The notes beneath the pieces are model-generated. The model did not search any database. It was not told where the DNA came from and saw only the letters and a list, made by a program, of their open reading frames with translations. Made by a program: the position numbers and the translations under genes. Of a stretch of DNA of 64,000 nt, positions 1 through 64,000 are shown in pieces. The stretch spans positions 1,056,001 to 1,120,000 of the forward strand of contig OZ242010.1 of the NCBI GenBank assembly GCA_965204745.1. The letters run 5' to 3'. How positions within the stretch are numbered: the stretch's first letter is position 1; each line of letters begins with the position of its first letter. Origin of the DNA: Candidatus Latescibacterota bacterium. GTDB taxonomy: Bacteria > Latescibacterota > UBA2968.

Positions 1-37
1 CCACCCTGCCCCAAGCGATCAGCAAAACAAGTTGCTC

Positions 38-63
38 GTAGGGACAGGCTCCTGTGCCTGTTC
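38..63 (+). repeat. GTAG-type REP palindrome (family copy)
   Basis: GTAGGGACAGGCTCCTGTGCCTGTTC: GTAG followed by an imperfect hairpin; related copies at 22820, 29387, 57107, 58766, 61112 and 62406. Confidence 0.65.
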
Positions 64-100
64 TCGCACTCGGCGTAGGCAGTCAAACTGGAGAACACCC

Positions 101-1564
101 ATGAACCAACCCAATGTCATTGTCATCATGAGCGATCAGATGAAGGCCACGGCCAGTCATTTGTACGGTAGCGCGTTTTGCCAAACGCCATCTTTGGAGC
201 GGATGGCGAATGAGGGCGTGTTGTTTGAGCACGCGGTGACGCCCCATCCCCTGTGCGTGCCGTGCCGCGTGTCGTTTTGGACCTCGCAGTTTCCACACTC
301 GCACGGTGGGCGGCGCAACCAGACCTTGATGCCGGGAGATGCGTGCCATGCGTTTAAGCTGTGGAAAGCCGCGGGCTATCGGTGCGGCCTGATCGGAAAA
401 AACCACTGTTTTGAGCAACAAAGCGATCTCGACTTGTTCGACGTGTGGTGCGAGATTTCCCATGGGGGCTTGCCCCGCGATGCCGCGACAAAGGGGATGG
501 ACTGGTTTCGACCCATTGAATCGATCCGCGCGGCGCACGCGGTGCGGAGAAATATGCCGGAGATCAGCCCGCAGTTTTCTCATGCGGTCAGCGATTTCCC
601 GCTCGAGGATTATTCGACTGGGCTTGTCGCGGGCCAAACCGTGCGGTTTTTGGAGCAATTTGGCGATGCGCCATTCGCGCTGTGGGTGTCCATTCCGGAT
701 CCGCACACGCCTTACGAATGCCCCGAACGCTATGCCATTGCCCCAGGTGACGTGGTGATGCCGCCGTGGCGCGCAGATGAATACACCGATGGCACGGCGC
801 CCGAGCGCAATCGCGTGTTGCACGCCATGCTCGGCATCGAGGGCGATCCCATCGAACACGTCAAGGGTTGCGTGGGCGTGTACCACGGGATGGTGCGGTT
901 TTTGGACGATGGCGTGGGGCAGATTTTAGACGCGCTGGACCGCCTGCACCTGCGCGACAATACGATTGTGATTTTCTGCTCTGATCACGGCGATTTTTCG
1001 GGCGAACACGCGCAAATTTCCAAAGGGGGCGCGTTTTACGATTGCCTGACGCGCGTGCCCCTCATCGCGTCATGGCCAGGGCACATCCCGCAGGGCGCGG
1101 TGGATGCGAGTTGCGTCAATTTGATCGATATCGTGCCGACTGTGTTGCAGTTGCAGGGCCTCGACATCCCGCGTTCCATGCACGGGAAGGGCTTGCCCAC
1201 AGTGACGGACGCGGCGCCGAGGGACGCGGCATTTTCCGAATACGGCGCGGGCGGCCCGGAATTTACGATGGCTGATTTGGAACGGATCGAGAAGCCCTGG
1301 GGGCGCAGGGCTATCGGGCGATCCCTGCAATGGCGCGAGGCCGAGGGCCGCCGCAAGATGGTGCGGACAACCGCGTGGAAATACGTACACGACCCGATGG
1401 GGGATCGGGATGAATTGTACGATTTGGTGAACGACCCATGGGAATTGCACAATGTCGCAACAAACCCCGATCACCGCGACGTGATCGCCGACTTGCAACG
1501 CAGACTCGCGGACTGGAGCATCGAGACAGAGGATGCGAGACCCGTTCCAATGCCGACGGCATAA
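101..1564 (+). CDS. Formylglycine-dependent sulfatase (choline-sulfatase/arylsulfatase-like)
   Basis: PNVIVIMSDQ N-terminus, CVPCR (CxPxR) motif, GKNH, SDHGD, ELYDLVNDPWE; GGAG RBS before ATG 101. Confidence 0.93.
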   Translation: MNQPNVIVIMSDQMKATASHLYGSAFCQTPSLERMANEGVLFEHAVTPHPLCVPCRVSFWTSQFPHSHGGRRNQTLMPGDACHAFKLWKAAGYRCGLIGKNHCFEQQSDLDLFDVWCEISHGGLPRDAATKGMDWFRPIESIRAAHAVRRNMPEISPQFSHAVSDFPLEDYSTGLVAGQTVRFLEQFGDAPFALWVSIPDPHTPYECPERYAIAPGDVVMPPWRADEYTDGTAPERNRVLHAMLGIEGDPIEHVKGCVGVYHGMVRFLDDGVGQILDALDRLHLRDNTIVIFCSDHGDFSGEHAQISKGGAFYDCLTRVPLIASWPGHIPQGAVDASCVNLIDIVPTVLQLQGLDIPRSMHGKGLPTVTDAAPRDAAFSEYGAGGPEFTMADLERIEKPWGRRAIGRSLQWREAEGRRKMVRTTAWKYVHDPMGDRDELYDLVNDPWELHNVATNPDHRDVIADLQRRLADWSIETEDARPVPMPTA

Positions 1565-1586
1565 GGCGATCAACGAGGAATATAGC

Positions 1587-3623
1587 ATGGCGAAACGGAA
1601 AAGGACGCGCCGCGGAATACCGCTTGCGGCTAGAAGCGGTCAACGACATGTCTCTCGGCGTGACCGCAGGCGGGCGATTTTGAGAGACGCGAAGATTCAA
1701 CGCCGTTCACACAGCGTTGAATCGCGCACATCGAGGCGGCAGATGACGCGGTGGGACATCCTGGGCGTTCTCGCGCTCGGCCTGTTGGTAATCGTCAGCT
1801 ACTTTCCCGCCTTCCGCGCCGGTTTCGTCTGGGACGATATCGTATTCACCGGGTCCGCGGCGGTTCGCGATGTGGCTGGCCTCTCGCAAATCTGGTTCTC
1901 TCCGAGCTCGATTGAGGGCGAGGGCCACTACTGGCCGTTGATCTATTCGACTTTCTGGTTAGAGCACAAACTATGGGGATACGACCCGGTCGGCTATCAC
2001 ATTGTCAATGTGGTCTTGCACTTGGTCAATACGCTGTTGCTGTGGTGCTTGTTGGCCCGGCTAACGGTGCCCGGTGCCTGGGTCGTCGCGGCAGTGTTCG
2101 CGGTGCATCCGTTGCATGTCGAGTCCGTGGCTTGGGTTATGGGGCGCAAAGACCTGCTCTCCGCCCTGTTTTATCTCGCCGCGTTCTATGCCTATACGCG
2201 CTTTGTGGAAGAAAGGTCGGGCTGGGGCCCCTACGTTCTCGCTCTGTCGCTGTTCGCGCTGGGCATGTTGTGCAAATCCATTGTCGTCACGCTACCGGTG
2301 GCGTTGTTGCTAGGGCACTATTGGAAGCGGGGCCGAATAACAGGTGCAGACGTGCTCGGGCTGATGCCCTTCTTTGCGGTGGGATTGGGCATGGCGGTTG
2401 CAGACGTGTCCTACTCCAAAGAGGCGATCTCCATTGGGTATTCGATGCTCGAACGGGTGCTCATCGCGGCGCACGCGCTGTGGTTCTATCTCGGCAAGCT
2501 CTTGTGGCCGGGCGGCCTGATCGTCATCTATCCCCATTGGGAGGTGAGCGTCACAGATCCATGGGCATGGGGCTATGTCGTCGCCGGTTTCGCGGTGGTT
2601 GCGGCACTCTACCGCTTTCGGCATCGGATCGGGCGCGGGCCACTGGTGGGCGCGCTGTTCTTTGCGGTGACGTTGTCGCCCGTGCTCGGCTTCGTGGACT
2701 ATGGCTACATGCAGTTCTCCTTTGTCGCGGACCGCTACCAGTATCTGGCCGGCATCGGGGTGATGGCGGTGCTCGTCGGCGCAGTTGCCCATGGTGCAGG
2801 CACGGTGCCGGGCACGGTGAAGCTGGGCGTAGGGGCGGCCGCCCTCATCGTCTTGGGAACGCTGACGTGGCAACAGGCCGCCATCTACCGGAATGAAGAG
2901 ACCTTTTTTCGCTACATCATCGCGCACAATCCGACCGCGCGAAATGCCCATCTGAATCTGGGCAAAGCCCTGTTCGAATCCGGGCGCGAAGAAGAAGGGC
3001 TCGCCGCGACCCAAATCGCCGTGGAACTGCGCCCGGATGCCTTTAAGGCGCATTACAATGTGGGCGTCATGCTCATGCACTTGAACCGGTTCGACGAGGC
3101 GGAACACCACTTGCGCCGCACCTTGGCGCTCAATCCAGACTACCTCGACGCGCACTTCAATGCCGGTATGTTGCTCTCGTGGATGGATCGCAGCGACGAG
3201 GCCGAGCAACACTACCTCCGCACATTGGAACTCGATCCGACTTATTTTCAAGCGCATACCAACCTCGGCGCGATGCTCGTAGGGATCGGTCGATTCACAG
3301 ACGCCGCGCGACATCTGCGCCGCGCCTTGGCCCTCAATCCGCACGATGGAAAAGCCCTCCAAAACTTGGCGGTGGCGCAACTGCGGCAGGGGCGTTACGC
3401 CGAGGCACTCGCCCTCTATAAGCGCGTCGTCGAGCGCATGCCCAATGCGCGGGTCTATGCCGATATGGCCACGGCGTTCTACTATTTGGGCCGCATTGAG
3501 GAAGCATTAGAGAGCCTTGACCGTGCGCTGTCTCTCGATCCGACGCTCGAAGACGCACGGGCCAACCGAGAAGCCTTGCGGCAGGCCAAAGCAACCGCAA
3601 CACAGGCGCCTACAACGGAGTGA
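1587..3623 (+). CDS. Multi-pass membrane protein with C-terminal TPRs (TMTC-like GT-C glycosyltransferase)
   Basis: GFVWDD motif, HPLHVESVAWV.GRKD, ADRYQYL, about 11 TM segments followed by TPR repeats; GAGG RBS. Confidence 0.85.
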   Translation: MAKRKRTRRGIPLAARSGQRHVSRRDRRRAILRDAKIQRRSHSVESRTSRRQMTRWDILGVLALGLLVIVSYFPAFRAGFVWDDIVFTGSAAVRDVAGLSQIWFSPSSIEGEGHYWPLIYSTFWLEHKLWGYDPVGYHIVNVVLHLVNTLLLWCLLARLTVPGAWVVAAVFAVHPLHVESVAWVMGRKDLLSALFYLAAFYAYTRFVEERSGWGPYVLALSLFALGMLCKSIVVTLPVALLLGHYWKRGRITGADVLGLMPFFAVGLGMAVADVSYSKEAISIGYSMLERVLIAAHALWFYLGKLLWPGGLIVIYPHWEVSVTDPWAWGYVVAGFAVVAALYRFRHRIGRGPLVGALFFAVTLSPVLGFVDYGYMQFSFVADRYQYLAGIGVMAVLVGAVAHGAGTVPGTVKLGVGAAALIVLGTLTWQQAAIYRNEETFFRYIIAHNPTARNAHLNLGKALFESGREEEGLAATQIAVELRPDAFKAHYNVGVMLMHLNRFDEAEHHLRRTLALNPDYLDAHFNAGMLLSWMDRSDEAEQHYLRTLELDPTYFQAHTNLGAMLVGIGRFTDAARHLRRALALNPHDGKALQNLAVAQLRQGRYAEALALYKRVVERMPNARVYADMATAFYYLGRIEEALESLDRALSLDPTLEDARANREALRQAKATATQAPTTE

Positions 3624-3668
3624 AGCGAGGATGATCGTGCAATCATTTAACAAAGCAGGCAATGGGAA

Positions 3669-5300
3669 ATGGCAAAAGGGAAACGGACAAACAGGACGCG
3701 CCGCAGGTCGCGCTCGGTGTGGGAGGTCGCGCTGCATTTGCAGACGCCAACTGAACCGGTGTGGAAATACCTGTGGCTCGCGCTCGCATTGGCATTTGTG
3801 GCGCGGGCGGGCATCGCGTTGTCGGGCGATTTCATGTTGCATCCCGACGAGATCATGCAATACCTCGAGCCGGCGCACCGCTTGGTCTTTGGCAATGGCG
3901 TTATCTACTGGGAGTTTTTCTACGGCGCCCGTTCATGGCTGGTGCCCGGCTCGGTCGCCGGCGTGCTCGCGCTGTTCGATGGGGTCGGCCTCGGGGAACC
4001 GGGCTGGTACGTCGGCGGGGTTAAACTGATGTTTTGCGCGGTTTCTCTGCTGATTCCGGCGGGGATGTACTTTTTTGCTCGGCAACACTTTGGCGAAACC
4101 GCGGCGCGGGTCGCGTTGATCGCAGGGGCGTTCTGGTACGAGTTGGTCGGGTTTGCCCACAAGCCGATGACCGAGTTCGTCGCGACTGCCGTGGCGATGG
4201 CGTTGCTCGCCTTGTGTGTGCGTCCATTGCGACCGAGGACCGCGTGGCTGGTGGCTCTGCTCGCAGTGCTGGCCGCGGCGATCCGCCTCCAGTACGCGCC
4301 CCTCGCGCTCGCATTGCTCGGCCTCGCTTTTTTTCGTTCTGAAAAGCGTGCGAAAATACACCTCGCGGTCGCTGCGGTCGCGTTCTTTCTCGCGGTCGGG
4401 GTGTTCGACGCGGTGACGTGGAATGCGGGATTGTTTCACTCGTACCTCACCAACATCCATTTCAACCTCGCGCTCGAGGACATGCGATCCGGCAGTAGCC
4501 CGGCGTATCAGTTCTTATCGTGGCTCTTGTTCGCCAGCGGGGGATCGATCCTGCTCTGCGTCGCGGTGGCCCTGCGCGATTGGCGCCGCTATGGGTTCAC
4601 GCTCGCGCTCATCGCCTTGATCCTGCTCATCCATTCCGCAGAGGCGCATAAGGAATACCGCTTCGTCTTTGTCGTCATCCCGCTCTATTTGCTCGTCGGG
4701 GCCGACCTTGTGGCGCGATTCGCCGGGCGTGCGGGCAAGCCGCGTTGGGGATATGGCTTGGTCTGCATCGCGTTCGCGGCGATTTCCCTGGCCGGGATTT
4801 TGAACGCCTTGCCCAAGCAAGACGACGCGTATCGGCTGATTTACGCGCCCGAGAAAGTGCCCGTGCGGTTCCTCCGCGACCAAGATCCGGTGTTCGCCGC
4901 GTATCGCTACCTCGCCAGCACGCCCGATGTCGTCGCAGTCTGGCAGGTGGATCAGGCGTATCACAACTTGCCCGGGTATTACCACTTGCACCGCGAGATA
5001 CCGTTTTACGACGCCATCACAGGACGCAACGCCGGCATCCAAAAGGATGTGACAACGCTGCGCGCATCCGTCAGCCATATCTTGTCCGCAGACCCAAACC
5101 TCGCCGTGCCCGGCTACGTAGTGGCGAAAACGTTTGGCACGCTCCGCATCTTGCGCCGCGAAGATAACGCATCGCCAATTCGACAATGGCAGACCTACAC
5201 CCCGATTATGCCCGACAAGTTTAGCGATCAGATCATGCAACGGATGAATCCCGACATACCACTTCCGCCGGCCAATCACAACATCCGCTTTCGGGAGTGA
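3669..5300 (+). CDS. GT-C glycosyltransferase, Alg9/PIG-B-like (GT22) mannosyltransferase, paralog 1
   Basis: HPDEIMQYLEPAH, WEF..GARSW and HKEYRF motifs; multiple TM helices. Confidence 0.8.
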   Translation: MAKGKRTNRTRRRSRSVWEVALHLQTPTEPVWKYLWLALALAFVARAGIALSGDFMLHPDEIMQYLEPAHRLVFGNGVIYWEFFYGARSWLVPGSVAGVLALFDGVGLGEPGWYVGGVKLMFCAVSLLIPAGMYFFARQHFGETAARVALIAGAFWYELVGFAHKPMTEFVATAVAMALLALCVRPLRPRTAWLVALLAVLAAAIRLQYAPLALALLGLAFFRSEKRAKIHLAVAAVAFFLAVGVFDAVTWNAGLFHSYLTNIHFNLALEDMRSGSSPAYQFLSWLLFASGGSILLCVAVALRDWRRYGFTLALIALILLIHSAEAHKEYRFVFVVIPLYLLVGADLVARFAGRAGKPRWGYGLVCIAFAAISLAGILNALPKQDDAYRLIYAPEKVPVRFLRDQDPVFAAYRYLASTPDVVAVWQVDQAYHNLPGYYHLHREIPFYDAITGRNAGIQKDVTTLRASVSHILSADPNLAVPGYVVAKTFGTLRILRREDNASPIRQWQTYTPIMPDKFSDQIMQRMNPDIPLPPANHNIRFRE

Positions 5301-5384
5301 TTTGCCACAACAGCAGGCCCCTGATTTACACCAAGGGCGCAAATGTCGATATGGTTTAAGTCAGTATCATACAAGGGATGCGGT

Positions 5385-6998
5385 GTGGAGATCGACATCA
5401 AAGTGCAACCCAAAGCGCGGCGCAGGCAACAATCTCGACCACGTTCCGCGTGGGATGTTCTGCTACACCCACAGACGCCGGTTGAACCGGTGTGGAAATA
5501 CCTGTGGCTCGCGCTCGCATTGGCGTTTGTGGCGCGGGCGTGCATCGCGTTGGCGGGCGATTTTAAGTTGCATGCCGACGAGATCATGCAATACCTCGAG
5601 CAAGCGCATCGCTTGGTCTTTGGCAATGGCGTTATCCACTGGGAGTTTTTCTACGGCGCCCGCTCATGGCTGGTTCCCGGCTTGGTCGCCGGCGTGCTCG
5701 CGCTGTTCGATGGGGTCGGCCTCGGGGAACCGGGCTGGTACGTCGGCGGGGTTAAACTGATGTTTTGCGCGGTTTCTCTGCTGATTCCGGGGGGGATGTA
5801 CTTTTTTGCTCGGCAACACTTTGGCGAAACCGCGGCGCGGGTCGCGTTGATCGCCGGGGCGTTCTGGTACGAGTTGGTCGGGTTCGCCCACAAGCCGATG
5901 ACCGAGTTCGTCGCGACTGCCGTGGCGATGGCGTTGCTCGCCCTGTGTGTGCGTCCATTGCGACCGAGGACCGCGTGGCTGGTGGCTCTGCTCGCAGTGA
6001 TGGTTGCGGCGATCCGCCTCCAGTACGCGCCCTTCGCGCTCGCATTGCTCGGCCTCGTTTTTTTTCGTTCTGACAAGCGTGCGAAAATACACCTCGTGGT
6101 CGCTGCGGTCGCGTTCTTTCTCGCGGTCGGGGTGTTCGACGCGGTGACGTGGAATGCGGGATTGTTTCACTCGTACCTCACCTACATTCATTACAACCTC
6201 ACGATTGAGGACCATGCGCGCCGGGGTAGTCCGGCGTATCAGTTCTTATTGTGGCTCTTGTTCGCCAGCAGGGGATTGATTCTGCTCTGCGTCGCATTGG
6301 CCCTGCGCGATTTGCGCCGCTATGGGTTCACGCTCGCGCTCATCGCCTTGATCCTGCTCATTCACTCCGCAGAGACGTATAAGGTATACCGCTTTGTCTT
6401 TATCGTCATCCCACTCTATTTGCTCGTCGGGGCCGACCTCGTGGCGCGACTCGCCGCCCACATTGGCAAATCGGTTTGGATATACGGCGTGACCGGTGCC
6501 ATTTTCTTGACGGTTGCCCTCTCCGGACTCGTGGCGGGGCCCGTCCGTCACATCCGCAAACAGGCTCCGGTCTTTGCCGTGCATCGGTATCTGGCTACCG
6601 CGTCCGACGTCGCAGCGGTGTGGTATGCGGATTGGTATCACTCCTCCCTTCCCGGCTATTACTACCTGCACCGAAAGATACCGTTTTACGACTTGAGCAC
6701 AGAACCTGTACGCAGAAGCGACATCGCTACGGACGCGGCAACACTCCTCGCCTCGGTCAGCCATATTGTGTCTAAAAAACCAAACTTCGTTGTACCCGGC
6801 TATGAGGTGGAACAGACATTTGGCGATCTCCGCATTTTGCGCCGCAAGGAAAACGCACTGCCAGTCCGGCAATGGCAAAACTTCACCCCGATCGTAATCT
6901 CCGATTATACCGATTCGATCATGCAACGGATGGGGCCCGATGTCCCATCGAGGCCGGTCAATCACAACATCCGCTTTGTCGTGCAGGAAAAGGAGTGA
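5385..6998 (+). CDS. GT-C glycosyltransferase, Alg9/PIG-B-like, paralog 2 (tandem duplicate; start uncertain, GTG 5385 or ATG 5343)
   Basis: Near-identical to 3669..5300 over its 5' ~60%; HADEIMQYLEQAH; diverged C-terminal part. Confidence 0.8.
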   Translation: MEIDIKVQPKARRRQQSRPRSAWDVLLHPQTPVEPVWKYLWLALALAFVARACIALAGDFKLHADEIMQYLEQAHRLVFGNGVIHWEFFYGARSWLVPGLVAGVLALFDGVGLGEPGWYVGGVKLMFCAVSLLIPGGMYFFARQHFGETAARVALIAGAFWYELVGFAHKPMTEFVATAVAMALLALCVRPLRPRTAWLVALLAVMVAAIRLQYAPFALALLGLVFFRSDKRAKIHLVVAAVAFFLAVGVFDAVTWNAGLFHSYLTYIHYNLTIEDHARRGSPAYQFLLWLLFASRGLILLCVALALRDLRRYGFTLALIALILLIHSAETYKVYRFVFIVIPLYLLVGADLVARLAAHIGKSVWIYGVTGAIFLTVALSGLVAGPVRHIRKQAPVFAVHRYLATASDVAAVWYADWYHSSLPGYYYLHRKIPFYDLSTEPVRRSDIATDAATLLASVSHIVSKKPNFVVPGYEVEQTFGDLRILRRKENALPVRQWQNFTPIVISDYTDSIMQRMGPDVPSRPVNHNIRFVVQEKE

Positions 6999-7008
6999 GG
7001 GATGCGGT

Positions 7009-7260
7009 ATGGAGATCGACATCAAAGTGCAACCCAAAGCGCGGCGCAACAGCATTGAGATAGATGGCGTGCGCGTGACCGTGCGCGTGACCGCCGCGCC
7101 GGAGAAGGGCAAGGCCAATGAGGCTGTGGTCGCGCTGATGGCGAAACAACTCGAGATTGCCAAGGGCAGGGTGAAAGTGGTGCGGGGGCACAAGGCGCGG
7201 AACAAGCGGCTTTGCATTGATGGCCTGACTGCGGCACAGGTTTTCGCGCACCTCGTTTGA
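7009..7260 (+). CDS. DUF167/YggU family protein
   Basis: IKVQPKA...VRVTAAPEKGKANEAVV...G.KARNK signature. Confidence 0.88.
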   Translation: MEIDIKVQPKARRNSIEIDGVRVTVRVTAAPEKGKANEAVVALMAKQLEIAKGRVKVVRGHKARNKRLCIDGLTAAQVFAHLV

Positions 7261-7285
7261 CGATTCGCGGGCGAGGGTGTATCAT
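7257..7285 (+). promoter_or_regulatory. Sigma70-type promoter for the amino acid symporter
   Basis: TTGACG-N17-TATCAT. Confidence 0.65.
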
Positions 7286-7376
7286 GTAATGTGACCCCTC
7301 CGCGAGGCGAGGAGGGGAGATGTTCTCCTACCCTCCTCGTAGGCACAGACGCAACGAGTAACGCAGGAGCAGGATT

Positions 7377-8783
7377 ATGGATCAATTTATCGACGCGACG
7401 ATGAAGCCCATCGCCAATTTTGTGTCGGCGTTTATCTTTGCCAGCGTCCCTGTATTCGGCACGGAGGTGCCGCTCATCGTCTTTTGGCTGGTCGCGGGTG
7501 GGGTGTTCTTCACCGGCTATTCGCGCTTTATCAATGTCCGCGGCTTTGCCCAAGCGGTCCGCATCGTGTCGGGCCGGTACAAGGATCCAGATGATCCGGG
7601 GGAAATCTCGCAATTTCAGGCCCTCACCACTGCGGTGTCCGGCACTGTGGGCGTGGGCAACATCGCCAATGTCGCGGTGGCGATCTCGTTGGGCGGGCCG
7701 GGCGCGACGTTTTGGATGATCGTCGCGGGCCTGCTCGGCATGTCCACCAAATTTGCCGAATGCACGCTCGGCGTGCGCTACCGCAGGGACAACCCGGATG
7801 GATCGGTCTCCGGCGGGCCGATGTACTACTTGGAACGCGGGTTGGCGGACCTGCACTGCCCAAGGCTCGGCAAAGGGCTTGGGATTTTCTACGCGGGGAG
7901 CATCGTCATCGGCTGCATTGGCATCGGCAACATGTTCCAGTCCAACCAAGCCACCGCGATCTTTCTCACCGTGGCAAACATCGGCTTCTTGTCCGACAAT
8001 GCGTGGCTGGTCGGCGTTGCGTTGGCAATTCTCGTGGGCGTGGTCATCGTCGGCGGGATCAAGTCTATCGCCAATACCACGTCGAAGTTGGTGCCGGCGA
8101 TGGCATTGCTCTACATCGCAATGGCACTGCTGGTCATCGGCCTCAACGCGGACCGCTTGCCCGGCGCACTGGTGGCGATTTGGAACGGCGCGTTCTCTCC
8201 CGAGGGCATAGCGGGCGGCGCGTTAGGCGTGCTCATCCACGGGTTTCGGCGCGCGGTGTTTTCCAACGAAGCCGGGCTGGGCAGCGCGGCTATCGCGCAT
8301 GCGACCGCACGCACGCCAAAGCCGGTAAGCGAGGGATTCGTGGCCTTGCTGGAGCCGTTTATCGACACCGTCGTGATCTGCACCATGACCGGGTTGGTCA
8401 TCGTGACCACCGTGTACGAACCCGCACTCGCCGGTAGCACCGTGAGCGGCATCGAACTGACCACGCGGGCGTTCGCCTCAACGCTCTCCTGGTCGCCCAT
8501 TCCCCTGGCCCTCGCGGCCTTGCTGTTCGCGTATTCCACCATGATCGCGTGGGCGTATTACGGCTTGAAGGCGTTCACCTATCTCGCAGGCGAGGGCCGC
8601 GCAGCGGACTTGGGCTTCAAGGTCTTTTTTTGCGCGTTCGTGGTGATCGGCTCCAGCGTCAACCTCGGCGCGCTGATCGACCTGTCAGACGCGCTGATCT
8701 TCACAGTCGCCATCCCCAACCTGCTGGGCCTGTACTTCCTCGCACCCGTCGTAAAACGCGAACTCGACAACTACGCGCCCTAA
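7377..8783 (+). CDS. Alanine/glycine:cation symporter (AGCS family)
   Basis: SGTVGVGNIA, GGPGATFWM, GGPMYYL, FSNEAGLGS and FIDTVVICT motifs. Confidence 0.93.
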   Translation: MDQFIDATMKPIANFVSAFIFASVPVFGTEVPLIVFWLVAGGVFFTGYSRFINVRGFAQAVRIVSGRYKDPDDPGEISQFQALTTAVSGTVGVGNIANVAVAISLGGPGATFWMIVAGLLGMSTKFAECTLGVRYRRDNPDGSVSGGPMYYLERGLADLHCPRLGKGLGIFYAGSIVIGCIGIGNMFQSNQATAIFLTVANIGFLSDNAWLVGVALAILVGVVIVGGIKSIANTTSKLVPAMALLYIAMALLVIGLNADRLPGALVAIWNGAFSPEGIAGGALGVLIHGFRRAVFSNEAGLGSAAIAHATARTPKPVSEGFVALLEPFIDTVVICTMTGLVIVTTVYEPALAGSTVSGIELTTRAFASTLSWSPIPLALAALLFAYSTMIAWAYYGLKAFTYLAGEGRAADLGFKVFFCAFVVIGSSVNLGALIDLSDALIFTVAIPNLLGLYFLAPVVKRELDNYAP

Positions 8784-8810
8784 ACCTGGTCGCTGGAGGG
8801 GCAAAAAATC

Positions 8811-10309
8811 ATGGGCAATCGGGCTTCACTTTTCGTCGATGGCGGGCTTTCGCCCCAGTTGATCGCGGACTTGCGGCGGCTGAATCCTTGGTGGGAGGGC
8901 GATCCCATGCCCCTGCAACCGAAGACGCGCCGCCACTTGGTCGCACAGATGCGCCGCCGGTTGGACGCGGAGATCGCGCCGATAGTCGCAGTGCGAGGGC
9001 CACGGCAGGTAGGAAAGACGACCGCGCAGTTTCAAATCATTGCGGATTTGCTCGACGAAGGCGTGCCTTCGATGAACATCCTCCGGGTTCAATGCGATGA
9101 ATTGCCCTTGCTTCAAAAAATGGAGGAACCCATTCTCGCCATCTCCGACTGGTTCGAGCAACAGATCGCAAAAAAGCACTTCAACGCACTGGCGCGGGAC
9201 GGACAGAAGGCATATCTCTTTTTTGACGAGGTGCAGAATCTCCAGAACTGGGCAGCGCAACTCAAGTTTCTCGTGGACAATGCCTCGGTCAAGGTCATCG
9301 TCACGGGAAGTTCCGCGTTGCGAATGGGGCGGGACAGCTTGGCCGGGCGCGTCAGCACGGTTGAAGCCGGGGTGCTTTCACTGACCGAAATCGGCGCGTT
9401 GCGCGAGCTGGACGCGCCAAAGCCATTTCTGCCGGACAACGGCCTGAGTTTTCTGATCGACAAGGATTTTTGGCGGGAACTGCGTGCTTATGGGCAGGAG
9501 AATGCGGGATTTGTGCGAGAAGCGTTTCGGCATTTTTCAGATCGAGGCGGGTACCCGATTGTTCACAAACAGCGAGATGTCGAATGGGCTTTGCTCGCGG
9601 ATCAGTTGAACGAAACCGTGATCAAGCGCGTTATCCAACACGACTTGCGCGTGGGCAGTCGCGGGCGTAAACGAGATGCCCAACTGCTCGAAGAACTTTT
9701 CCGCTTGGCGTGTCGCTACGCCGGGCAGACGCCAAGGGTTTCAACGCTCGCAGACGAGGTGCGCCAGGCCCTCGGCGCGAATATCGGCAGCCAGCGCGTG
9801 ACGCATTATTTGAAATTTCTCAGCGAGACGCTTTTGCTCCGCCTGATTCCGCCGCTCGAGATCCGGCTGAAAAGAAAGCGCGGGAGTGCCAAGCTCTGTC
9901 TGGTCGATCACGGCTTGCGCGCCAGTTGGCTACAAGAGCAAATTCCCTTAACAGCCGAAGCACTCGCAAAACGCCCGGAACTCACCCCTTGGCCGGGCAC
10001 CTCGCGGAGAGCATTTTCGGCTCGGTCGCCTCGACCATTCACGGCTTGGACATCGCCCACTTTCCCGGACGCGGAATGGATCGCGAAGTGGATTTTGTTT
10101 TGACCGTTGGGGCGCGACGCTTGCCGGTGGAAATCAAATATCAGCGCAGAATAGACCCCCTTCGGGATACGCTGGGCATTCGGTCATTTCTCGAAAAATC
10201 AGTGAACAACGCCGCTTTTGGCTTGTTGATCGCGCAGGACAATGCCGGGGAGGTAGATGACCCGCGCATCGTGAGCCTGCCGCTTTCAACCTTCATGCTT
10301 CTCAGATGA
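8811..10309 (+). pseudogene. AAA_14 ATPase + DUF4143 protein, split by an apparent 1-nt deletion near 9985-9988
   Basis: GPRQVGKTT Walker A, FFDEVQ, TGSS, GGYP; the C-terminal GHLAES...EVDFV...PVEIKY continues in the -1 frame (ORF ending 10309). Confidence 0.75.
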
Positions 10310-10380
10310 GATATAAGAGGGAAGACAGAAGAGGGGAGAGGCAAGAGGCAAGAGGCAAGAGGGGAGACAGCCACCGCTCC

Positions 10381-10426
10381 AAAAAGTAAAGCCCGAGTTC
10401 ACTGTGAACCCGGGCTTTACTTTTTT
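10381..10426. terminator. Bidirectional intrinsic terminator
   Basis: AAAAAGTAAAGCCCGAGTTC-loop-GAACCCGGGCTTTACTTTTTT between convergent genes; near-copy at 28961. Confidence 0.8.
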
Positions 10427-10438
10427 GTCTTTCGTCGT

Positions 10439-10633
10439 TCAGCCTGTCGAGCCAAAGTCGGCGACGAAGATGAGGAAATCGGAGAATCCAATCTCGCCAT
10501 CGCCATCGCACCGGGGGTCATATCGCTCCTGGCCGAGCCGCGAGCCGAACTTATCCGCAAAGGTCAAGAAGTCGGCGAAATTCACATCGCCATCGCCATC
10601 GCTGTCTGTGGCGGTCAGAGAACAGGCTTTCAT
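10439..10633 (-). CDS. 64-aa dockerin/EF-hand-like mini-protein, coupled to the upstream large gene
   Basis: Two D-x-DGDG-x-V/I-x-F-x-DF motifs; ATGA overlap with the stop of the large gene; open paralog at 28744..28938. Confidence 0.6.
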   Translation of the reverse strand: MKACSLTATDSDGDGDVNFADFLTFADKFGSRLGQERYDPRCDGDGEIGFSDFLIFVADFGSTG

Positions 10634-13600
10634 TGGAAGTGGGAGTCGGGATAGAGGCTTCGGATGTAGGGTTCAATGGCTTGAGCGGTCGTGCGCGTAG
10701 CATTTTGCTCGATGACGTTCCCTCTGAGGAGGGCCTCGTTCCGGAAGAAGAGGACATATCGAATGACCAGGATTATATCCGAGAACAGCCTCACATCGCC
10801 ATCGCCATCGCCATCCACATCGAGAACGTTCTGATTGACCAACGTGTCGAGGTAGGGTTCAATTTCTTGAGCGGTCGTGCGCGTGGCAGTTTGCTCGATG
10901 ACGTTCCCTCTGAGGAGGGCCTCGTTCCGGAAGAAGAGGACGTATCGAATGACCAGGATTATATCCGAGAACAATCTCACCCGGCCATCGCCATCCACAT
11001 CCAAGTTGGCACTCGGGGTTTCGTCATCGATAATCGTCCCTGTGCCTTGCGCCGTGCTTATGGTCGCATTGGTCGCACTGCTCAACTCGACGATCACGGT
11101 CTCGTTCTGCTCATCATCCGAGTCGTCGGTCACAGAAACAGCGATAGTCTGGATGGTATCGGTCGCCGCGAAGGTCAGGGTCCCTGCGGTGAGCGCGGTG
11201 TAATCGGTCCCCGAAGTCGCGCTGCCCGTGCCCGCGTCTGCATACGCCACTGTCACCTGTGCCGTGTGCGCCGGGCGTAGGTACACCCGAAAGGTCAGGG
11301 TCGCGCCGGTCGCGCCTTCAATCACGCTTGGCGAACCGATACTCAGCGCAGGCATGCCATCGTCATCGATAATCGTCCCTGTGCCTTGCGCCGTGCCTAT
11401 GGTCGCATTGGTCGCACTGCTCAGCGTCACGATCACGGTCTCGTTCGGCTCATCATCCGTGTCGCCGGTCACAGAAACAGCGATGGTCTGGCTGGTCGTG
11501 GTCGTGCCCGCCGCGAAGGTCAGGGTCCCTGCGGTGAGCGCGGTGTAGTCCGTCCCCGAAGTCGCGGTGCCCGTGCCCGCGTCTGCATACGCCACCGTCA
11601 CCTCCTTGCCGCTCGCCGCATTCAATCTAACGGTGAACGTCAGGGCAGTGCCCTCAACCGCACTCGGCGAACTAATCGAGAACCTCGGTTGCGGGTCATC
11701 ATCGGTGATCGTTATCTCGGTCGGGAGGACCACACTGCCCTGGGCGTTGTCTGCCACAACGGTCACGGTCACGTCGCGATTAAGCTCGTCTTGGGTATTG
11801 TCCACCGCTGTGATGATCACCGTGTCCGACGCGTTCGCCGTGTTCCCGGACGCGATGGTGATCGTCGAATCCGCCGGCACCGTGTAAGCACCCGCCACCG
11901 GGCGCACCGTGATCGTCGTCGCCGCGCTCGATGGACGCGACAGGGTCGCGCTCACCGTTGAAACCTCGCCGTTTTCCGAGATGGACGAGGGCATCAGCAC
12001 CAGCGTCACGTCCGGCGCGGCGTCATCGTCCTCCAGCGTCAATGCCGCCCCGGTCACACTACCCACGCCTTGGGCGTTGCCCGCCACAACGGTCACGGTC
12101 ACGTCGCGATTAGGCGCGTCTTGGGTATTGTCCACCGCTGTGATGACCACCGTGTCCGTCGCGTTCGCGGTTTGCCCGGCTGCGATGGTGATCGTCGAAT
12201 CCGACCCCACGGTATAAGCATCCGCCACCGGGCGCACCGTGATCGTTGTCGCCGCGCTCGACGGACGCGATAGCGACGCCGTGATCGTCGAAACCGCGCC
12301 GTTCTCCGAAATCGTTGCGGGCATCAGCGTCAGTGTCACGTCCGGCGCGGCGTCATCGTCTGTGATCGTCAAAGCCCCGGTCACACTACCCGCGCCTTGG
12401 GCGTTGCTCATCACACCGGACACGGTCACGTTGCGATTAGGCGCGTCTTGGGGATTGTTCACCGCTGTGATGACCACCGTGTCCGTCGCGTTCGCCGTGC
12501 TCCCGGCCGCGATGGTGATCGTCGAATCCGAACCCACCGAGTAAGCATCAGGCACCGGGCGCACTGTGATCGTCGTTGCCGCGCTCGATGAATGCGACAG
12601 CGTCGCCGTGATCGTCGAAACCGCGCCGTTCTCCGAAATCGACGACGGTGACGCCGCCAACGTCGCTGTCGGTGCAGGCTCGTCGTCCTCCAGCGTCAAA
12701 GTTGCCCCGGTCACACTGCCCACGCCTTGGGCGTTGCCCGCCACAAAGGTCACGGTCACGTCGCGATTAGGCGCGTCTTGGGTATTGTTCACCGCTGTGA
12801 TGACCACCGTATCCGACGCGTTCGCGGTTTGCCCGGCCGGTATGGTGATCGTCGAATCCGCCGGCACCGTGTAAGCACCCGCCACCGGGCGCACCGTGAT
12901 CGTCGTGATCGCGCTCGACGGGTGTACCAGCGTCGCGGTCACGGTGCTCATCCCACCGCTTTCCGAGATCGACGAGGGCGTCAGTGCCAACGTCACTCTC
13001 GCGGGTTGAAGCTGAAATTGCACGGTGGTGTCCATGCCTGCATACTTCAAGACCGGATACTGATCCATCGCGCCAAAGGTCCACGGATCGTCGTTGCCGG
13101 CTTGTCCGTCGAGGTTGGCGTTCCAGCCGTAGTAAGTGTCGTTGGTGGTGGCACCGTAGGTGGTCGGACTTTGGAGTTGGGCGGTGGTTCTGCCTGTGCC
13201 GGCGGCGCTGGAGGGCCGATTGCTGGTTGAGGTGTTCCAGTAGCTGTTGGCAACGGTGATATTGCTACGGCCTATTAGCCCGCCGACGCGGGTTGCGGTT
13301 GTCCCGCTGACGTTGCCGATGGAGTATGAGTTTCTAATAGCACCATTGTTAGCACCACGCCCCACAAGCCCTCCGAGGTCTCTGTTCCCGCTGACGGAAG
13401 CGGTGGAGTAGCTAGAGTGGATAAGTGATGCGGAGAGAATGCCCGTGAAGCCTACTAACCCGCCAACAAATTGGCCGCCACTTACCGAGCCGGTGGTGTA
13501 ACAGGCGACGACTTTGCCGTAATTGGTGCCTACTAGAATGCCTGTTTGGTCGCCTCCCGTGACATTGGCGTTGGTTACGCCGAGGGTTTCGATGCGGGAG

Positions 13601-14082
13601 GTACTGTGAATAGCACCGAACAGCCCTTGTCGGCCACTGCGGTTGATGAACAGGTTGTTGATCGTGTAGCCGTTGCCTTTGAAATTGCCTTGGTATCTGT
13701 TTGATTCAGTGCCGATGGGCATCCAGCCTGCGCCGCTGTTCCAGTAGGTGGCGTCTGCTGAGGTGATTCGGCCGTCGCTGTTCTCGTCAAAGTTTAGGCT
13801 CGCCGTTAGTTCGTAGCCGGTGCAGGTAGAGGCGCAACCCATGCCAGTGGCTCGGTTGGGGAATGCGGCGTTGTAGGCAGTCGTATCGGTGGATGTGGCA
13901 CTTGCGTCTATGGCACCATCGCCGTTAACGTCCCAGCGAATGGCGTTGAGCTGGGCGAGGTTGGCGACATCAATGTAGTTGTCGTTGTCGTTGTCGTAGT
14001 CGGTTTGGGCAAACGCCGGCCCCGATGCCATCAGCATGCCCAGCGCGACCAGGGCCAACAAGTGAGCGGATCGGGAGGTCAT
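10630..14082 (-). CDS. Large secreted/surface protein: GLUG-like beta-helix module, 4 Ig-like repeats, 2 Calx-beta, 2 dockerin-like repeats (alternative in-frame start at 14271)
   Basis: Signal peptide (..GPAFA-Q); GGLVG repeats; four ~110-aa SISENG.VSTVTATL repeats; TATSGTDY...GTLTF Calx-beta; two LDVDGDG..LFSDIILVIRY repeats. Confidence 0.88.
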   Translation of the reverse strand: MTSRSAHLLALVALGMLMASGPAFAQTDYDNDNDNYIDVANLAQLNAIRWDVNGDGAIDASATSTDTTAYNAAFPNRATGMGCASTCTGYELTASLNFDENSDGRITSADATYWNSGAGWMPIGTESNRYQGNFKGNGYTINNLFINRSGRQGLFGAIHSTSRIETLGVTNANVTGGDQTGILVGTNYGKVVACYTTGSVSGGQFVGGLVGFTGILSASLIHSSYSTASVSGNRDLGGLVGRGANNGAIRNSYSIGNVSGTTATRVGGLIGRSNITVANSYWNTSTSNRPSSAAGTGRTTAQLQSPTTYGATTNDTYYGWNANLDGQAGNDDPWTFGAMDQYPVLKYAGMDTTVQFQLQPARVTLALTPSSISESGGMSTVTATLVHPSSAITTITVRPVAGAYTVPADSTITIPAGQTANASDTVVITAVNNTQDAPNRDVTVTFVAGNAQGVGSVTGATLTLEDDEPAPTATLAASPSSISENGAVSTITATLSHSSSAATTITVRPVPDAYSVGSDSTITIAAGSTANATDTVVITAVNNPQDAPNRNVTVSGVMSNAQGAGSVTGALTITDDDAAPDVTLTLMPATISENGAVSTITASLSRPSSAATTITVRPVADAYTVGSDSTITIAAGQTANATDTVVITAVDNTQDAPNRDVTVTVVAGNAQGVGSVTGAALTLEDDDAAPDVTLVLMPSSISENGEVSTVSATLSRPSSAATTITVRPVAGAYTVPADSTITIASGNTANASDTVIITAVDNTQDELNRDVTVTVVADNAQGSVVLPTEITITDDDPQPRFSISSPSAVEGTALTFTVRLNAASGKEVTVAYADAGTGTATSGTDYTALTAGTLTFAAGTTTTSQTIAVSVTGDTDDEPNETVIVTLSSATNATIGTAQGTGTIIDDDGMPALSIGSPSVIEGATGATLTFRVYLRPAHTAQVTVAYADAGTGSATSGTDYTALTAGTLTFAATDTIQTIAVSVTDDSDDEQNETVIVELSSATNATISTAQGTGTIIDDETPSANLDVDGDGRVRLFSDIILVIRYVLFFRNEALLRGNVIEQTATRTTAQEIEPYLDTLVNQNVLDVDGDGDGDVRLFSDIILVIRYVLFFRNEALLRGNVIEQNATRTTAQAIEPYIRSLYPDSHFQ

Positions 14083-14099
14083 TTTGTCGCTCCTCCCGA

Positions 14100-14119
14100 G
14101 GGGGGGGGGGGGGGGGGGG
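14100..14119. repeat. G20 homopolymer (C20 on the coding strand)
   Basis: 20 consecutive G, 18 nt upstream of ATG 14082. Confidence 0.85.
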
Positions 14120-14353
14120 AGGTACACTGTACTGATCATCCTAACAGATTGTTTTGCAATGAAATAGAACCACACGCCAAGACGAGAATCGGCGACATGA
14201 ACCCCTCTTTTCTCAGGAGAACGGTGGCCTCCAAACAGGTTTGAACAACGTTGAAAAATGGCGGTCAACATACAAAACCTCCTGAAAAAATATAACGAGT
14301 TGTGCAGGCATGGCTTTTGCCTGCGGGAAAATAAATAACGATGGTGGAGGACA

Positions 14354-14383
14354 AGTTTAAGGTACCACGCCGTTGCTTGTCAA
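14354..14383 (-). promoter_or_regulatory. Sigma70-type promoter of the surface-protein gene
   Basis: Minus strand TTGACA-N18-TAAACT; conserved in the paralog at 23991-24020. Confidence 0.55.
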
Positions 14384-14393
14384 GGGAATTTTG

Positions 14394-14692
14394 GACCTAC
14401 CCCCCTAGCCCCCCTTCCTGCGAGGAAGGGGGGAACTGTGAGTGGTTTTGCGAGGGGAATGGCGAGAGGTTTTTTTGGGTTCATGGCATTATCCATTCGC
14501 GCAAAGCCATCAAAGCAGCTAGGGATACAAACCTTCAAGAAAGCCATGTGCTCCCCCTTTCCTCGTAGGCACAGGCGTAGCTTACAATGAGCGAAGCGAA
14601 TAACGGGGGCCGGGGGGATAGGGCTATGGCGGTAGGGTGGTGTGGGGTAATCCGCGCAATCCTCTAATCCGTTTAATCCGTGATTCAGACAC
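14394..14692 (+). repeat. Palindromic MITE/REPIN-like element plus AATCCG-repeat unit
   Basis: ACCTACCCCCCTAGCCCCCTTCCT...GGGGCCGGGGGATAGG ends and a shared core ATCCATTCGC.CAAAGCCATCA; copies at ~23780-23981, ~29008-29335, ~43787-43975. Confidence 0.75.
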
Positions 14693-14719
14693 GGTTGGGT
14701 GGCGAGGTGAGGCCGCACG

Positions 14720-14858
14720 GTCAGATTTGGCTATTCAAACGGCGTTGATGCTACGCTTGGTCTATGCCTTGCCCCTGCGTCAAACCGAGGGGTTTCTCAC
14801 GTCCATCCTGGCGTTGATGGGGGTGGATTTGCGCGTGCCCGATCACACGACCCTCTGC
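14720..14858 (+). pseudogene. IS5-family (IS903-group-like) transposase fragment
   Basis: SDLAIQTALMLRLVYALPLRQTEGFLTSILALMGVDLRVPDHTTL matches the N-terminal motif recalled for this family; no DDE core present. Confidence 0.75.
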
Positions 14859-14943
14859 GACAACATTTATGCAACAACGCCACTGATAACTGACAACTGA
14901 CTACTTGGGGTTGGGTCTTAGGGGCCGGGCGGCCTATACCTCG

Positions 14944-15027
14944 CCTCTCGCCTCTCGCCTCTTGCCTCTTGCCTCTTGCCTCTTGCCTCTTGCCTCTTGC
15001 CTCTTGCCTCTCGCCTCTCACCTCTCA
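14944..15027. repeat. Heptamer tandem array (CCTCTYG)n, about 12 units
   Basis: Direct reading; same unit at 10335-10361, 56962 and 57212. Confidence 0.9.
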
Positions 15028-15034
15028 CCGGGTC

Positions 15035-16846
15035 TTAGGGGCCAGGCGGCGGCAAATACTTCAAAAACCACGCCAGCGTCCGCCGCGCACTGTCGCGCCG
15101 GGTATTGGCATTGCGAAAGCCGTGCCCCTCGCCCGGATAGACCACCAGCCCCACCGGCACGCCCAACGCCTCCAATACGCGGTACGTGACTTTGGATTCC
15201 GACAGGGGACAGATTGGATCGCGGTCCCCGTGTAGCAACAAAAGCGGTGCGCGAATCGCGCCCAAGTGCGGAAACACATCGCTGATGCGCGTGCGTTCTG
15301 TAATCGGCCATGAGATCGGTTGCAGGTATTCGGTCTCATAGGTAAAATCGCCCGTCTCGAGCGTCATGCGGCGGATGTCGATAAAGCCGTACAGCGCGAC
15401 CCCTGCGCGAAAGCGATCCGTTGTCGCCAGGGCCTGCAAGGTCAGATATCCTCCGTAAGACCCCCCGAAAATGCCCACCTGATTCGGCGTTGCAATGCCT
15501 TCATCGATCAAAAAATCCACGCCCGAAATGATGTCGTGGAGATCGGCCCGGCCTTGGCAACCGATATTGCCCCGCGCAAAATCGTCGCCAAATCCCAACG
15601 AGCCGCGAAATGCCGGGCGAAAAACCCGGTACCCGGCGCGGAGCAGGTGGCGATAGCGCGCCGCCTCACTCCGCACATTTTCCACGGGCGCGGCCGGGCC
15701 TCCGTGCGCGGAAACGAGCAGGGGCGCGGGCCTTGGCGTATCATCGGCTTCGTAGAGCACGCCTGCGATAGGCCAGGCATCTGGGGCTTTCCACGCGAGT
15801 TGCGACACGCGCAAGCCCTCGCAATTTTCCGGCTGGGGCAAGGGGATGCGGCGAGTCCCCGTCCAAATTGCGGGAAAACGCTCGCGGTCTTCGGTTTCAA
15901 AAACGGCCCGCCCATCGCGCATCCAAACGATGTCTGATACCGCGTCCAATTCGCCGACTGGGGCACCGTCTAAGTCCAGCACTTTTGTGTGGATTTCCAA
16001 GCCCTGCACAACGGACACCCACGCGGTTTTTTCCCGATGCCCCCAGCCGAATCGCGCCACGCATTGCCCGCCTTTGGTGAGGTTCGTCCGCTCGTTGCCA
16101 TCCCATGACGCCCACCACACGTCCGCGTGCGTAGTGATGGGATACTCGGCTTCATAATTGGCTTCGTAGAGATAGCCCGATCCGTCTGTTGCCATGGTTA
16201 TGCGACCCGCTTTGCCCGCGCCCTCGGTCAGGCGGCGCGCTTCGCCCGCGTCCAAATCGAAGCCGCAAAACTCTGCGCGTTGCGCTTCTTCGGGCACCAC
16301 ATTGAGGGGTTCGCGCCACGCGATTCTGCGGCCGTTCCGGCACATGCTCAACCCGTTGCATCCCGCTACCACTTGGGCGAGATCGCGCCATCCCTCGGTT
16401 GACGCATATCGACACAGGGTTATCTCGCCTCGCGGTGCCGGATAACAATAGGGCGCGTCCGGATCGACGCTCGGGCGTCTGTCCACCAACGCGACCACGA
16501 TCAGCCCTTGCGCGTGCCATCTGACATCGCAGGAAACCGCGCCCTTGGGCAGGTCGAGCAACCGCGCCTTGTCGCCCGCCAAATCGACCCGCCAAATCGC
16601 GCCTTCGGATTCGACCAACGCGCAGTGTTCATCCCCCGGTCTTATGCTAGCCACAGACTCGAATCCCTCTATCGGCGCGAGCGCGTCACTGTTTGCCGTC
16701 AACTTGAACAGCTGAGCTTGCGCCCGCCCACTCAATGCGACGAACACGACCTCGTCCCCCACGCGCACCATACCTTGAACGCGCCTGAGATCCAAATCCG
16801 GATCGGTCAGCCGATCCAAATGCGATGGCAACTTGACTTTATCCAT
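15035..16846 (-). CDS. S9 family (prolyl oligopeptidase/acylaminoacyl) peptidase
   Basis: HGGP, GGSYGG, HGDRD and YPGEGHG catalytic motifs; N-terminal propeller. Confidence 0.9.
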   Translation of the reverse strand: MDKVKLPSHLDRLTDPDLDLRRVQGMVRVGDEVVFVALSGRAQAQLFKLTANSDALAPIEGFESVASIRPGDEHCALVESEGAIWRVDLAGDKARLLDLPKGAVSCDVRWHAQGLIVVALVDRRPSVDPDAPYCYPAPRGEITLCRYASTEGWRDLAQVVAGCNGLSMCRNGRRIAWREPLNVVPEEAQRAEFCGFDLDAGEARRLTEGAGKAGRITMATDGSGYLYEANYEAEYPITTHADVWWASWDGNERTNLTKGGQCVARFGWGHREKTAWVSVVQGLEIHTKVLDLDGAPVGELDAVSDIVWMRDGRAVFETEDRERFPAIWTGTRRIPLPQPENCEGLRVSQLAWKAPDAWPIAGVLYEADDTPRPAPLLVSAHGGPAAPVENVRSEAARYRHLLRAGYRVFRPAFRGSLGFGDDFARGNIGCQGRADLHDIISGVDFLIDEGIATPNQVGIFGGSYGGYLTLQALATTDRFRAGVALYGFIDIRRMTLETGDFTYETEYLQPISWPITERTRISDVFPHLGAIRAPLLLLHGDRDPICPLSESKVTYRVLEALGVPVGLVVYPGEGHGFRNANTRRDSARRTLAWFLKYLPPPGP

Positions 16847-16895
16847 AACGACGACCTTTTATTTTTCTACACGAAGGGACGACTGCGACAGCGGT

Positions 16896-17477
16896 TCAGT
16901 GGTTCTGTTCATTGCGAATTGAACACTTATTTTGTCTAGCCAAACTCCGTGCCCCATCGTAGAAATTTTGAAACGAATCTGATCCCGCAATCCATGCTTT
17001 CAATGATGCTCGTGCGACATAATCCCGGACACGCGCTTTTGCGTCCTGTTTCTGATCTCGGTTGGTCAACCCGAAACCCTGTTTGACAAAACGAGAAGGG
17101 TTATCACTTGGAATATCCTCCACACGACACTCGAATTCACGCGCGAGCGCGCCTCGGTCAATTGCCAGCCAGCATTCGATGTTTCGAGCCGCCACGCCAA
17201 ATAGGGTCAAATGCTCATAGTCTGTGGGAATTTTAGCTGATTCGCGCTTTTTGACATCCTGCCACTTGTTTGTGTCTGCATCTGTTAAAACAACCAAAAT
17301 ATCACACCCTTCGTATTTCAGAGCCCGTAATGATTTGGAAATCTCCCGTTTGAAAGATTCACCCGAAGTACCGCGAAACTTCCCCGGTGCCAATTCTGCA
17401 TCGGGGCACCAGCGTTGTGCCAATCCCCAAATAACGGCTTCATCAGCATCGCCCTGCACATAATACCCGATCTTCAT
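16896..17477 (-). CDS. Putative Toprim-like (DUF4276/RloB-like) partner of the AAA ATPase
   Basis: VQGDAD...LTDAD...NIECWL; 4-nt overlap with the ATPase stop. Confidence 0.55.
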   Translation of the reverse strand: MKIGYYVQGDADEAVIWGLAQRWCPDAELAPGKFRGTSGESFKREISKSLRALKYEGCDILVVLTDADTNKWQDVKKRESAKIPTDYEHLTLFGVAARNIECWLAIDRGALAREFECRVEDIPSDNPSRFVKQGFGLTNRDQKQDAKARVRDYVARASLKAWIAGSDSFQNFYDGARSLARQNKCSIRNEQNH

Positions 17478-18610
17478 CTCAACAGCTCCCGGAAATGCTG
17501 CTCACCCAAGGGAAAATGTTCAAGGCGCGCCTTCACATCATCGACATTCGGTTGCGTAATTGACGTGTGCTGTTCGCCTTGATGGAGCACAAAAATGCCG
17601 TCCAAATACTCGTCGAAAAGGTCAAGAAAATAAGGCGCGTGCGATGTAAAAACGAGTTGAGCGCGAACAGGAGGCTGGCTCGCCATCTCGAGTAGTGTTT
17701 TTAGAACATCGACATAGATGCCATTTTCAGGCTCTTCGATCATGAGCAAAGGACGCGAATCCGGTGTCGGTTGAATCAGCAAAATATACGCGAGGGCCAA
17801 AAAACGCAGGGTACCACTCGAGGCATTCCCCGCGGTCAAAGAATGTCCATCAGAATCTACAAAAAACATAGAATCGGGTTTGGGTTCGATCTCCCGGACG
17901 ACCTCTAGCAACGTGCGATATTTTCGCTCATCGCTGGTCTCCAACCGATACAGCACCGAGACGAGGTTGCTGCCATCTCTCTTCAGCAAAATTTCATCGG
18001 GCTTGAAGTCCGCACCTCTCATTGCCGTTGGCGAAAGGTCGTAACAGATCCAGTTGTTCAGATAGCGTTTGAAGCAATGGGCGCGTGCATGGTTTTTGAA
18101 ACCGTAGAGACATTGCACCAGCGTCGTTTCTCTGGGCACAGTTGTTTCAACATAACTCTCCGTTCCGGCCATAAATTTTTTTTCATCCAAAATTCGACTC
18201 TGGCCAGAGATATTTTCGAGCAAGATGGTTTTGTCAAATTTTCCACCCGTAACCGTCAACCGTTCAACCTCAACCCTGACATGGGCTTCGCCAACCGGGT
18301 TCTGCGGCGGCGAAATGGTCAGTTCATATTCAAAAACCAAATTTTCTCGTTCGCAAGGCACCTGTGCTCGGACGTAAAAATCAATGGTGGATTTATCAAA
18401 TGCGAAATTGGTCATCCCAAACAACCCGCCCGCAATCCATTCTGCACACGCATTGAGCGGGGAAAGGGAACTGCTCCCCACAAATTGCAACGCCTGGCAG
18501 AGATTGGTCTTGCCGGAATTGTTCCTGCCGAGCAGCAGATTGATTTCCTGCGGCTGAAATACAATGTTGATCAAAGACTTAAAATTATCGACTCGAAATT
18601 CCCGCAACAT
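17474..18610 (-). CDS. ABC-type AAA ATPase (AAA_15/AAA_21-like)
   Basis: VDNFKSL, GRNNSGKTN, SSGTLR, IEEPENG, TSHAP; GAGGAGG RBS. Confidence 0.85.
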   Translation of the reverse strand: MLREFRVDNFKSLINIVFQPQEINLLLGRNNSGKTNLCQALQFVGSSSLSPLNACAEWIAGGLFGMTNFAFDKSTIDFYVRAQVPCERENLVFEYELTISPPQNPVGEAHVRVEVERLTVTGGKFDKTILLENISGQSRILDEKKFMAGTESYVETTVPRETTLVQCLYGFKNHARAHCFKRYLNNWICYDLSPTAMRGADFKPDEILLKRDGSNLVSVLYRLETSDERKYRTLLEVVREIEPKPDSMFFVDSDGHSLTAGNASSGTLRFLALAYILLIQPTPDSRPLLMIEEPENGIYVDVLKTLLEMASQPPVRAQLVFTSHAPYFLDLFDEYLDGIFVLHQGEQHTSITQPNVDDVKARLEHFPLGEQHFRELLR

Positions 18611-18846
18611 CGCAAGCCTCCTCAATTCGCCGATGAACTGCTACGCTACGCTCAGAATGACAGGGCAATCGCCCTCCAAGATACCGCGAGACCTCGATAT
18701 ATGCAACCGCACAATGCACGGGTCGCGGCACAATCCCTTTCTTCTTGTGTTCAGAGACGAAATTTTGTTATCCTCTCTCACAAAGCCGAGAGGAGATCGC
18801 TGGGGGTCGGAGCGGTGGCCTTTTCTTTTTATGAAAGGAGTTTCCC

Positions 18847-19980
18847 TTGAAAATTACCGATGTTGAGACCATTCGCTTTGCGTACGTCGCCAATACCGAG
18901 CGCGACAGCGATGGGCATGGGCATCCGGGGCCGGAACGCGAAGCCGTTCAGACCTTGCTCAAAATTTCGACCGACGAGGATGTGTGCGGCTACTGGTTTG
19001 GCGCGCAGGCAGACGTGATCCACCGCGTGGTCAAGCCCGCATTGCTCGGCGAAGACCCGTTTATGCGCGAAAAGATCTGGCGCGACCTCAACCACCGCCA
19101 ACGCCTCAACTTGGGCACATTGTCAGACAAGGTGATCATGGCGGTTGACCTCGCGTTGTGGGACTTGGCCGGGCGTGCGGTCGGTCAGCCGGTTTACAAA
19201 TTGCTCGGCGGGTACCGGGACAAAGTGCCCGCGTACGCATCGACCATGTGCGGCGACGACCTCGAAGGCGGGTTGGGCACGCCCGAGGATTATGCGCGAT
19301 TCGCCGAATGGTGCATGAAGCGCGGCTATCCCGCGTTCAAACTCCACACATGGCAGCCGCCCTACAAAGGCGCGCCGAGTGTCGAGCGCGATCTCGAAGC
19401 CTGCGCTGCGGTGCGCGACGCGGTCGGCCCTGACGTGCCGCTCATGCTCGACCCGTATCACTATTACGATCGAGAAGCCGCGCTCGCCTTGGCCAAAGGG
19501 CTTGAAAAACTCGACTACTACTGGATGGAAGAACCGATGGACGAACACAGCATGTCGTCTTATGTGTGGCTGTGCGAGCAAACGCATCTGCCGATCTGCG
19601 GCCCGGAAACGTGCGAGGGCAAAATGTATGTGCGCGCCGAGTGGATCAAAGCCGGCGCGTGCGATATTTCTCGTTGCGGCGTGGGCGATGTGGGCGGGTT
19701 GACGCCCTTGATGAAAACCGTTCACCTGTGCGAATCCTTTGGCATGCGCTGCGAAATCCACGGCGGCGGACCCGGGAATTTGCACGCCTTGTGCGCCATG
19801 TCCAACGGCGAATTTTACGAGCGCGGCCTCCTCCATCCCTTCATCGACTTTGACAAACCCGCGCCGTGGCTGAATGAACACGGAGAGCCGATGGATGACA
19901 AGGGCTTTGTTCGCGTTCCCCAAAGGCCGGGGTTGGGCATGAATATCAACTGGGCGTATATCGAAAAAAACAAAGTGTGA
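18847..19980 (+). CDS. Mandelate racemase/muconate lactonizing (enolase superfamily) enzyme
   Basis: AVDLALWDLAG, KLH, MLDP, WMEEP, GPE, PGLG; AAGGAG RBS with TTG start. Confidence 0.9.
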   Translation: MKITDVETIRFAYVANTERDSDGHGHPGPEREAVQTLLKISTDEDVCGYWFGAQADVIHRVVKPALLGEDPFMREKIWRDLNHRQRLNLGTLSDKVIMAVDLALWDLAGRAVGQPVYKLLGGYRDKVPAYASTMCGDDLEGGLGTPEDYARFAEWCMKRGYPAFKLHTWQPPYKGAPSVERDLEACAAVRDAVGPDVPLMLDPYHYYDREAALALAKGLEKLDYYWMEEPMDEHSMSSYVWLCEQTHLPICGPETCEGKMYVRAEWIKAGACDISRCGVGDVGGLTPLMKTVHLCESFGMRCEIHGGGPGNLHALCAMSNGEFYERGLLHPFIDFDKPAPWLNEHGEPMDDKGFVRVPQRPGLGMNINWAYIEKNKV

Positions 19981-20146
19981 GAGGCAGTCGGCAGCGGTCA
20001 GTGGCGCGGCGCGAGGGCATGTGGCATGGGGACCTATCTCCCGGCCCCTTTCCTACGAGGAAGGAAGAGGGAAGACGTAAGAGGGTCGCCCCGCCCGACA
20101 ACTCCAAAACTCGATGCACTTCGTTGGACTTGAACAGGAGCGTTTT

Positions 20147-20977
20147 ATGGCTTACGCATTTCAGCGCGGTAAAATGTATCGGATGCCCACGCACTTCGGC
20201 CCGTTGATGGGGCCACGACAGGGGCCGGATGGTCGGCGGTTTGAATGCGAGGACAATCCCAAAAACACCTCGATCTCGGTGTCGTTTCTCTCGAATGCGG
20301 CGCAACTCGAGGCCCTGTTGCCGGATTGTTTTGAACTCAACGGCAGGCCCATTGTCACGGTGTACGCCACTTATATGAAGGAGATCGAATGGTTGGCCGG
20401 GCGCGGTTACAATATTTTGGGGGTGACGTTTCCCGCGGTTTTTAAGGGGAAGGAGGATCAGGTGCGCGGGCCTTTTCTTTGTGTGTTGTGGGAAAATCTG
20501 TGTGACCCCATCATCACGGGCCGCGAGGAGTTGGGGTTCTCGAAAATCTATTGCGAACTGCCCGAACCCCGCATTACGCGCAACGAGGCGCAAGGCGTGG
20601 CCGGTTGGTTGGGGTTCAATTTTTTGGATATTTCAGTGGCGAATCTCGCGCCGCCATCCGGGAATCAGACCCCGGTAAAGGGGGCGAAAGTGGATGGCAC
20701 GCTGCACTACAAGTACATGCCCCGGACGGGCGAATGGGGCACGGCGGACATCGCGTATCCGGTGCTTACGCCGGCCGCGGGGGGATATCGGAAAGTGGAA
20801 GAACATTTGATCGGGGATGGGTGCGTCACCTGGAAGCGCGCACGATGGGAAGACTTGCCCACGATGTACAATATCGTCAACGCGCTCGCGGATTTGGAAG
20901 TGGTCGAGTATTTGGGCGGGTCGCTCACGCGCACGATAGGGGGCAAGGATTTGAGCGATCAGCGCATTCTGCGCTGA
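20147..20977 (+). CDS. Acetoacetate decarboxylase family protein
   Basis: WLAGRGYN, PIITGREELGFSK; AGGAG RBS. Confidence 0.82.
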   Translation: MAYAFQRGKMYRMPTHFGPLMGPRQGPDGRRFECEDNPKNTSISVSFLSNAAQLEALLPDCFELNGRPIVTVYATYMKEIEWLAGRGYNILGVTFPAVFKGKEDQVRGPFLCVLWENLCDPIITGREELGFSKIYCELPEPRITRNEAQGVAGWLGFNFLDISVANLAPPSGNQTPVKGAKVDGTLHYKYMPRTGEWGTADIAYPVLTPAAGGYRKVEEHLIGDGCVTWKRARWEDLPTMYNIVNALADLEVVEYLGGSLTRTIGGKDLSDQRILR

Positions 20978-21009
20978 CCACGCCCGTGCGAGGAGGGGTC
21001 ATACTCGCG

Positions 21010-21837
21010 CTAATGCACCATGATCGATCCGCCGGACGCGCTGATGGCTTGGCCGGTGATGTAGTCGCCATCCGGGGAGGCTAAGAATGCCGCCACATTT
21101 GCCACGTCTTCGGGTTGCCCGATGCGGCCGAGGGGCGTGTTTTGCACGGATCGCGCGATCATCTGCGCGCTGTATTCCTCGGTGGATGTGCCTTCGGGTT
21201 TCAAGCCGCTGGCAATGCCGTGCAGGCGTTCGGTTTCGGTTAGGCCCGGGCAGATCGCGTTGACTTGTATCCCGTAAGAGCCCATTTCCTGCGCGAGGCT
21301 TTGCGTGAATCCCACGACTGCGAATTTGGACGCGCAATAGGCCGCGAATCGGGGGATGCCGCGCAAGCCCGCGGTTGAGGCGATGTTGATGATTTTGCCG
21401 CCGTTACCCCGTTTGATCAGATGCCGCACCACAGCGCGGGAACACAAAAACGTGCCTTTGACATTCACGCCTTGAACCCGATCAAAAACGTCTTCGTCCA
21501 ATTCGGCGACTGGCACGCGGTCAGGGCCGGCGGCCGCGCCTGCGTTGTTGACCAGAATATCGACTTTGCCAAAATGCCGGATCGCGTCTCGCACCATGTG
21601 ATCGACTTGAGCCGCACAGGTCACGTCGGCTTCTGCGATGAGAACGCGCTGACCCAGTGCGCGGATTTCCGCAGCAACCGCGGGCAACCCTGCCCAATCG
21701 CCTCGGGCATTGGTGGTCAAATCGCTGATGGCGATATCCGCGCCCTCGCGGGCAAAGCGCGTCGCTATTGCGCGACCGATGCCGCGTTCCCCGCCCGCGC
21801 CGGTGACGAGGGCGACTTTGTTTTTGAGATTGGACAT
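21010..21837 (-). CDS. Short-chain dehydrogenase/reductase
   Basis: VTGAG..RGIG, NNAG, YCASK, PG. Confidence 0.92.
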   Translation of the reverse strand: MSNLKNKVALVTGAGGERGIGRAIATRFAREGADIAISDLTTNARGDWAGLPAVAAEIRALGQRVLIAEADVTCAAQVDHMVRDAIRHFGKVDILVNNAGAAAGPDRVPVAELDEDVFDRVQGVNVKGTFLCSRAVVRHLIKRGNGGKIINIASTAGLRGIPRFAAYCASKFAVVGFTQSLAQEMGSYGIQVNAICPGLTETERLHGIASGLKPEGTSTEEYSAQMIARSVQNTPLGRIGQPEDVANVAAFLASPDGDYITGQAISASGGSIMVH

Positions 21838-21914
21838 TCCGATCCCTTTCAAGTGAAACAATTTGGACTTTGGGACGCCTATTATATCGGGCGTAACTCG
21901 AAACGCAACAGCCG

Positions 21915-22781
21915 CTAGTCGCGGAGGACGGAGAGGAGAAATTGGCCGTAGCTGTTTTGCGACATGGTTTGCGCGAGTTGTTCGAGTTGCGCCGCGTCGA
22001 TGTAGCCCTTGCGATAGGCGATTTCCTCGAGGCACGCGATTTTGAGGCCCTGGCGTTCCTGGATGGCTTGGACAAAGCCCGTTGCTTGGTGGAGCGATTC
22101 AAAGGTGCCCGTGTCGAGCCAGCAATAGCCGCGACCGAGCAATTCGACTTTGAGCTGTCCGCGGTCAAGGTATTCGCGGTTCACGTCTGTGATTTCGTAC
22201 TCGCCGCGTGCCGATGGCGTGAGGTTCATCGCGATATCGACCACATGGCGGTCGTAGAAATACAGGCCGGGAACCGCGTATCTCGATTTGGGATGTTCGG
22301 GTTTTTCCTCGATGCCGACGACATTGCCCTCGTCGTCAAATTCGATGACGCCGTATCGCTGCGGGTCCGTGACAGCATAGCCAAAGATGAGGCCGCCCTC
22401 GGCGAGTTGGACCGCGCGTTGCAACACTTTGCCCAAGCCGTGCCCGTAAAAGATGTTGTCGCCAAAGATGAGGCACACCGGGTCCATGCCGATAAATTCG
22501 CGGCCGATGACAAAGGACTGGGCAATGCCTTCGGGACGGGGTTGTTCGGCGTAGGTGATGTTGAGGCCGACCCATGACCCGTCTTTGAGCAGGCGGCGGT
22601 ACAAGGGCAAGTCTTGCGGGGTTGAGATGAGCAGGATGTCGCGGATGCCGGCCAGCATGAGGACGGACAGGGGATAGTAGATCATGGGTTTGTCATAGAC
22701 GGGTTGGAGTTGCTTGCTGACCACGCGCGTGATGGGATAGAGGCGCGTGCCAGACCCGCCCGCGAGTAAGATGCCTTTCAT
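21915..22781 (-). CDS. rfbA: Glucose-1-phosphate thymidylyltransferase
   Basis: [43 protein letters not shown]. Confidence 0.96.
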
Positions 22782-22922
22782 GGATTTCTCCTTTGGACGA
22801 AGAGACGAATCAGCGAATCGCAGAGGCGGTGCCTCCGTGCCCGCCCATGGATGAACCGTTTGTTCTTGCGTTTCACAATATAACACCTGAATCGGGCTTT
22901 GGTTCGGATTTTGGAGGTGGCA

Positions 22923-23765
22923 ATGAGCGATAAAGGGTATGCGAATCCCGAGTTGTTGATTTCGCCGGAGGATCTGCATGCGTGCGATGCGGACATGTGC
23001 ATCGTGGATACGCGCCCGACCCATGCGTACGTTGCCGGGCATATTCCGGGGGCGATTCCTCTGGATCTGTACGGGATCAGTTTGAACGATACCCGAGCGC
23101 AGGCGTTTGAGGCGTTTATGTGGATGCTCGGTTATTTGTTCGGCAGCCGGGGGATTGGCACGGATAAGCCGGTGGTGTGGTGCGAAGAGGATTCCGGGAT
23201 GCGGGCCGCGCGTGGATTTTGGATCTGCGACTATCTGGGCCATCCGGACGTGCGCGTGCTCGACGGGGGATGCCGGGCATGGCGGGCTTTGGGATATGAC
23301 TGGACAACGGATTGCGCGGAGGTGGAACAGGCGGCGTTTGTCCCCGCTCCGGTGCCTGCACGTCACATGGGGGCAGATGCGCTCTATGGCCTTTTGGGAC
23401 GCGATGACGTGGTGCCGCTGGATACGCGGAGCAGCGATGAGTATTTCGGACGCAATGTGCGGGCCGCACGCGGGGGCGCGATTCCGGGCGCGGTGCATAT
23501 CGAATATGTGAACAATTTGGACGAGACGGGCGCGTTCAAGCCGGCAGATGAATTGCGCGCGATGTACGAGGCCGCGGGGATTTCGGCGGAGAAGGAAATC
23601 GTGCCTTACTGACAGGGCGGCTACCGCTCTTCCCACACGTACCTGGCATTGCGCTTGCTCGGTTACGAGAAGGTGCGAAATTATATCGGGTCGTGGAAAG
23701 AGTGGGGAGACCGGCTGGATTTGCCGGTCGAGATGCCGGAGGCAGTGGATAGTGGCAAGAGGTGA
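22923..23765 (+). CDS. Tandem-domain rhodanese/sulfurtransferase with in-frame UGA (probable selenocysteine) at 23610-23612
   Basis: [14 protein letters not shown]; reading past the TGA gives [36 protein letters not shown], the complete family C-terminus. Confidence 0.85.
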
Positions 23766-23779
23766 GAGGCAAGAGGTGA

Positions 23780-23981
23780 GGGAGCGCATGGCTTTCTTAA
23801 AGGTTTGCATCCATGGCTGTTTTGATGGCTTTGGGCGAATGGATCACGCCATGAAAAACCAACCCCACCTCGCGCAATCCCCTCGCAAAACCGCTCACAG
23901 TTCCCCCTTGTATCTTCCTCGCAGGCACAGGCGTAGCCTACAACGAAGCGTAGCGAGTAACGGGGCTAGGGGGGTAGGTCC
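23780..23981 (-). repeat. MITE/REPIN-like element copy
   Basis: Reverse-complement similarity to 14394-14570. Confidence 0.7.
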
Positions 23982-23990
23982 AAAATTTCC

Positions 23991-24020
23991 TTGACAAGAA
24001 ACGACGTGGTACCTTAGCTT
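23991..24020 (+). promoter_or_regulatory. Sigma70-type promoter of the second surface-protein gene
   Basis: TTGACA-N18-TAGCTT, homologous to 14354-14383. Confidence 0.5.
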
Positions 24021-24241
24021 GTCTCCACCCTCGTTATTTATTCCCCGCAGACAAAATCCATGCCTGCACAACTCATTCTATTTTTCAGGCGGGATCACAT
24101 GTTGACTGCCATTTTTCGACGTTGTTCAAACCTGTTTGGAGGCCACCGTTCCCCTGCGAAAAGTGGGGTTCATGGCTCCCATTTTCGTCACAGTCTGTTA
24201 GGCTGATCAGTACAGTGTACTTCCCTCGAGAGGAGTCTGAT

Positions 24242-27200
24242 ATGACGCCCCGCTACACTCATTTGTTGGCCCTGGTCGCGCTGGGCATGCTGATGGCATC
24301 AGGGCCGGCTTTTGCCCAAACCGACTACGATACGGACAACGACAACCTGATTGACATCACCTCCTTGTTGCAACTCAACGCCATTCGCTATGACCTCAAC
24401 GGCGATGGTGCCGTAGCCAATACGGATACCATGAACTACAACGCCGCCTTTCCCAACGCCATGGCGAGCATGGGTTGCGCCGCTACCTGCACCGGCTACG
24501 AACTGATGAGCAACTTAGACTTCGACACGAACGGTGACGATACCATCACTGTCGCCGACGACTACCCCAACTGGGATCCCATCGTCGACCCCGGCAACGA
24601 CAACAGCGGCTACACCGCCATCTTTGAAGGCAACGGCCACACCATCTCCCGCCTGACCATTACCGACCGGAACAGCCGGGACGTAGGGCTGTTCGATGAG
24701 CTGGAGCCCACCGGCATTATCCGCAATGTAGGGATCATCGACGCCAATATCCGAAGCGGCGGCGCGCTCGACGGATACGCCCCCCTGGTAGGCTACAACG
24801 CACGCGGCACCATAATCGCCAGCTACGCCCGGGGCGGCTCGGTCACCGCCACCATGCAAAGCTCCAGCATCGGCGGACTGACCGGCCGCAATTCAGGCAG
24901 CATCATCGCCAGCTACTCCACCGTCACGGTCATCGGCGGCAACCATACCAGGGTCAACGCCGGCGGGCTGACCGGCACCCTGGAAACCTTTCTCAGCAAC
25001 ATCGGCCGGATCACCGCCAGCTATGCCACCGGCGCCGTGTCCGCCACCGGCAATAACGCCACCCGCGGCGGTTTGGTGGGAAATTCCCCCAGCAGTGCCA
25101 GCGTAATTGCCAGCAGCTATTGCACCTCCGGGAGCTGTATCGGCTCCAACGTCGGCGGCAGCCTTGACGCCACCACCCAAACCGCCACCGCTTTGCAAAC
25201 CCCCACCGCCTACACCGGCATCTACGCCAACTGGAACATCGACCTGAACGATGATCGCGTCCCCGACAACCCGTGGAACTTTGGCACTGCCAGCCAGCAC
25301 CCAACCCTGAACACGCCCAGCCAGCGGGTAGCTGACCACGACAGCGACAACGACGGCCTAATTGACGTGACTTCCCTGTTGCAGTTGAACGCCATCCGCT
25401 ACGACTTGAACGGCGATGGCTTGCCCACCGGCACCAACGCCGACACCATCGCCTATGCCAGTGCCTTTCCCGGCGGCGACATAACCGCCAGTAGCGGCCG
25501 GATGGGTTGCCCGTCCGCCGGCTGTAATGGCTACGAACTGCTCAACAACTTGGACTTTGACGAGAACAACGATGGCGCAATCACCTCAGCAGACGCCACC
25601 TACTGGAACAGCGGCGCAGGCTGGCTGCCCATCGGCACAAACGCCAACCGATACGCAGGCAATTTCAAGGGCAACGGCTATACCATCAACAACCTGTTCA
25701 TCAACCGCGGCTCCACCCACCTAAACGCGCTGTTCTCCGCAATCACCGGCCGCGTCGAAACCCTCGGCGTAACCAACGCCACTGTAACGGGGAATCAATA
25801 TACCGGCATTCTGGTAGCCGTCAATGCCGGCACAATCGTCGCCTGTTACACCAGCGGCGCGGTAAGCGGCAGTGCCGCTTTTAGCGGCGGACTGATCGCC
25901 TACCTGGATGGAACTCTCACCACAAGCTACTCCACTGCATCCGTCAGCGGCGCCAACCGAGTCGGCGGCCTGGTAGGTGCCATAAACAGCGGCTCTCTAG
26001 CAAACTCATACTCCACCGGCAACGTCAGTGCCACTTTTAGCGGCGTCGGTGGGCTATTAGGCCATCTTATCGCGGGCACCGTATCCAACAACTTCTGGGA
26101 CACCTCAACCAGCAACCAGGCCACCAGTGTCGGCGGTAGCGGTGTTGTTGGCAAGACGACTAGCGATCTCCAGAGCCCCACTACCTACGGTGCCACCACC
26201 AGCGACACCTACTACGGCTGGAACGCCAACCTCGACGGACAAGCCGGCAATGACGATCCGTGGACCTTTGGCACGGCGTATCAGTATCCCGTATTGAAAT
26301 ATGACGGCATGGACACCGCGGTACAGTTCGCTGCACAGCCCGTGCGTTATGACACGGATAGCGATGGCCTCATCGAGGTTTCGAGCTTGGCACAACTCAA
26401 TGCCATGCGCTGGGATCTCAATGGCGATGGTGCCATAGACGCAAGTGCCTCAACCAGCGATACGACCGCCTACAACACCGCATTCCCCCGCCGCGACTCG
26501 CGCTCTGGTAGCCGGATGGGTTGCCCTTCCGCCTGCACCGGCTACGAACTGCTCAACGACCTGGACTTTGACGAGAACAACGATGGCGCAATCACCTCAG
26601 CAGACGCCACCTACTGGAACAGCGGCAACGGCTGGCAACCAATCGGCACACAAAGCTCCGCATACGCCACCACTTTCAAGGGCAACGGCCACATTATCAA
26701 CAACCTGTTCATCAGCCGAGGCTCCATAAGCTACGTCGGGCTGTTCGGCAACAATGGCACCGGCGGCCGCATCGAAACGCTCGGCGTAACCAACGCCAAA
26801 GTCACGGGATCGCACGGTAGCGGCATCCTAGCCGGAGGCAACGAGGGCGGCACAGTCGTCGTCTGTTTCAGCACCGGATCCGTCTCCGGCAACCAATACA
26901 CCGGCGGATTAGTAGGCTACTCCACCACCGGCACCATCTCCACGAGCTACTCCACTGCATCCGTCAGCGGATCTTCAAGCGTCGGCGGGCTGGTGGGTTA
27001 TCACGCTGGCTCCGTAACAGACACCTATTCCATCGGCAGGGTCTCCGGTAGCGGAGCCAATGTAAGCGGGCTAGTAGGATCCAAACTTAACGCGGCCAGC
27101 ACCTCCCGAAGCTTTTGGGACACCCAAACCAGCAACCGGAGCAACAGCAACGGCGGCGGCACGGGCAAGACCACCAGCGAGCTCCAGAGCCAGACCACCT

Positions 27201-28747
27201 ACGGTGCCACCAGTAGCGATCCTTACTTCAACTGGAACGTCAACCTCGACGGACAACCCGGCAACGACGATCCGTGGACCTTCGGCGCGATGGATCAGTA
27301 TCCGGTCTTGAAGTATGCCGGCTTTGACACCACCGCGCAATTTAAGCTCCAACCCGCGGTAGTGACGTTGGCACTGACACCCTCGTCGATCTCGGAAAAT
27401 GGCGGGATGAGCACCGTGACCGCGACGCTGGCACACCCATTGAGCGCGGCGACGACAATCACGGTGCGTCCTGTGGCGGGTGCTTACACGGTGGCGGCGG
27501 ATTCGACGATCACCATCGCGGCCGGGAGCACGGCGAACGCGTCGGACACGGTGGTCATCACAGCGGTGGACAATACCCAAGACGCGCCTAATCGCGACGT
27601 GGACATGTCCGTTGTGGCAGACAACGCCCAGGGCAGTGTGGTCCGCCCGACCGAGATAACGATCACAGATGATGACGCGCCGCCGAGGCTCTCGATTAGT
27701 TCGCCGAGTGCGGTTGAGGGCACTGCCCTGACGTTCACCGTTAGATTGAATGCGGTGAGCGGCAAGGAGGTGACGGTGGCGTATGCAGACGCGGGCACAG
27801 GTAGCGCGACTTCGGGGACGGACTACACCGCGCTTACCGCAGGGACCCTGACCTTCGCGGCGGGCACGACCACGACCAGCCAGACTATCGCTGTTTCTGT
27901 GACCGGCGACTCGGATGATGAGCCGAACGAGACCGTGATCGTGACTTTGAGCAACGCGGTCAATGCCACCTTTGATGGCGGGGCGACGAGCCTCACCGGC
28001 ACCGGTACGATTATCGATGACGATGGCATGCCTGCGCTGAGTATCGGTTCGCCAAGCGTGATTGAAGGCGCGACCGGCGCGACCCTAACCTTTCGGGTGT
28101 ACCTACGCCCGATGCACACGGCACCAGTGACGGTGGCGTATGCAGACGCGGGCACGGGCACCGCGACTTCGGGGACCGATTACACCGCGCTCACCGCAGG
28201 GACCCTGACCTTCGCGATGGGCGATACCATCCAGACCATCCCTGTTTCTGTGACCGACGACTCGAATGATGAGCAGAACGAGACCGTGATCGTCGAGTTG
28301 AGCAGTGCGACCAATGCGACCATAAGCACGGCGCAAGGCACAGGGACGATTATCGATGACGAAACCCCGAGTGCCAACTTGGATGTGGATGGCGATGGCC
28401 GGGTGAGATTGTTCTCGGATATAATCCTGGTCATTCGATACGTCCTCTTCTTCCGGGAAGAGGCCCTCCTCAGAGGGAACGTCATCGAGCCAACTGCCAC
28501 GCGCAAGACCGCTCAAGAAATTGAACCCTACCTCGACACGTTGGTCAATCAGAACATTCTCGATGTGGATGGCGATGGCGATGTGAGGCTGTTCTCGGAT
28601 ATAATCCTGATCATTCGATATGTCCTCTTCTTCCGGAACGAGGCCCTCGTCAGAGGGAACGTCATCGAGCAAAATGCTACGCGCACGACCGCTCAAGCCA
28701 TTGAACCCTACATCCGAAGCCTCTATCCCGCCTCCCACTTCCAATGA
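24242..28747 (+). CDS. Large secreted/surface protein: 3 GLUG-like modules, 1 Ig-like repeat, 2 Calx-beta, 2 dockerin-like repeats
   Basis: Same signal peptide and C-terminal third as 10630..14082; three D.D.D.D.LI.....L.QLNA.R.DLNGDG modules; GAGGAG RBS. Confidence 0.9.
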   Translation: MTPRYTHLLALVALGMLMASGPAFAQTDYDTDNDNLIDITSLLQLNAIRYDLNGDGAVANTDTMNYNAAFPNAMASMGCAATCTGYELMSNLDFDTNGDDTITVADDYPNWDPIVDPGNDNSGYTAIFEGNGHTISRLTITDRNSRDVGLFDELEPTGIIRNVGIIDANIRSGGALDGYAPLVGYNARGTIIASYARGGSVTATMQSSSIGGLTGRNSGSIIASYSTVTVIGGNHTRVNAGGLTGTLETFLSNIGRITASYATGAVSATGNNATRGGLVGNSPSSASVIASSYCTSGSCIGSNVGGSLDATTQTATALQTPTAYTGIYANWNIDLNDDRVPDNPWNFGTASQHPTLNTPSQRVADHDSDNDGLIDVTSLLQLNAIRYDLNGDGLPTGTNADTIAYASAFPGGDITASSGRMGCPSAGCNGYELLNNLDFDENNDGAITSADATYWNSGAGWLPIGTNANRYAGNFKGNGYTINNLFINRGSTHLNALFSAITGRVETLGVTNATVTGNQYTGILVAVNAGTIVACYTSGAVSGSAAFSGGLIAYLDGTLTTSYSTASVSGANRVGGLVGAINSGSLANSYSTGNVSATFSGVGGLLGHLIAGTVSNNFWDTSTSNQATSVGGSGVVGKTTSDLQSPTTYGATTSDTYYGWNANLDGQAGNDDPWTFGTAYQYPVLKYDGMDTAVQFAAQPVRYDTDSDGLIEVSSLAQLNAMRWDLNGDGAIDASASTSDTTAYNTAFPRRDSRSGSRMGCPSACTGYELLNDLDFDENNDGAITSADATYWNSGNGWQPIGTQSSAYATTFKGNGHIINNLFISRGSISYVGLFGNNGTGGRIETLGVTNAKVTGSHGSGILAGGNEGGTVVVCFSTGSVSGNQYTGGLVGYSTTGTISTSYSTASVSGSSSVGGLVGYHAGSVTDTYSIGRVSGSGANVSGLVGSKLNAASTSRSFWDTQTSNRSNSNGGGTGKTTSELQSQTTYGATSSDPYFNWNVNLDGQPGNDDPWTFGAMDQYPVLKYAGFDTTAQFKLQPAVVTLALTPSSISENGGMSTVTATLAHPLSAATTITVRPVAGAYTVAADSTITIAAGSTANASDTVVITAVDNTQDAPNRDVDMSVVADNAQGSVVRPTEITITDDDAPPRLSISSPSAVEGTALTFTVRLNAVSGKEVTVAYADAGTGSATSGTDYTALTAGTLTFAAGTTTTSQTIAVSVTGDSDDEPNETVIVTLSNAVNATFDGGATSLTGTGTIIDDDGMPALSIGSPSVIEGATGATLTFRVYLRPMHTAPVTVAYADAGTGTATSGTDYTALTAGTLTFAMGDTIQTIPVSVTDDSNDEQNETVIVELSSATNATISTAQGTGTIIDDETPSANLDVDGDGRVRLFSDIILVIRYVLFFREEALLRGNVIEPTATRKTAQEIEPYLDTLVNQNILDVDGDGDVRLFSDIILIIRYVLFFRNEALVRGNVIEQNATRTTAQAIEPYIRSLYPASHFQ

Positions 28748-28938
28748 AAGCCTGTTCCCTGACCGCCACAGATGAAGATGGCGATGGCGATGTGAATTTC
28801 GCCGACTTCTTGACCTTTGCGGATAAGTTTGGATCGCGGCTCGGTCAGGAGCGATATGACCCCCGATGCGATGGCGATGGTCAAATTGACTCTGCCGATT
28901 TCTTCATCTTCGCCGATAACTTTGGTTCGACAGGCTGA
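28744..28938 (+). CDS. 64-aa dockerin/EF-hand-like mini-protein, copy 2
   Basis: ATGA overlap with the large gene; DEDGDGDVNFADF and DGDGQIDSADF motifs. Confidence 0.6.
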   Translation: MKACSLTATDEDGDGDVNFADFLTFADKFGSRLGQERYDPRCDGDGQIDSADFFIFADNFGSTG

Positions 28939-28960
28939 CAAATGCGAAAGACGTGAAAGG

Positions 28961-29005
28961 GAAAAGTAAAGCCCGGGTTCCCAGTGAACTCGGGCTTTAC
29001 TTTTT
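28961..29005 (+). terminator. Intrinsic terminator
   Basis: AAAAGTAAAGCCCGGGTTC-loop-GAACTCGGGCTTTACTTTTT. Confidence 0.8.
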
Positions 29006-29007
29006 GG

Positions 29008-29545
29008 GACCTACCCCCTGGCCCCCGTTACTCGCTACGCTCCGTTGTAGGCTACGCCTGTGCCTGCGAGGAAGGGGGGAACGGTGAGCGGTTTTGCGAG
29101 GGGAATGGCGATGGGTCTTGCGAGGGATTTGCGCGGGGGGAGAGTTGGATTTCTATGGCGTGATCCATTCGCCCAAAGCCATCAGAATAGCCAGGGATGC
29201 AACCCTTCAAGAAAGCCATGCGCTCCCCCTTTCCTTGTAGGAAAGGGGGCCGGGGGGATAGGGCTATGGCGGTAGGGCGGAGGGAGTAATCCGCGTAATC
29301 CCCTAATCCGTTTAATCCGCGATTCAGACACGGATGGGCAGATGGACAGGGTTGCGGACTAACCGCTGAGAACTTATTATATACAAGGACAGACACAGGG
29401 GCCTGTCCCTACGGGTGATGGTGATAGGGCGGGGGATGCGAAAGACACTGCGGAGTGGGAACGATGAAGCGGTGGTGGGGATGTGTGGGGTAATCCGCGT
29501 AATCCCCTAATCCGTTTAATCCGCGATTCAGACACGGATGGGCGG
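29008..29545 (+). repeat. Cluster of MITE/REPIN-like element, two AATCCG units and a GTAG-REP
   Basis: Homologous to 14394-14692; AATCCGCGTAATCCCCTAATCCGTTTAATCCGCGATTCAGAC at ~29288 and ~29492; REP at 29387-29412. Confidence 0.75.
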
Positions 29546-29609
29546 AGCGGCCGGGCACGCACGGGTTATCCGTATTTCGTATTATTCACCCCACGCGAAA
29601 GGTCGTGCG

Positions 29610-31064
29610 GTGTTGCCAAAGCAATTTTACATCGCAATTTTGATCTTGCTGATCCCGATTCCAGCACTGGCTTATGACCGCGGCGATTGGGAGAGTTTTC
29701 CCAGTATGAATTACGTCACGTCCATTGCCGAAAGTCCGACGGTTATTTTTTTGGGGACTACCGGGGGCATTCGTCGGTATGATCGATTTTCCAGAACTTG
29801 GATGGCGCCGATTACGACGCTCGATGGTCTTCCCGACAACCGGGTGCAACGCGTTATTTTCGATGGGGACACGGGCGATTTGTGGTTTGAAACGCCGTCG
29901 GGTGCGGGCCGATGGCTCACGGGGGTGCAAAGTGTGATGCGAGGTGGCAACCCGCCTGGTCGTCTCAATAGGCCGCGGGCGGTTGTCAATATTCCACCTG
30001 TTTTTCCGCCTTTTGGGTACTATCTCGACGACCGCCAGGTTTTGGGGCCTCGGCGCAATTACGCCATTACCGACGTGCTGATCGATTCTTGGCAACACCT
30101 GTGGATCGCCACATGGGGCCTGGGCGTGGGCCAGGCCGAACTCCTGAATGGTCAACTTTCGTTTCTCACATTTGGGCCGTTGGAGGAAAATGTCACGGCG
30201 ATAGTGCGCGATGGCGATGCGATATGGCTCGGAGGGGCAGACACGTATCGCGCACCTGCACGCGGGATCACGCGGTACTGGCCGGGCACGAATACGTGGG
30301 AATATTTTGAAGCCAATCGCATCATCGGCCTCGACGATCCACAAGTCGTCACCATCTTGCCCGGCAACGACAAGGTGTGGTTTGGCACGCACAATGGCTT
30401 GATGCGGTATGACAAGCGCGCCGATCAGTGGTTCACGTACCGCGAGACCCGGCGGTGGGGACGTGTGCAGGCACTGGCGCGGGACAGCAATACCCTTTGG
30501 ATCGGGTCGGAACGCGGTTTGGCAATGCTGGACATCAAAGCCGATTCGCTCGACCGCGTGTCCGGAAGCGAATACGCGAGTATCCACGCTTTGGTCGCGG
30601 GGCCGAATTATATATGGGCCGGCACGCACGCCGGGCTTTTTCAATGTGCGCGAGGGGATCGCACTTGGCGGCCCGTGCGCGATGCGAATAATATTGCCAA
30701 ACGCAGGGTGCGCTCGCTAGCGGTGCATGACGATGATCTGTGGATCGCCACAGCAGCTCCGCCCGCTGTGGTGCGCTATGGCCCGACGGATGACACCTGG
30801 CGCGAGTATCGCCTCGCGGAAATCGGATGGCGAGAAGACCGCGTCTCTATCGCGGCTGATGACGAGTGGGTGTGGGTTGGGACGAGTGCAGGGGCTTTTC
30901 TCCTCGATGTGCCGCGCCACCTTTGGACGCATTACACGATGTTCGACGGGCTTATTCACACGCGGGTGCAGGCGGTTCTCCGCGATGGCGAATACGTCTG
31001 GTTTGGCACGGCGGAGGGATTGAGCCGGTTTCACTGGGCGCGTATCTCGTTTGACGGCCGTTGA
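29610..31064 (+). CDS. Secreted beta-propeller protein (two-component regulator propeller-like repeats)
   Basis: Signal peptide; repeated W(F/I)GT..GL blades and DGL....V motifs; GTG start inferred. Confidence 0.75.
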   Translation: MLPKQFYIAILILLIPIPALAYDRGDWESFPSMNYVTSIAESPTVIFLGTTGGIRRYDRFSRTWMAPITTLDGLPDNRVQRVIFDGDTGDLWFETPSGAGRWLTGVQSVMRGGNPPGRLNRPRAVVNIPPVFPPFGYYLDDRQVLGPRRNYAITDVLIDSWQHLWIATWGLGVGQAELLNGQLSFLTFGPLEENVTAIVRDGDAIWLGGADTYRAPARGITRYWPGTNTWEYFEANRIIGLDDPQVVTILPGNDKVWFGTHNGLMRYDKRADQWFTYRETRRWGRVQALARDSNTLWIGSERGLAMLDIKADSLDRVSGSEYASIHALVAGPNYIWAGTHAGLFQCARGDRTWRPVRDANNIAKRRVRSLAVHDDDLWIATAAPPAVVRYGPTDDTWREYRLAEIGWREDRVSIAADDEWVWVGTSAGAFLLDVPRHLWTHYTMFDGLIHTRVQAVLRDGEYVWFGTAEGLSRFHWARISFDGR

Positions 31065-31363
31065 AAGGTAGCTTTGAGGGGTTCTTTATTAGTTTCGCAA
31101 CTCTATTACAACACAGAATATTAGAACTACTTTATACCCAAAAAAAGTGCGTGACATAGGACTTCAAATTTGTTACTTTTGGGTTTCACGGCATCCAACA
31201 AACAACACCTTGGCATTGGAAAATTGCATGGGCTTTCCATCGGTTCAAACCATGATTTTCGTTTCCCCTGCTAACAACACTCCCCGTTGAATTGTCCGGC
31301 GGCTGTTCCACGCGCATACCTGGCGTTTGGGTAGCCGCTTTTCTCTTTTTGGAATGAGCGACT

Positions 31364-31807
31364 ATGAAACCCGCCCTTGGCCTCATTGAAATGTTGGGTT
31401 TTGTCGGCGTTGCCGAAGCAGCAGATGCAGCGACCAAAGCCGCGGCGATTGAGTTGTCCGCAGTTGAAAAAATAGAAGGCGGTATGATTTCCATTCGCTT
31501 TTTGGGCGATGTCGGCGCGGTGCAGGCCGCGGTTGAAGCGGGGGTGCAGGCCGCGCAACAGGTGGGCACGTTGGTGGCCCATCGCGTTATCCCCAACCCA
31601 CACGAAGACCTCGTGCGCGTTTTTGGGCTGGCGGAAGAAACAGACGAGGAAGAAGAGGATCTCGAAAGTCTATCCGTGCATCGCCTGCGCCAACGCGCTC
31701 GAGAGACCCCGGGCGTCACCATTCAAGGCCGTGAAATTTCACGCGCAAATCGGGCACAACTGCTGTCCGAACTCCGCCGGGCAAAAAGCAATCAAACGGA
31801 CATTTAA
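31364..31807 (+). CDS. BMC shell protein with acidic linker and small C-terminal helical domain
   Basis: ALGLIE..G...AADAATKAA...GDVGAVQAAV..G...VIPNPH BMC signature. Confidence 0.9.
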   Translation: MKPALGLIEMLGFVGVAEAADAATKAAAIELSAVEKIEGGMISIRFLGDVGAVQAAVEAGVQAAQQVGTLVAHRVIPNPHEDLVRVFGLAEETDEEEEDLESLSVHRLRQRARETPGVTIQGREISRANRAQLLSELRRAKSNQTDI

Positions 31808-31822
31808 CTCGGAGCTACCGAC

Positions 31823-32146
31823 ATGAACACGGACTCACTTTGGACAAAAATCAAACAAGGTCTGCGCGATAGCGCGACCACCGCAGCGGAAAGAGCCGAA
31901 TACCTGGGCAAGCTGGGGCGGGCACGCCTCGACATGGCGCGCACGCGCCACGCCATTCACGATGCGTTCACCGACCTCGGCGGGCATGTGTACGACCAGC
32001 TCAAAGACGATGACGCCGCTGCCCGAGCGCAATCCGAAGCGGTTCAAAATTACATCCGGAACATCCGCGAATTGGAACAGCAGTTGCAAAACCAAGAACA
32101 GCAGTTCAAAGCATTGCAGGAAACGGACCAGTCGTCCACTGATTAA
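31823..32146 (+). CDS. Hypothetical coiled-coil protein
   Basis: GGAG RBS; 107-aa helical ORF in operon context. Confidence 0.7.
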   Translation: MNTDSLWTKIKQGLRDSATTAAERAEYLGKLGRARLDMARTRHAIHDAFTDLGGHVYDQLKDDDAAARAQSEAVQNYIRNIRELEQQLQNQEQQFKALQETDQSSTD

Positions 32147-32410
32147 CGTCAAACTTCTGCGCCCCACCAGAAGTTTAGGCTCGCGCCCGCGCCGGAAAAA
32201 GGGACAGGCACTGGCTGACGGGTAGAGATAGGAGGTACAGATATAATGCTCCCTTTGTCGTTTCTCGGTGGTTTTTCAAATCGGTTTTCAGACGTAGTAA
32301 CTTTTTGAAATGCCACTTAGACCTTTGTCTGAATCCTTTACCTTGCAGGAAGACAACCCTGTATTTACCCGCACAAATCCCCTGTGCCAAAGGAAGGAGA
32401 GGTTGACGAA

Positions 32411-33268
32411 GTGCCAAGACTATCAAAAAGACCTTATGCCCGCGAAGACGAATCACTGGATCAGTATCTGCAAGAAATCGGTGAAGTCGCTTTGCTCACC
32501 GCAGATCAGGAAGTCATGCTGGCGAAACGGATCAAAAAGGGCGATCAAGGCGCCCTCGAGGAATTGACCACAGCCAACCTGAGATTTGTGGTAAGCGTCG
32601 CCAAGCAGTATCAAAATCAGGGCCTTTCGATGGGCGACCTGATCAACGAGGGCAATCTTGGGCTCATCAAAGCCGCCAAGCGGTTTGATGAAACCAAGGG
32701 TTTCAAATTTATTTCTTATGCCGTGTGGTGGATCCGCCAAGCGATTTTACAAGCGCTGGCCGAGCAGTCCCGCATTGTTCGCCTGCCCCTGAATCGCGTG
32801 GGCGCGCTTCACAGAATTGGCAAAGCATCGAGTGGTCTCGAACAGGAGTATGGACGCGAACCCAGCCCGGGTGAAATCGCCGACGAGCTCGGCATGAACG
32901 ATTTTGAAGTGCGCGACACGCTCAAAATTTCGAATCGCCATCTTTCATTGGACGCGCCGTTCAAAGATGGCGAGGACAACAATTTGCTCGATGTGATCGA
33001 AGACGACATGCAAACCCCACCTGATGATCCCCTTCTCGATGACGCGCTCAGTCGAGAGATCGAGAAGGCCCTCGCGACCCTCACGCCCCGAGAAGCCGAG
33101 GTCATTAGCCTTTATTTTGGCATCAACCGCGCACAGCCACTTACCCTCGAGGAAATCGGCGAGCGTTTTGGGTTGACCCGAGAGCGCGTGCGTCAGATCA
33201 AAGAGAAGGCCCTCCGGCGATTGCGCCACACCTCGCGCAGCCGCCCCCTGAAATCTTATTTGCATTGA
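32411..33268 (+). CDS. RpoD/SigA-family sigma factor lacking region 1.1
   Basis: [46 protein letters not shown]; start uncertain (32384 or 32411). Confidence 0.93.
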
Positions 33269-33285
33269 CGCGCACGGCAATCCCG

Positions 33286-33321
33286 ATAGGCCACATCGCC
33301 CGGTGTGGCCTATTCTTTTTT
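33286..33321 (+). terminator. Intrinsic terminator after the sigma factor
   Basis: ATAGGCCACATCG-CC-CGGTGTGGCCTAT followed by a T-tract. Confidence 0.7.
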
Positions 33322-33391
33322 GTCCGACTTTCGCGCTTCTGGCGTGTATTGTATCCGTGGTAGCCCATCCAACACGATAGGAGAAATTTTT

Positions 33392-34045
33392 ATGTCCAAC
33401 TGGCGTTTTACCCACTTGATCGCGGTTTTATCGTTGGCGTGTCTCCCCGCATTTGTCTTTGCCCAAGACGACGAAGAGATAGAACCCGCCATGATGGGTG
33501 GGAGCGGGGCGACAACTTGGATTTTGAAAGGAAATAAAATTTACTATCTCAAATGGGATCGGCAATTTGAGCAGGCGCAGATTTACGGCCCTCGTGAACT
33601 CGACAACGACGATGATGCCGCAGAGACCCTGCTCTTGCAAAGTTCGGGCAATTTTGCGTGGGTCTTGCGGGATGACGAGGTCTTTTTTGTTACTGCAAAA
33701 CGCGAAGGCTCGTTTGTCACGCTCGAGGTTGAACGCCCGGAGGAACTCCCCGATGCGGACGCATCCGGGCCGGTGATGATGGCCGGCGGTGGGTCTATGG
33801 CTTGGGTTTTGAAGGGCAACAGTCTCTTTTATCTCAAGTGGGATGCCTCGTACGGGAAGGCGCAGATTTACGGCCCGGAAGAGCTTCCCGCCAATGACTA
33901 CGGCCCTTCTGCGCCCGTGCTCATGCACGGCACGGGCAACGCGGTGTGGATTTTGCGGGGCGATGAGGTTTTTTACGTCGCGGCCAGAGTAGATGGCGCG
34001 TTTGTCGATATCGAAATTGAACGACCCGAGGAACTTCCGGACTAA
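33392..34045 (+). CDS. Secreted hypothetical protein made of a duplicated ~90-aa unit
   Basis: Signal peptide; two copies of W.LKGN..YYLKWD...AQIYGP.EL...W.LR.DEVF.V...ERPEELPD. Confidence 0.75.
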   Translation: MSNWRFTHLIAVLSLACLPAFVFAQDDEEIEPAMMGGSGATTWILKGNKIYYLKWDRQFEQAQIYGPRELDNDDDAAETLLLQSSGNFAWVLRDDEVFFVTAKREGSFVTLEVERPEELPDADASGPVMMAGGGSMAWVLKGNSLFYLKWDASYGKAQIYGPEELPANDYGPSAPVLMHGTGNAVWILRGDEVFYVAARVDGAFVDIEIERPEELPD

Positions 34046-34071
34046 GGGCCTATACTCGTGGGCAAAATTTT

Positions 34072-36417
34072 ATGAATGTCTTTGCACAGCGCAACCACCT
34101 CGTCGCGGGCCTGGTCTTTTTGATCACGACCGTGGTCTATCTTTCGACACTGGCCCCTACGGTTGCATTTTGGGACTGTGGGGAGTTCATTACCACGTCT
34201 TATACGTTGGGCGTTCCGCATCCGCCCGGCGCGCCGTTTTACACGTTGCTGGGGCGCATTTTTTCCATGTTGCCATTGGGGGAGATCGCGTTTCGCGTGA
34301 ATCTCTTGTCGGCCGCGGCGGGCATCGCCACGGTCGTCCTCATTTATTTGTGTACGGTGCGCTTGCTCTGCACCTGGCTCGACCGCGAAAATACGGCGCA
34401 ACAAATCGCCATGATGGTAGGGGGCGTGGTGGCCGCTCTCAGCACGGCGTTTTCATTTTCCTTTTGGAACAATGCCATCGAGGCCGAAGTTTACGGCTTG
34501 TCGATGTGCATTACGATGCTGGCGGTTTGGGCCGCCCTGCGCTGGGATGACGCGCACAAGGATCACAACAGCGACCGCCTGTTGATCTTTATCGCCTATC
34601 TCTTTGGCCTGGGCGCGGGGGTGCATCTGCAGTGTTTGCTCACCATTCCCGGGATTCTCATTTTGCTGTTCACGGATTTGATGGAGGACCGCGCACTCAA
34701 GCATCAGGTGCTCGTGGTCGTGGGGCTCGTCCTCTATCCCTTTTTGTCGATTGTCGCCCCGGTGATTGTCGCCGCGGGTTTGACGGTGTTCGTCATCGTC
34801 GGGTTGCTCATTCTCAGGCCCGCGTGGCGCAATCCCCAATTTTGGCTTTGGGGCATTCTCATCGGGGGGCTGGGTTTTTCCACGTATTTCGCGCTTTTTA
34901 TTCGGTCGGGGCTCGATCCCGTTATCGACATGAACGACCCCGAGACATGGGAAAATTTCAAGGCATTTCTCGCGCGGCAACAATACGGCATCCATTTTAT
35001 CGATCCGCGCCGAGGCGACTTTTGGGCGTTTCAGTTCAATATTCACCTCAAATACTTTCTCCAACAGTTTCCGTTTTTCGATGGGATTCCCGCGCTATTT
35101 CGCCGCGCCGTAAATGTTTATACCAGCCCATATCAGACCATTCACTATTCTTTGATCACGCTCGCGCTCGGCATCGGCGGGGCCGCGTATCACCTGTGTA
35201 AGGATTGGAAACGCTTCGCGTCTCTCTTTGCGATGTTTGCCCTGATGGGCATGGGGTTGGTGATCTATCTCAATATGCCGGATCCCGAACCCCGAGAGCG
35301 CGAATACATTTTTGTGGGGGCGTACACGTTTTTTGGGGTTTGGATGGGCATCGGCGCGGCGGGTCTCATCGCTTGGATGCGGACGCCACCTCTGGCGATT
35401 CCCGCGGCACTTCTCATGCTGGCCGTGCCCACGGGTATTCTGGTCAAAAATTATCACGTCCACGACCGCACGGGCGATTTTGTGCCGTATGATTATGCCC
35501 ACAATATCATGGCGACTTGTGATGAAAATGCCATTTTGTTCACCAATGGGGATAATGACACCTATCCGCTTTGGTTTTTACAGGGCGTTGCGGGCGTGCG
35601 AACGGATATTCAAGTCGTCAATCTCAGCCTGATCAAGACCAATTGGTACGTCAAGCAGATCAAGCGGCTCGGGGTTGAGGTGGGGCTTACGGATGAGCAG
35701 ATCGACAATTATCTCACGGGCGTTCCGTGGGATGAGGGCAGGAGTATGACGGTCTCGGGGCTCGCGCTCGAGGCAGGGGATATTCCCACCGCCGAGTACT
35801 ATATCGGCAGTCAGACGATTCGCGTCGTTGAACCCCACACTTGGATGATTTGGAAGCTCGTTGAAAATAATTGGCGCGACCGGCCCATCTACTTTGCCGT
35901 GACCGTGCCGAATAGCAATATGGCGGGGTTGAAGCCGTATTTGTCTATGGAGGGGATGGCTTACAAGTTGGTCGAGACCCGCGGCAACGGGCAGTTTGAC
36001 GCAGAGAAGGCCAGACGCAATTTGCTCGAGGTCTATCGCTATACCGGCGTGGCGGACAGCACGGTTCACAAAGACCCGGTCGCGCGCCGCTTGCTCAGCA
36101 ATTACCTGATTCTCTTCGATAGCCTCGTCCGCGCTTATCTGCAAACGGGCAGGTACAAAAGTGCGTATGACGTTCTCGCCGAACTCGAAAAGCGCGTGCC
36201 GCCCTACGCGCTCGATATTCCCGAAGCCTGGCAGGAACTCGGCGGCAGACACTACGGCGAGTTGGCCCAACGCTTTGCCATCGCAGGCGATTCTGCCCTC
36301 GTGATCGCCTCGCTCGAAAACCTGCTCCGCCTGGGGCCGCCAATCGAAAATCCCGAAGACATTCACGCACTCATAGACAAGTGGAAGTCAAAGATAGATG
36401 GGGATATACCTCGGTGA
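34072..36417 (+). CDS. DUF2723 membrane protein (TMEM260-like GT-C glycosyltransferase)
   Basis: PTVAFWDCGEF, HPPGAP, EAEVY, LFTNGDNDTYPLW. Confidence 0.9.
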   Translation: MNVFAQRNHLVAGLVFLITTVVYLSTLAPTVAFWDCGEFITTSYTLGVPHPPGAPFYTLLGRIFSMLPLGEIAFRVNLLSAAAGIATVVLIYLCTVRLLCTWLDRENTAQQIAMMVGGVVAALSTAFSFSFWNNAIEAEVYGLSMCITMLAVWAALRWDDAHKDHNSDRLLIFIAYLFGLGAGVHLQCLLTIPGILILLFTDLMEDRALKHQVLVVVGLVLYPFLSIVAPVIVAAGLTVFVIVGLLILRPAWRNPQFWLWGILIGGLGFSTYFALFIRSGLDPVIDMNDPETWENFKAFLARQQYGIHFIDPRRGDFWAFQFNIHLKYFLQQFPFFDGIPALFRRAVNVYTSPYQTIHYSLITLALGIGGAAYHLCKDWKRFASLFAMFALMGMGLVIYLNMPDPEPREREYIFVGAYTFFGVWMGIGAAGLIAWMRTPPLAIPAALLMLAVPTGILVKNYHVHDRTGDFVPYDYAHNIMATCDENAILFTNGDNDTYPLWFLQGVAGVRTDIQVVNLSLIKTNWYVKQIKRLGVEVGLTDEQIDNYLTGVPWDEGRSMTVSGLALEAGDIPTAEYYIGSQTIRVVEPHTWMIWKLVENNWRDRPIYFAVTVPNSNMAGLKPYLSMEGMAYKLVETRGNGQFDAEKARRNLLEVYRYTGVADSTVHKDPVARRLLSNYLILFDSLVRAYLQTGRYKSAYDVLAELEKRVPPYALDIPEAWQELGGRHYGELAQRFAIAGDSALVIASLENLLRLGPPIENPEDIHALIDKWKSKIDGDIPR

Positions 36418-36658
36418 CGCACTCCCCTTGCCTTAAAACAAAATGTCAACACAACCTAGGGGGTAGGTTGAATTTGCGAATGAATTTGAGCAGTGGCCTG
36501 TCCCTACGGGTGATGGGCGGAACAGATCGCTGCCCCCTTGGGACGCGGGCCGAGGTCACGCACATGGCGGGGTGAGGACGGGAAGGGAACGCACGGGTGG
36601 CGAGGGGGCGAGGGGGCGAGGTGCGGACTGACAACTGAACTGATCTCCGGAGGACTCC

Positions 36659-37702
36659 ATGTACGATGTCATAACCTTTGGCGAGGCGATGATTCGATTG
36701 TCTTCGCCCGAGTATCGCCGATTGGAAAATGCCACCAAACTCGATGTCGAGATCGGGGGCGGCGAATACAATGTCGCGGTCGGGTGCGCGCATTTGGGAT
36801 TGAACGCCGCATGGGTCTCGCGCTTGGTCGATAATTGGTCCGGGCGGCTCATTCGCAACAAGGGCCACGAGCACGGGGTGGATATGTCCAATATTTTGTG
36901 GACGGATTTCGATGGCATTGGGCTCGAGCGCAATGGGTTTTATCACATGGAAGTGGGCGTAGGCCCGCGTGCGAGTGCCGTGACGTATGACCGAGGCCAT
37001 ACCGCGATTATGAATATCAAACCCGGCATGGTGGATTGGGCATCTGTTTTTGCAGGGAGCAAGTGGTTTCACGTCAGCGGCATTACCCCCGCATTGTCCG
37101 AAGGCGCGGCAGAGACCACTGTGGAGGCATTGCAAGCGGCGTGCGACGCAGGTGTGATCACGAGTTTTGACCTCAATTTCAGGTCCAATTTGTGGAGAGC
37201 GGAAAAAGCACAGGAGACCATTGCAAAGTGCATCCCGCATGTGAAGGTGCTCATCGGCAACGAAGAAGATTTTGAAAAGACCATGGGCTTGAAGGCCGAA
37301 GGCACGTCGGGGGATTACGATGCCCTGGATCCGGAGAGCTACAAAGAAGTCGCACGCGAGGCCACAGCGCGATATCCCAATGTGACGCATGTGGGCACGA
37401 CCCTGCGCGTCGCCAAAACCGGGTTGCTGAATGACTGGCGCACCTTGCTTTGCGATGGCGATGAATTTTATTTGTCGCGCATTTACGAAAATTTGGAAAT
37501 TGTGGATCGCGTGGGCGGGGGCGATAATTTTTCCGCGGGGATTATTGCGGGCCTGCTCGCGGGCAAACCCGCTCAAGAGATCGTCGATTTCGCCGGTGCG
37601 TATTCGGCACTGGCCCATACGTTCCCCGGCGATGTGAATTGGGCAACGCGCTCAGAGGCCGAGCGCGCCATGAAGGGCGAAAGCGCACGGATCAGACGCT
37701 AA
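36659..37702 (+). CDS. kdgK: PfkB sugar kinase, 2-keto-3-deoxygluconate kinase-like
   Basis: FGEAMIRL, GGGEYNVA, FDLNFR, DRVGGGDNF; adjacent to eda. Confidence 0.82.
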   Translation: MYDVITFGEAMIRLSSPEYRRLENATKLDVEIGGGEYNVAVGCAHLGLNAAWVSRLVDNWSGRLIRNKGHEHGVDMSNILWTDFDGIGLERNGFYHMEVGVGPRASAVTYDRGHTAIMNIKPGMVDWASVFAGSKWFHVSGITPALSEGAAETTVEALQAACDAGVITSFDLNFRSNLWRAEKAQETIAKCIPHVKVLIGNEEDFEKTMGLKAEGTSGDYDALDPESYKEVAREATARYPNVTHVGTTLRVAKTGLLNDWRTLLCDGDEFYLSRIYENLEIVDRVGGGDNFSAGIIAGLLAGKPAQEIVDFAGAYSALAHTFPGDVNWATRSEAERAMKGESARIRR

Positions 37703-37728
37703 CTGGCGTGGATGGCAGGGTTGCAAAA

Positions 37729-37956
37729 ATGGCAAAACTCGATAAATTAAAAGAAGAAATCGGGTGGTTGAGGATCGTATTTGGCATATTCATCGCCGCT
37801 GATATTTCCCTTGTCGCTTGGGTGGTACAAAATTACAATAAGGCTGATATATTTCTGTTGATTATTTTTATTGTTTGGGTTGGCGTAATTACAGCCATCA
37901 TTTTTTTTCTTAACAAAGCGGCGTACCGCAGGATCAATAAACTGGAGGATTTGTGA
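37729..37956 (+). CDS. 75-aa two-TM hypothetical protein
   Basis: MAKLDKLKEEIGWLRIVFG...RINKLEDL; AT-rich; stop overlaps the next ATG. Confidence 0.7.
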   Translation: MAKLDKLKEEIGWLRIVFGIFIAADISLVAWVVQNYNKADIFLLIIFIVWVGVITAIIFFLNKAAYRRINKLEDL

Positions 37957-38078
37957 TGGTATGGTTTCCAATTATCGCTTTTACGATCTTCATGACGGGC
38001 CTTGTTATCGTGAGTATACAGGCTATCAGAAATGGAGAAAAAAAGGATGACAAATCCGACAAGTCAACGCGCTCATGA
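37956..38078 (+). CDS. 40-aa single-TM microprotein, copy 1
   Basis: GGAGG RBS; MVWFPIIAFTIFMTGLVIVSIQAIRNGEKKDDKSDKSTRS. Confidence 0.7.
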   Translation: MVWFPIIAFTIFMTGLVIVSIQAIRNGEKKDDKSDKSTRS

Positions 38079-38092
38079 CTGGAGGATTTGTG

Positions 38093-38215
38093 ATGGTATG
38101 GTTTCCAATTATCGCTTTTACGATCTTCATGACGGGCCTTGGCATTGTTACTGTCCATGCCATTCGACACGCCTATAAATCGGATGACAAATCCGACAAG
38201 TCAACGCGCTCATGA
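38093..38215 (+). CDS. 40-aa single-TM microprotein, copy 2
   Basis: GGAGG RBS; MVWFPIIAFTIFMTGLGIVTVHAIRHAYKSDDKSDKSTRS. Confidence 0.7.
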   Translation: MVWFPIIAFTIFMTGLGIVTVHAIRHAYKSDDKSDKSTRS

Positions 38216-38241
38216 TGGTTTGACGAATTGGAGGATTTGTG

Positions 38242-38364
38242 ATGGAATGGTGGCCTATTGCAGGTTTTTTGATTTTTTTGACGGGCCTTGTTATTGTTGG
38301 TGTCCATGCCATTAGACACGCCTATAAATCGGATGACAAATCCGACAAGTCAACGCGCTCATGA
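38242..38364 (+). CDS. 40-aa single-TM microprotein, copy 3
   Basis: GGAGG RBS; MEWWPIAGFLIFLTGLVIVGVHAIRHAYKSDDKSDKSTRS. Confidence 0.7.
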   Translation: MEWWPIAGFLIFLTGLVIVGVHAIRHAYKSDDKSDKSTRS

Positions 38365-38436
38365 TGGGCAGATCGTGGCCCGATAACCCATGCCTCTCTC
38401 CGTTTGGGGAGGGGTTTGCTTTTTGAGGGAGGAACG

Positions 38437-39078
38437 ATGGCAAGCATTGTAGATCGCATAATTGATTGCGGCGTGGTCGCTGTGTTGCGCGCGGACAATC
38501 CGTCTCAGTTGCTGGATGTGTCCAAAGCCTTGCGCGAAGGCGGGGTGGTGGCAATTGAAGTGACCATGACCGTGCCCGGCGCGCTGAAGGTCATCGAAGA
38601 GGCGGCGGCGAACATGGCAGACACGATTATCGGCGTGGGATCCGTGCTCGATCCGGAAACGGCGCGAGCAGCGATTTTGGCCGGCGCGGAATACGTGGTC
38701 AGCCCCATCCTCAATCCGGCGGTGATCGAGATGAGCAAGCGGTATGGCAAGGCCGTGATGCCCGCCGGGTTCACGCCCACGGAAATTTTGACCGCGTGGC
38801 AAGCCGGGGCCGACGTGGTCAAAGTCTTTCCCGCAGGCGTGGGTGGCCCGTCGTATTTCAAGGACATTCTGGGGCCTTTGCCCCAAGTAAAACTCATGCC
38901 CACGGGCGGGGTAGATGCCAAAACGACGCCCGAATTTATCAAAAATGGCGCCGTGGCCGTGGGCGCGGGCAGCGCGATGGTGGAGAAGACAGCCGTGGCA
39001 AATCGCGACTGGGCATCGCTGACAGCAACGGCAAAATCATTTGTCGATGCCGTGGCGAACGCACGGGCAGAACCATGA
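38437..39078 (+). CDS. eda: KDPG/KHG aldolase
   Basis: VVAVLR, IEVT, GVGSV, TPTE, KVFPA, MPTGGV. Confidence 0.9.
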   Translation: MASIVDRIIDCGVVAVLRADNPSQLLDVSKALREGGVVAIEVTMTVPGALKVIEEAAANMADTIIGVGSVLDPETARAAILAGAEYVVSPILNPAVIEMSKRYGKAVMPAGFTPTEILTAWQAGADVVKVFPAGVGGPSYFKDILGPLPQVKLMPTGGVDAKTTPEFIKNGAVAVGAGSAMVEKTAVANRDWASLTATAKSFVDAVANARAEP

Positions 39079-40037
39079 GCTTGGGCATTGGCGTGGATTT
39101 GGGGGGCACCAACACGCGGGCCGGCCTCGTGACCGCATCGGGCGAAATTTTGTGCCGAGCGCGGTGCCCAACGCGCCTGCACTTGGGGGCCGAGGGCGTG
39201 ATCGATGGCATTGTGGAATGCGTGCGTGCGGTCGTCCGACAGGGTGGCGTTTCGCTTGCAGATGTGCGGGGCATCGGCGTTGGCGCGCCCGGGCCATTGG
39301 ACCCCTTTGAAGGCGTGCTCATCTCGCCCGAAAATTTGCAGTGCATGCACGGGGTTCGGCTGAAGGATCGCTTGGAGGCATTGCTCGGCTCGGGGGTGAT
39401 GGTCGATAACGATGCGAATTTGGCGGCTTATGGCGAGCAGTGGTTGGGCGCGGGACGCGGCGTGGATCACTTCTTGTGCGTGACCTTGGGCACGGGGGTC
39501 GGCGGGGGGTGGATCTGCAAGGGGCAACTGATGCACGGGTTTAATGGCAATGCCGCCGAGGTGGGGCATATCGCTGTGGATCACAAAGGGCCGCGCTGTC
39601 CGTGTGGGAATTTTGGCTGTTTGGAAATGTACGCCTCGGCCACGGCGATGGTGCGCCGCACGTTGGAATGCCTCAAACGCGACAAGCCGAAAACGCGCTT
39701 GCATGCCGAGCAGTTGACCGCGCAGATGATTTGCGATGCCGCAGAAGCCGCAGATGAATTTGCGATGCAGATGTTCGAGGAGACCGGGTTTTTCTTGGGC
39801 GTGGGATTGGTGAGTCTGGTGAATGTGCTAAATGTGAATCGCATCGCCCTCACCGGGGGATTGGCGCAGGCGGGCGATTGGATTTTTGAACCGGCAAAGC
39901 GAACTTTTTGGGAACGCGGCACCCTAGGCGTCGTGGAATATGTGGAGATCGTTCCCGCTGAATTGGGCGATGACGCGGGCATTTTGGGCGCGGCCAGATA
40001 TGGCTTTGAGCCAATTTCAGGCGGGCTGATCAAATGA
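39075..40037 (+). CDS. ROK family kinase (glucokinase-like)
   Basis: GVDLGGT, DNDAN, TLGTGVGGG, EVGH, CPCGNFGCLE. Confidence 0.92.
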   Translation: MSLGIGVDLGGTNTRAGLVTASGEILCRARCPTRLHLGAEGVIDGIVECVRAVVRQGGVSLADVRGIGVGAPGPLDPFEGVLISPENLQCMHGVRLKDRLEALLGSGVMVDNDANLAAYGEQWLGAGRGVDHFLCVTLGTGVGGGWICKGQLMHGFNGNAAEVGHIAVDHKGPRCPCGNFGCLEMYASATAMVRRTLECLKRDKPKTRLHAEQLTAQMICDAAEAADEFAMQMFEETGFFLGVGLVSLVNVLNVNRIALTGGLAQAGDWIFEPAKRTFWERGTLGVVEYVEIVPAELGDDAGILGAARYGFEPISGGLIK

Positions 40038-40471
40038 AAAAACGCCGCGATCTAGCACTCGTTTTCGCGTTGTTCTTCGCCTGTTTGCAACCGTCATCAG
40101 GCGCGGAATCGCCGCCCGATACCCTGACCGCCAAACCGCAGGCGGGAAAGGGTCGCGTGCGCGGCGCGGTGTTGCGATCTGTGGTGTTGCCGGGTTGGGG
40201 GCAATTTTACAATGGCAAGCGCGTCAAGGGCGGTGTGATTGCGACCACTGAGGTGGCTTCGGCTGTTGCCTGGGTGGTGCGGCGCAAGCAAATAAAAGAT
40301 CGGGGCATTCAGGCGCGGAACATCTATCTTTTTTCCACGATTGGGATCGTGCTTTACAGCATAGCAGATGCTTATGTCGATGCCCATCTCAGCCGGGTCA
40401 ACTGGGCAGAGATCGAGGCGGGTGTCGATGAAAATGGCGCGGCGAAATTGCGCCTGAAGGTCGCGTTTTGA
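40034..40471 (+). CDS. DUF5683-like membrane protein
   Basis: SVVLPGWGQFYN...DAYVDAHL. Confidence 0.72.
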   Translation: MKKRRDLALVFALFFACLQPSSGAESPPDTLTAKPQAGKGRVRGAVLRSVVLPGWGQFYNGKRVKGGVIATTEVASAVAWVVRRKQIKDRGIQARNIYLFSTIGIVLYSIADAYVDAHLSRVNWAEIEAGVDENGAAKLRLKVAF

Positions 40472-40485
40472 TGGCAGGGATAATT

Positions 40486-41523
40486 TTATCCATCCCCCCA
40501 AGTGCCGACCGCGCTCGACGCGACCCGCAACGCTGGCTGGGCCTCCAAGATCACATCCGCCACATTCTTCACGGCTTGTTTCACACCCCACGTCGGGCGC
40601 GGTTGCCCAATAGCGGACAACTTGATCAAAATCTGATCGCGCTTGTAAAACAAAACCGAAATGCCAAAATACTGCGCGAGTTCTCCTTCGCGCACCATCA
40701 TAGAGATCAAGCCGTGCCCGTCATCGCACTGGCGGAACATTTCTATCGCCTTGATCACCACCCCCATATCCCGTTGCGATTCGCGCCACACCCGCCCTGT
40801 GATTCGCGCTGCGACCGACAAGACATCTTCGCGGTCGTATTCGCCTTCCAAAATGACATTCGGCATATCCCCTACCTTCTGAACCTGTGTTTTTACGGAC
40901 AGTGCTACATCCCGCCGCCACGCAAAATAGTGAATGGGCAGTCCCGCGTCTATGGCCCTTTGCTCGTACTTGGTGGGGATGCGCCCGGGCAATTCGTGGA
41001 CAGACGCGGTCTCATAAACGGATCGCAAGCGCGATTGCCGCGCCAGCACTTTTGCGATCCACCCTGCATAATCGGCGTGATCGGTTGCGATAGTCACCAT
41101 GCCGCCCGGCTGCAATCGCTCGGCCACGGTCGCCACAAACGCATCTTGAATCAGGCGCCGGTTGTGGTGGCGTTCTTTGGGCCAGGGATCGGAAAAATTG
41201 ATCCACACCTCGGCCAGGGATTGCGGCGCGAACACATGTTGCAACAAAAATGCCGCGTCGCCCTCGATGGCGCGCACATGCGTCAACCCTCGCGCATCGA
41301 GGCGGTTGAACAACCGGCGGACGGACCCCCACGCGCGCTCGATGCCGACAAAGCACACGTCTGAACGCGCCATTGCCAGATCCGCCAAAAAACGCCCATT
41401 GCCAAACCCGATTTCCACAATGAGATCGCTCTCCCGGCCAAAAACCCGCGCCCAATCTATGGGCCAATCCCATTGCAACCACGGCACCATGTATTTTTGA
41501 ATCGATTCGCTCAAGAGGGCCAT
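40486..41523 (-). CDS. trmB: tRNA (guanine-N7)-methyltransferase with C-terminal extension
   Basis: EIGFGNG, FSDPWPKERHHNRRL, ATD, TKYE. Confidence 0.9.
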   Translation of the reverse strand: MALLSESIQKYMVPWLQWDWPIDWARVFGRESDLIVEIGFGNGRFLADLAMARSDVCFVGIERAWGSVRRLFNRLDARGLTHVRAIEGDAAFLLQHVFAPQSLAEVWINFSDPWPKERHHNRRLIQDAFVATVAERLQPGGMVTIATDHADYAGWIAKVLARQSRLRSVYETASVHELPGRIPTKYEQRAIDAGLPIHYFAWRRDVALSVKTQVQKVGDMPNVILEGEYDREDVLSVAARITGRVWRESQRDMGVVIKAIEMFRQCDDGHGLISMMVREGELAQYFGISVLFYKRDQILIKLSAIGQPRPTWGVKQAVKNVADVILEAQPALRVASSAVGTWGDG

Positions 41524-41532
41524 GCGTCAACC

Positions 41533-42363
41533 TCACCTGCGAATTTTTGTAAAGCGTTTGATCTGCGCGGTAATGCCCACTTCGGTGGGCAGGCGTTCCA
41601 TTGAACTCGCGCCGTAAAACCCATCCACTTCGGCAACGCGCTGCAAAATGTACGCGGCGTCTTCCGGTTCGGCGATAGGCCCGCCGTGGCAAAGCGTGAT
41701 GACGTCGCGCCGCATCTCCTTGCAGGCATTGCAGATCGCCTTCACCTCTTCCACGCAGTCGTCGAGCGTTTTTGCGGTTTTCGCCCCGATGGTGCCCTTG
41801 GTGGTCAACCCCATGTGCGCCACCACGATATCTGCCCCGGCCTGCGTCATCAACCGTCCCTCTTCGACATTAAACGCATAAGGCGTCGTCAACATGTCCA
41901 GCTCGTGTGCGGCGGCGATCATTTCCACCTCGAGATCATAGCCCATGCCGGTCTCTTCCAAATTCGCCCGAAACAAGCCGTCGATCAGGCCCACAGTGGG
42001 GAAATTCTGAACGCCAGCAAAGCCCAAGTCCCGCAAGTCCCGCAAGAAATGATCGCGCAACATAAAGGGGTCCGTCCCATTCACCCCGGCCAACACGGGG
42101 GTATGCCTCACGGCGGTGATGACTTCACGCGCCATTTCTTTGACGATCTCGTTGGCATTGCCATACGCCAACACGCCGGACAATGACCCGCGCCCGGCCA
42201 TGCGGTACCGCCCGGAATTGTAGATCACGATCAGGTCGATGCCGCCCGCTTCTTCGCACTTTGCCGAAATCCCCGTGCCCGCACCCCCGCCGATAATCGG
42301 CACGCCCGCCGCGATTTTTTTTTGCAACCGCGCCAAAATAGATGCCCTGCTCTCCGCTGCCAT
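41533..42363 (-). CDS. PEP hydrolase-like TIM-barrel protein
   Basis: [35 protein letters not shown]. Confidence 0.9.
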
Positions 42364-42366
42364 AAC

Positions 42367-43575
42367 TCACCCCCGTATCTCTTGAAAACTCGCCACCAGC
42401 GCGGCTGCGAACTCGGGATCGTTGATGTTATTCGCCAGCCGCTCGATCTGCCGGTCTGCTGTCTGTTCAATCCGCGCTTCCAGGGTTTCAATCAAGACCC
42501 TGTCCGCATCTGGATCGTAAAAGGGTTGGCCCTCCGCGTCGATGAGGGACACGCCGCGTTCTGGAATTAAAATGCGGATGGGCCGCGTGGATCGGTTCAA
42601 CTTGTTCGCAATCCACTCGGCGAACCGGCGGTTTTCGTCCGCTGTGGTTCGCATCAATGTCACCTGTGCATTGTGAACGTGGAGGTTGCGCCCTGCAAAT
42701 TGCGCGGGCACGGTTTCCCTCGCGCCGAAGTTCACCATGTCCAGCGCGCCCAGGCTGATGACGTAGGGGATTTCCCGGGCGAGGATGCGGTCCATCCGAT
42801 CTGCCCCGGCCGGAAACACCCCGCCCACGATCTCGTCGGCCACTTCTGTGGTGGTGATGTCCAGAACCCCGTCGATCATCCCGCTTTCGACCAGCTTTTC
42901 CATGGCTTGCCCACCCGTGCCAGTCGCGTGAAAAATTAGACAGTCGTACCCGTCCCGCTCCAGTGTTTCCCGCACCATGGTCACGCAAGGCGTTGTCACC
43001 CCGAACATGGTCATGCCGAGCGTGGGTTTGTCCGTTGCTTTTGCAACTGTGTGCCCGACCATGCCCACAATCGCATGCGCGGCATTGCCCAAGACCTGCC
43101 GGGACACGCGGTTGATGCCTGCCACATCCACCACCGAGTACAGCATCGCAATGTCGCAACACCCCACATAAGGCGCGGTATTGCCGCTGGCAACTGTGGA
43201 GACCATCACTTTGGGCACGCCAATGGGCAATGCCTGCATCGCCGGCGTGATGAGCGCGGTGCCCCCGCTACCGCCGATCCCAATGACCCCGGCCACCTCG
43301 CCCTCGGCGTATTCCATCGACAAATAGGCGCGCAGGGCTTCGCCCATCGCGGTCACGGCCTCGCCCCTATCCGCATGCCCTATCGCGGCACGCGCCCCGT
43401 CTTTGTGACACATCGCCACGGTTTCCCGCGGCACATCGGGCGATCCCTGTGCGTCGCGCTGCGTGCCTACATCCACCACTGTCACCGTTGCGCCCGCTTC
43501 CCGAATACACGCCGCAACATACCCGATCTCCTCGCCCTTTGTATCCATCGTTGCAATCGCATAAATGTTGCCCAT
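42367..43575 (-). CDS. UPF0261/Tm-1-like ATP-binding protein
   Basis: DTKGEE, GGSGGT, MFGVTTPC, FHATGTGG; usual partner of the PEP hydrolase-like gene. Confidence 0.9.
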   Translation of the reverse strand: MGNIYAIATMDTKGEEIGYVAACIREAGATVTVVDVGTQRDAQGSPDVPRETVAMCHKDGARAAIGHADRGEAVTAMGEALRAYLSMEYAEGEVAGVIGIGGSGGTALITPAMQALPIGVPKVMVSTVASGNTAPYVGCCDIAMLYSVVDVAGINRVSRQVLGNAAHAIVGMVGHTVAKATDKPTLGMTMFGVTTPCVTMVRETLERDGYDCLIFHATGTGGQAMEKLVESGMIDGVLDITTTEVADEIVGGVFPAGADRMDRILAREIPYVISLGALDMVNFGARETVPAQFAGRNLHVHNAQVTLMRTTADENRRFAEWIANKLNRSTRPIRILIPERGVSLIDAEGQPFYDPDADRVLIETLEARIEQTADRQIERLANNINDPEFAAALVASFQEIRG

Positions 43576-43682
43576 TCGATTCTCCTTGCCTAAATCCCCC
43601 GCATTGTATTTCGCAGGGTGTCATACCCGTCAGCAATTCCAAAATACGATTTCGAGAAAGCGTTTGCAATATAGAAATATAT

Positions 43683-43975
43683 GTCTGAATCGCGGATTGC
43701 GCGGCTTAAGGGATTACGCGGATTGGCAACTAGGTCGTGTTGACATTTTATTTTTTTTATTACGCACAGATTAGCAAAGCGCGAGGGGACCTATCCCCCG
43801 GCCCCTTTCCTACGAGGAAAGGGGAGTAAAGCTCCTTTGATGGCTTTGGGCGAATGGATCACGCCATAGAACCCAAAAAACCTCTCGAGCAATCCCTCGG
43901 AAGACCCATCACCGTTCCCCCTTCCTCTTAGGAAGGGGGTTAGGGGGTAGGTCCCCCTCGCAAAACCGCTCAAGC
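43683..43975 (-). repeat. AATCCG unit plus MITE/REPIN-like element copy
   Basis: Reverse-complement similarity to the 14394 and 29008 elements. Confidence 0.7.
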
Positions 43976-44235
43976 CAGTTGCTTTGCTCGTAAATGTCAA
44001 CAGAACCTAGCAAATGCGTTGCTTGCTCATTTAAGGCGTTTGGTCCTACAGCCTCGTTGGTTGCCTCCGATGCCTATCGGAGGGGGTTCTGCGAGGGCAC
44101 TTGTTGGGATGCCTTCTTTGAGCAGTTGCTTCGCTCGGCGGTGCAAGTGGCGGATATCGAGGCATTTCAGCGCGTGTTGGATGCGGAGGCGTGACGCGAT
44201 TTCCCGCTGACCGCCAACCGCTGACGACGAAACAC

Positions 44236-44271
44236 AAAAGCCCGAGTTCCTCGCGAACCCGGGCTTATTTT
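44236..44271. terminator. Intrinsic terminator of the same family as 10381/28961
   Basis: AAAAGCCCGAGTTC-loop-GAACCCGGGCTTATTTT. Confidence 0.65.
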
Positions 44272-44304
44272 GTTGCGTATTCTATCGCGCTTATTTTTCC
44301 GCTT

Positions 44305-44532
44305 TTACGATCCGATGCCGCGCAAAATCAGGCCAGCCAAAACAATAAACATCGTGACCTGGATGCCGATCACCCAGCGCAATGTAGCCCGCAGGTCTTG
44401 AATGTCTGAACGCATGTCTGCGCGCAGGTCGTCAATGCGCTTGTTCACATCATCCATGCGCTTGTTCATTTGCACCATTTCACCGCGTAACTCTGCAAGT
44501 CCAATGCGCTCGTCCAAATTTTGAGTTGCCAT
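44305..44532 (-). CDS. Small coiled-coil protein with C-terminal TM anchor (DUF1640-like)
   Basis: GGAGGA RBS; RMDDVNKRIDDLRADMR then LRWVIGIQVTMFIVLAGLIL. Confidence 0.72.
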   Translation of the reverse strand: MATQNLDERIGLAELRGEMVQMNKRMDDVNKRIDDLRADMRSDIQDLRATLRWVIGIQVTMFIVLAGLILRGIGS

Positions 44533-44566
44533 AAGTCCTCCAAATTCGACATTTGATCCCATCTCC

Positions 44567-45202
44567 TCAATGCACCAATTGGAGACCCCAATCAGCACAC
44601 CGCTCTTCAACCTGATTGAGCGGAGCCATCGTGACGATCACGCCATCCACAACTTTCTCCGGATGCAAGGTTCGCATCAACGCCACTTTATCGGCAAAGC
44701 GATCCACGTCCTCCAACTCGCACACGGACTTGACCTCAAACACCAACAAGGCGCTGTTATGCACCAAAATATCGACCTCGTAACGACGACCCGCAGGGCC
44801 GATCATGCCCTCGGCATCTTCAAGGGGCTGACGCAAGCGCACATGCTCCGAGAAAACATCGTCCCGTCCGAGTACCAGCCGCATCGTGCCGGCGACCACA
44901 TCTTCCAATTTTCTGCCGGATCGCGTTTGGAAGCGTCCCACAATCATTTCGACCCAATCTCGCAGATCGGAGAATTGTTGCCCCATCCGATCAAGCCTGT
45001 CATTGACTTCGATGCGAAACTCGTCAAATTCATCGCGCAATTCGCGCAATTCGGACAGCACTGCCGCCACTTCCTTCTTCGTGGCAAACGTCCGCATAAA
45101 CGTCGAATAGACGCGCATCTCAAATTCGGGATGCCGTTTGAGCAATGCCGGTAGTTGCGTCTCCAGCGTGTCCATCAATTCCTCATCGGTCAACAGAGCC
45201 AT
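44567..45202 (-). CDS. Coiled-coil plus PD-(D/E)XK nuclease-like domain protein
   Basis: FATKKE neck, coiled coil, YEVDIL...FEVKS; AAGGAGG RBS. Confidence 0.72.
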   Translation of the reverse strand: MALLTDEELMDTLETQLPALLKRHPEFEMRVYSTFMRTFATKKEVAAVLSELRELRDEFDEFRIEVNDRLDRMGQQFSDLRDWVEMIVGRFQTRSGRKLEDVVAGTMRLVLGRDDVFSEHVRLRQPLEDAEGMIGPAGRRYEVDILVHNSALLVFEVKSVCELEDVDRFADKVALMRTLHPEKVVDGVIVTMAPLNQVEERCADWGLQLVH

Positions 45203-45345
45203 TGTGCCCTCCTTCAAAAAGTTTTTCATAACGCACTTCTCCATCCCATCCACCCGCGACAAATATAGCCACCTTTTGCCCGATCTGCAACCCCAAAGCG
45301 TTTCATGTCGGCATCTAAAGAGATCGAGCTACGCCATTTACGATA

Positions 45346-45374
45346 TTGACATAATCCCTTTTATGCTCTACACT
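45346..45374 (+). promoter_or_regulatory. Sigma70-type promoter
   Basis: TTGACA-N17-TACACT. Confidence 0.65.
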
Positions 45375-45421
45375 TAATAGGAAACAACTTGTCGTTTCAC
45401 CTTTTTCAAGAGAGGGCGCAA

Positions 45422-46201
45422 ATGTTGAAACGTTTTTTTCGTAAAAATGCCAATGATTCGGACAATGGCGCGAGCAAGGAGCGGCAAATTTACATCGAGG
45501 GGCAAGACGATCACATTCGGGAAGCCATGGACCTCCTCGCGCAGGAAGACCAAGGCGAGTTGGACGAAACCCTGGTCGAAGTGACGGAAACCGTGCGCGA
45601 AGCCGCCCGAGCCTCCCTGCGCGACATCAAGCTCATGGAAGAAGGCCATTGTCCCTCCTGTGGGCACAAAACCCTGCGGCGATTTCTCTTTACGACCGTG
45701 TGTTCTAGTTGCGGGTGGTTTTCATTTATTTCGCCCGAAGAGGGCGAGTCGCGCATTCACTTGAAAAGCGGGCGCACCATCGAATGCGGCACCACGTTTG
45801 AAACCACGGGCGGCTTTGTCCTCGGCATCACAGATGGCGTCGTGCGCGCCAAAGTGCAAAAAGAAAATGTCGAATACGTGGAGTTTATATGGACGACCGA
45901 GGAAATCGAGCGCAAACGCGAATCGCGCGTGCGAGAAGAAGTGGGGATTTGCAGTTGGTGCGAAAAAAAGCTCGCGGATTCATCCGAGGAAAACATCATC
46001 GTGTACGCGGCCTTTGGCACCATGCAAGAGCGCTTTGTTTTTTGTTCCCAAAAATGCAACGAAGCGTTTCAAAAACAATACCCGGTTCGCATTCACAAGA
46101 ATTGCTACGAACGCTCGTGCTTGGATTGCGATTTGTGCAACAAACGCTACTTGGGCGAGGACGAGACATTCCTCAAATTGCTGGAGCAGGGGAAGGTGTG
46201 A
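45422..46201 (+). CDS. Hypothetical Cys-rich multi-zinc-finger protein
   Basis: CPSC/CSSC, CSWC/FCSQKC and HKNCYERSCLDCDLC clusters. Confidence 0.75.
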   Translation: MLKRFFRKNANDSDNGASKERQIYIEGQDDHIREAMDLLAQEDQGELDETLVEVTETVREAARASLRDIKLMEEGHCPSCGHKTLRRFLFTTVCSSCGWFSFISPEEGESRIHLKSGRTIECGTTFETTGGFVLGITDGVVRAKVQKENVEYVEFIWTTEEIERKRESRVREEVGICSWCEKKLADSSEENIIVYAAFGTMQERFVFCSQKCNEAFQKQYPVRIHKNCYERSCLDCDLCNKRYLGEDETFLKLLEQGKV

Positions 46202-46223
46202 GAGGGGAGAGGAGCGTTTAGCC

Positions 46224-46344
46224 ACGAGCGGGGTACAACTGGCGACAGTCAGTTCAAAGGCACAAAAGGCACGAGCGGGGTACATGGCGACAGCTAGTTC
46301 AAAGGCACGCACGGGGTACAACTGGCAATAGCCAGCTCAAAGGC
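46224..46344 (+). repeat. Three tandem units of the GGGGTACAACTGGCGACAGCCAGTTCAAAGGC repeat family
   Basis: Other copies at ~51402-51460 (+), ~58815-58892 (-) and ~62444-62509 (-). Confidence 0.8.
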
Positions 46345-46380
46345 GAGCCGTGTGTAGGGATACAAGAGGGCAAACAGCAG

Positions 46381-46409
46381 AAGGCGCGGAATTTATCCGC
46401 GCCTTTTTT
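46381..46409. terminator. Intrinsic terminator
   Basis: AAGGCGCGGA-ATTTA-TCCGCGCCTTTTTT. Confidence 0.8.
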
Positions 46410-46540
46410 TGTTCAACCAGCGGTTGGCGGTCAGCCGATTCTGTCGGGCATGCGACTGAATATTCGCGCCCGTGAACTGCTATCGCAGGTGTATCCCGAC
46501 CATGCCCTTTGTGGATCACATCTTGTAGCTTCAAGGAGCA

Positions 46541-47167
46541 TTAAAGTTCTAGCGCATCCAAGATATACCGGGCGACGGATTCGGCGAGGATGGCAGAGCC
46601 TCGTTTGCTGAAATGCACATTCGCGGGGAGTTGAATCTCGTCGAGGCGTTTTAGCGCGTGCGCGTAGAGGTCGTTTGTGGGAATGCCGTGTGCGCGCATG
46701 ACTTTTTGGGCGATGGCATTGTATTCGACTTCGTCGCCGAGCTTGCGAAAAGACGCGCCTTCGGGAACCGGGGTGGTGGCGCACCATAAGAGTTTGGCAT
46801 CGGTTTGTTTGAGGCGTTGGACGAGGGTGTTGAGATTTTGTTCGTATTGATCAGCGGGCACTTGGTGTTGCCCCTGCGGGGGATTGACGCGCTCGCCATC
46901 TGCTGTCATATACGCGATGTCGTGCAATCCCCAGTTGAAGTGAATGACGTCCCAAGGGCCATTCCCGAGCCAGTTTTCGATTTCTGCGACGCCGCGTGTC
47001 GTCGGGCCGCAGTTGGTGTGCGGGCGATGGAGATTGACTTTGCCTCGAAGCAATTCGCGCACGGCCGGGGTATAACCGATGGAGATGGAATCGCCGATGA
47101 TCAAGGCACGAGGCAAGCCGGGTTCGTCTGCGACGGGGTCAAATGCGGGATTGCGATTGGCGGGCAT
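46541..47167 (-). CDS. SGNH/GDSL hydrolase
   Basis: IGDSIS, FNWGLHD, NVHF; AAGGAG RBS. Confidence 0.88.
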   Translation of the reverse strand: MPANRNPAFDPVADEPGLPRALIIGDSISIGYTPAVRELLRGKVNLHRPHTNCGPTTRGVAEIENWLGNGPWDVIHFNWGLHDIAYMTADGERVNPPQGQHQVPADQYEQNLNTLVQRLKQTDAKLLWCATTPVPEGASFRKLGDEVEYNAIAQKVMRAHGIPTNDLYAHALKRLDEIQLPANVHFSKRGSAILAESVARYILDALEL

Positions 47168-47205
47168 GGGCGTCTCCTTTGGTGAATGGGTTGGAAATGG
47201 CGCTC

Positions 47206-47586
47206 TCAAGCGACCTGTTGCTTCTGGGGTTGTTTTACTGTTTTGCCAAAATGTTCGGCGAAAAAACGCACGCATTCGGGCGCGAGATCGATGGCGTGTT
47301 CGTCATACGCACCGGTTTCGGGATTGGGCCAAATCAAGGCGTAGTCGCCGATCACCTGACGAAATCGCGCCTTATCGCACAACAACGCAAAAACGCCCCC
47401 CGGATTTTCTTCGACAAAGAGCGGATAAAAATCCAGATCGTAAATGGACACGTCGAGGTCTTCTTCAAACCAAAGGCGCAGGACGTAATCGGTCAGATAT
47501 TCCGCTTTGAGCAACCCCTTTTCACGGTGATTTGCCCAGCGCGTTTCATCGTCCGCTACGGTTTGCCATGCTTTCCATTTCATCAC
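47206..47586 (-). CDS. DUF2442-like protein
   Basis: DYVLRLWFE...GGVFALL.D...F.QV....ALIWPN...DLAPE. Confidence 0.72.
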   Translation of the reverse strand: MMKWKAWQTVADDETRWANHREKGLLKAEYLTDYVLRLWFEEDLDVSIYDLDFYPLFVEENPGGVFALLCDKARFRQVIGDYALIWPNPETGAYDEHAIDLAPECVRFFAEHFGKTVKQPQKQQVA

Positions 47587-47587
47587 A

Positions 47588-47641
47588 TTATCCCACGATA
47601 GAAATTGGTTGTCCTCGTCGAGCGTTGTTCCACTGTTGATG
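47588..47641 (-). pseudogene. Possible C-terminal remnant of a DUF4160-like gene
   Basis: HQQWNNARRGQPISIVG* directly upstream of DUF2442; the 5' part is replaced by repeat DNA. Confidence 0.4.
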
Positions 47642-47935
47642 CGAACTCGGTCACGTCTTATTGGGACCTACCCCCCTGGCCCCCCTTCCTGTGAGGAAGG
47701 GGGGAAGAACCTCTCTCCGTTACGGGAAGGAGCCGGAGGAGGGGCATCCATTGTTTGTTTTAAGACAAGTGCTAAGGGGCGATCCGATAAGGGATGAGTC
47801 GTTCATGTCTTTGGGCGATTGACCGCGGCTTGCTTCCCACTCGCTTTTTACTCTTAATTCGCATTAGTGAGAATGACCAAAGTTCCTTGGTTGAAAGGGT
47901 GGGAGACGGGTGGCATTGCGCTTGAGGTGTTCTGT

Positions 47936-48934
47936 TTAAGACAGGGCTATCGGCTGTTGGGTTCGCATGGATTCGTAGATCGCGTCCATCGTTTTCATGT
48001 TGCCGATGCTGTTTTCGGGTGGGATGCGATGGGGGTGGCCCGCGTCCAAGCAATCGCACAGGTGGTGGAGTTGGTTGACGAACTGATTCACGGGTTCAAA
48101 TTCATAGACCTCGACACCATCTCGCGTGTGAACCTCGAGGGTCGTGGGGTGGTTTTCATTGTTCCACGCGCGTTCGGTTCGCAACATGCCATCGCTGCCC
48201 GAGATTTCAAAATACTGCGACGAGGCCATTTTGAAGCTAAAGGTGAGTTGCGCGGTGACGCGATTGGGAAATTCGTACAGCGCAGCAACTGTCTCATCCA
48301 CCTCTTCGCCAAATTCGCCAGTGGCATAGACCCGGATGGGATCGGCATTGGCGATAAACCGGGCGTGATGCGTGTTGTAGCAGCCCAAATCATAGACCGC
48401 GCCGCCGCCCTTTGCCTTGTTGAAACGCCAGTTGAGCGCGGGTTTTCGGCGGTCTTTGGGAACGCCCGTGCAAAAGGTGCTGCGAATATTGCCCAGGGTT
48501 CCGATGCGCCCGGAATCCAAAATTTCTTTGGCTTTGAGATGCAGGGGATGATGGCGAAATTTGAAGGCTTCGGCGAGGAGGATGCCGTTGGCATTGGCAC
48601 ACGCGACCATGGCTTCGCACTCGGTTGCGGTTTGGGCGATGGGCTTTTCGCAGAGGACCGCGCGAACCCGTTGCGACTGTGCGATTTGGTTGCTCAGGTC
48701 CGCGTGAAAGCAACCCCAAGTGCAAATAATGGCGATGTCGAGGTCTTCGTTATCGAGCATCTGGTCGAGGTCCGCATAACCCTTTCGCACGTCAAACGCG
48801 CCGCGATACCGCGCAACCGCTTCGGGCAACACATCGCAGACCGCGACGATTTCCGTGCGATGGGACCGCGCAACGGCCCGCCCATGGGCGCGCGAAATCC
48901 CCCCCGCGCCGACAATGCCAATGCGATAAGCCAT
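47936..48934 (-). CDS. Gfo/Idh/MocA oxidoreductase
   Basis: GIVGAGGI, CEKP, GGGAVYDLGCY. Confidence 0.92.
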   Translation of the reverse strand: MAYRIGIVGAGGISRAHGRAVARSHRTEIVAVCDVLPEAVARYRGAFDVRKGYADLDQMLDNEDLDIAIICTWGCFHADLSNQIAQSQRVRAVLCEKPIAQTATECEAMVACANANGILLAEAFKFRHHPLHLKAKEILDSGRIGTLGNIRSTFCTGVPKDRRKPALNWRFNKAKGGGAVYDLGCYNTHHARFIANADPIRVYATGEFGEEVDETVAALYEFPNRVTAQLTFSFKMASSQYFEISGSDGMLRTERAWNNENHPTTLEVHTRDGVEVYEFEPVNQFVNQLHHLCDCLDAGHPHRIPPENSIGNMKTMDAIYESMRTQQPIALS

Positions 48935-48949
48935 GTCAAAACTCCCGAA

Positions 48950-49654
48950 TCAACGCAATGGGGATTCCCATTGCGAAATGAGTGCCACGAGCGCCGGGGC
49001 GACGATGAGTGCGGGCAAGTAGTTGGCAACGCGGATGCGGGCGAGATCGAGCAAGACAAACCCGATGCCCAAGACCATCAAACCGCCTGCGGCGACCATT
49101 TCGGCGATCATCGCCTCGGTCAATACCTGGTCGAGATGCCCTGCCATCAAGCTGATGCTGCCCTGCACGATGAGAATGGTGCATGCGGAAAACGCCACGC
49201 CCAATCCAAAGCCCGCGGCAAAGGTCAGGGCGACGAAGCCGTCGAGCAGGGATTTGATCGCCAAGAGTTGGTAATCTCCGGTCAACCCATCTTGCAACGC
49301 GCCCAAAACCGTCATCGGGCCGACGCAAAAAATCAGGCTGGTGGTGACGAACCCCTCGCTGAAGCGGTTGTTTGAAGACGCGCCAAAACGCGCTTGCAAC
49401 GCATTGCCCAAGCGGTCGAGACGCGCGTGAATATCGAGCAATTCGCCCGCGATGCCGCCAATGACCACGCTGACCAAGGTGATGATCACGCGGTCCGTCT
49501 CAAAAGCCATCTGCAATCCGACAATCAGGGTGAACAACCCCAACCCCTTCATCAGGGTTTCGCGGACGCGCTCGGGAAACCGCTTGCCCAACACAAGCCC
49601 CAAGCAACACCCGACGAGCACGGTTGCGATATTGATCCAGGTTCCGGTCATCAC
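48950..49654 (-). CDS. DUF554 membrane protein
   Basis: GTWIN, FCVGPMTVLGALQDG, KSLLDG, NYLPAL. Confidence 0.9.
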   Translation of the reverse strand: MMTGTWINIATVLVGCCLGLVLGKRFPERVRETLMKGLGLFTLIVGLQMAFETDRVIITLVSVVIGGIAGELLDIHARLDRLGNALQARFGASSNNRFSEGFVTTSLIFCVGPMTVLGALQDGLTGDYQLLAIKSLLDGFVALTFAAGFGLGVAFSACTILIVQGSISLMAGHLDQVLTEAMIAEMVAAGGLMVLGIGFVLLDLARIRVANYLPALIVAPALVALISQWESPLR

Positions 49655-49675
49655 TTATACCAATTTGTTGACCTA

Positions 49676-51220
<1,545 letters not shown>

Positions 51221-51350
51221 TCAGATGGCACACACAGGGCCACACGCGCCACTTTAAGGCGTCTCGGAGGCGTCAACCATTTTTTGCGGCGACAACGCAT
51301 CTGGCGCATGGTCATACTCCAAAAAGTTATCGTGCGTGTTGGCTTTGTTC

Positions 51351-51379
51351 AATATATCGCTTCTCGTGCGTTCTGTCAA
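51351..51379 (-). promoter_or_regulatory. Sigma70-type promoter for guaB
   Basis: Minus strand TTGACA-N17-TATATT. Confidence 0.65.
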
Positions 51380-51604
51380 TAGCCTTGCCCGGTGAAAGGG
51401 AGCCACAAAAGGCACGAGCGGGGTACAACTGGCGATAGCCAGTTCAAAGGCACAAAAGGCACGGTTCTGCCAATAGTCTTGCCCGGTGAAAAGGGGTTGA
51501 CACTTGTCTTTGCGGATTATATTTTTTGCACAACTCGTGTTAGGATATACCGGGAACTCTGCGACTGCGCGTCACGTTTAATCATGGCAGGGGCGGATTT
51601 TGGC

Positions 51605-51633
51605 TTGACAGGCTTTTTTTTCTGCGTTACATT
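51605..51633 (+). promoter_or_regulatory. Sigma70-type promoter for the TPR-exb operon (second candidate at 51497-51525)
   Basis: TTGACA-N17-TACATT. Confidence 0.6.
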
Positions 51634-51692
51634 CTTTGCCCTTAACCCGTGAATAATGACCGCGTATCGTTTTTTTGATGGAGATTGGGACC

Positions 51693-52886
51693 ATGATGAA
51701 TTTGAAATTTCGACCCGGGTTTGCGGCTTTGCTGTGCGGCATTTTCGTTTTTGGCACGGCATCACTTGGTTTTGCCGAAGAAGAGAAAACCGAGATGACA
51801 AAGGCCGATTCTATCAGTATGGGCAATCGGCATTTGGGATGGGGCGACAGGTATCTCAAGAACGGGCAATACGAAGATGCGGAAACGCAGTTGTTGAAAT
51901 CGTGGGGGTACAATCCGACACGGGCAACCACAGCGCGGCGTTTGGGCAAATTGTACAATCAGCTCGAAAATTACGAGGACGCCATTACTTGGTATCGGAA
52001 AGCCATCGATCTCGAACCCAAGAGCAAGTACACCAAAGGCGTGTACCTCGCATTGGCCAGCATATACGTCATTCGGGAACAGCCGGAAAAAGCCATTGGA
52101 TCTTATGAAGCCTTGCTGACATTCAACCTCGAACCCGAGGAACGAGTCCAGTGTTACCACGCCTTGGTCGGCTTGAATGTCGATATTCAGAACTATGAGA
52201 CCGCGTTGGAGTACGCCAAGAAATGGGGAAAAATAAAGCCCGACGATCCCGACGTGCGGGATATGATCGGCAAGTTGCATCTGCAAACAGGCGGCGAGGA
52301 CGAGGCCCTGGCCGAAATGGAAAAAGTGCTGGAGATCGACCCCGAGGATTACGCCACGCTGGAAAAAGTGGCGGGAATGTACCAAAGAAAGGGCGATGAC
52401 GACTTGGCCTTCAATGCCTATGAAAAATTGTATCAGAACGATAACACGAGCGTTTTCTTTTTGGAAAAGACCATCGAATCGGGCAAGAAGGTGGGCAAGC
52501 CCAAGCGTTGGATCATCGCTCGGCTCGAACTATTGTACAAAAGTCAGCCCGACAATTTGGGGGTGATCGAGGAACTCGCCGATTTGACGGGCAGTCTCAA
52601 GTGGGTCAATATCGGAATAAAAAAAGATCCCCAAAATGGCATATACCCCTATATGAAGGGCAATCACTATCATAAAAGATGGGAAAACGCAGGTGCAAAA
52701 CAGGATTCTATCAATGCGTTGACATGGTATAAAAGGGCACTCAAAGACCCGCAGTGGAAGAACAATGCCAACGCGCAGATCCTAACACTCGACCCGCCCC
52801 TGACCGAAGAGGAAAAGAAGCGTCGGGAATTTTTTGGTGGCAGCAAACAGAAAAAGGAGGAGGTGAAAACAGAGGGCAAGCGGTAA
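51693..52886 (+). CDS. Secreted TPR protein
   Basis: Signal peptide; multiple TPR motifs. Confidence 0.85.
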   Translation: MMNLKFRPGFAALLCGIFVFGTASLGFAEEEKTEMTKADSISMGNRHLGWGDRYLKNGQYEDAETQLLKSWGYNPTRATTARRLGKLYNQLENYEDAITWYRKAIDLEPKSKYTKGVYLALASIYVIREQPEKAIGSYEALLTFNLEPEERVQCYHALVGLNVDIQNYETALEYAKKWGKIKPDDPDVRDMIGKLHLQTGGEDEALAEMEKVLEIDPEDYATLEKVAGMYQRKGDDDLAFNAYEKLYQNDNTSVFFLEKTIESGKKVGKPKRWIIARLELLYKSQPDNLGVIEELADLTGSLKWVNIGIKKDPQNGIYPYMKGNHYHKRWENAGAKQDSINALTWYKRALKDPQWKNNANAQILTLDPPLTEEEKKRREFFGGSKQKKEEVKTEGKR

Positions 52887-52944
52887 GCGGACTGAGTTCG
52901 TAATCCATTCTTTCTCACTATACCCCTAACTCGGGAGATGCAGC

Positions 52945-53565
52945 ATGGTCGATCTTTTTATTAAGGGCGGAAACTTTATGTATCCGCTGTTGGTGATGTT
53001 GTTTTTTGGCATCGTGGTGATTGCCGAGCGTTTTTACACCTTGTTTAAGGCGCATATCAATGCCAAAGAATTTATGGTGGAACTTCAGGATGTCCTCAAG
53101 CAGGACGGGCCGGAAGGTGCGGCTGAACTGTGTTCCAATACGCGCGGCCCGGTCGCCACGGTGTTGCACGCGGGGCTGTTGCGGTTGGATCGCGGCATCG
53201 AACACGTGGAAAAGTCGATTGAGGAATCCGGCGCGATAGAGATGGCATTTCTCGAGCGCGGGCTCGTGTGGCTGTCAACGGTTGCAAATCTGGCGCCTCT
53301 GGTCGGTTTTTTGGGCACTGTGTCGGGGATGATCCGCGCCTTTAACGATATTGCCGCCGCAGGCGATGTCGATCCCAGCGTCGTGGCCGGCGGTATTTCC
53401 GAAGCCCTGATTACAACGGCTTCGGGCTTGGTGGTCGCGATTCCGGTGCAGGCCGCGTACAACTTCTTCCTGTCGAAAATCGACAAGATCATTATCGACC
53501 TCCAAGAGAGTTCCAATCAGTTTGTCGATGACCTGATCCAGTTGGGTTACGGCAAGGAGGACTAA
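52945..53565 (+). CDS. exbB: MotA/TolQ/ExbB proton channel
   Basis: APLVGFLGTVSGMI.AF, GISEALITTA.GL. Confidence 0.9.
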   Translation: MVDLFIKGGNFMYPLLVMLFFGIVVIAERFYTLFKAHINAKEFMVELQDVLKQDGPEGAAELCSNTRGPVATVLHAGLLRLDRGIEHVEKSIEESGAIEMAFLERGLVWLSTVANLAPLVGFLGTVSGMIRAFNDIAAAGDVDPSVVAGGISEALITTASGLVVAIPVQAAYNFFLSKIDKIIIDLQESSNQFVDDLIQLGYGKED

Positions 53566-53568
53566 ACC

Positions 53569-53973
53569 ATGGCCCTTCAGAGACGCGAAAAATCTTCCCC
53601 TGAAATCCCCACTGGGTCTATGGCGGATATCGTGTTTTTGTTGCTCGTGTTCTTTCTCGTGACCACCACGATGAACCAAGACAAGGGCATCGGCATGCAC
53701 TTGCCGCCGCCGGGCGAGCAAAAGCAGATCCAGAAGAAGAACATTTGCAACATCTGGGTCAATGCCAATGGGGAGATTCTCATCAATCTGGAACAAAGCG
53801 TACCGCTGAATCAGCTTCGGGCGGATATCGAGCAGCGATTGGTGCAAAACGATAAGTTGATCATCTCATTAAAGGCCGACGAAGAAACGCCCTACGAGCA
53901 ATTCATCGACGTGCTTGACGAGATCAAGTTGTCCGGCGCAGATAAAATTTCGCTCGCCTCGCCCAGTGAGTGA
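53569..53973 (+). CDS. exbD: ExbD/TolR family protein 1
   Basis: SMADIVFLLLVFFLVTT, LKAD..TPY. Confidence 0.88.
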   Translation: MALQRREKSSPEIPTGSMADIVFLLLVFFLVTTTMNQDKGIGMHLPPPGEQKQIQKKNICNIWVNANGEILINLEQSVPLNQLRADIEQRLVQNDKLIISLKADEETPYEQFIDVLDEIKLSGADKISLASPSE

Positions 53974-54373
53974 GTTCGGGGGCGGTGTCTTGTAGGTGAT
54001 TTGTTGATTATTGTTGATTGTTGTTGCAGTTTGCAGTATCCAAATCCTGTTGTTGGCAAAAAGTCCTGACCATGTAAAACCCGAGGGTATAGCAGTCACT
54101 GTCACACGTCGACCCAGTACGAGGAATGTAGTAAGCGGGCAGTGTAAGGGTCTTTCTGGTAAGCAGTAAGCAGTTGTTTTTAAGCGTCTTCTCAACCGTT
54201 CTTTGAAGAAGTTGAGAAAGACTTTGGGGGTTCCACCCATTCTTGTATCCCGATAGGCTTGGCAACAATTTGAAACCAAGAACCAGCAGGGGGGAGTAAC
54301 GAGAATGCACTGGTTGAACCATTATTGGTTATCTGATAGTCAATAATGGTCAACAGAAAAGGAACAGGTTGTT
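53974..54373 (+). ncRNA. Candidate structured RNA of unknown family
   Basis: Lower GC, no credible ORF; several long stems with G-U pairs on the + strand (53992-54050, 54186-54222, 54238-54307, 54313-54354). Confidence 0.45.
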
Positions 54374-54781
54374 ATGAATTTTAAAAAAAAAGGCAGTGTC
54401 GCACAGAGCATCCCCACCGGGTCGATGGCCGACATTACGTTTTTGTTGCTCATCTTTTTTATGGTGTCCACGGTTTTTGTTCGGTTCCGCGTGTCCGGCA
54501 TCATCATGCCCAGGGCCGAGAAAATCGAGGAGCTCAAAAAACGCCGTCACATCAACTATTTGTGGGTTTCTGCGGACCGCAAGATCTTCATCGACGACAA
54601 GCTGGCAACTATCGATCAGGTGGCGGGGATCTTCTATGACCGCCGCGTCAAAGACCCCCGCATGGTCGTGTCGCTCAAATGCGACTACCGCGCACCTTAT
54701 GGATTGATCAGCAGTGTGATGGAGGAATTGCGAAAAGCCGATGCCCTGCGGATCAACTTTGCGACCAACCGAGAGGGGTAA
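54374..54781 (+). CDS. exbD: ExbD/TolR family protein 2
   Basis: SMADITFLLLIFFMVST, LKCD..APY. Confidence 0.88.
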   Translation: MNFKKKGSVAQSIPTGSMADITFLLLIFFMVSTVFVRFRVSGIIMPRAEKIEELKKRRHINYLWVSADRKIFIDDKLATIDQVAGIFYDRRVKDPRMVVSLKCDYRAPYGLISSVMEELRKADALRINFATNREG

Positions 54782-54784
54782 GCC

Positions 54785-55432
54785 ATGGCGATGATTCGAG
54801 GAAAAGCACCCGAAGCCGATTTGCGCCGCCGCTACAACAAGGTTTTTGGAATTTGCACGGCGATCACGTTTATCCTGCACACGGCTGTGGCCGTGATTTT
54901 TCCGACCTTTGAGGCGTCTGCGAGCAATCGCCAGAAGAAGCAACTCATCATTGAAAATGTGGACATTCCGGAAACGCGGCAGATCAAACGCCCGCCGCCG
55001 CCGCCCAGGCCCGCTGTGCCCATTGAAACCGAGAGCGACGACGTGCCCGACGATGTGACTATCGAAAGCACGGATCTCGATTTCGACGATGCCCTGGTCG
55101 ATTTGCCACCGCCACCGCCGCCGGGTTCCGAGGAAGAGGAGGAGGAAATCCTCGAGTTTTACATGGTCGAGCAAAAGCCGGAACTCGTGCATTCCGTCGC
55201 TCCCGCCTATCCGGAAATCGCCCGCAAAGCCGGGTTGACGGGCAAGGTGTTTTTGAAGTTCTTGGTCGATAAGACCGGTCGGGTCAGCAACGTGAGCGTG
55301 CTTAGGGGCCAAGAGATTTTCCGGCAAGCCGCGATCGATGCCATTTTGCAATTCAAGTTCAAGGCCGCGCAACAAAATGACAAGCCGGTTTCCGTTTGGA
55401 TGACGCAGCCGATTTCCTTCCGGCTGAATTGA
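54785..55432 (+). CDS. tonB: TonB energy transducer
   Basis: N-terminal TM, Pro-rich linker, YPEIARKAGLTGKV TonB C-domain. Confidence 0.88.
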   Translation: MAMIRGKAPEADLRRRYNKVFGICTAITFILHTAVAVIFPTFEASASNRQKKQLIIENVDIPETRQIKRPPPPPRPAVPIETESDDVPDDVTIESTDLDFDDALVDLPPPPPPGSEEEEEEILEFYMVEQKPELVHSVAPAYPEIARKAGLTGKVFLKFLVDKTGRVSNVSVLRGQEIFRQAAIDAILQFKFKAAQQNDKPVSVWMTQPISFRLN

Positions 55433-55447
55433 GGAGGCGGTGCGTAT

Positions 55448-55489
55448 TGCAAAAGGCCATTGTGCGAGATGGGCAATGGCCTTTTTGCA
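55448..55489 (+). terminator. Intrinsic terminator after tonB
   Basis: TGCAAAAGGCCATTG...CAATGGCCTTTTTGCA. Confidence 0.7.
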
Positions 55490-55576
55490 TCAATGCTCGA
55501 CCCACAGGCCGAAGATGCACTATGAGGCCATCCGCGTTGTAAGTCTTTGTCAACGTTCAAAATAGGAGATTTTTCC

Positions 55577-56767
55577 ATGCGAATGCGTTCCCTTCTCGCG
55601 ATGTTTTCCCTGTCTGTGCTGATGGCGGGTTCTGCCCTTGCCGTGAGTCCAGAATCGGCTGAAAAGTACAATGCCGGGCAGGAGTTGTTCAAAAAGAGAC
55701 GCTATCAAGAAGCACTCGGCGCTTTTGAAGAGGCCGTCAAAAGCGATGGCACAAACGCGCAGGCATATCGCGCGATGGGCAAGACCTATCAAAAGTTGCG
55801 AAATTACAAAGATGCCATCGAAGCCTTCAAGATGGCGACCTCCATCAAGGCGGATTACGCCGCTGCGTATTTTGAACTGGGCCACTTGCAGTTGCAGACC
55901 AAAGACAACACGGGCGCGCAGGCCAGTTTGAAAAAGGTGCTGGAGATCGATCCCAATTTTGAAGGAGGCAAAGCGCGGGCCATATTGAAGGCGGCCTATA
56001 CGAGAGAGGGCAACGCGTTGTTCACGCGGCGCAATTACAAGGCCGCGGCAACGCAATACGAAAATGCCACGCAAGTCGATCCGTCAGACGCGGGGGTGTT
56101 TTACAATTTGGGATTGGCGCGTAAAAATGCCCGTAGCATCAATGCCGCGCGCGAAGCACTCGAGACCGCCATCGACCTCAAGCCAGACCACGGCAGAGCA
56201 CATCGCGTTTTGGGCGATATCTTCAAGGCGACCGGCAAGAATAGCAGCGCGGCCCGTGCGTACTTAAATGCCATCAAAGCCGATGCAAAAGACACGACGT
56301 CCCGGTTGAAACTGGCAACGGTCTATCAGAGCATGAAGCAAAGTACCAAGGCGATTGCCGTGCTTTCAAAAGCCGCGCAGGTCGATCCCCAAAACGCAAC
56401 GGTCCACACGGCACTGGGCAAAGCCTATTCAGATACCAAACAGTACACAAAATCAATCGCCTCCTACCGAAAAGCACTGGGCATCAAAAATACGGCCGAG
56501 GCAAATTATCGCATAGCCGTGCCCTATTTTGAACGCAAGCAATATCAAAACGCCATCACCCACGCCAAAAAGGCCGTGTCTTCGTCCAAATGGCGCGTGC
56601 CCGCCAATGTTATTTTGGGCGATTGTTACCGCGAGCTCGGGCAAAAGGAAACCGCCATCTCATACTACAAAAAAGGCGTGGGGAATCGCCAATACAAGAA
56701 ATACTGCGAAGACCAAATTGATCGCATCCTCAATCCCATGGGCAGCGGAGAAGAAGAAGCCCAATAA
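55577..56767 (+). CDS. Secreted TPR protein
   Basis: AGGAG RBS; signal peptide; about 9-10 TPR motifs. Confidence 0.87.
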   Translation: MRMRSLLAMFSLSVLMAGSALAVSPESAEKYNAGQELFKKRRYQEALGAFEEAVKSDGTNAQAYRAMGKTYQKLRNYKDAIEAFKMATSIKADYAAAYFELGHLQLQTKDNTGAQASLKKVLEIDPNFEGGKARAILKAAYTREGNALFTRRNYKAAATQYENATQVDPSDAGVFYNLGLARKNARSINAAREALETAIDLKPDHGRAHRVLGDIFKATGKNSSAARAYLNAIKADAKDTTSRLKLATVYQSMKQSTKAIAVLSKAAQVDPQNATVHTALGKAYSDTKQYTKSIASYRKALGIKNTAEANYRIAVPYFERKQYQNAITHAKKAVSSSKWRVPANVILGDCYRELGQKETAISYYKKGVGNRQYKKYCEDQIDRILNPMGSGEEEAQ

Positions 56768-56808
56768 TGCTCGCCCCTCGCGGCGATTCTATCCCGATAC
56801 ACAACTCC

Positions 56809-56837
56809 AAAGCGGCATGCATTCCATGCCGCTTTTT
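56809..56837 (+). terminator. Intrinsic terminator
   Basis: AAAGCGGCATG-CATTC-CATGCCGCTTTTT. Confidence 0.78.
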
Positions 56838-56894
56838 GATTTAGAGGTCGCTATCAGCGATCAACAAAAGCTGATGGCTTTTCGGATCTGGGGC

Positions 56895-57372
56895 CAGAGG
56901 CTATCGGCGCGGTATTGGATAACGGACAACTGATTGCTTGAACGGTTGGGCGTTGCGCGGCCCTCTTGCCTCTTGCCTCTTGCCTCTTGCCTCTTGCCTC
57001 TTGCCTCTTGCCTCTTGCCTCTTGCCTCTTGCCTCTTGCCTCTTGCCTCTTGCCTCTCACGCCTTTTGGGGTTGGGTGAGGACTGAATGAATTGACGACT
57101 GACTGAGGACAGGCACAGGGGCCTGTCCCTTCGGGTGATGGGGACAGAGGCTATCGGCGCGGTATTGGATAACGGACAACTGATTGCTTGAACGGTTGGA
57201 CGTTGGGCGGCCCTCTTGCGTCTTGCGTCTTGCGTCTTGCCTCTTGCGTCTTGCCTCTTGCGTCTTGCGTCTTGCCTCTTGCGTCTTGCGTCTTGCCTCT
57301 TGCGTCTTGCGTCTTGCCTCTTGCGTCTTGCGTCTTGCCTCTTGCGTCTTGCGTCTTGCCTCTTGCGTCTCA
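56895..57372. repeat. Duplicated ~67-bp unit, each copy followed by a heptamer array (13x CCTCTTG; 22x mixed CCTCTTG/CGTCTTG)
   Basis: Unit starts at 56895 and 57145; arrays at 56962-57052 and 57212-57365. Confidence 0.9.
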
Positions 57373-57412
57373 CCTTTTCCCATGCCTTTCACTCCTCGCC
57401 AAAGGAGATGCT

Positions 57413-58192
57413 TTGACCTCCCTTGAAGCCATCCTCCTGGGACTCGTCCAAGGGCTGACCGAATTTTTGCCCGTCAGCAGTTCTGGGCATCTCGCATTGG
57501 CGCAGGCCATTGGAGGCATTCAACCGGGTGACGTCACTTTTGAAGTCATCGTACACTTCGGCACCTTGTTGGCCGTAGTCACGGCATTGCGGGGGCGAAT
57601 CGCGAACTTGGCCGTCGGGTGTTTGAGACGCGACCGCGCATCGTGGCGCACCGTCTCTTTGTTGCTGGTGGGTAGCGTTCCCGCCGGCGTCGTGGGCATT
57701 GCGTTCAAAGACGCGCTCACCGCGGCTTTTGCCAATCCCATGGCCGTGTGCGGGTGCTTGATTGCAACGGGATGTATCTTGTGGAGCACGCGCTTTGCGA
57801 CAGGCCAGCGTTTGGAAATGACGTTTTTAGACGCCCTGCTCATCGGCCTTGCCCAAGCCCTCGCCGTGTTGCCTGGGATTTCTCGGTCCGGGGCGACCAT
57901 TGGCATGGGGCTGTGGCGCGGGATAGATGGCCGCGAAGCCGCGACCTTCTCTTTTCTGATGTCCATTCCCATCATCTTGGGCGCGACGGCCTTGGCAGTC
58001 GGCGATTTGTTGGCCCAAACCCCGGCAATGCACGCGCTTTGGCCCCTGCTGATCGGCGCCCTCGCCGCTTACATATCCGGCGTCTTCGCCATTCGTTGGC
58101 TCTTGGGGTTGCTCAGCGGCGGGCGTTTTGCACACTTTGCCTATTACTGCTGGCTCATCGGCCTCTTGGGCATGGCGTATTTTGGAATGTGA
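57413..58192 (+). CDS. uppP: Undecaprenyl-diphosphate phosphatase
   Basis: QGLTEFLPVSSSGHL, PGISRSGAT, FSFL; AAGGAG RBS with TTG start. Confidence 0.94.
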   Translation: MTSLEAILLGLVQGLTEFLPVSSSGHLALAQAIGGIQPGDVTFEVIVHFGTLLAVVTALRGRIANLAVGCLRRDRASWRTVSLLLVGSVPAGVVGIAFKDALTAAFANPMAVCGCLIATGCILWSTRFATGQRLEMTFLDALLIGLAQALAVLPGISRSGATIGMGLWRGIDGREAATFSFLMSIPIILGATALAVGDLLAQTPAMHALWPLLIGALAAYISGVFAIRWLLGLLSGGRFAHFAYYCWLIGLLGMAYFGM

Positions 58193-58200
58193 GCACGGTT

Positions 58201-58587
58201 ATGAAATGCCTATTTCTCTGTTGCCTCGTCTTGCTCGGTTGCGGGGGCGACCCCATCTCGCCCGAGACCGATGTGCTGTCAAATTTCATGTCCATTGCCA
58301 ACGTGCGCCGCGACCCAATTCACAATGCAGCGGGTGACATCATCGGAATCGACATCTCCGCAGAAATCATCAACACAGGCCCGGTGCCCATCATCAGCCC
58401 TGTGATTATGACGTGGAAATTGCGCGGCCCAAACAGCGAAGAAATCGCCCGTGCAACCCACCGGTTCGCCAAATTCGACGCGGGACAAGCACAGGGCATC
58501 GCGCTGACCATGACATTCGCCCCGCGTGAGAATCTATTGGGTGTGCAAGATGTGGTGACGTTTGATTTTGAAGAGAGTAGTCAGTAG
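58201..58587 (+). CDS. Putative lipoprotein
   Basis: MKCLFLCCLVLLG-C lipobox; beta-rich mature part. Confidence 0.7.
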   Translation: MKCLFLCCLVLLGCGGDPISPETDVLSNFMSIANVRRDPIHNAAGDIIGIDISAEIINTGPVPIISPVIMTWKLRGPNSEEIARATHRFAKFDAGQAQGIALTMTFAPRENLLGVQDVVTFDFEESSQ

Positions 58588-58954
58588 TCAGTAGTCAGTT
58601 ACCCCGCCCACCCGCCGCACAAAACCACCACTCCCCAAGGCAACCGCTTCTAACCACTGTCTCTTACCTCTCCCGTCTTACCTCTCACCGAAGGGGGTTG
58701 GGTTCGGGCGGACTGACCCCTTGGGCGGTGGAGGGGTTGCTTCACCGCTCCCGTCTTGTATCTTCGGGCGAGCACAGGAGCATCGCCCCTACACACTGCT
58801 CGTCTTTGAACGGTCTATCGCCAGTTGTACCCCTTTTGTGCCTTTTGTGCCTTTGAACTGGCTGTCGCCAGTTGTACCCCGCTCGTGGCTAAAATCCCGT
58901 CTCCCGTCTTACCTCTCACCGAAGGGGGGCGGGGTGGGAACTGACCCCTGACTT

Positions 58955-59806
58955 TCACAACGCTTTCGCCATAGCAATGGCTTCGTGTTCGGACAGGTAG
59001 GGGATGTCTGTGCGGTCCCAGCTCCGTCTGCCGCTGACGCAGTGAATGCCCATGAGTTGTCGCTTTTGCGGGGTATCGGCCCAGGTGACGATGCTTTGCG
59101 GTGGGGTGCTGGCGATCCATTTCTTGACGAAAAAGGGCATGTACCCATAGATGACCATGCGCCGATCCCGCGCACTGGTATTGGCGCAACCCGTGTGCCA
59201 GCAGACCACGTTCCACAGCACTGCGTCGCCGGCATTGAGGGCCATTTTTTGCATGTTGGGCATGGTTTCCAAGGCGTCGCCGGAATAGGCTTCTTTGGGC
59301 GGATAGTCCGGGTTGGTGTGCGTGCCGGGCACGAGTGAAAAGCATCCCATGTCCGACGTCTGCTCGTCCAAAAAATAGAACACTTTGATTTTTAAGGTGT
59401 ATTGCGGATGCGTCCACGGGGGCCAGTCGCGGTGCCAAGCGGTGTGCGCTGCTGTGCCCGCGTGGTGGTTGTGATAGAGCATTTCCATCACTTGATAATC
59501 CGGGCCGACGATGTTTTCGACAAAGGGGATCACGCGGGGATTGTTCGCCAAGTCGAGAATGACCGCGTCCGTGTCGAAGTCTGGGCGAATGGTGTGCGCG
59601 TGCGGCCCGTTGCCGTACCCGTTTCGGAATTTGCCCAAGCGCAATTCTGCCTCGCGCTCGGGGCGGGTCTCGGCTTCGCGGCATTCAAATGCCCGGCGCA
59701 CGCGGTCAAGGCCGATGGGATCGACGGCGTTTTTGAGGACGATGTACCCGTTTTCGTCGTAAAAAGCGCGTTCTTCAGCGGTCGGCGGAGGATAGGGCGT
59801 TGCCAT
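58955..59806 (-). CDS. Phytanoyl-CoA dioxygenase family (PhyH)
   Basis: FYDENGY, WHRD, VPGTH, AGD...WH. Confidence 0.9.
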   Translation of the reverse strand: MATPYPPPTAEERAFYDENGYIVLKNAVDPIGLDRVRRAFECREAETRPEREAELRLGKFRNGYGNGPHAHTIRPDFDTDAVILDLANNPRVIPFVENIVGPDYQVMEMLYHNHHAGTAAHTAWHRDWPPWTHPQYTLKIKVFYFLDEQTSDMGCFSLVPGTHTNPDYPPKEAYSGDALETMPNMQKMALNAGDAVLWNVVCWHTGCANTSARDRRMVIYGYMPFFVKKWIASTPPQSIVTWADTPQKRQLMGIHCVSGRRSWDRTDIPYLSEHEAIAMAKAL

Positions 59807-59827
59807 GTCGTTCTCCTGAGATGAAGG

Positions 59828-61069
59828 TCAATTTTGCCCCAGAGGGCGCGGGCCTAAAATGAGCACTGTGCCCGGCATTGGGGGAAAGGCATCGAGGTAT
59901 TGCGGAATTTGGTCTAAGGCGACGGCGTCGATGCGGGCGGCGAGTTCGTCAATGGTTCGCACGCGGCCTTCGAGGAAGAAGCCCTCGATGAGGCCCGCGG
60001 CCCGGCCTTCGGGCAGGTCGCCCAGGGTGAAGAGGTGGCCTTTGAGCACGGTTTTGGCGCGGGCGAGTTCTTCGGCGGTGGCGTCTTTGCCCAAGCGCGT
60101 GAGTTCGGATTGGCACACGTCGAGGGTCTCTTGGGCGCGGTCCGCTGTGGTGCCCGCATAAACGGCCATGAGCCCGCCGCCGCGATAGGCTTGATAAAAG
60201 GCCGATACGCTGTACGCCAAGCCGCGTTTTTCCCGGACTTCGGTGAACAAGCGGCTCGACCCGCCGGCCGAGAGGATGGCAATGGCGAGTCGGCCTGCGT
60301 AATAGAGGTCGTGGCCTTTGGGAACACTGCGAGCGAGCAGGCAAATATGGGCTTGTTCAGAGGGCTTGCTTTGGTGAACGTTGCGGTTTGCAACCGAGAT
60401 AGGATGTGGTGCGCGCTGATCCGAGGGCGCGCTTGCCCAGCCGCCAAAAACATCGCGGATGGCCTCGATCAAGGGCGCGGATCGAAAACCGCCCGCGACT
60501 CCGATGAGCAGGTTGGATGGCTTGCAATGCTTTGCCCAATGCCGGCGCACATCCGCAGGCGCGATGGCAGAGACCGCGTCGGGTTCGCCCATCGGGGTTC
60601 GGCCCATGGGCGCGCCAAGCCCGGCTTTGTACGCCATGTACAGGGCTTGTTGGCTCGGGTTGTCCTCGAGGCGTTTGAGTTCTTCAAGGGTGATGCTTTT
60701 GGCAATTTCGACCTCGTCGTCCGGAAAAGACGCGCTGCGAAACAGATCGGCATAGAGTTCGAGGGCGGGCCTGACTTTGTCCGGCAGGACTTGCGCGACA
60801 AAGGACGTGCATTCGACCGATGTGGATGCACTGCGCCGGATGCCCAAACCGTCAAAGTCGTCGAAGATGGCGCGTGCGTCTCGGTCGGGCGTGCCCTTAA
60901 ACAACACGTCTTCGGCAATGCGCGAGATGCCCAATCTGTCGCCGGGATCGTCTTTCGCACCAAAGGCAAAGCAAAACACCACCACGAGCGATTGCGCCCC
61001 CGGCATGGGTTCAAGGACGACGCGAATGCCATTGTCAAGGGTGTGAATTTCAGGCGTAGAGCCAGACAT
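59828..61069 (-). CDS. M16 peptidase family protein, probably a non-catalytic subunit
   Basis: TLDNGIRV, SSRLFTEVREKRGLAYSV; HxxEH replaced by RIAED. Confidence 0.85.
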   Translation of the reverse strand: MSGSTPEIHTLDNGIRVVLEPMPGAQSLVVVFCFAFGAKDDPGDRLGISRIAEDVLFKGTPDRDARAIFDDFDGLGIRRSASTSVECTSFVAQVLPDKVRPALELYADLFRSASFPDDEVEIAKSITLEELKRLEDNPSQQALYMAYKAGLGAPMGRTPMGEPDAVSAIAPADVRRHWAKHCKPSNLLIGVAGGFRSAPLIEAIRDVFGGWASAPSDQRAPHPISVANRNVHQSKPSEQAHICLLARSVPKGHDLYYAGRLAIAILSAGGSSRLFTEVREKRGLAYSVSAFYQAYRGGGLMAVYAGTTADRAQETLDVCQSELTRLGKDATAEELARAKTVLKGHLFTLGDLPEGRAAGLIEGFFLEGRVRTIDELAARIDAVALDQIPQYLDAFPPMPGTVLILGPRPLGQN

Positions 61070-61309
61070 GAGTACCTCAAAGAAAAGTATCCGCGGATAG
61101 AAAATCACAATGTAGTGGCGACGCCTCCGTGCTCGCCTGATGGTGAAATTTACGCGATGTTGCTATTGACCGCAACGTGAAAATCAGCAATTAGCCCTCG
61201 CGTCCGCCTGATGAACTGCAAAATTCGACCTTGCTTTTCGCACGTTTTTTGAGTAATCTTAGCAGGAGAGTTGTGTCGTTCACCCCACCATCCCACGAGG
61301 AGACGTATC

Positions 61310-62239
61310 ATGACAGATGCAGAGAAGATCGCGCAACACGAACAGAAACTCGCCGATCAGGATCAGCGGCTCATCGCCATCGAGAAGAACGGGGCAGTGA
61401 TCGGCGACCAAGTCAAGCAGAACGCGAAAGAAATTCGCCGCGTAGAGGAGCAGACGATGGATCGCTTTGAGCTCCTGATGCACCAGATGAACGCAGGCTT
61501 TGCGCGCGTGGAGAACCATATTGATCGCGTGGAGACTGGTTTGAAAGAGGAAATCAACCGCGTGGAGACCGGCTTGAAGGAGGAAATTAACCGCGTGGAG
61601 ACCCGTGTTATCCATGTGGAAAAGACTTTGAAGGAGGACATCAGCCGCGTGGAGACTGGCTTGAAGAAAGAAATCAACCAGGTGGAAACTGGCTTGAAGG
61701 AAGAGATTAACCGCGTGGAGACTGGCTTGAAGGAAGAAATCAATCAGGTGGAGACTGGCTTGAAGGAAGAGATTACCCGCGTGGAGACTGGCTTGAAGGA
61801 GGACATCAACCGCGTGGAGACTGGCTTGAAAAAAGAAATCAACCAGGTGGAGACTGGCTTGAAGGAAGAAATCAACCGCGTGGAGACCCGTGTTATACAT
61901 GTGGAAAAGACTTTGAAGGAGGACATCAATCGCGTGGAGACTGGCTTGAAGGAAGAAATCAACCAGGTGGAAACTGGCTTGAAGGAGGAGATTACCCGCG
62001 TGGAGACTGGCTTGAAGGAAGAAATCAACCATGCGGAGACTGGCTTGAAGGACGAGATCAACCGCGTGGATACCCATGTTATCCAGGTGGAGGCCGGCTT
62101 GAAGAATGACATCAATCGCGTGGAGACGAATTTAAAGAATGACATCAACCGCGTGCAGGAGCAAACCATCAAATGGCTGTCATTGATCATTGCGTTTGCG
62201 GTTATCATTATCGGTGCGTTGACATACATCAAAGAATAA
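61310..62239 (+). CDS. Tandem-repeat coiled-coil protein with C-terminal TM anchor
   Basis: GAGGAG RBS; 17 hendecad (VETGLKEEINR) and 3 heptad units; KWLSLIIAFAVIIIGAL tail. Confidence 0.85.
   Translation: MTDAEKIAQHEQKLADQDQRLIAIEKNGAVIGDQVKQNAKEIRRVEEQTMDRFELLMHQMNAGFARVENHIDRVETGLKEEINRVETGLKEEINRVETRVIHVEKTLKEDISRVETGLKKEINQVETGLKEEINRVETGLKEEINQVETGLKEEITRVETGLKEDINRVETGLKKEINQVETGLKEEINRVETRVIHVEKTLKEDINRVETGLKEEINQVETGLKEEITRVETGLKEEINHAETGLKDEINRVDTHVIQVEAGLKNDINRVETNLKNDINRVQEQTIKWLSLIIAFAVIIIGALTYIKE
61529..62152 (+). repeat. Intragenic 33-bp tandem repeat with 21-bp interruptions
   Basis: GTGGAGACTGGCTTGAAGGAAGAAATCAACCGC variants. Confidence 0.92.
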
Positions 62240-62536
62240 GCGGCTGGCCCCCGTTACTCGCTCCGCTACATGAAGGTGGAAGAACATCTTCCCGTCTCGG
62301 AGATGGGCCGAGGGTAAGCAACAGAGTGGCCCTATTCACCATCAAAACACCGCCCCATCCGAGGTCGCACAAGCGATTTCAGATGGGGTGCTTTTTTGTA
62401 TCTTTGAGCGCGCACGGGGACATCGCCTCTACACGCGACTCGCCTTTTGTGTTTTTGTGCCTTTGAACTGGCTGTCGCCAGTTGTACCCCTTTTGTGCCT
62501 TTTGTGGCTATCCATCTCACTTCTCAGGAGATTTCC

Positions 62537-63529
62537 ATGATCATCACAGTTGAAAATTTGCGTGCGTTGTGTCAGTCTATTTTGATCGAGCGCGGGCTTG
62601 ACGCGGCAGACGCGCATGTCGTGACCGATATTTTGATCGAAGCCGAGTTGCGCGGGCGATCCACGCATGGAATGATTCGGTTGCCCGGCATTGTCGAGCG
62701 CGTTTCGCAGGGTGCTTCCGTGCCGATAGTCACGGTCGACGAGGCAGGGGCTTACGCGCTGATCGATGGGCAGGGCAATTTGGGGTATCTCGTGGCGCAT
62801 CGGTGTGCGTGCGTTGCGATTGACAAGGCCAAACAGAGCGGGGTGGGGGTCATCGGGGCGCGCAATACGAGTCACAGCGGGATGCTCGGATACTACGCGT
62901 CGATGATCGCCGATGCCGGGCTGGTGGGCTTGGTGATGTGCAACACCGGCCCGCGCATTGTCCCGTGGGGTGGGCGCGAACCGGTGCTCGGAACAAATCC
63001 CATTGCCGCGGGGTTTCCGTCCGCAGAGGGCCAGGTCTTGGTGGATTTTTCGTGCGCGGCGATTACCAATGGCGAGATTTTGATCGCGCTCAAAGATGGC
63101 AAAGCCATTCCCGCAGGGCGTGCGCTGGGGCCGGATGGCGAGCCGACAACCGATCCGGAACAAGCGCGCAGGGGCGGGGCATTGCCGTTTGGCGAACACA
63201 AGGGGTACGCACTCGGCGTGCTGATTCAGCTTTTTACCGGCGCATTGCTCGCTGCGGATCCCGTGCCCGAGATGGGCGGGAATTACGGGATTTTTGTGCT
63301 GGGCGTCGATCCGCGCATTTTCTTGGGGATCGATGCGTTTCGAGTAGGCGTGGCTGAGGTCGTGCGTGCGATTAAGAACGCGCTACCCGTGGCCGGAGTC
63401 CCCGAGGTTTTGGTGCCTGGGGAACGCGCATTCCGGGAGCGTGCGACGCGGATTCGGGCGGGTATCGCAATAGACGCCGAGCTGATGGCGGAGTTGGAAA
63501 GGCTACAACCGGCATCCGGCGATGTGTAG
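62537..63529 (+). CDS. Ldh_2 family oxidoreductase (malate/L-sulfolactate dehydrogenase-like)
   Basis: RG.STHG, SHSGMLGYY, GTNPIA, HKGYAL, VPGE. Confidence 0.9.
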   Translation: MIITVENLRALCQSILIERGLDAADAHVVTDILIEAELRGRSTHGMIRLPGIVERVSQGASVPIVTVDEAGAYALIDGQGNLGYLVAHRCACVAIDKAKQSGVGVIGARNTSHSGMLGYYASMIADAGLVGLVMCNTGPRIVPWGGREPVLGTNPIAAGFPSAEGQVLVDFSCAAITNGEILIALKDGKAIPAGRALGPDGEPTTDPEQARRGGALPFGEHKGYALGVLIQLFTGALLAADPVPEMGGNYGIFVLGVDPRIFLGIDAFRVGVAEVVRAIKNALPVAGVPEVLVPGERAFRERATRIRAGIAIDAELMAELERLQPASGDV

Positions 63530-63540
63530 CGGATTTGGCC

Positions 63541-63569
63541 TTGACAGTCCGATTTGGGTTGGCTACTTT
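63541..63569 (+). promoter_or_regulatory. Sigma70-type promoter for dapA
   Basis: TTGACA-N17-TACTTT. Confidence 0.6.
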
Positions 63570-63678
63570 GATTGCAAGGGCAGATCGATGAAACTTTCGC
63601 GGCAACGACACAGGGGGCGATAGATCGTTCCGCGCCCTTGCGATGCCAGCGTTTTTTGTTCAAAAACTGGAGGTTGCG

Positions 63679-64000
63679 ATGTTAAAAGGATGTCATACGG
63701 CGTTGATCACTCCCCTGACCGCCGATCATGCGCTGGATCATGGCGGTCTGGAACAATTGGTGGCGTTTCAGATCGCCGAAGGCATAGACGGCGTGTTGGC
63801 CTGTGGCACCACGGCGGAGAGTCCCACCCTGAGCGAAGACGAGCAGAATTTGATTACGCGCGTGGTGTGCCGCCAAGCCAAAGAACAATGTCGCGCCATT
63901 GGCGGCGCGGGCAGCAATTCGACGGCGAAGACCCTCAAAGCCGCCGAATACGCCGCGCAAGAAGGGGCAGACGCCATCTTGCTGGTGGATCCCTATTACA
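63679..64000 (+). CDS. dapA: 4-hydroxy-tetrahydrodipicolinate synthase family (partial, runs off the window)
   Basis: GGAGG RBS; TALITP...CGTTAESPTL...GAGSNST...PYY. Confidence 0.85.
   Translation, partial: MLKGCHTALITPLTADHALDHGGLEQLVAFQIAEGIDGVLACGTTAESPTLSEDEQNLITRVVCRQAKEQCRAIGGAGSNSTAKTLKAAEYAAQEGADAILLVDPYY

Follow-up and report, generated by a model that had tools for sequence, protein, structure and literature searches.

An oversized spacer in an exbB-exbD-tonB operon

The window, by which we mean the whole 64,000-nt stretch of Candidatus Latescibacterota DNA that was analysed, contains the gene order TPR gene, exbB, exbD1, a 400-nt spacer, exbD2, tonB and TPR gene. The genes next to the spacer are the following:

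52945-53565, + strand: exbB, open reading frame with Pfam MotA_ExbB
53569-53973, + strand: exbD1, upstream gene of the spacer, open reading frame with Pfam ExbD (E 1.5e-28)
54374-54781, + strand: exbD2, downstream gene, open reading frame with Pfam ExbD (E 1.9e-18), start codon the same in 15/15 congeners
54785-55432: tonB, open reading frame with Pfam TonB_C

The initial annotation had singled out this spacer for its length, its low G+C content and its lack of a credible open reading frame, and our analysis agrees with this description. The spacer (53974-54373) measures 400 nt and the other two gaps of the operon 3 nt each, G+C amounts to 0.40-0.47 compared to 0.51-0.56 in the flanks, and the GC skew is positive. 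A coding function is ruled out by the substitution pattern, the indels and the Pfam search: between the two genomic copies of the sequence (see below), 48 substitutions are distributed 16/21/11 over the codon positions, without codon periodicity and with 9 indel columns, and none of the four spacer open reading frames tested has a Pfam match. Moreover, the Rfam comparison that had been recommended was carried out and places the spacer outside all Rfam families. At E<=10, Rfam 15 returned four matches, none of them near its gathering score (the best with 16.6 bits against a gathering score of 52). A consensus scan revealed no promoter-like or terminator-like site within the insert.

The description of the spacer as highly structured did not hold up, since the fold of the whole spacer is close to that of dinucleotide shuffles on either strand (z = -0.55 on the + strand and -0.90 on the - strand). 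Folded singly, three of the five stems that had been found by hand stand out by energy, namely those at 54313-54354 (z -4.83), 53992-54050 (z -3.36) and 54186-54222 (z -2.42), while the stems at 54238-54307 (z -1.25) and 54097-54144 (z +0.47) are unremarkable.

The spacer is an insertion that is polymorphic in natural populations

We searched 15 genomes of the same genus with ExbD2, and in all 15 the exbD1 stop codon and the exbD2 ATG are separated by only 15 nt, which contain a Shine-Dalgarno sequence of the AGGAGG type. The spacer is also short in 8/8 loci of the same operon at the order level. Among the other 167 of 168 genomes in a search of the phylum Latescibacterota, a single match of only 30 nt was found, and phage and plasmid collections contained no match to the spacer.

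We also compared the region 53600-54800 with four public metagenome runs from four studies (X1, X2, X9 and X11). In a 2442-nt contig of run X11, position 53980 is joined directly to 54366, so that exactly 385 nt are skipped; the flanks of this contig differ in two to three letters over about 800 nt and belong to a strain that is more than 99% identical. The occupied arrangement is found as well: contigs of X1, X2 and X9 bridge the left junction of the insert, and contigs of X2 and X9 the right one. Furthermore, loose contig ends in the metagenome runs show the ends of the element beside other flanks, several of the left ones being purine-rich and GGAGG-like and several of the right ones running into an ATG. 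The 400-nt gap is an insertion of about 386 nt that is absent from related strains, and occupied and empty alleles coexist in natural populations. The metagenome runs that contain the spacer sequence are mostly sponge metagenomes.

A second copy of the element is present in the same genome (G000:C1:2785248-2785629; 85% identity over 391 nt). It is located between two unrelated open reading frames, in the same orientation as these, and ends 7 nt before the downstream ATG. The corresponding site is empty in two genomes, G016 and G018, and the occupied allele equals the empty one plus the element plus one GG; in a third genome, G014, the site is likewise uninterrupted, although its sequence differs. 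The earlier statement that the spacer is unrelated to repeat families therefore holds within the window but fails genome-wide, where a second full copy exists and the ends are common to other elements.

The element and its surroundings are mapped below, with hairpins named as in the covariance model R1 introduced further on and other mobile elements as in the next section.

53974-53982, + strand: left flank, remnant of the exbD2 Shine-Dalgarno sequence and probable transposon-adjacent motif (TAM); congeners have AGGAGG 5 nt before the ATG
53983-54368, + strand: inserted element plus one GG core dinucleotide, 386 nt, delimited by the X11 contig, the limits of homology to the second copy and the congeners
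53986-54030, + strand: left end with TGTTGAT at 54002-54008 and 54012-54018, similar to IS copies F and H and to family f2
54031-54182, + strand: central segment, conserved in the second copy only
54186-54222, + strand: hairpin S1, 5' of the nexus, z -2.42, aligned to model helix 1
54223-54239, + strand: nexus-like hairpin with stem GGG/CCC, from the R1 alignment, within a 27-nt block invariant between the copies
54230-54234, + strand: nexus loop 5-mer, predicted to pair with 54361-54365, both loop-tail changes compensated
54239-54305, + strand: hairpin S3, arms 54239-54246 and 54298-54305, with a 42-nt inserted inner hairpin, from the R1 alignment
54309-54356, + strand: hairpin S4, the right-end hairpin, with inverted TGTTGAC, z -4.83, 33.1 bits with R1
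54357-54368, + strand: 3' tail and right terminus, purine-rich and Shine-Dalgarno-like, ending in AGG and containing 54361-54365
54369-54388, + strand: putative guide-equivalent flank of about 20 nt, overlapping the exbD2 start codon, assigned by the omega-RNA guide rule

The ends resemble those of resident IS607-family elements

The genome carries eight resident elements of about 1.2-1.8 kb that combine an IS607-family serine transposase (TnpA) with TnpB. The resident TnpA matches NF033518 with 170 bits (cut-off 110) as well as Pfam Resolvase and MerR, and the resident TnpB matches NF040570 with 103 bits (cut-off 100). In total there are six tnpA genes, three of them without an internal stop, and eight tnpB genes of the same clade. 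Loci of this TnpB clade also include uncultured Latescibacteria.

Both ends of the inserted element resemble those of mobile elements resident in the genome. On the right, the terminal ~64 nt of the spacer are found again at the 3' end of each of the eight IS copies, with 63-66 nt at 74-81% identity. On the left, the spacer is 86-88% identical over 22-25 nt to the corresponding ends of IS copies F and H, and 89% identical over 36 nt to family f2, a 345-nt sequence present in three copies. Three of the 24 TGTTGAY sites of the window lie in the two ends of the element: the left end has two TGTTGAT in direct orientation, which are probably TnpA binding sites, and the right end has one inverted TGTTGAC. 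A long terminal inverted repeat is absent, the best inverted match from end to end being 16 nt at 81%.

The interior of the element tells a different story from its ends. Its ~280 nt are unrelated to the interiors and proteins of the resident IS elements, and no remnants of an IS interior, TnpA or TnpB were detected in it (tblastn E>=0.49; blastn matches at the ends only). The element therefore did not arise from one of these by simple deletion, and the TnpB that belongs to it may lie outside this genome. As it has neither a TnpA of its own nor a family-supported open reading frame, we regard it as a non-autonomous derivative and not as an IS.

Insertion at Shine-Dalgarno sequences

According to two sources (PMC6188088; 10.1101/2023.11.20.567912), the hallmarks of IS607 elements are GG at both termini and in the target without target duplication, as well as ends that have short subterminal repeats and no terminal inverted repeats. 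We examined the junctions at three empty sites: the exbD2 site (X11 and congeners), the site of the second copy (G016 and G018) and that of IS copy F, a full-length element between rplM and rpsI whose site is empty in 20/20 congeners. At all three, the element lies immediately 3' of (G)GAGG and 5-7 nt before a start codon, and the comparisons show insertion at a GG directly behind a GGAGG-type Shine-Dalgarno sequence, without a target-site duplication. For the window copy, the right junction fits the empty site plus element plus GG; on the left, the flank lacks one A relative to the empty allele, and the boundary there is therefore accurate to about 3 nt only. For IS copy F the right junction likewise fits the GG rule, while the dinucleotide at the left junction departs from a clean GG. 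With its terminal AGG, the exbD element gives back the three final bases that the displaced Shine-Dalgarno sequence had lost, at the original distance of 5 nt from the ATG.

The position before a start codon extends to the other copies in the genome. Of 13 genomic copies (eight IS, two of the window type and three of f2), 10 have a nearby downstream start codon, defined as an open reading frame of at least 55 aa that opens 6-9 nt after the terminal ..CAG or ..CGG. Random GG sites pass this loose test in 9.7% of 200,000 draws, which gives a binomial P of about 1.6e-8, a value that treats as independent 13 landing events that are not all so because copies A and C share a homologous right flank. 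In congeners, a start codon follows 8/10 tnpB-linked right ends at 4-11 nt, and the left flank is purine-rich with a ..RGG ending in all six alignable cases. Left flanks ending in RGG, in congeners and in this genome, suggest the TAM. Shine-Dalgarno proximity was rejected as a trait of the wider clade, since among 66 distinct flanks from cyanobacteria, Caldilineaceae and others only 17 reach a start codon within 0-15 nt. The scaffold tail in other phyla reads AAAAAGUAUCGG, as opposed to the AGG-containing forms in this genus. Within the literature covered by full-text searches, targeting of ribosome-binding sites by IS607/TnpB was not found.

An omega-RNA-type layout in the right part of the element

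According to a study of IS605 and IS607 omega-RNAs, the scaffold consists of three consecutive stem-loops, its nexus stem-loop is pseudoknotted to the scaffold 3' end, it ends in ..UCGG directly before the guide, and the guide is the flank of the transposon right end (10.1101/2023.11.20.567912). Each of the eight resident IS copies contributed its terminal 124-134 nt, comprising the 3' end of tnpB and the right end, to a covariance model that we call R1. The structure of R1 was drawn by hand: hairpin S1 is followed by a small hairpin whose loop forms a long-range helix with the 3' tail, and then by S3 and S4. Matches over the full model length (positions 1-124) were obtained as follows:

Window, 54183-54368, + strand: 64.4 bits, E 4.6e-14
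Second copy: 47.6 bits
tnpB-linked right ends in congeners, 10/10 loci: 53-65 bits
tnpB loci of cyanobacteria, Caldilineaceae and others, 73/73: 26-69 bits

The match in the window ends at 54368, exactly at the boundary set by the empty allele and the second copy. Moreover, the reading of the stems as a sense-strand RNA was borne out, as R1 scores 62-64 bits on the + strand and 6.8 bits on the - strand. Hairpin S4, which is common to the eight IS copies with compensatory changes, explains part of this score: the segment 54296-54400 alone scores 33.1 bits through S4 only, and the other parts of the model (S1, nexus, S3, loop-tail helix and tail) consequently contribute about 30 bits. A sub-model restricted to S1, nexus and S3 (R2) reached only 8.5 bits with E 2.6, the fourth-ranking match in the window, and was thus not significant. 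The 5' hairpins are therefore without an independent significant match, and the case for their homology is made by the alignment to the full model, the short nexus motif and compensated pairs.

The four helices are supported by pair counts. In an alignment of 20 sequences, 95.8% of the cells are paired, compared to 35-45% with slid partners, and 27/38 pairs show changes on both sides; the observed value was matched in 0 of 500 shuffles. Among 68 distinct sequences from other phyla, 93.1% are paired versus 37-50% with slid partners. These pair counts are biased towards the model, because both alignments were fitted to its structure. The loop-tail helix changes its sequence between groups and retains its pairing, reading GAUAC/GUAUC in the resident IS elements, GAUC/GAUC in three congeners and GUUCC/GGAAC in the inserted element; overall it is 91.6% paired, and two of its five pairs are changed on both sides. 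Further compensation is seen between the two genomic copies of the element, in which four base pairs of S1 are doubly changed and none is broken, while the inner stem of S3 contains one compensatory pair. S3 of the element occupies the same position as S3 of the IS copies and has a different sequence. Between the two copies, which are 15% different, invariance extends furthest in the nexus block and the tail. As modelled, the right ~185 nt of the element show the published omega-RNA layout of a nexus with pseudoknot followed by two hairpins, and we consider it probable that this part is homologous to an omega-RNA region.

Several further candidates were examined and rejected. Family f2 is not a second guide-RNA carrier, since its best R1 score is 8.9 bits and it gives no match despite its similar ends. 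Pairing of the guide region with the segment that precedes S1 is strong in the window copy (equalled by 1 in 170 shuffles) but not in the second copy (p 0.49), and we dismissed it as an effect of A/T runs. Finally, a scan of metagenome contigs with a 20-mer of the nexus gave 0 matches, and a scan with a 19-mer of the tail gave 20 matches which we attribute to chance because 0/20 fit R1.

Origin and possible function of the element

The spacer between exbD1 and exbD2 is, in our view almost beyond doubt, a mobile, protein-less mini-element derived from IS607. As an explanation of the whole, an IS607-derived non-autonomous element with an omega-RNA-type right part is highly probable. It had been stated beforehand that a decayed mobile element would overturn the initial reading; the spacer is indeed mobile DNA, as the empty sites and IS607 ends show, and the part of that alternative concerning decay does not apply. 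Nor is it an element of an undescribed kind, as had been suspected, since its ends match IS607-family transposons and its RNA-like part belongs to a known class, the omega-RNA scaffold.

We propose the following course of events. The serine-recombinase TnpA of the resident elements would move the element in trans with a GG crossover. After insertion, the element would be co-transcribed with the exbB-exbD1-exbD2-tonB operon, in keeping with the lack of a promoter-like or terminator-like site inside it. The right part could then act as omega-RNA, with the first ~16-20 nt from 54369, in the exbD2 start region, as guide. With a guide beginning at 54369, the empty allele in X11, in which GGGAGG is followed by the same letters as in the guide-equivalent flank, represents the expected target of TnpB. 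The resident TnpB could cut this empty allele, whereby the element would be kept in the population. At the same time, the purine-rich tail ending in AGG would replace the displaced Shine-Dalgarno sequence, and exbD2 and tonB would thereby stay translated. Whether the element in fact supplies a functional guide RNA that is used in trans is a question on which we lean slightly towards the negative. With somewhat more reserve, we put forward a wider hypothesis: that a lineage of IS607/TnpB elements in this genus targets Shine-Dalgarno sequences as its probable TAM and lands between these and the start codons of host genes, that the scaffold tail serves as the replacement site, and that operons, even that of the ribosomal proteins rplM-rpsI, could in this way be colonised silently with host transcription being borrowed. 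The exbD element would then be a protein-less member of the lineage and exist purely as a guide-RNA gene that hitch-hikes. Owing to the pairing of the tail with the nexus loop, one would expect competition between guide-RNA folding and translation of the gene downstream.

Our main alternative accepts the IS607-derived mini-element and interprets its RNA-like part as a DNA platform for TnpA or as a relic of an ancestral omega-RNA without a working guide. This could be suggested by the right-end hairpin, which bears motifs of the TnpA type in inverted orientation, and by the non-significant score of R2 for the 5' hairpins; moreover, the interior of the element is unrelated to the resident elements, and f2 has the same kind of ends without matching R1. 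However, pairing in the loop-tail helix, S3 and S1 has been kept through changes on both sides, which binding of a recombinase does not need, and the nexus block and the tail form the longest stretches without a change between the copies. We judge a platform or relic to be unlikely, albeit the strongest competitor of a guide-RNA-type scaffold.

The interpretations initially proposed fare far worse. Control of ExbD2/TonB expression by a host RNA, either a cis-regulator or a large non-coding RNA of a new kind, would be in accordance with the sense-strand location inside an operon, the local hairpins and the lack of a terminator. S4 also directly precedes the new ribosome-binding site, which contains the pseudoknot partner 54361-54365, so that an incidental effect on translation is plausible. 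But a conserved operon regulator is hard to reconcile with an insert that is missing from the same operon in all 15 congeners and all eight order-level loci as well as from a strain more than 99% identical, that is polymorphic, that has a duplicate preceding an unrelated gene, and that in full length was not found in the other 167 of the 168 phylum genomes; we regard this interpretation as very improbable. We give still less credit to the idea of a ribozyme, be it a self-splicing intron, an IStron-like element or some other type. Fusions of IS607 and IS605 elements with group I introns (IStrons) do exist (10.1101/2023.11.20.567912), and the insert has about the right size for a small ribozyme; yet Rfam 15 yielded no intron or ribozyme family at E<=10, an omega-RNA-type scaffold accounts for the right half, and splicing would be unneeded because the insert lies between genes, outside the reading frames.

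Comparison with known systems

An IS607-derived element with an omega-RNA-type right part has clear parallels among described systems. The IS607 family (IS607, IS1535 and the IS607/IStron of C. botulinum) likewise has GG termini and target, no duplication, subterminal repeats and no long terminal inverted repeats, and the guide RNA of TnpB overlaps the right end. The family is mobilised by the serine-recombinase TnpA, which for our element would come from the resident partners. In contrast to these transposons, the element in the window has no protein and contains ~280 nt of unrelated interior, its target is a Shine-Dalgarno sequence 5-7 nt before a start codon and not a bare (G)GG or TGGG, and its right end supplies a replacement site. 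To omega-RNAs (reRNAs) it is linked by its position at the right end, the stop at the element boundary, the pairing of nexus loop and 3' end and the two hairpins; furthermore, the scaffold ends in ..CAGG, comparable to the published ..UCGG (10.1101/2023.11.20.567912). Unlike these RNAs, the scaffold lies outside any tnpB frame, contains an extra 42-nt hairpin in S3 and has its own variant of the loop-tail helix.

The closest analogues in mode of operation are the PATEs, protein-less derivatives of IS200/IS605 that often encode omega-RNAs used in trans (PMC10055086). Like them, the exbD element is protein-less, keeps both ends and the guide-RNA region and would depend on TnpA and TnpB from elsewhere. 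PATEs, however, are of the Y1 (HUH) transposase family, in which the palindromes are subterminal and transposition is single-stranded, whereas the partners here are serine-recombinase IS607 elements. The element may thus work in a PATE-like manner and is nevertheless not a PATE, because its ends match those of serine-recombinase elements. Full-text searches did not find, in the literature they covered, a protein-less counterpart of PATEs of the IS607 type. With IStrons, the element shares the principle of a phenotypically silent TnpB transposon in a transcription unit and a conceivable conflict between guide maturation and downstream expression. Here, in contrast to IStrons, no intron is present, and silence would come from landing before a start codon and from the new site.

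Overall our analysis removes a false lead, as no new operon RNA or ribozyme is located between exbD1 and exbD2, and puts in its place a naturally occurring IS607-type element that has no protein and retains a guide-RNA-type scaffold. Protein-less guide-RNA carriers have been described for IS605-type PATEs (PMC10055086). The polymorphism of occupied and empty alleles at exbD2 offers a ready pair of TAM and target for trans-acting homing, and a TnpB with a GGAGG-like TAM might be useful for tool builders. Moreover, precise landing between the ribosome-binding site and the start codon, with a new site being brought along, would represent a route by which TnpB transposons become harmless to their hosts, and such replacement of the ribosome-binding site would be an alternative to the self-splicing of IStrons.

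Other IS607 and TnpB copies in the genome

The gap between rplM and rpsI holds a full-length IS607 element, and the TTG start of rpsI lies 7 nt beyond it. This site is empty in all of the 20 congeners (genomes of the same genus), where the spacer runs unbroken as GAGGAGG plus 7 nt. Whole-genome coordinates (G000:C1) are used for this element and the further copies:

G000:C1:4364007-4365782: full-length IS607 element (tnpA + tnpB), ~1.78 kb, outside the window (L035, L049)
G000:C1:1988303-1989427: IS copy H, one of the eight resident IS607-family elements (L038)
G000:C1, from 3120987 up and from 2875031 down: flanking DNA at the right ends of IS copies A and C
G000:C1:3902331, 4230186, 5320074, 1802889, 91735 and 4479972: second, distinct TnpB family, six copies (238-264 bits against the TnpB family model NF040570)

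The TnpB of copy H has a G within PTFET, a conserved stretch, at the position where the nine remaining sequences of the alignment all carry E; this E is presumably a RuvC catalytic residue, and copy H may be inactive. Copies A and C are followed directly beyond their right ends by homologous DNA, in which a small ORF begins 8 nt past the end. Such shared flanks would reflect either co-duplication of the element together with its flank or a passenger that moves with the element.

Further repeats and isolated sequences

The further sequences are listed below; the exbD element is the protein-less IS607-derived insertion between exbD1 and exbD2:

G000:C1:609070-609098, - strand: lone right-end-like tail
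G000:C1:3117488-3117900 and >60 further sites: ~200-nt repeat, 90-96% identity
Window 46379-46480, + strand: weak match to RNA models
G000:C1:3848533-3848877, 3055904-3056247 and 5434327-5434671: f2 copies, 345 nt (L042-L044)
G000:C1:1461125-1461151: CRISPR spacer matching f2, in an array at ~1459-1472 kb

The lone tail has an ATG 7 nt downstream, and upstream of it lie other repeat families and no IS607 body. The high-copy ~200-nt repeat, found upstream of IS copy A, has no relation to the exbD element. The segment at 46379-46480 matched both the guide-RNA scaffold model R1 and its sub-model R2 weakly (16.4 and 14.4 bits); its G+C-rich hairpin with a U run behind it looks like an ordinary intrinsic terminator and no relative of the exbD element.

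The f2 family is protein-less, and its three copies are 98% identical. Its left end resembles that of the exbD element, its right tail is Shine-Dalgarno-like with CGG at the terminus, and f2 gave no match to R1. The genome also carries a large CRISPR array with 37-nt repeats. One of its spacers matches the right end of f2 over the final 27 nt and diverges beyond; it looks as if this spacer was derived from an f2 copy at a different insertion site.
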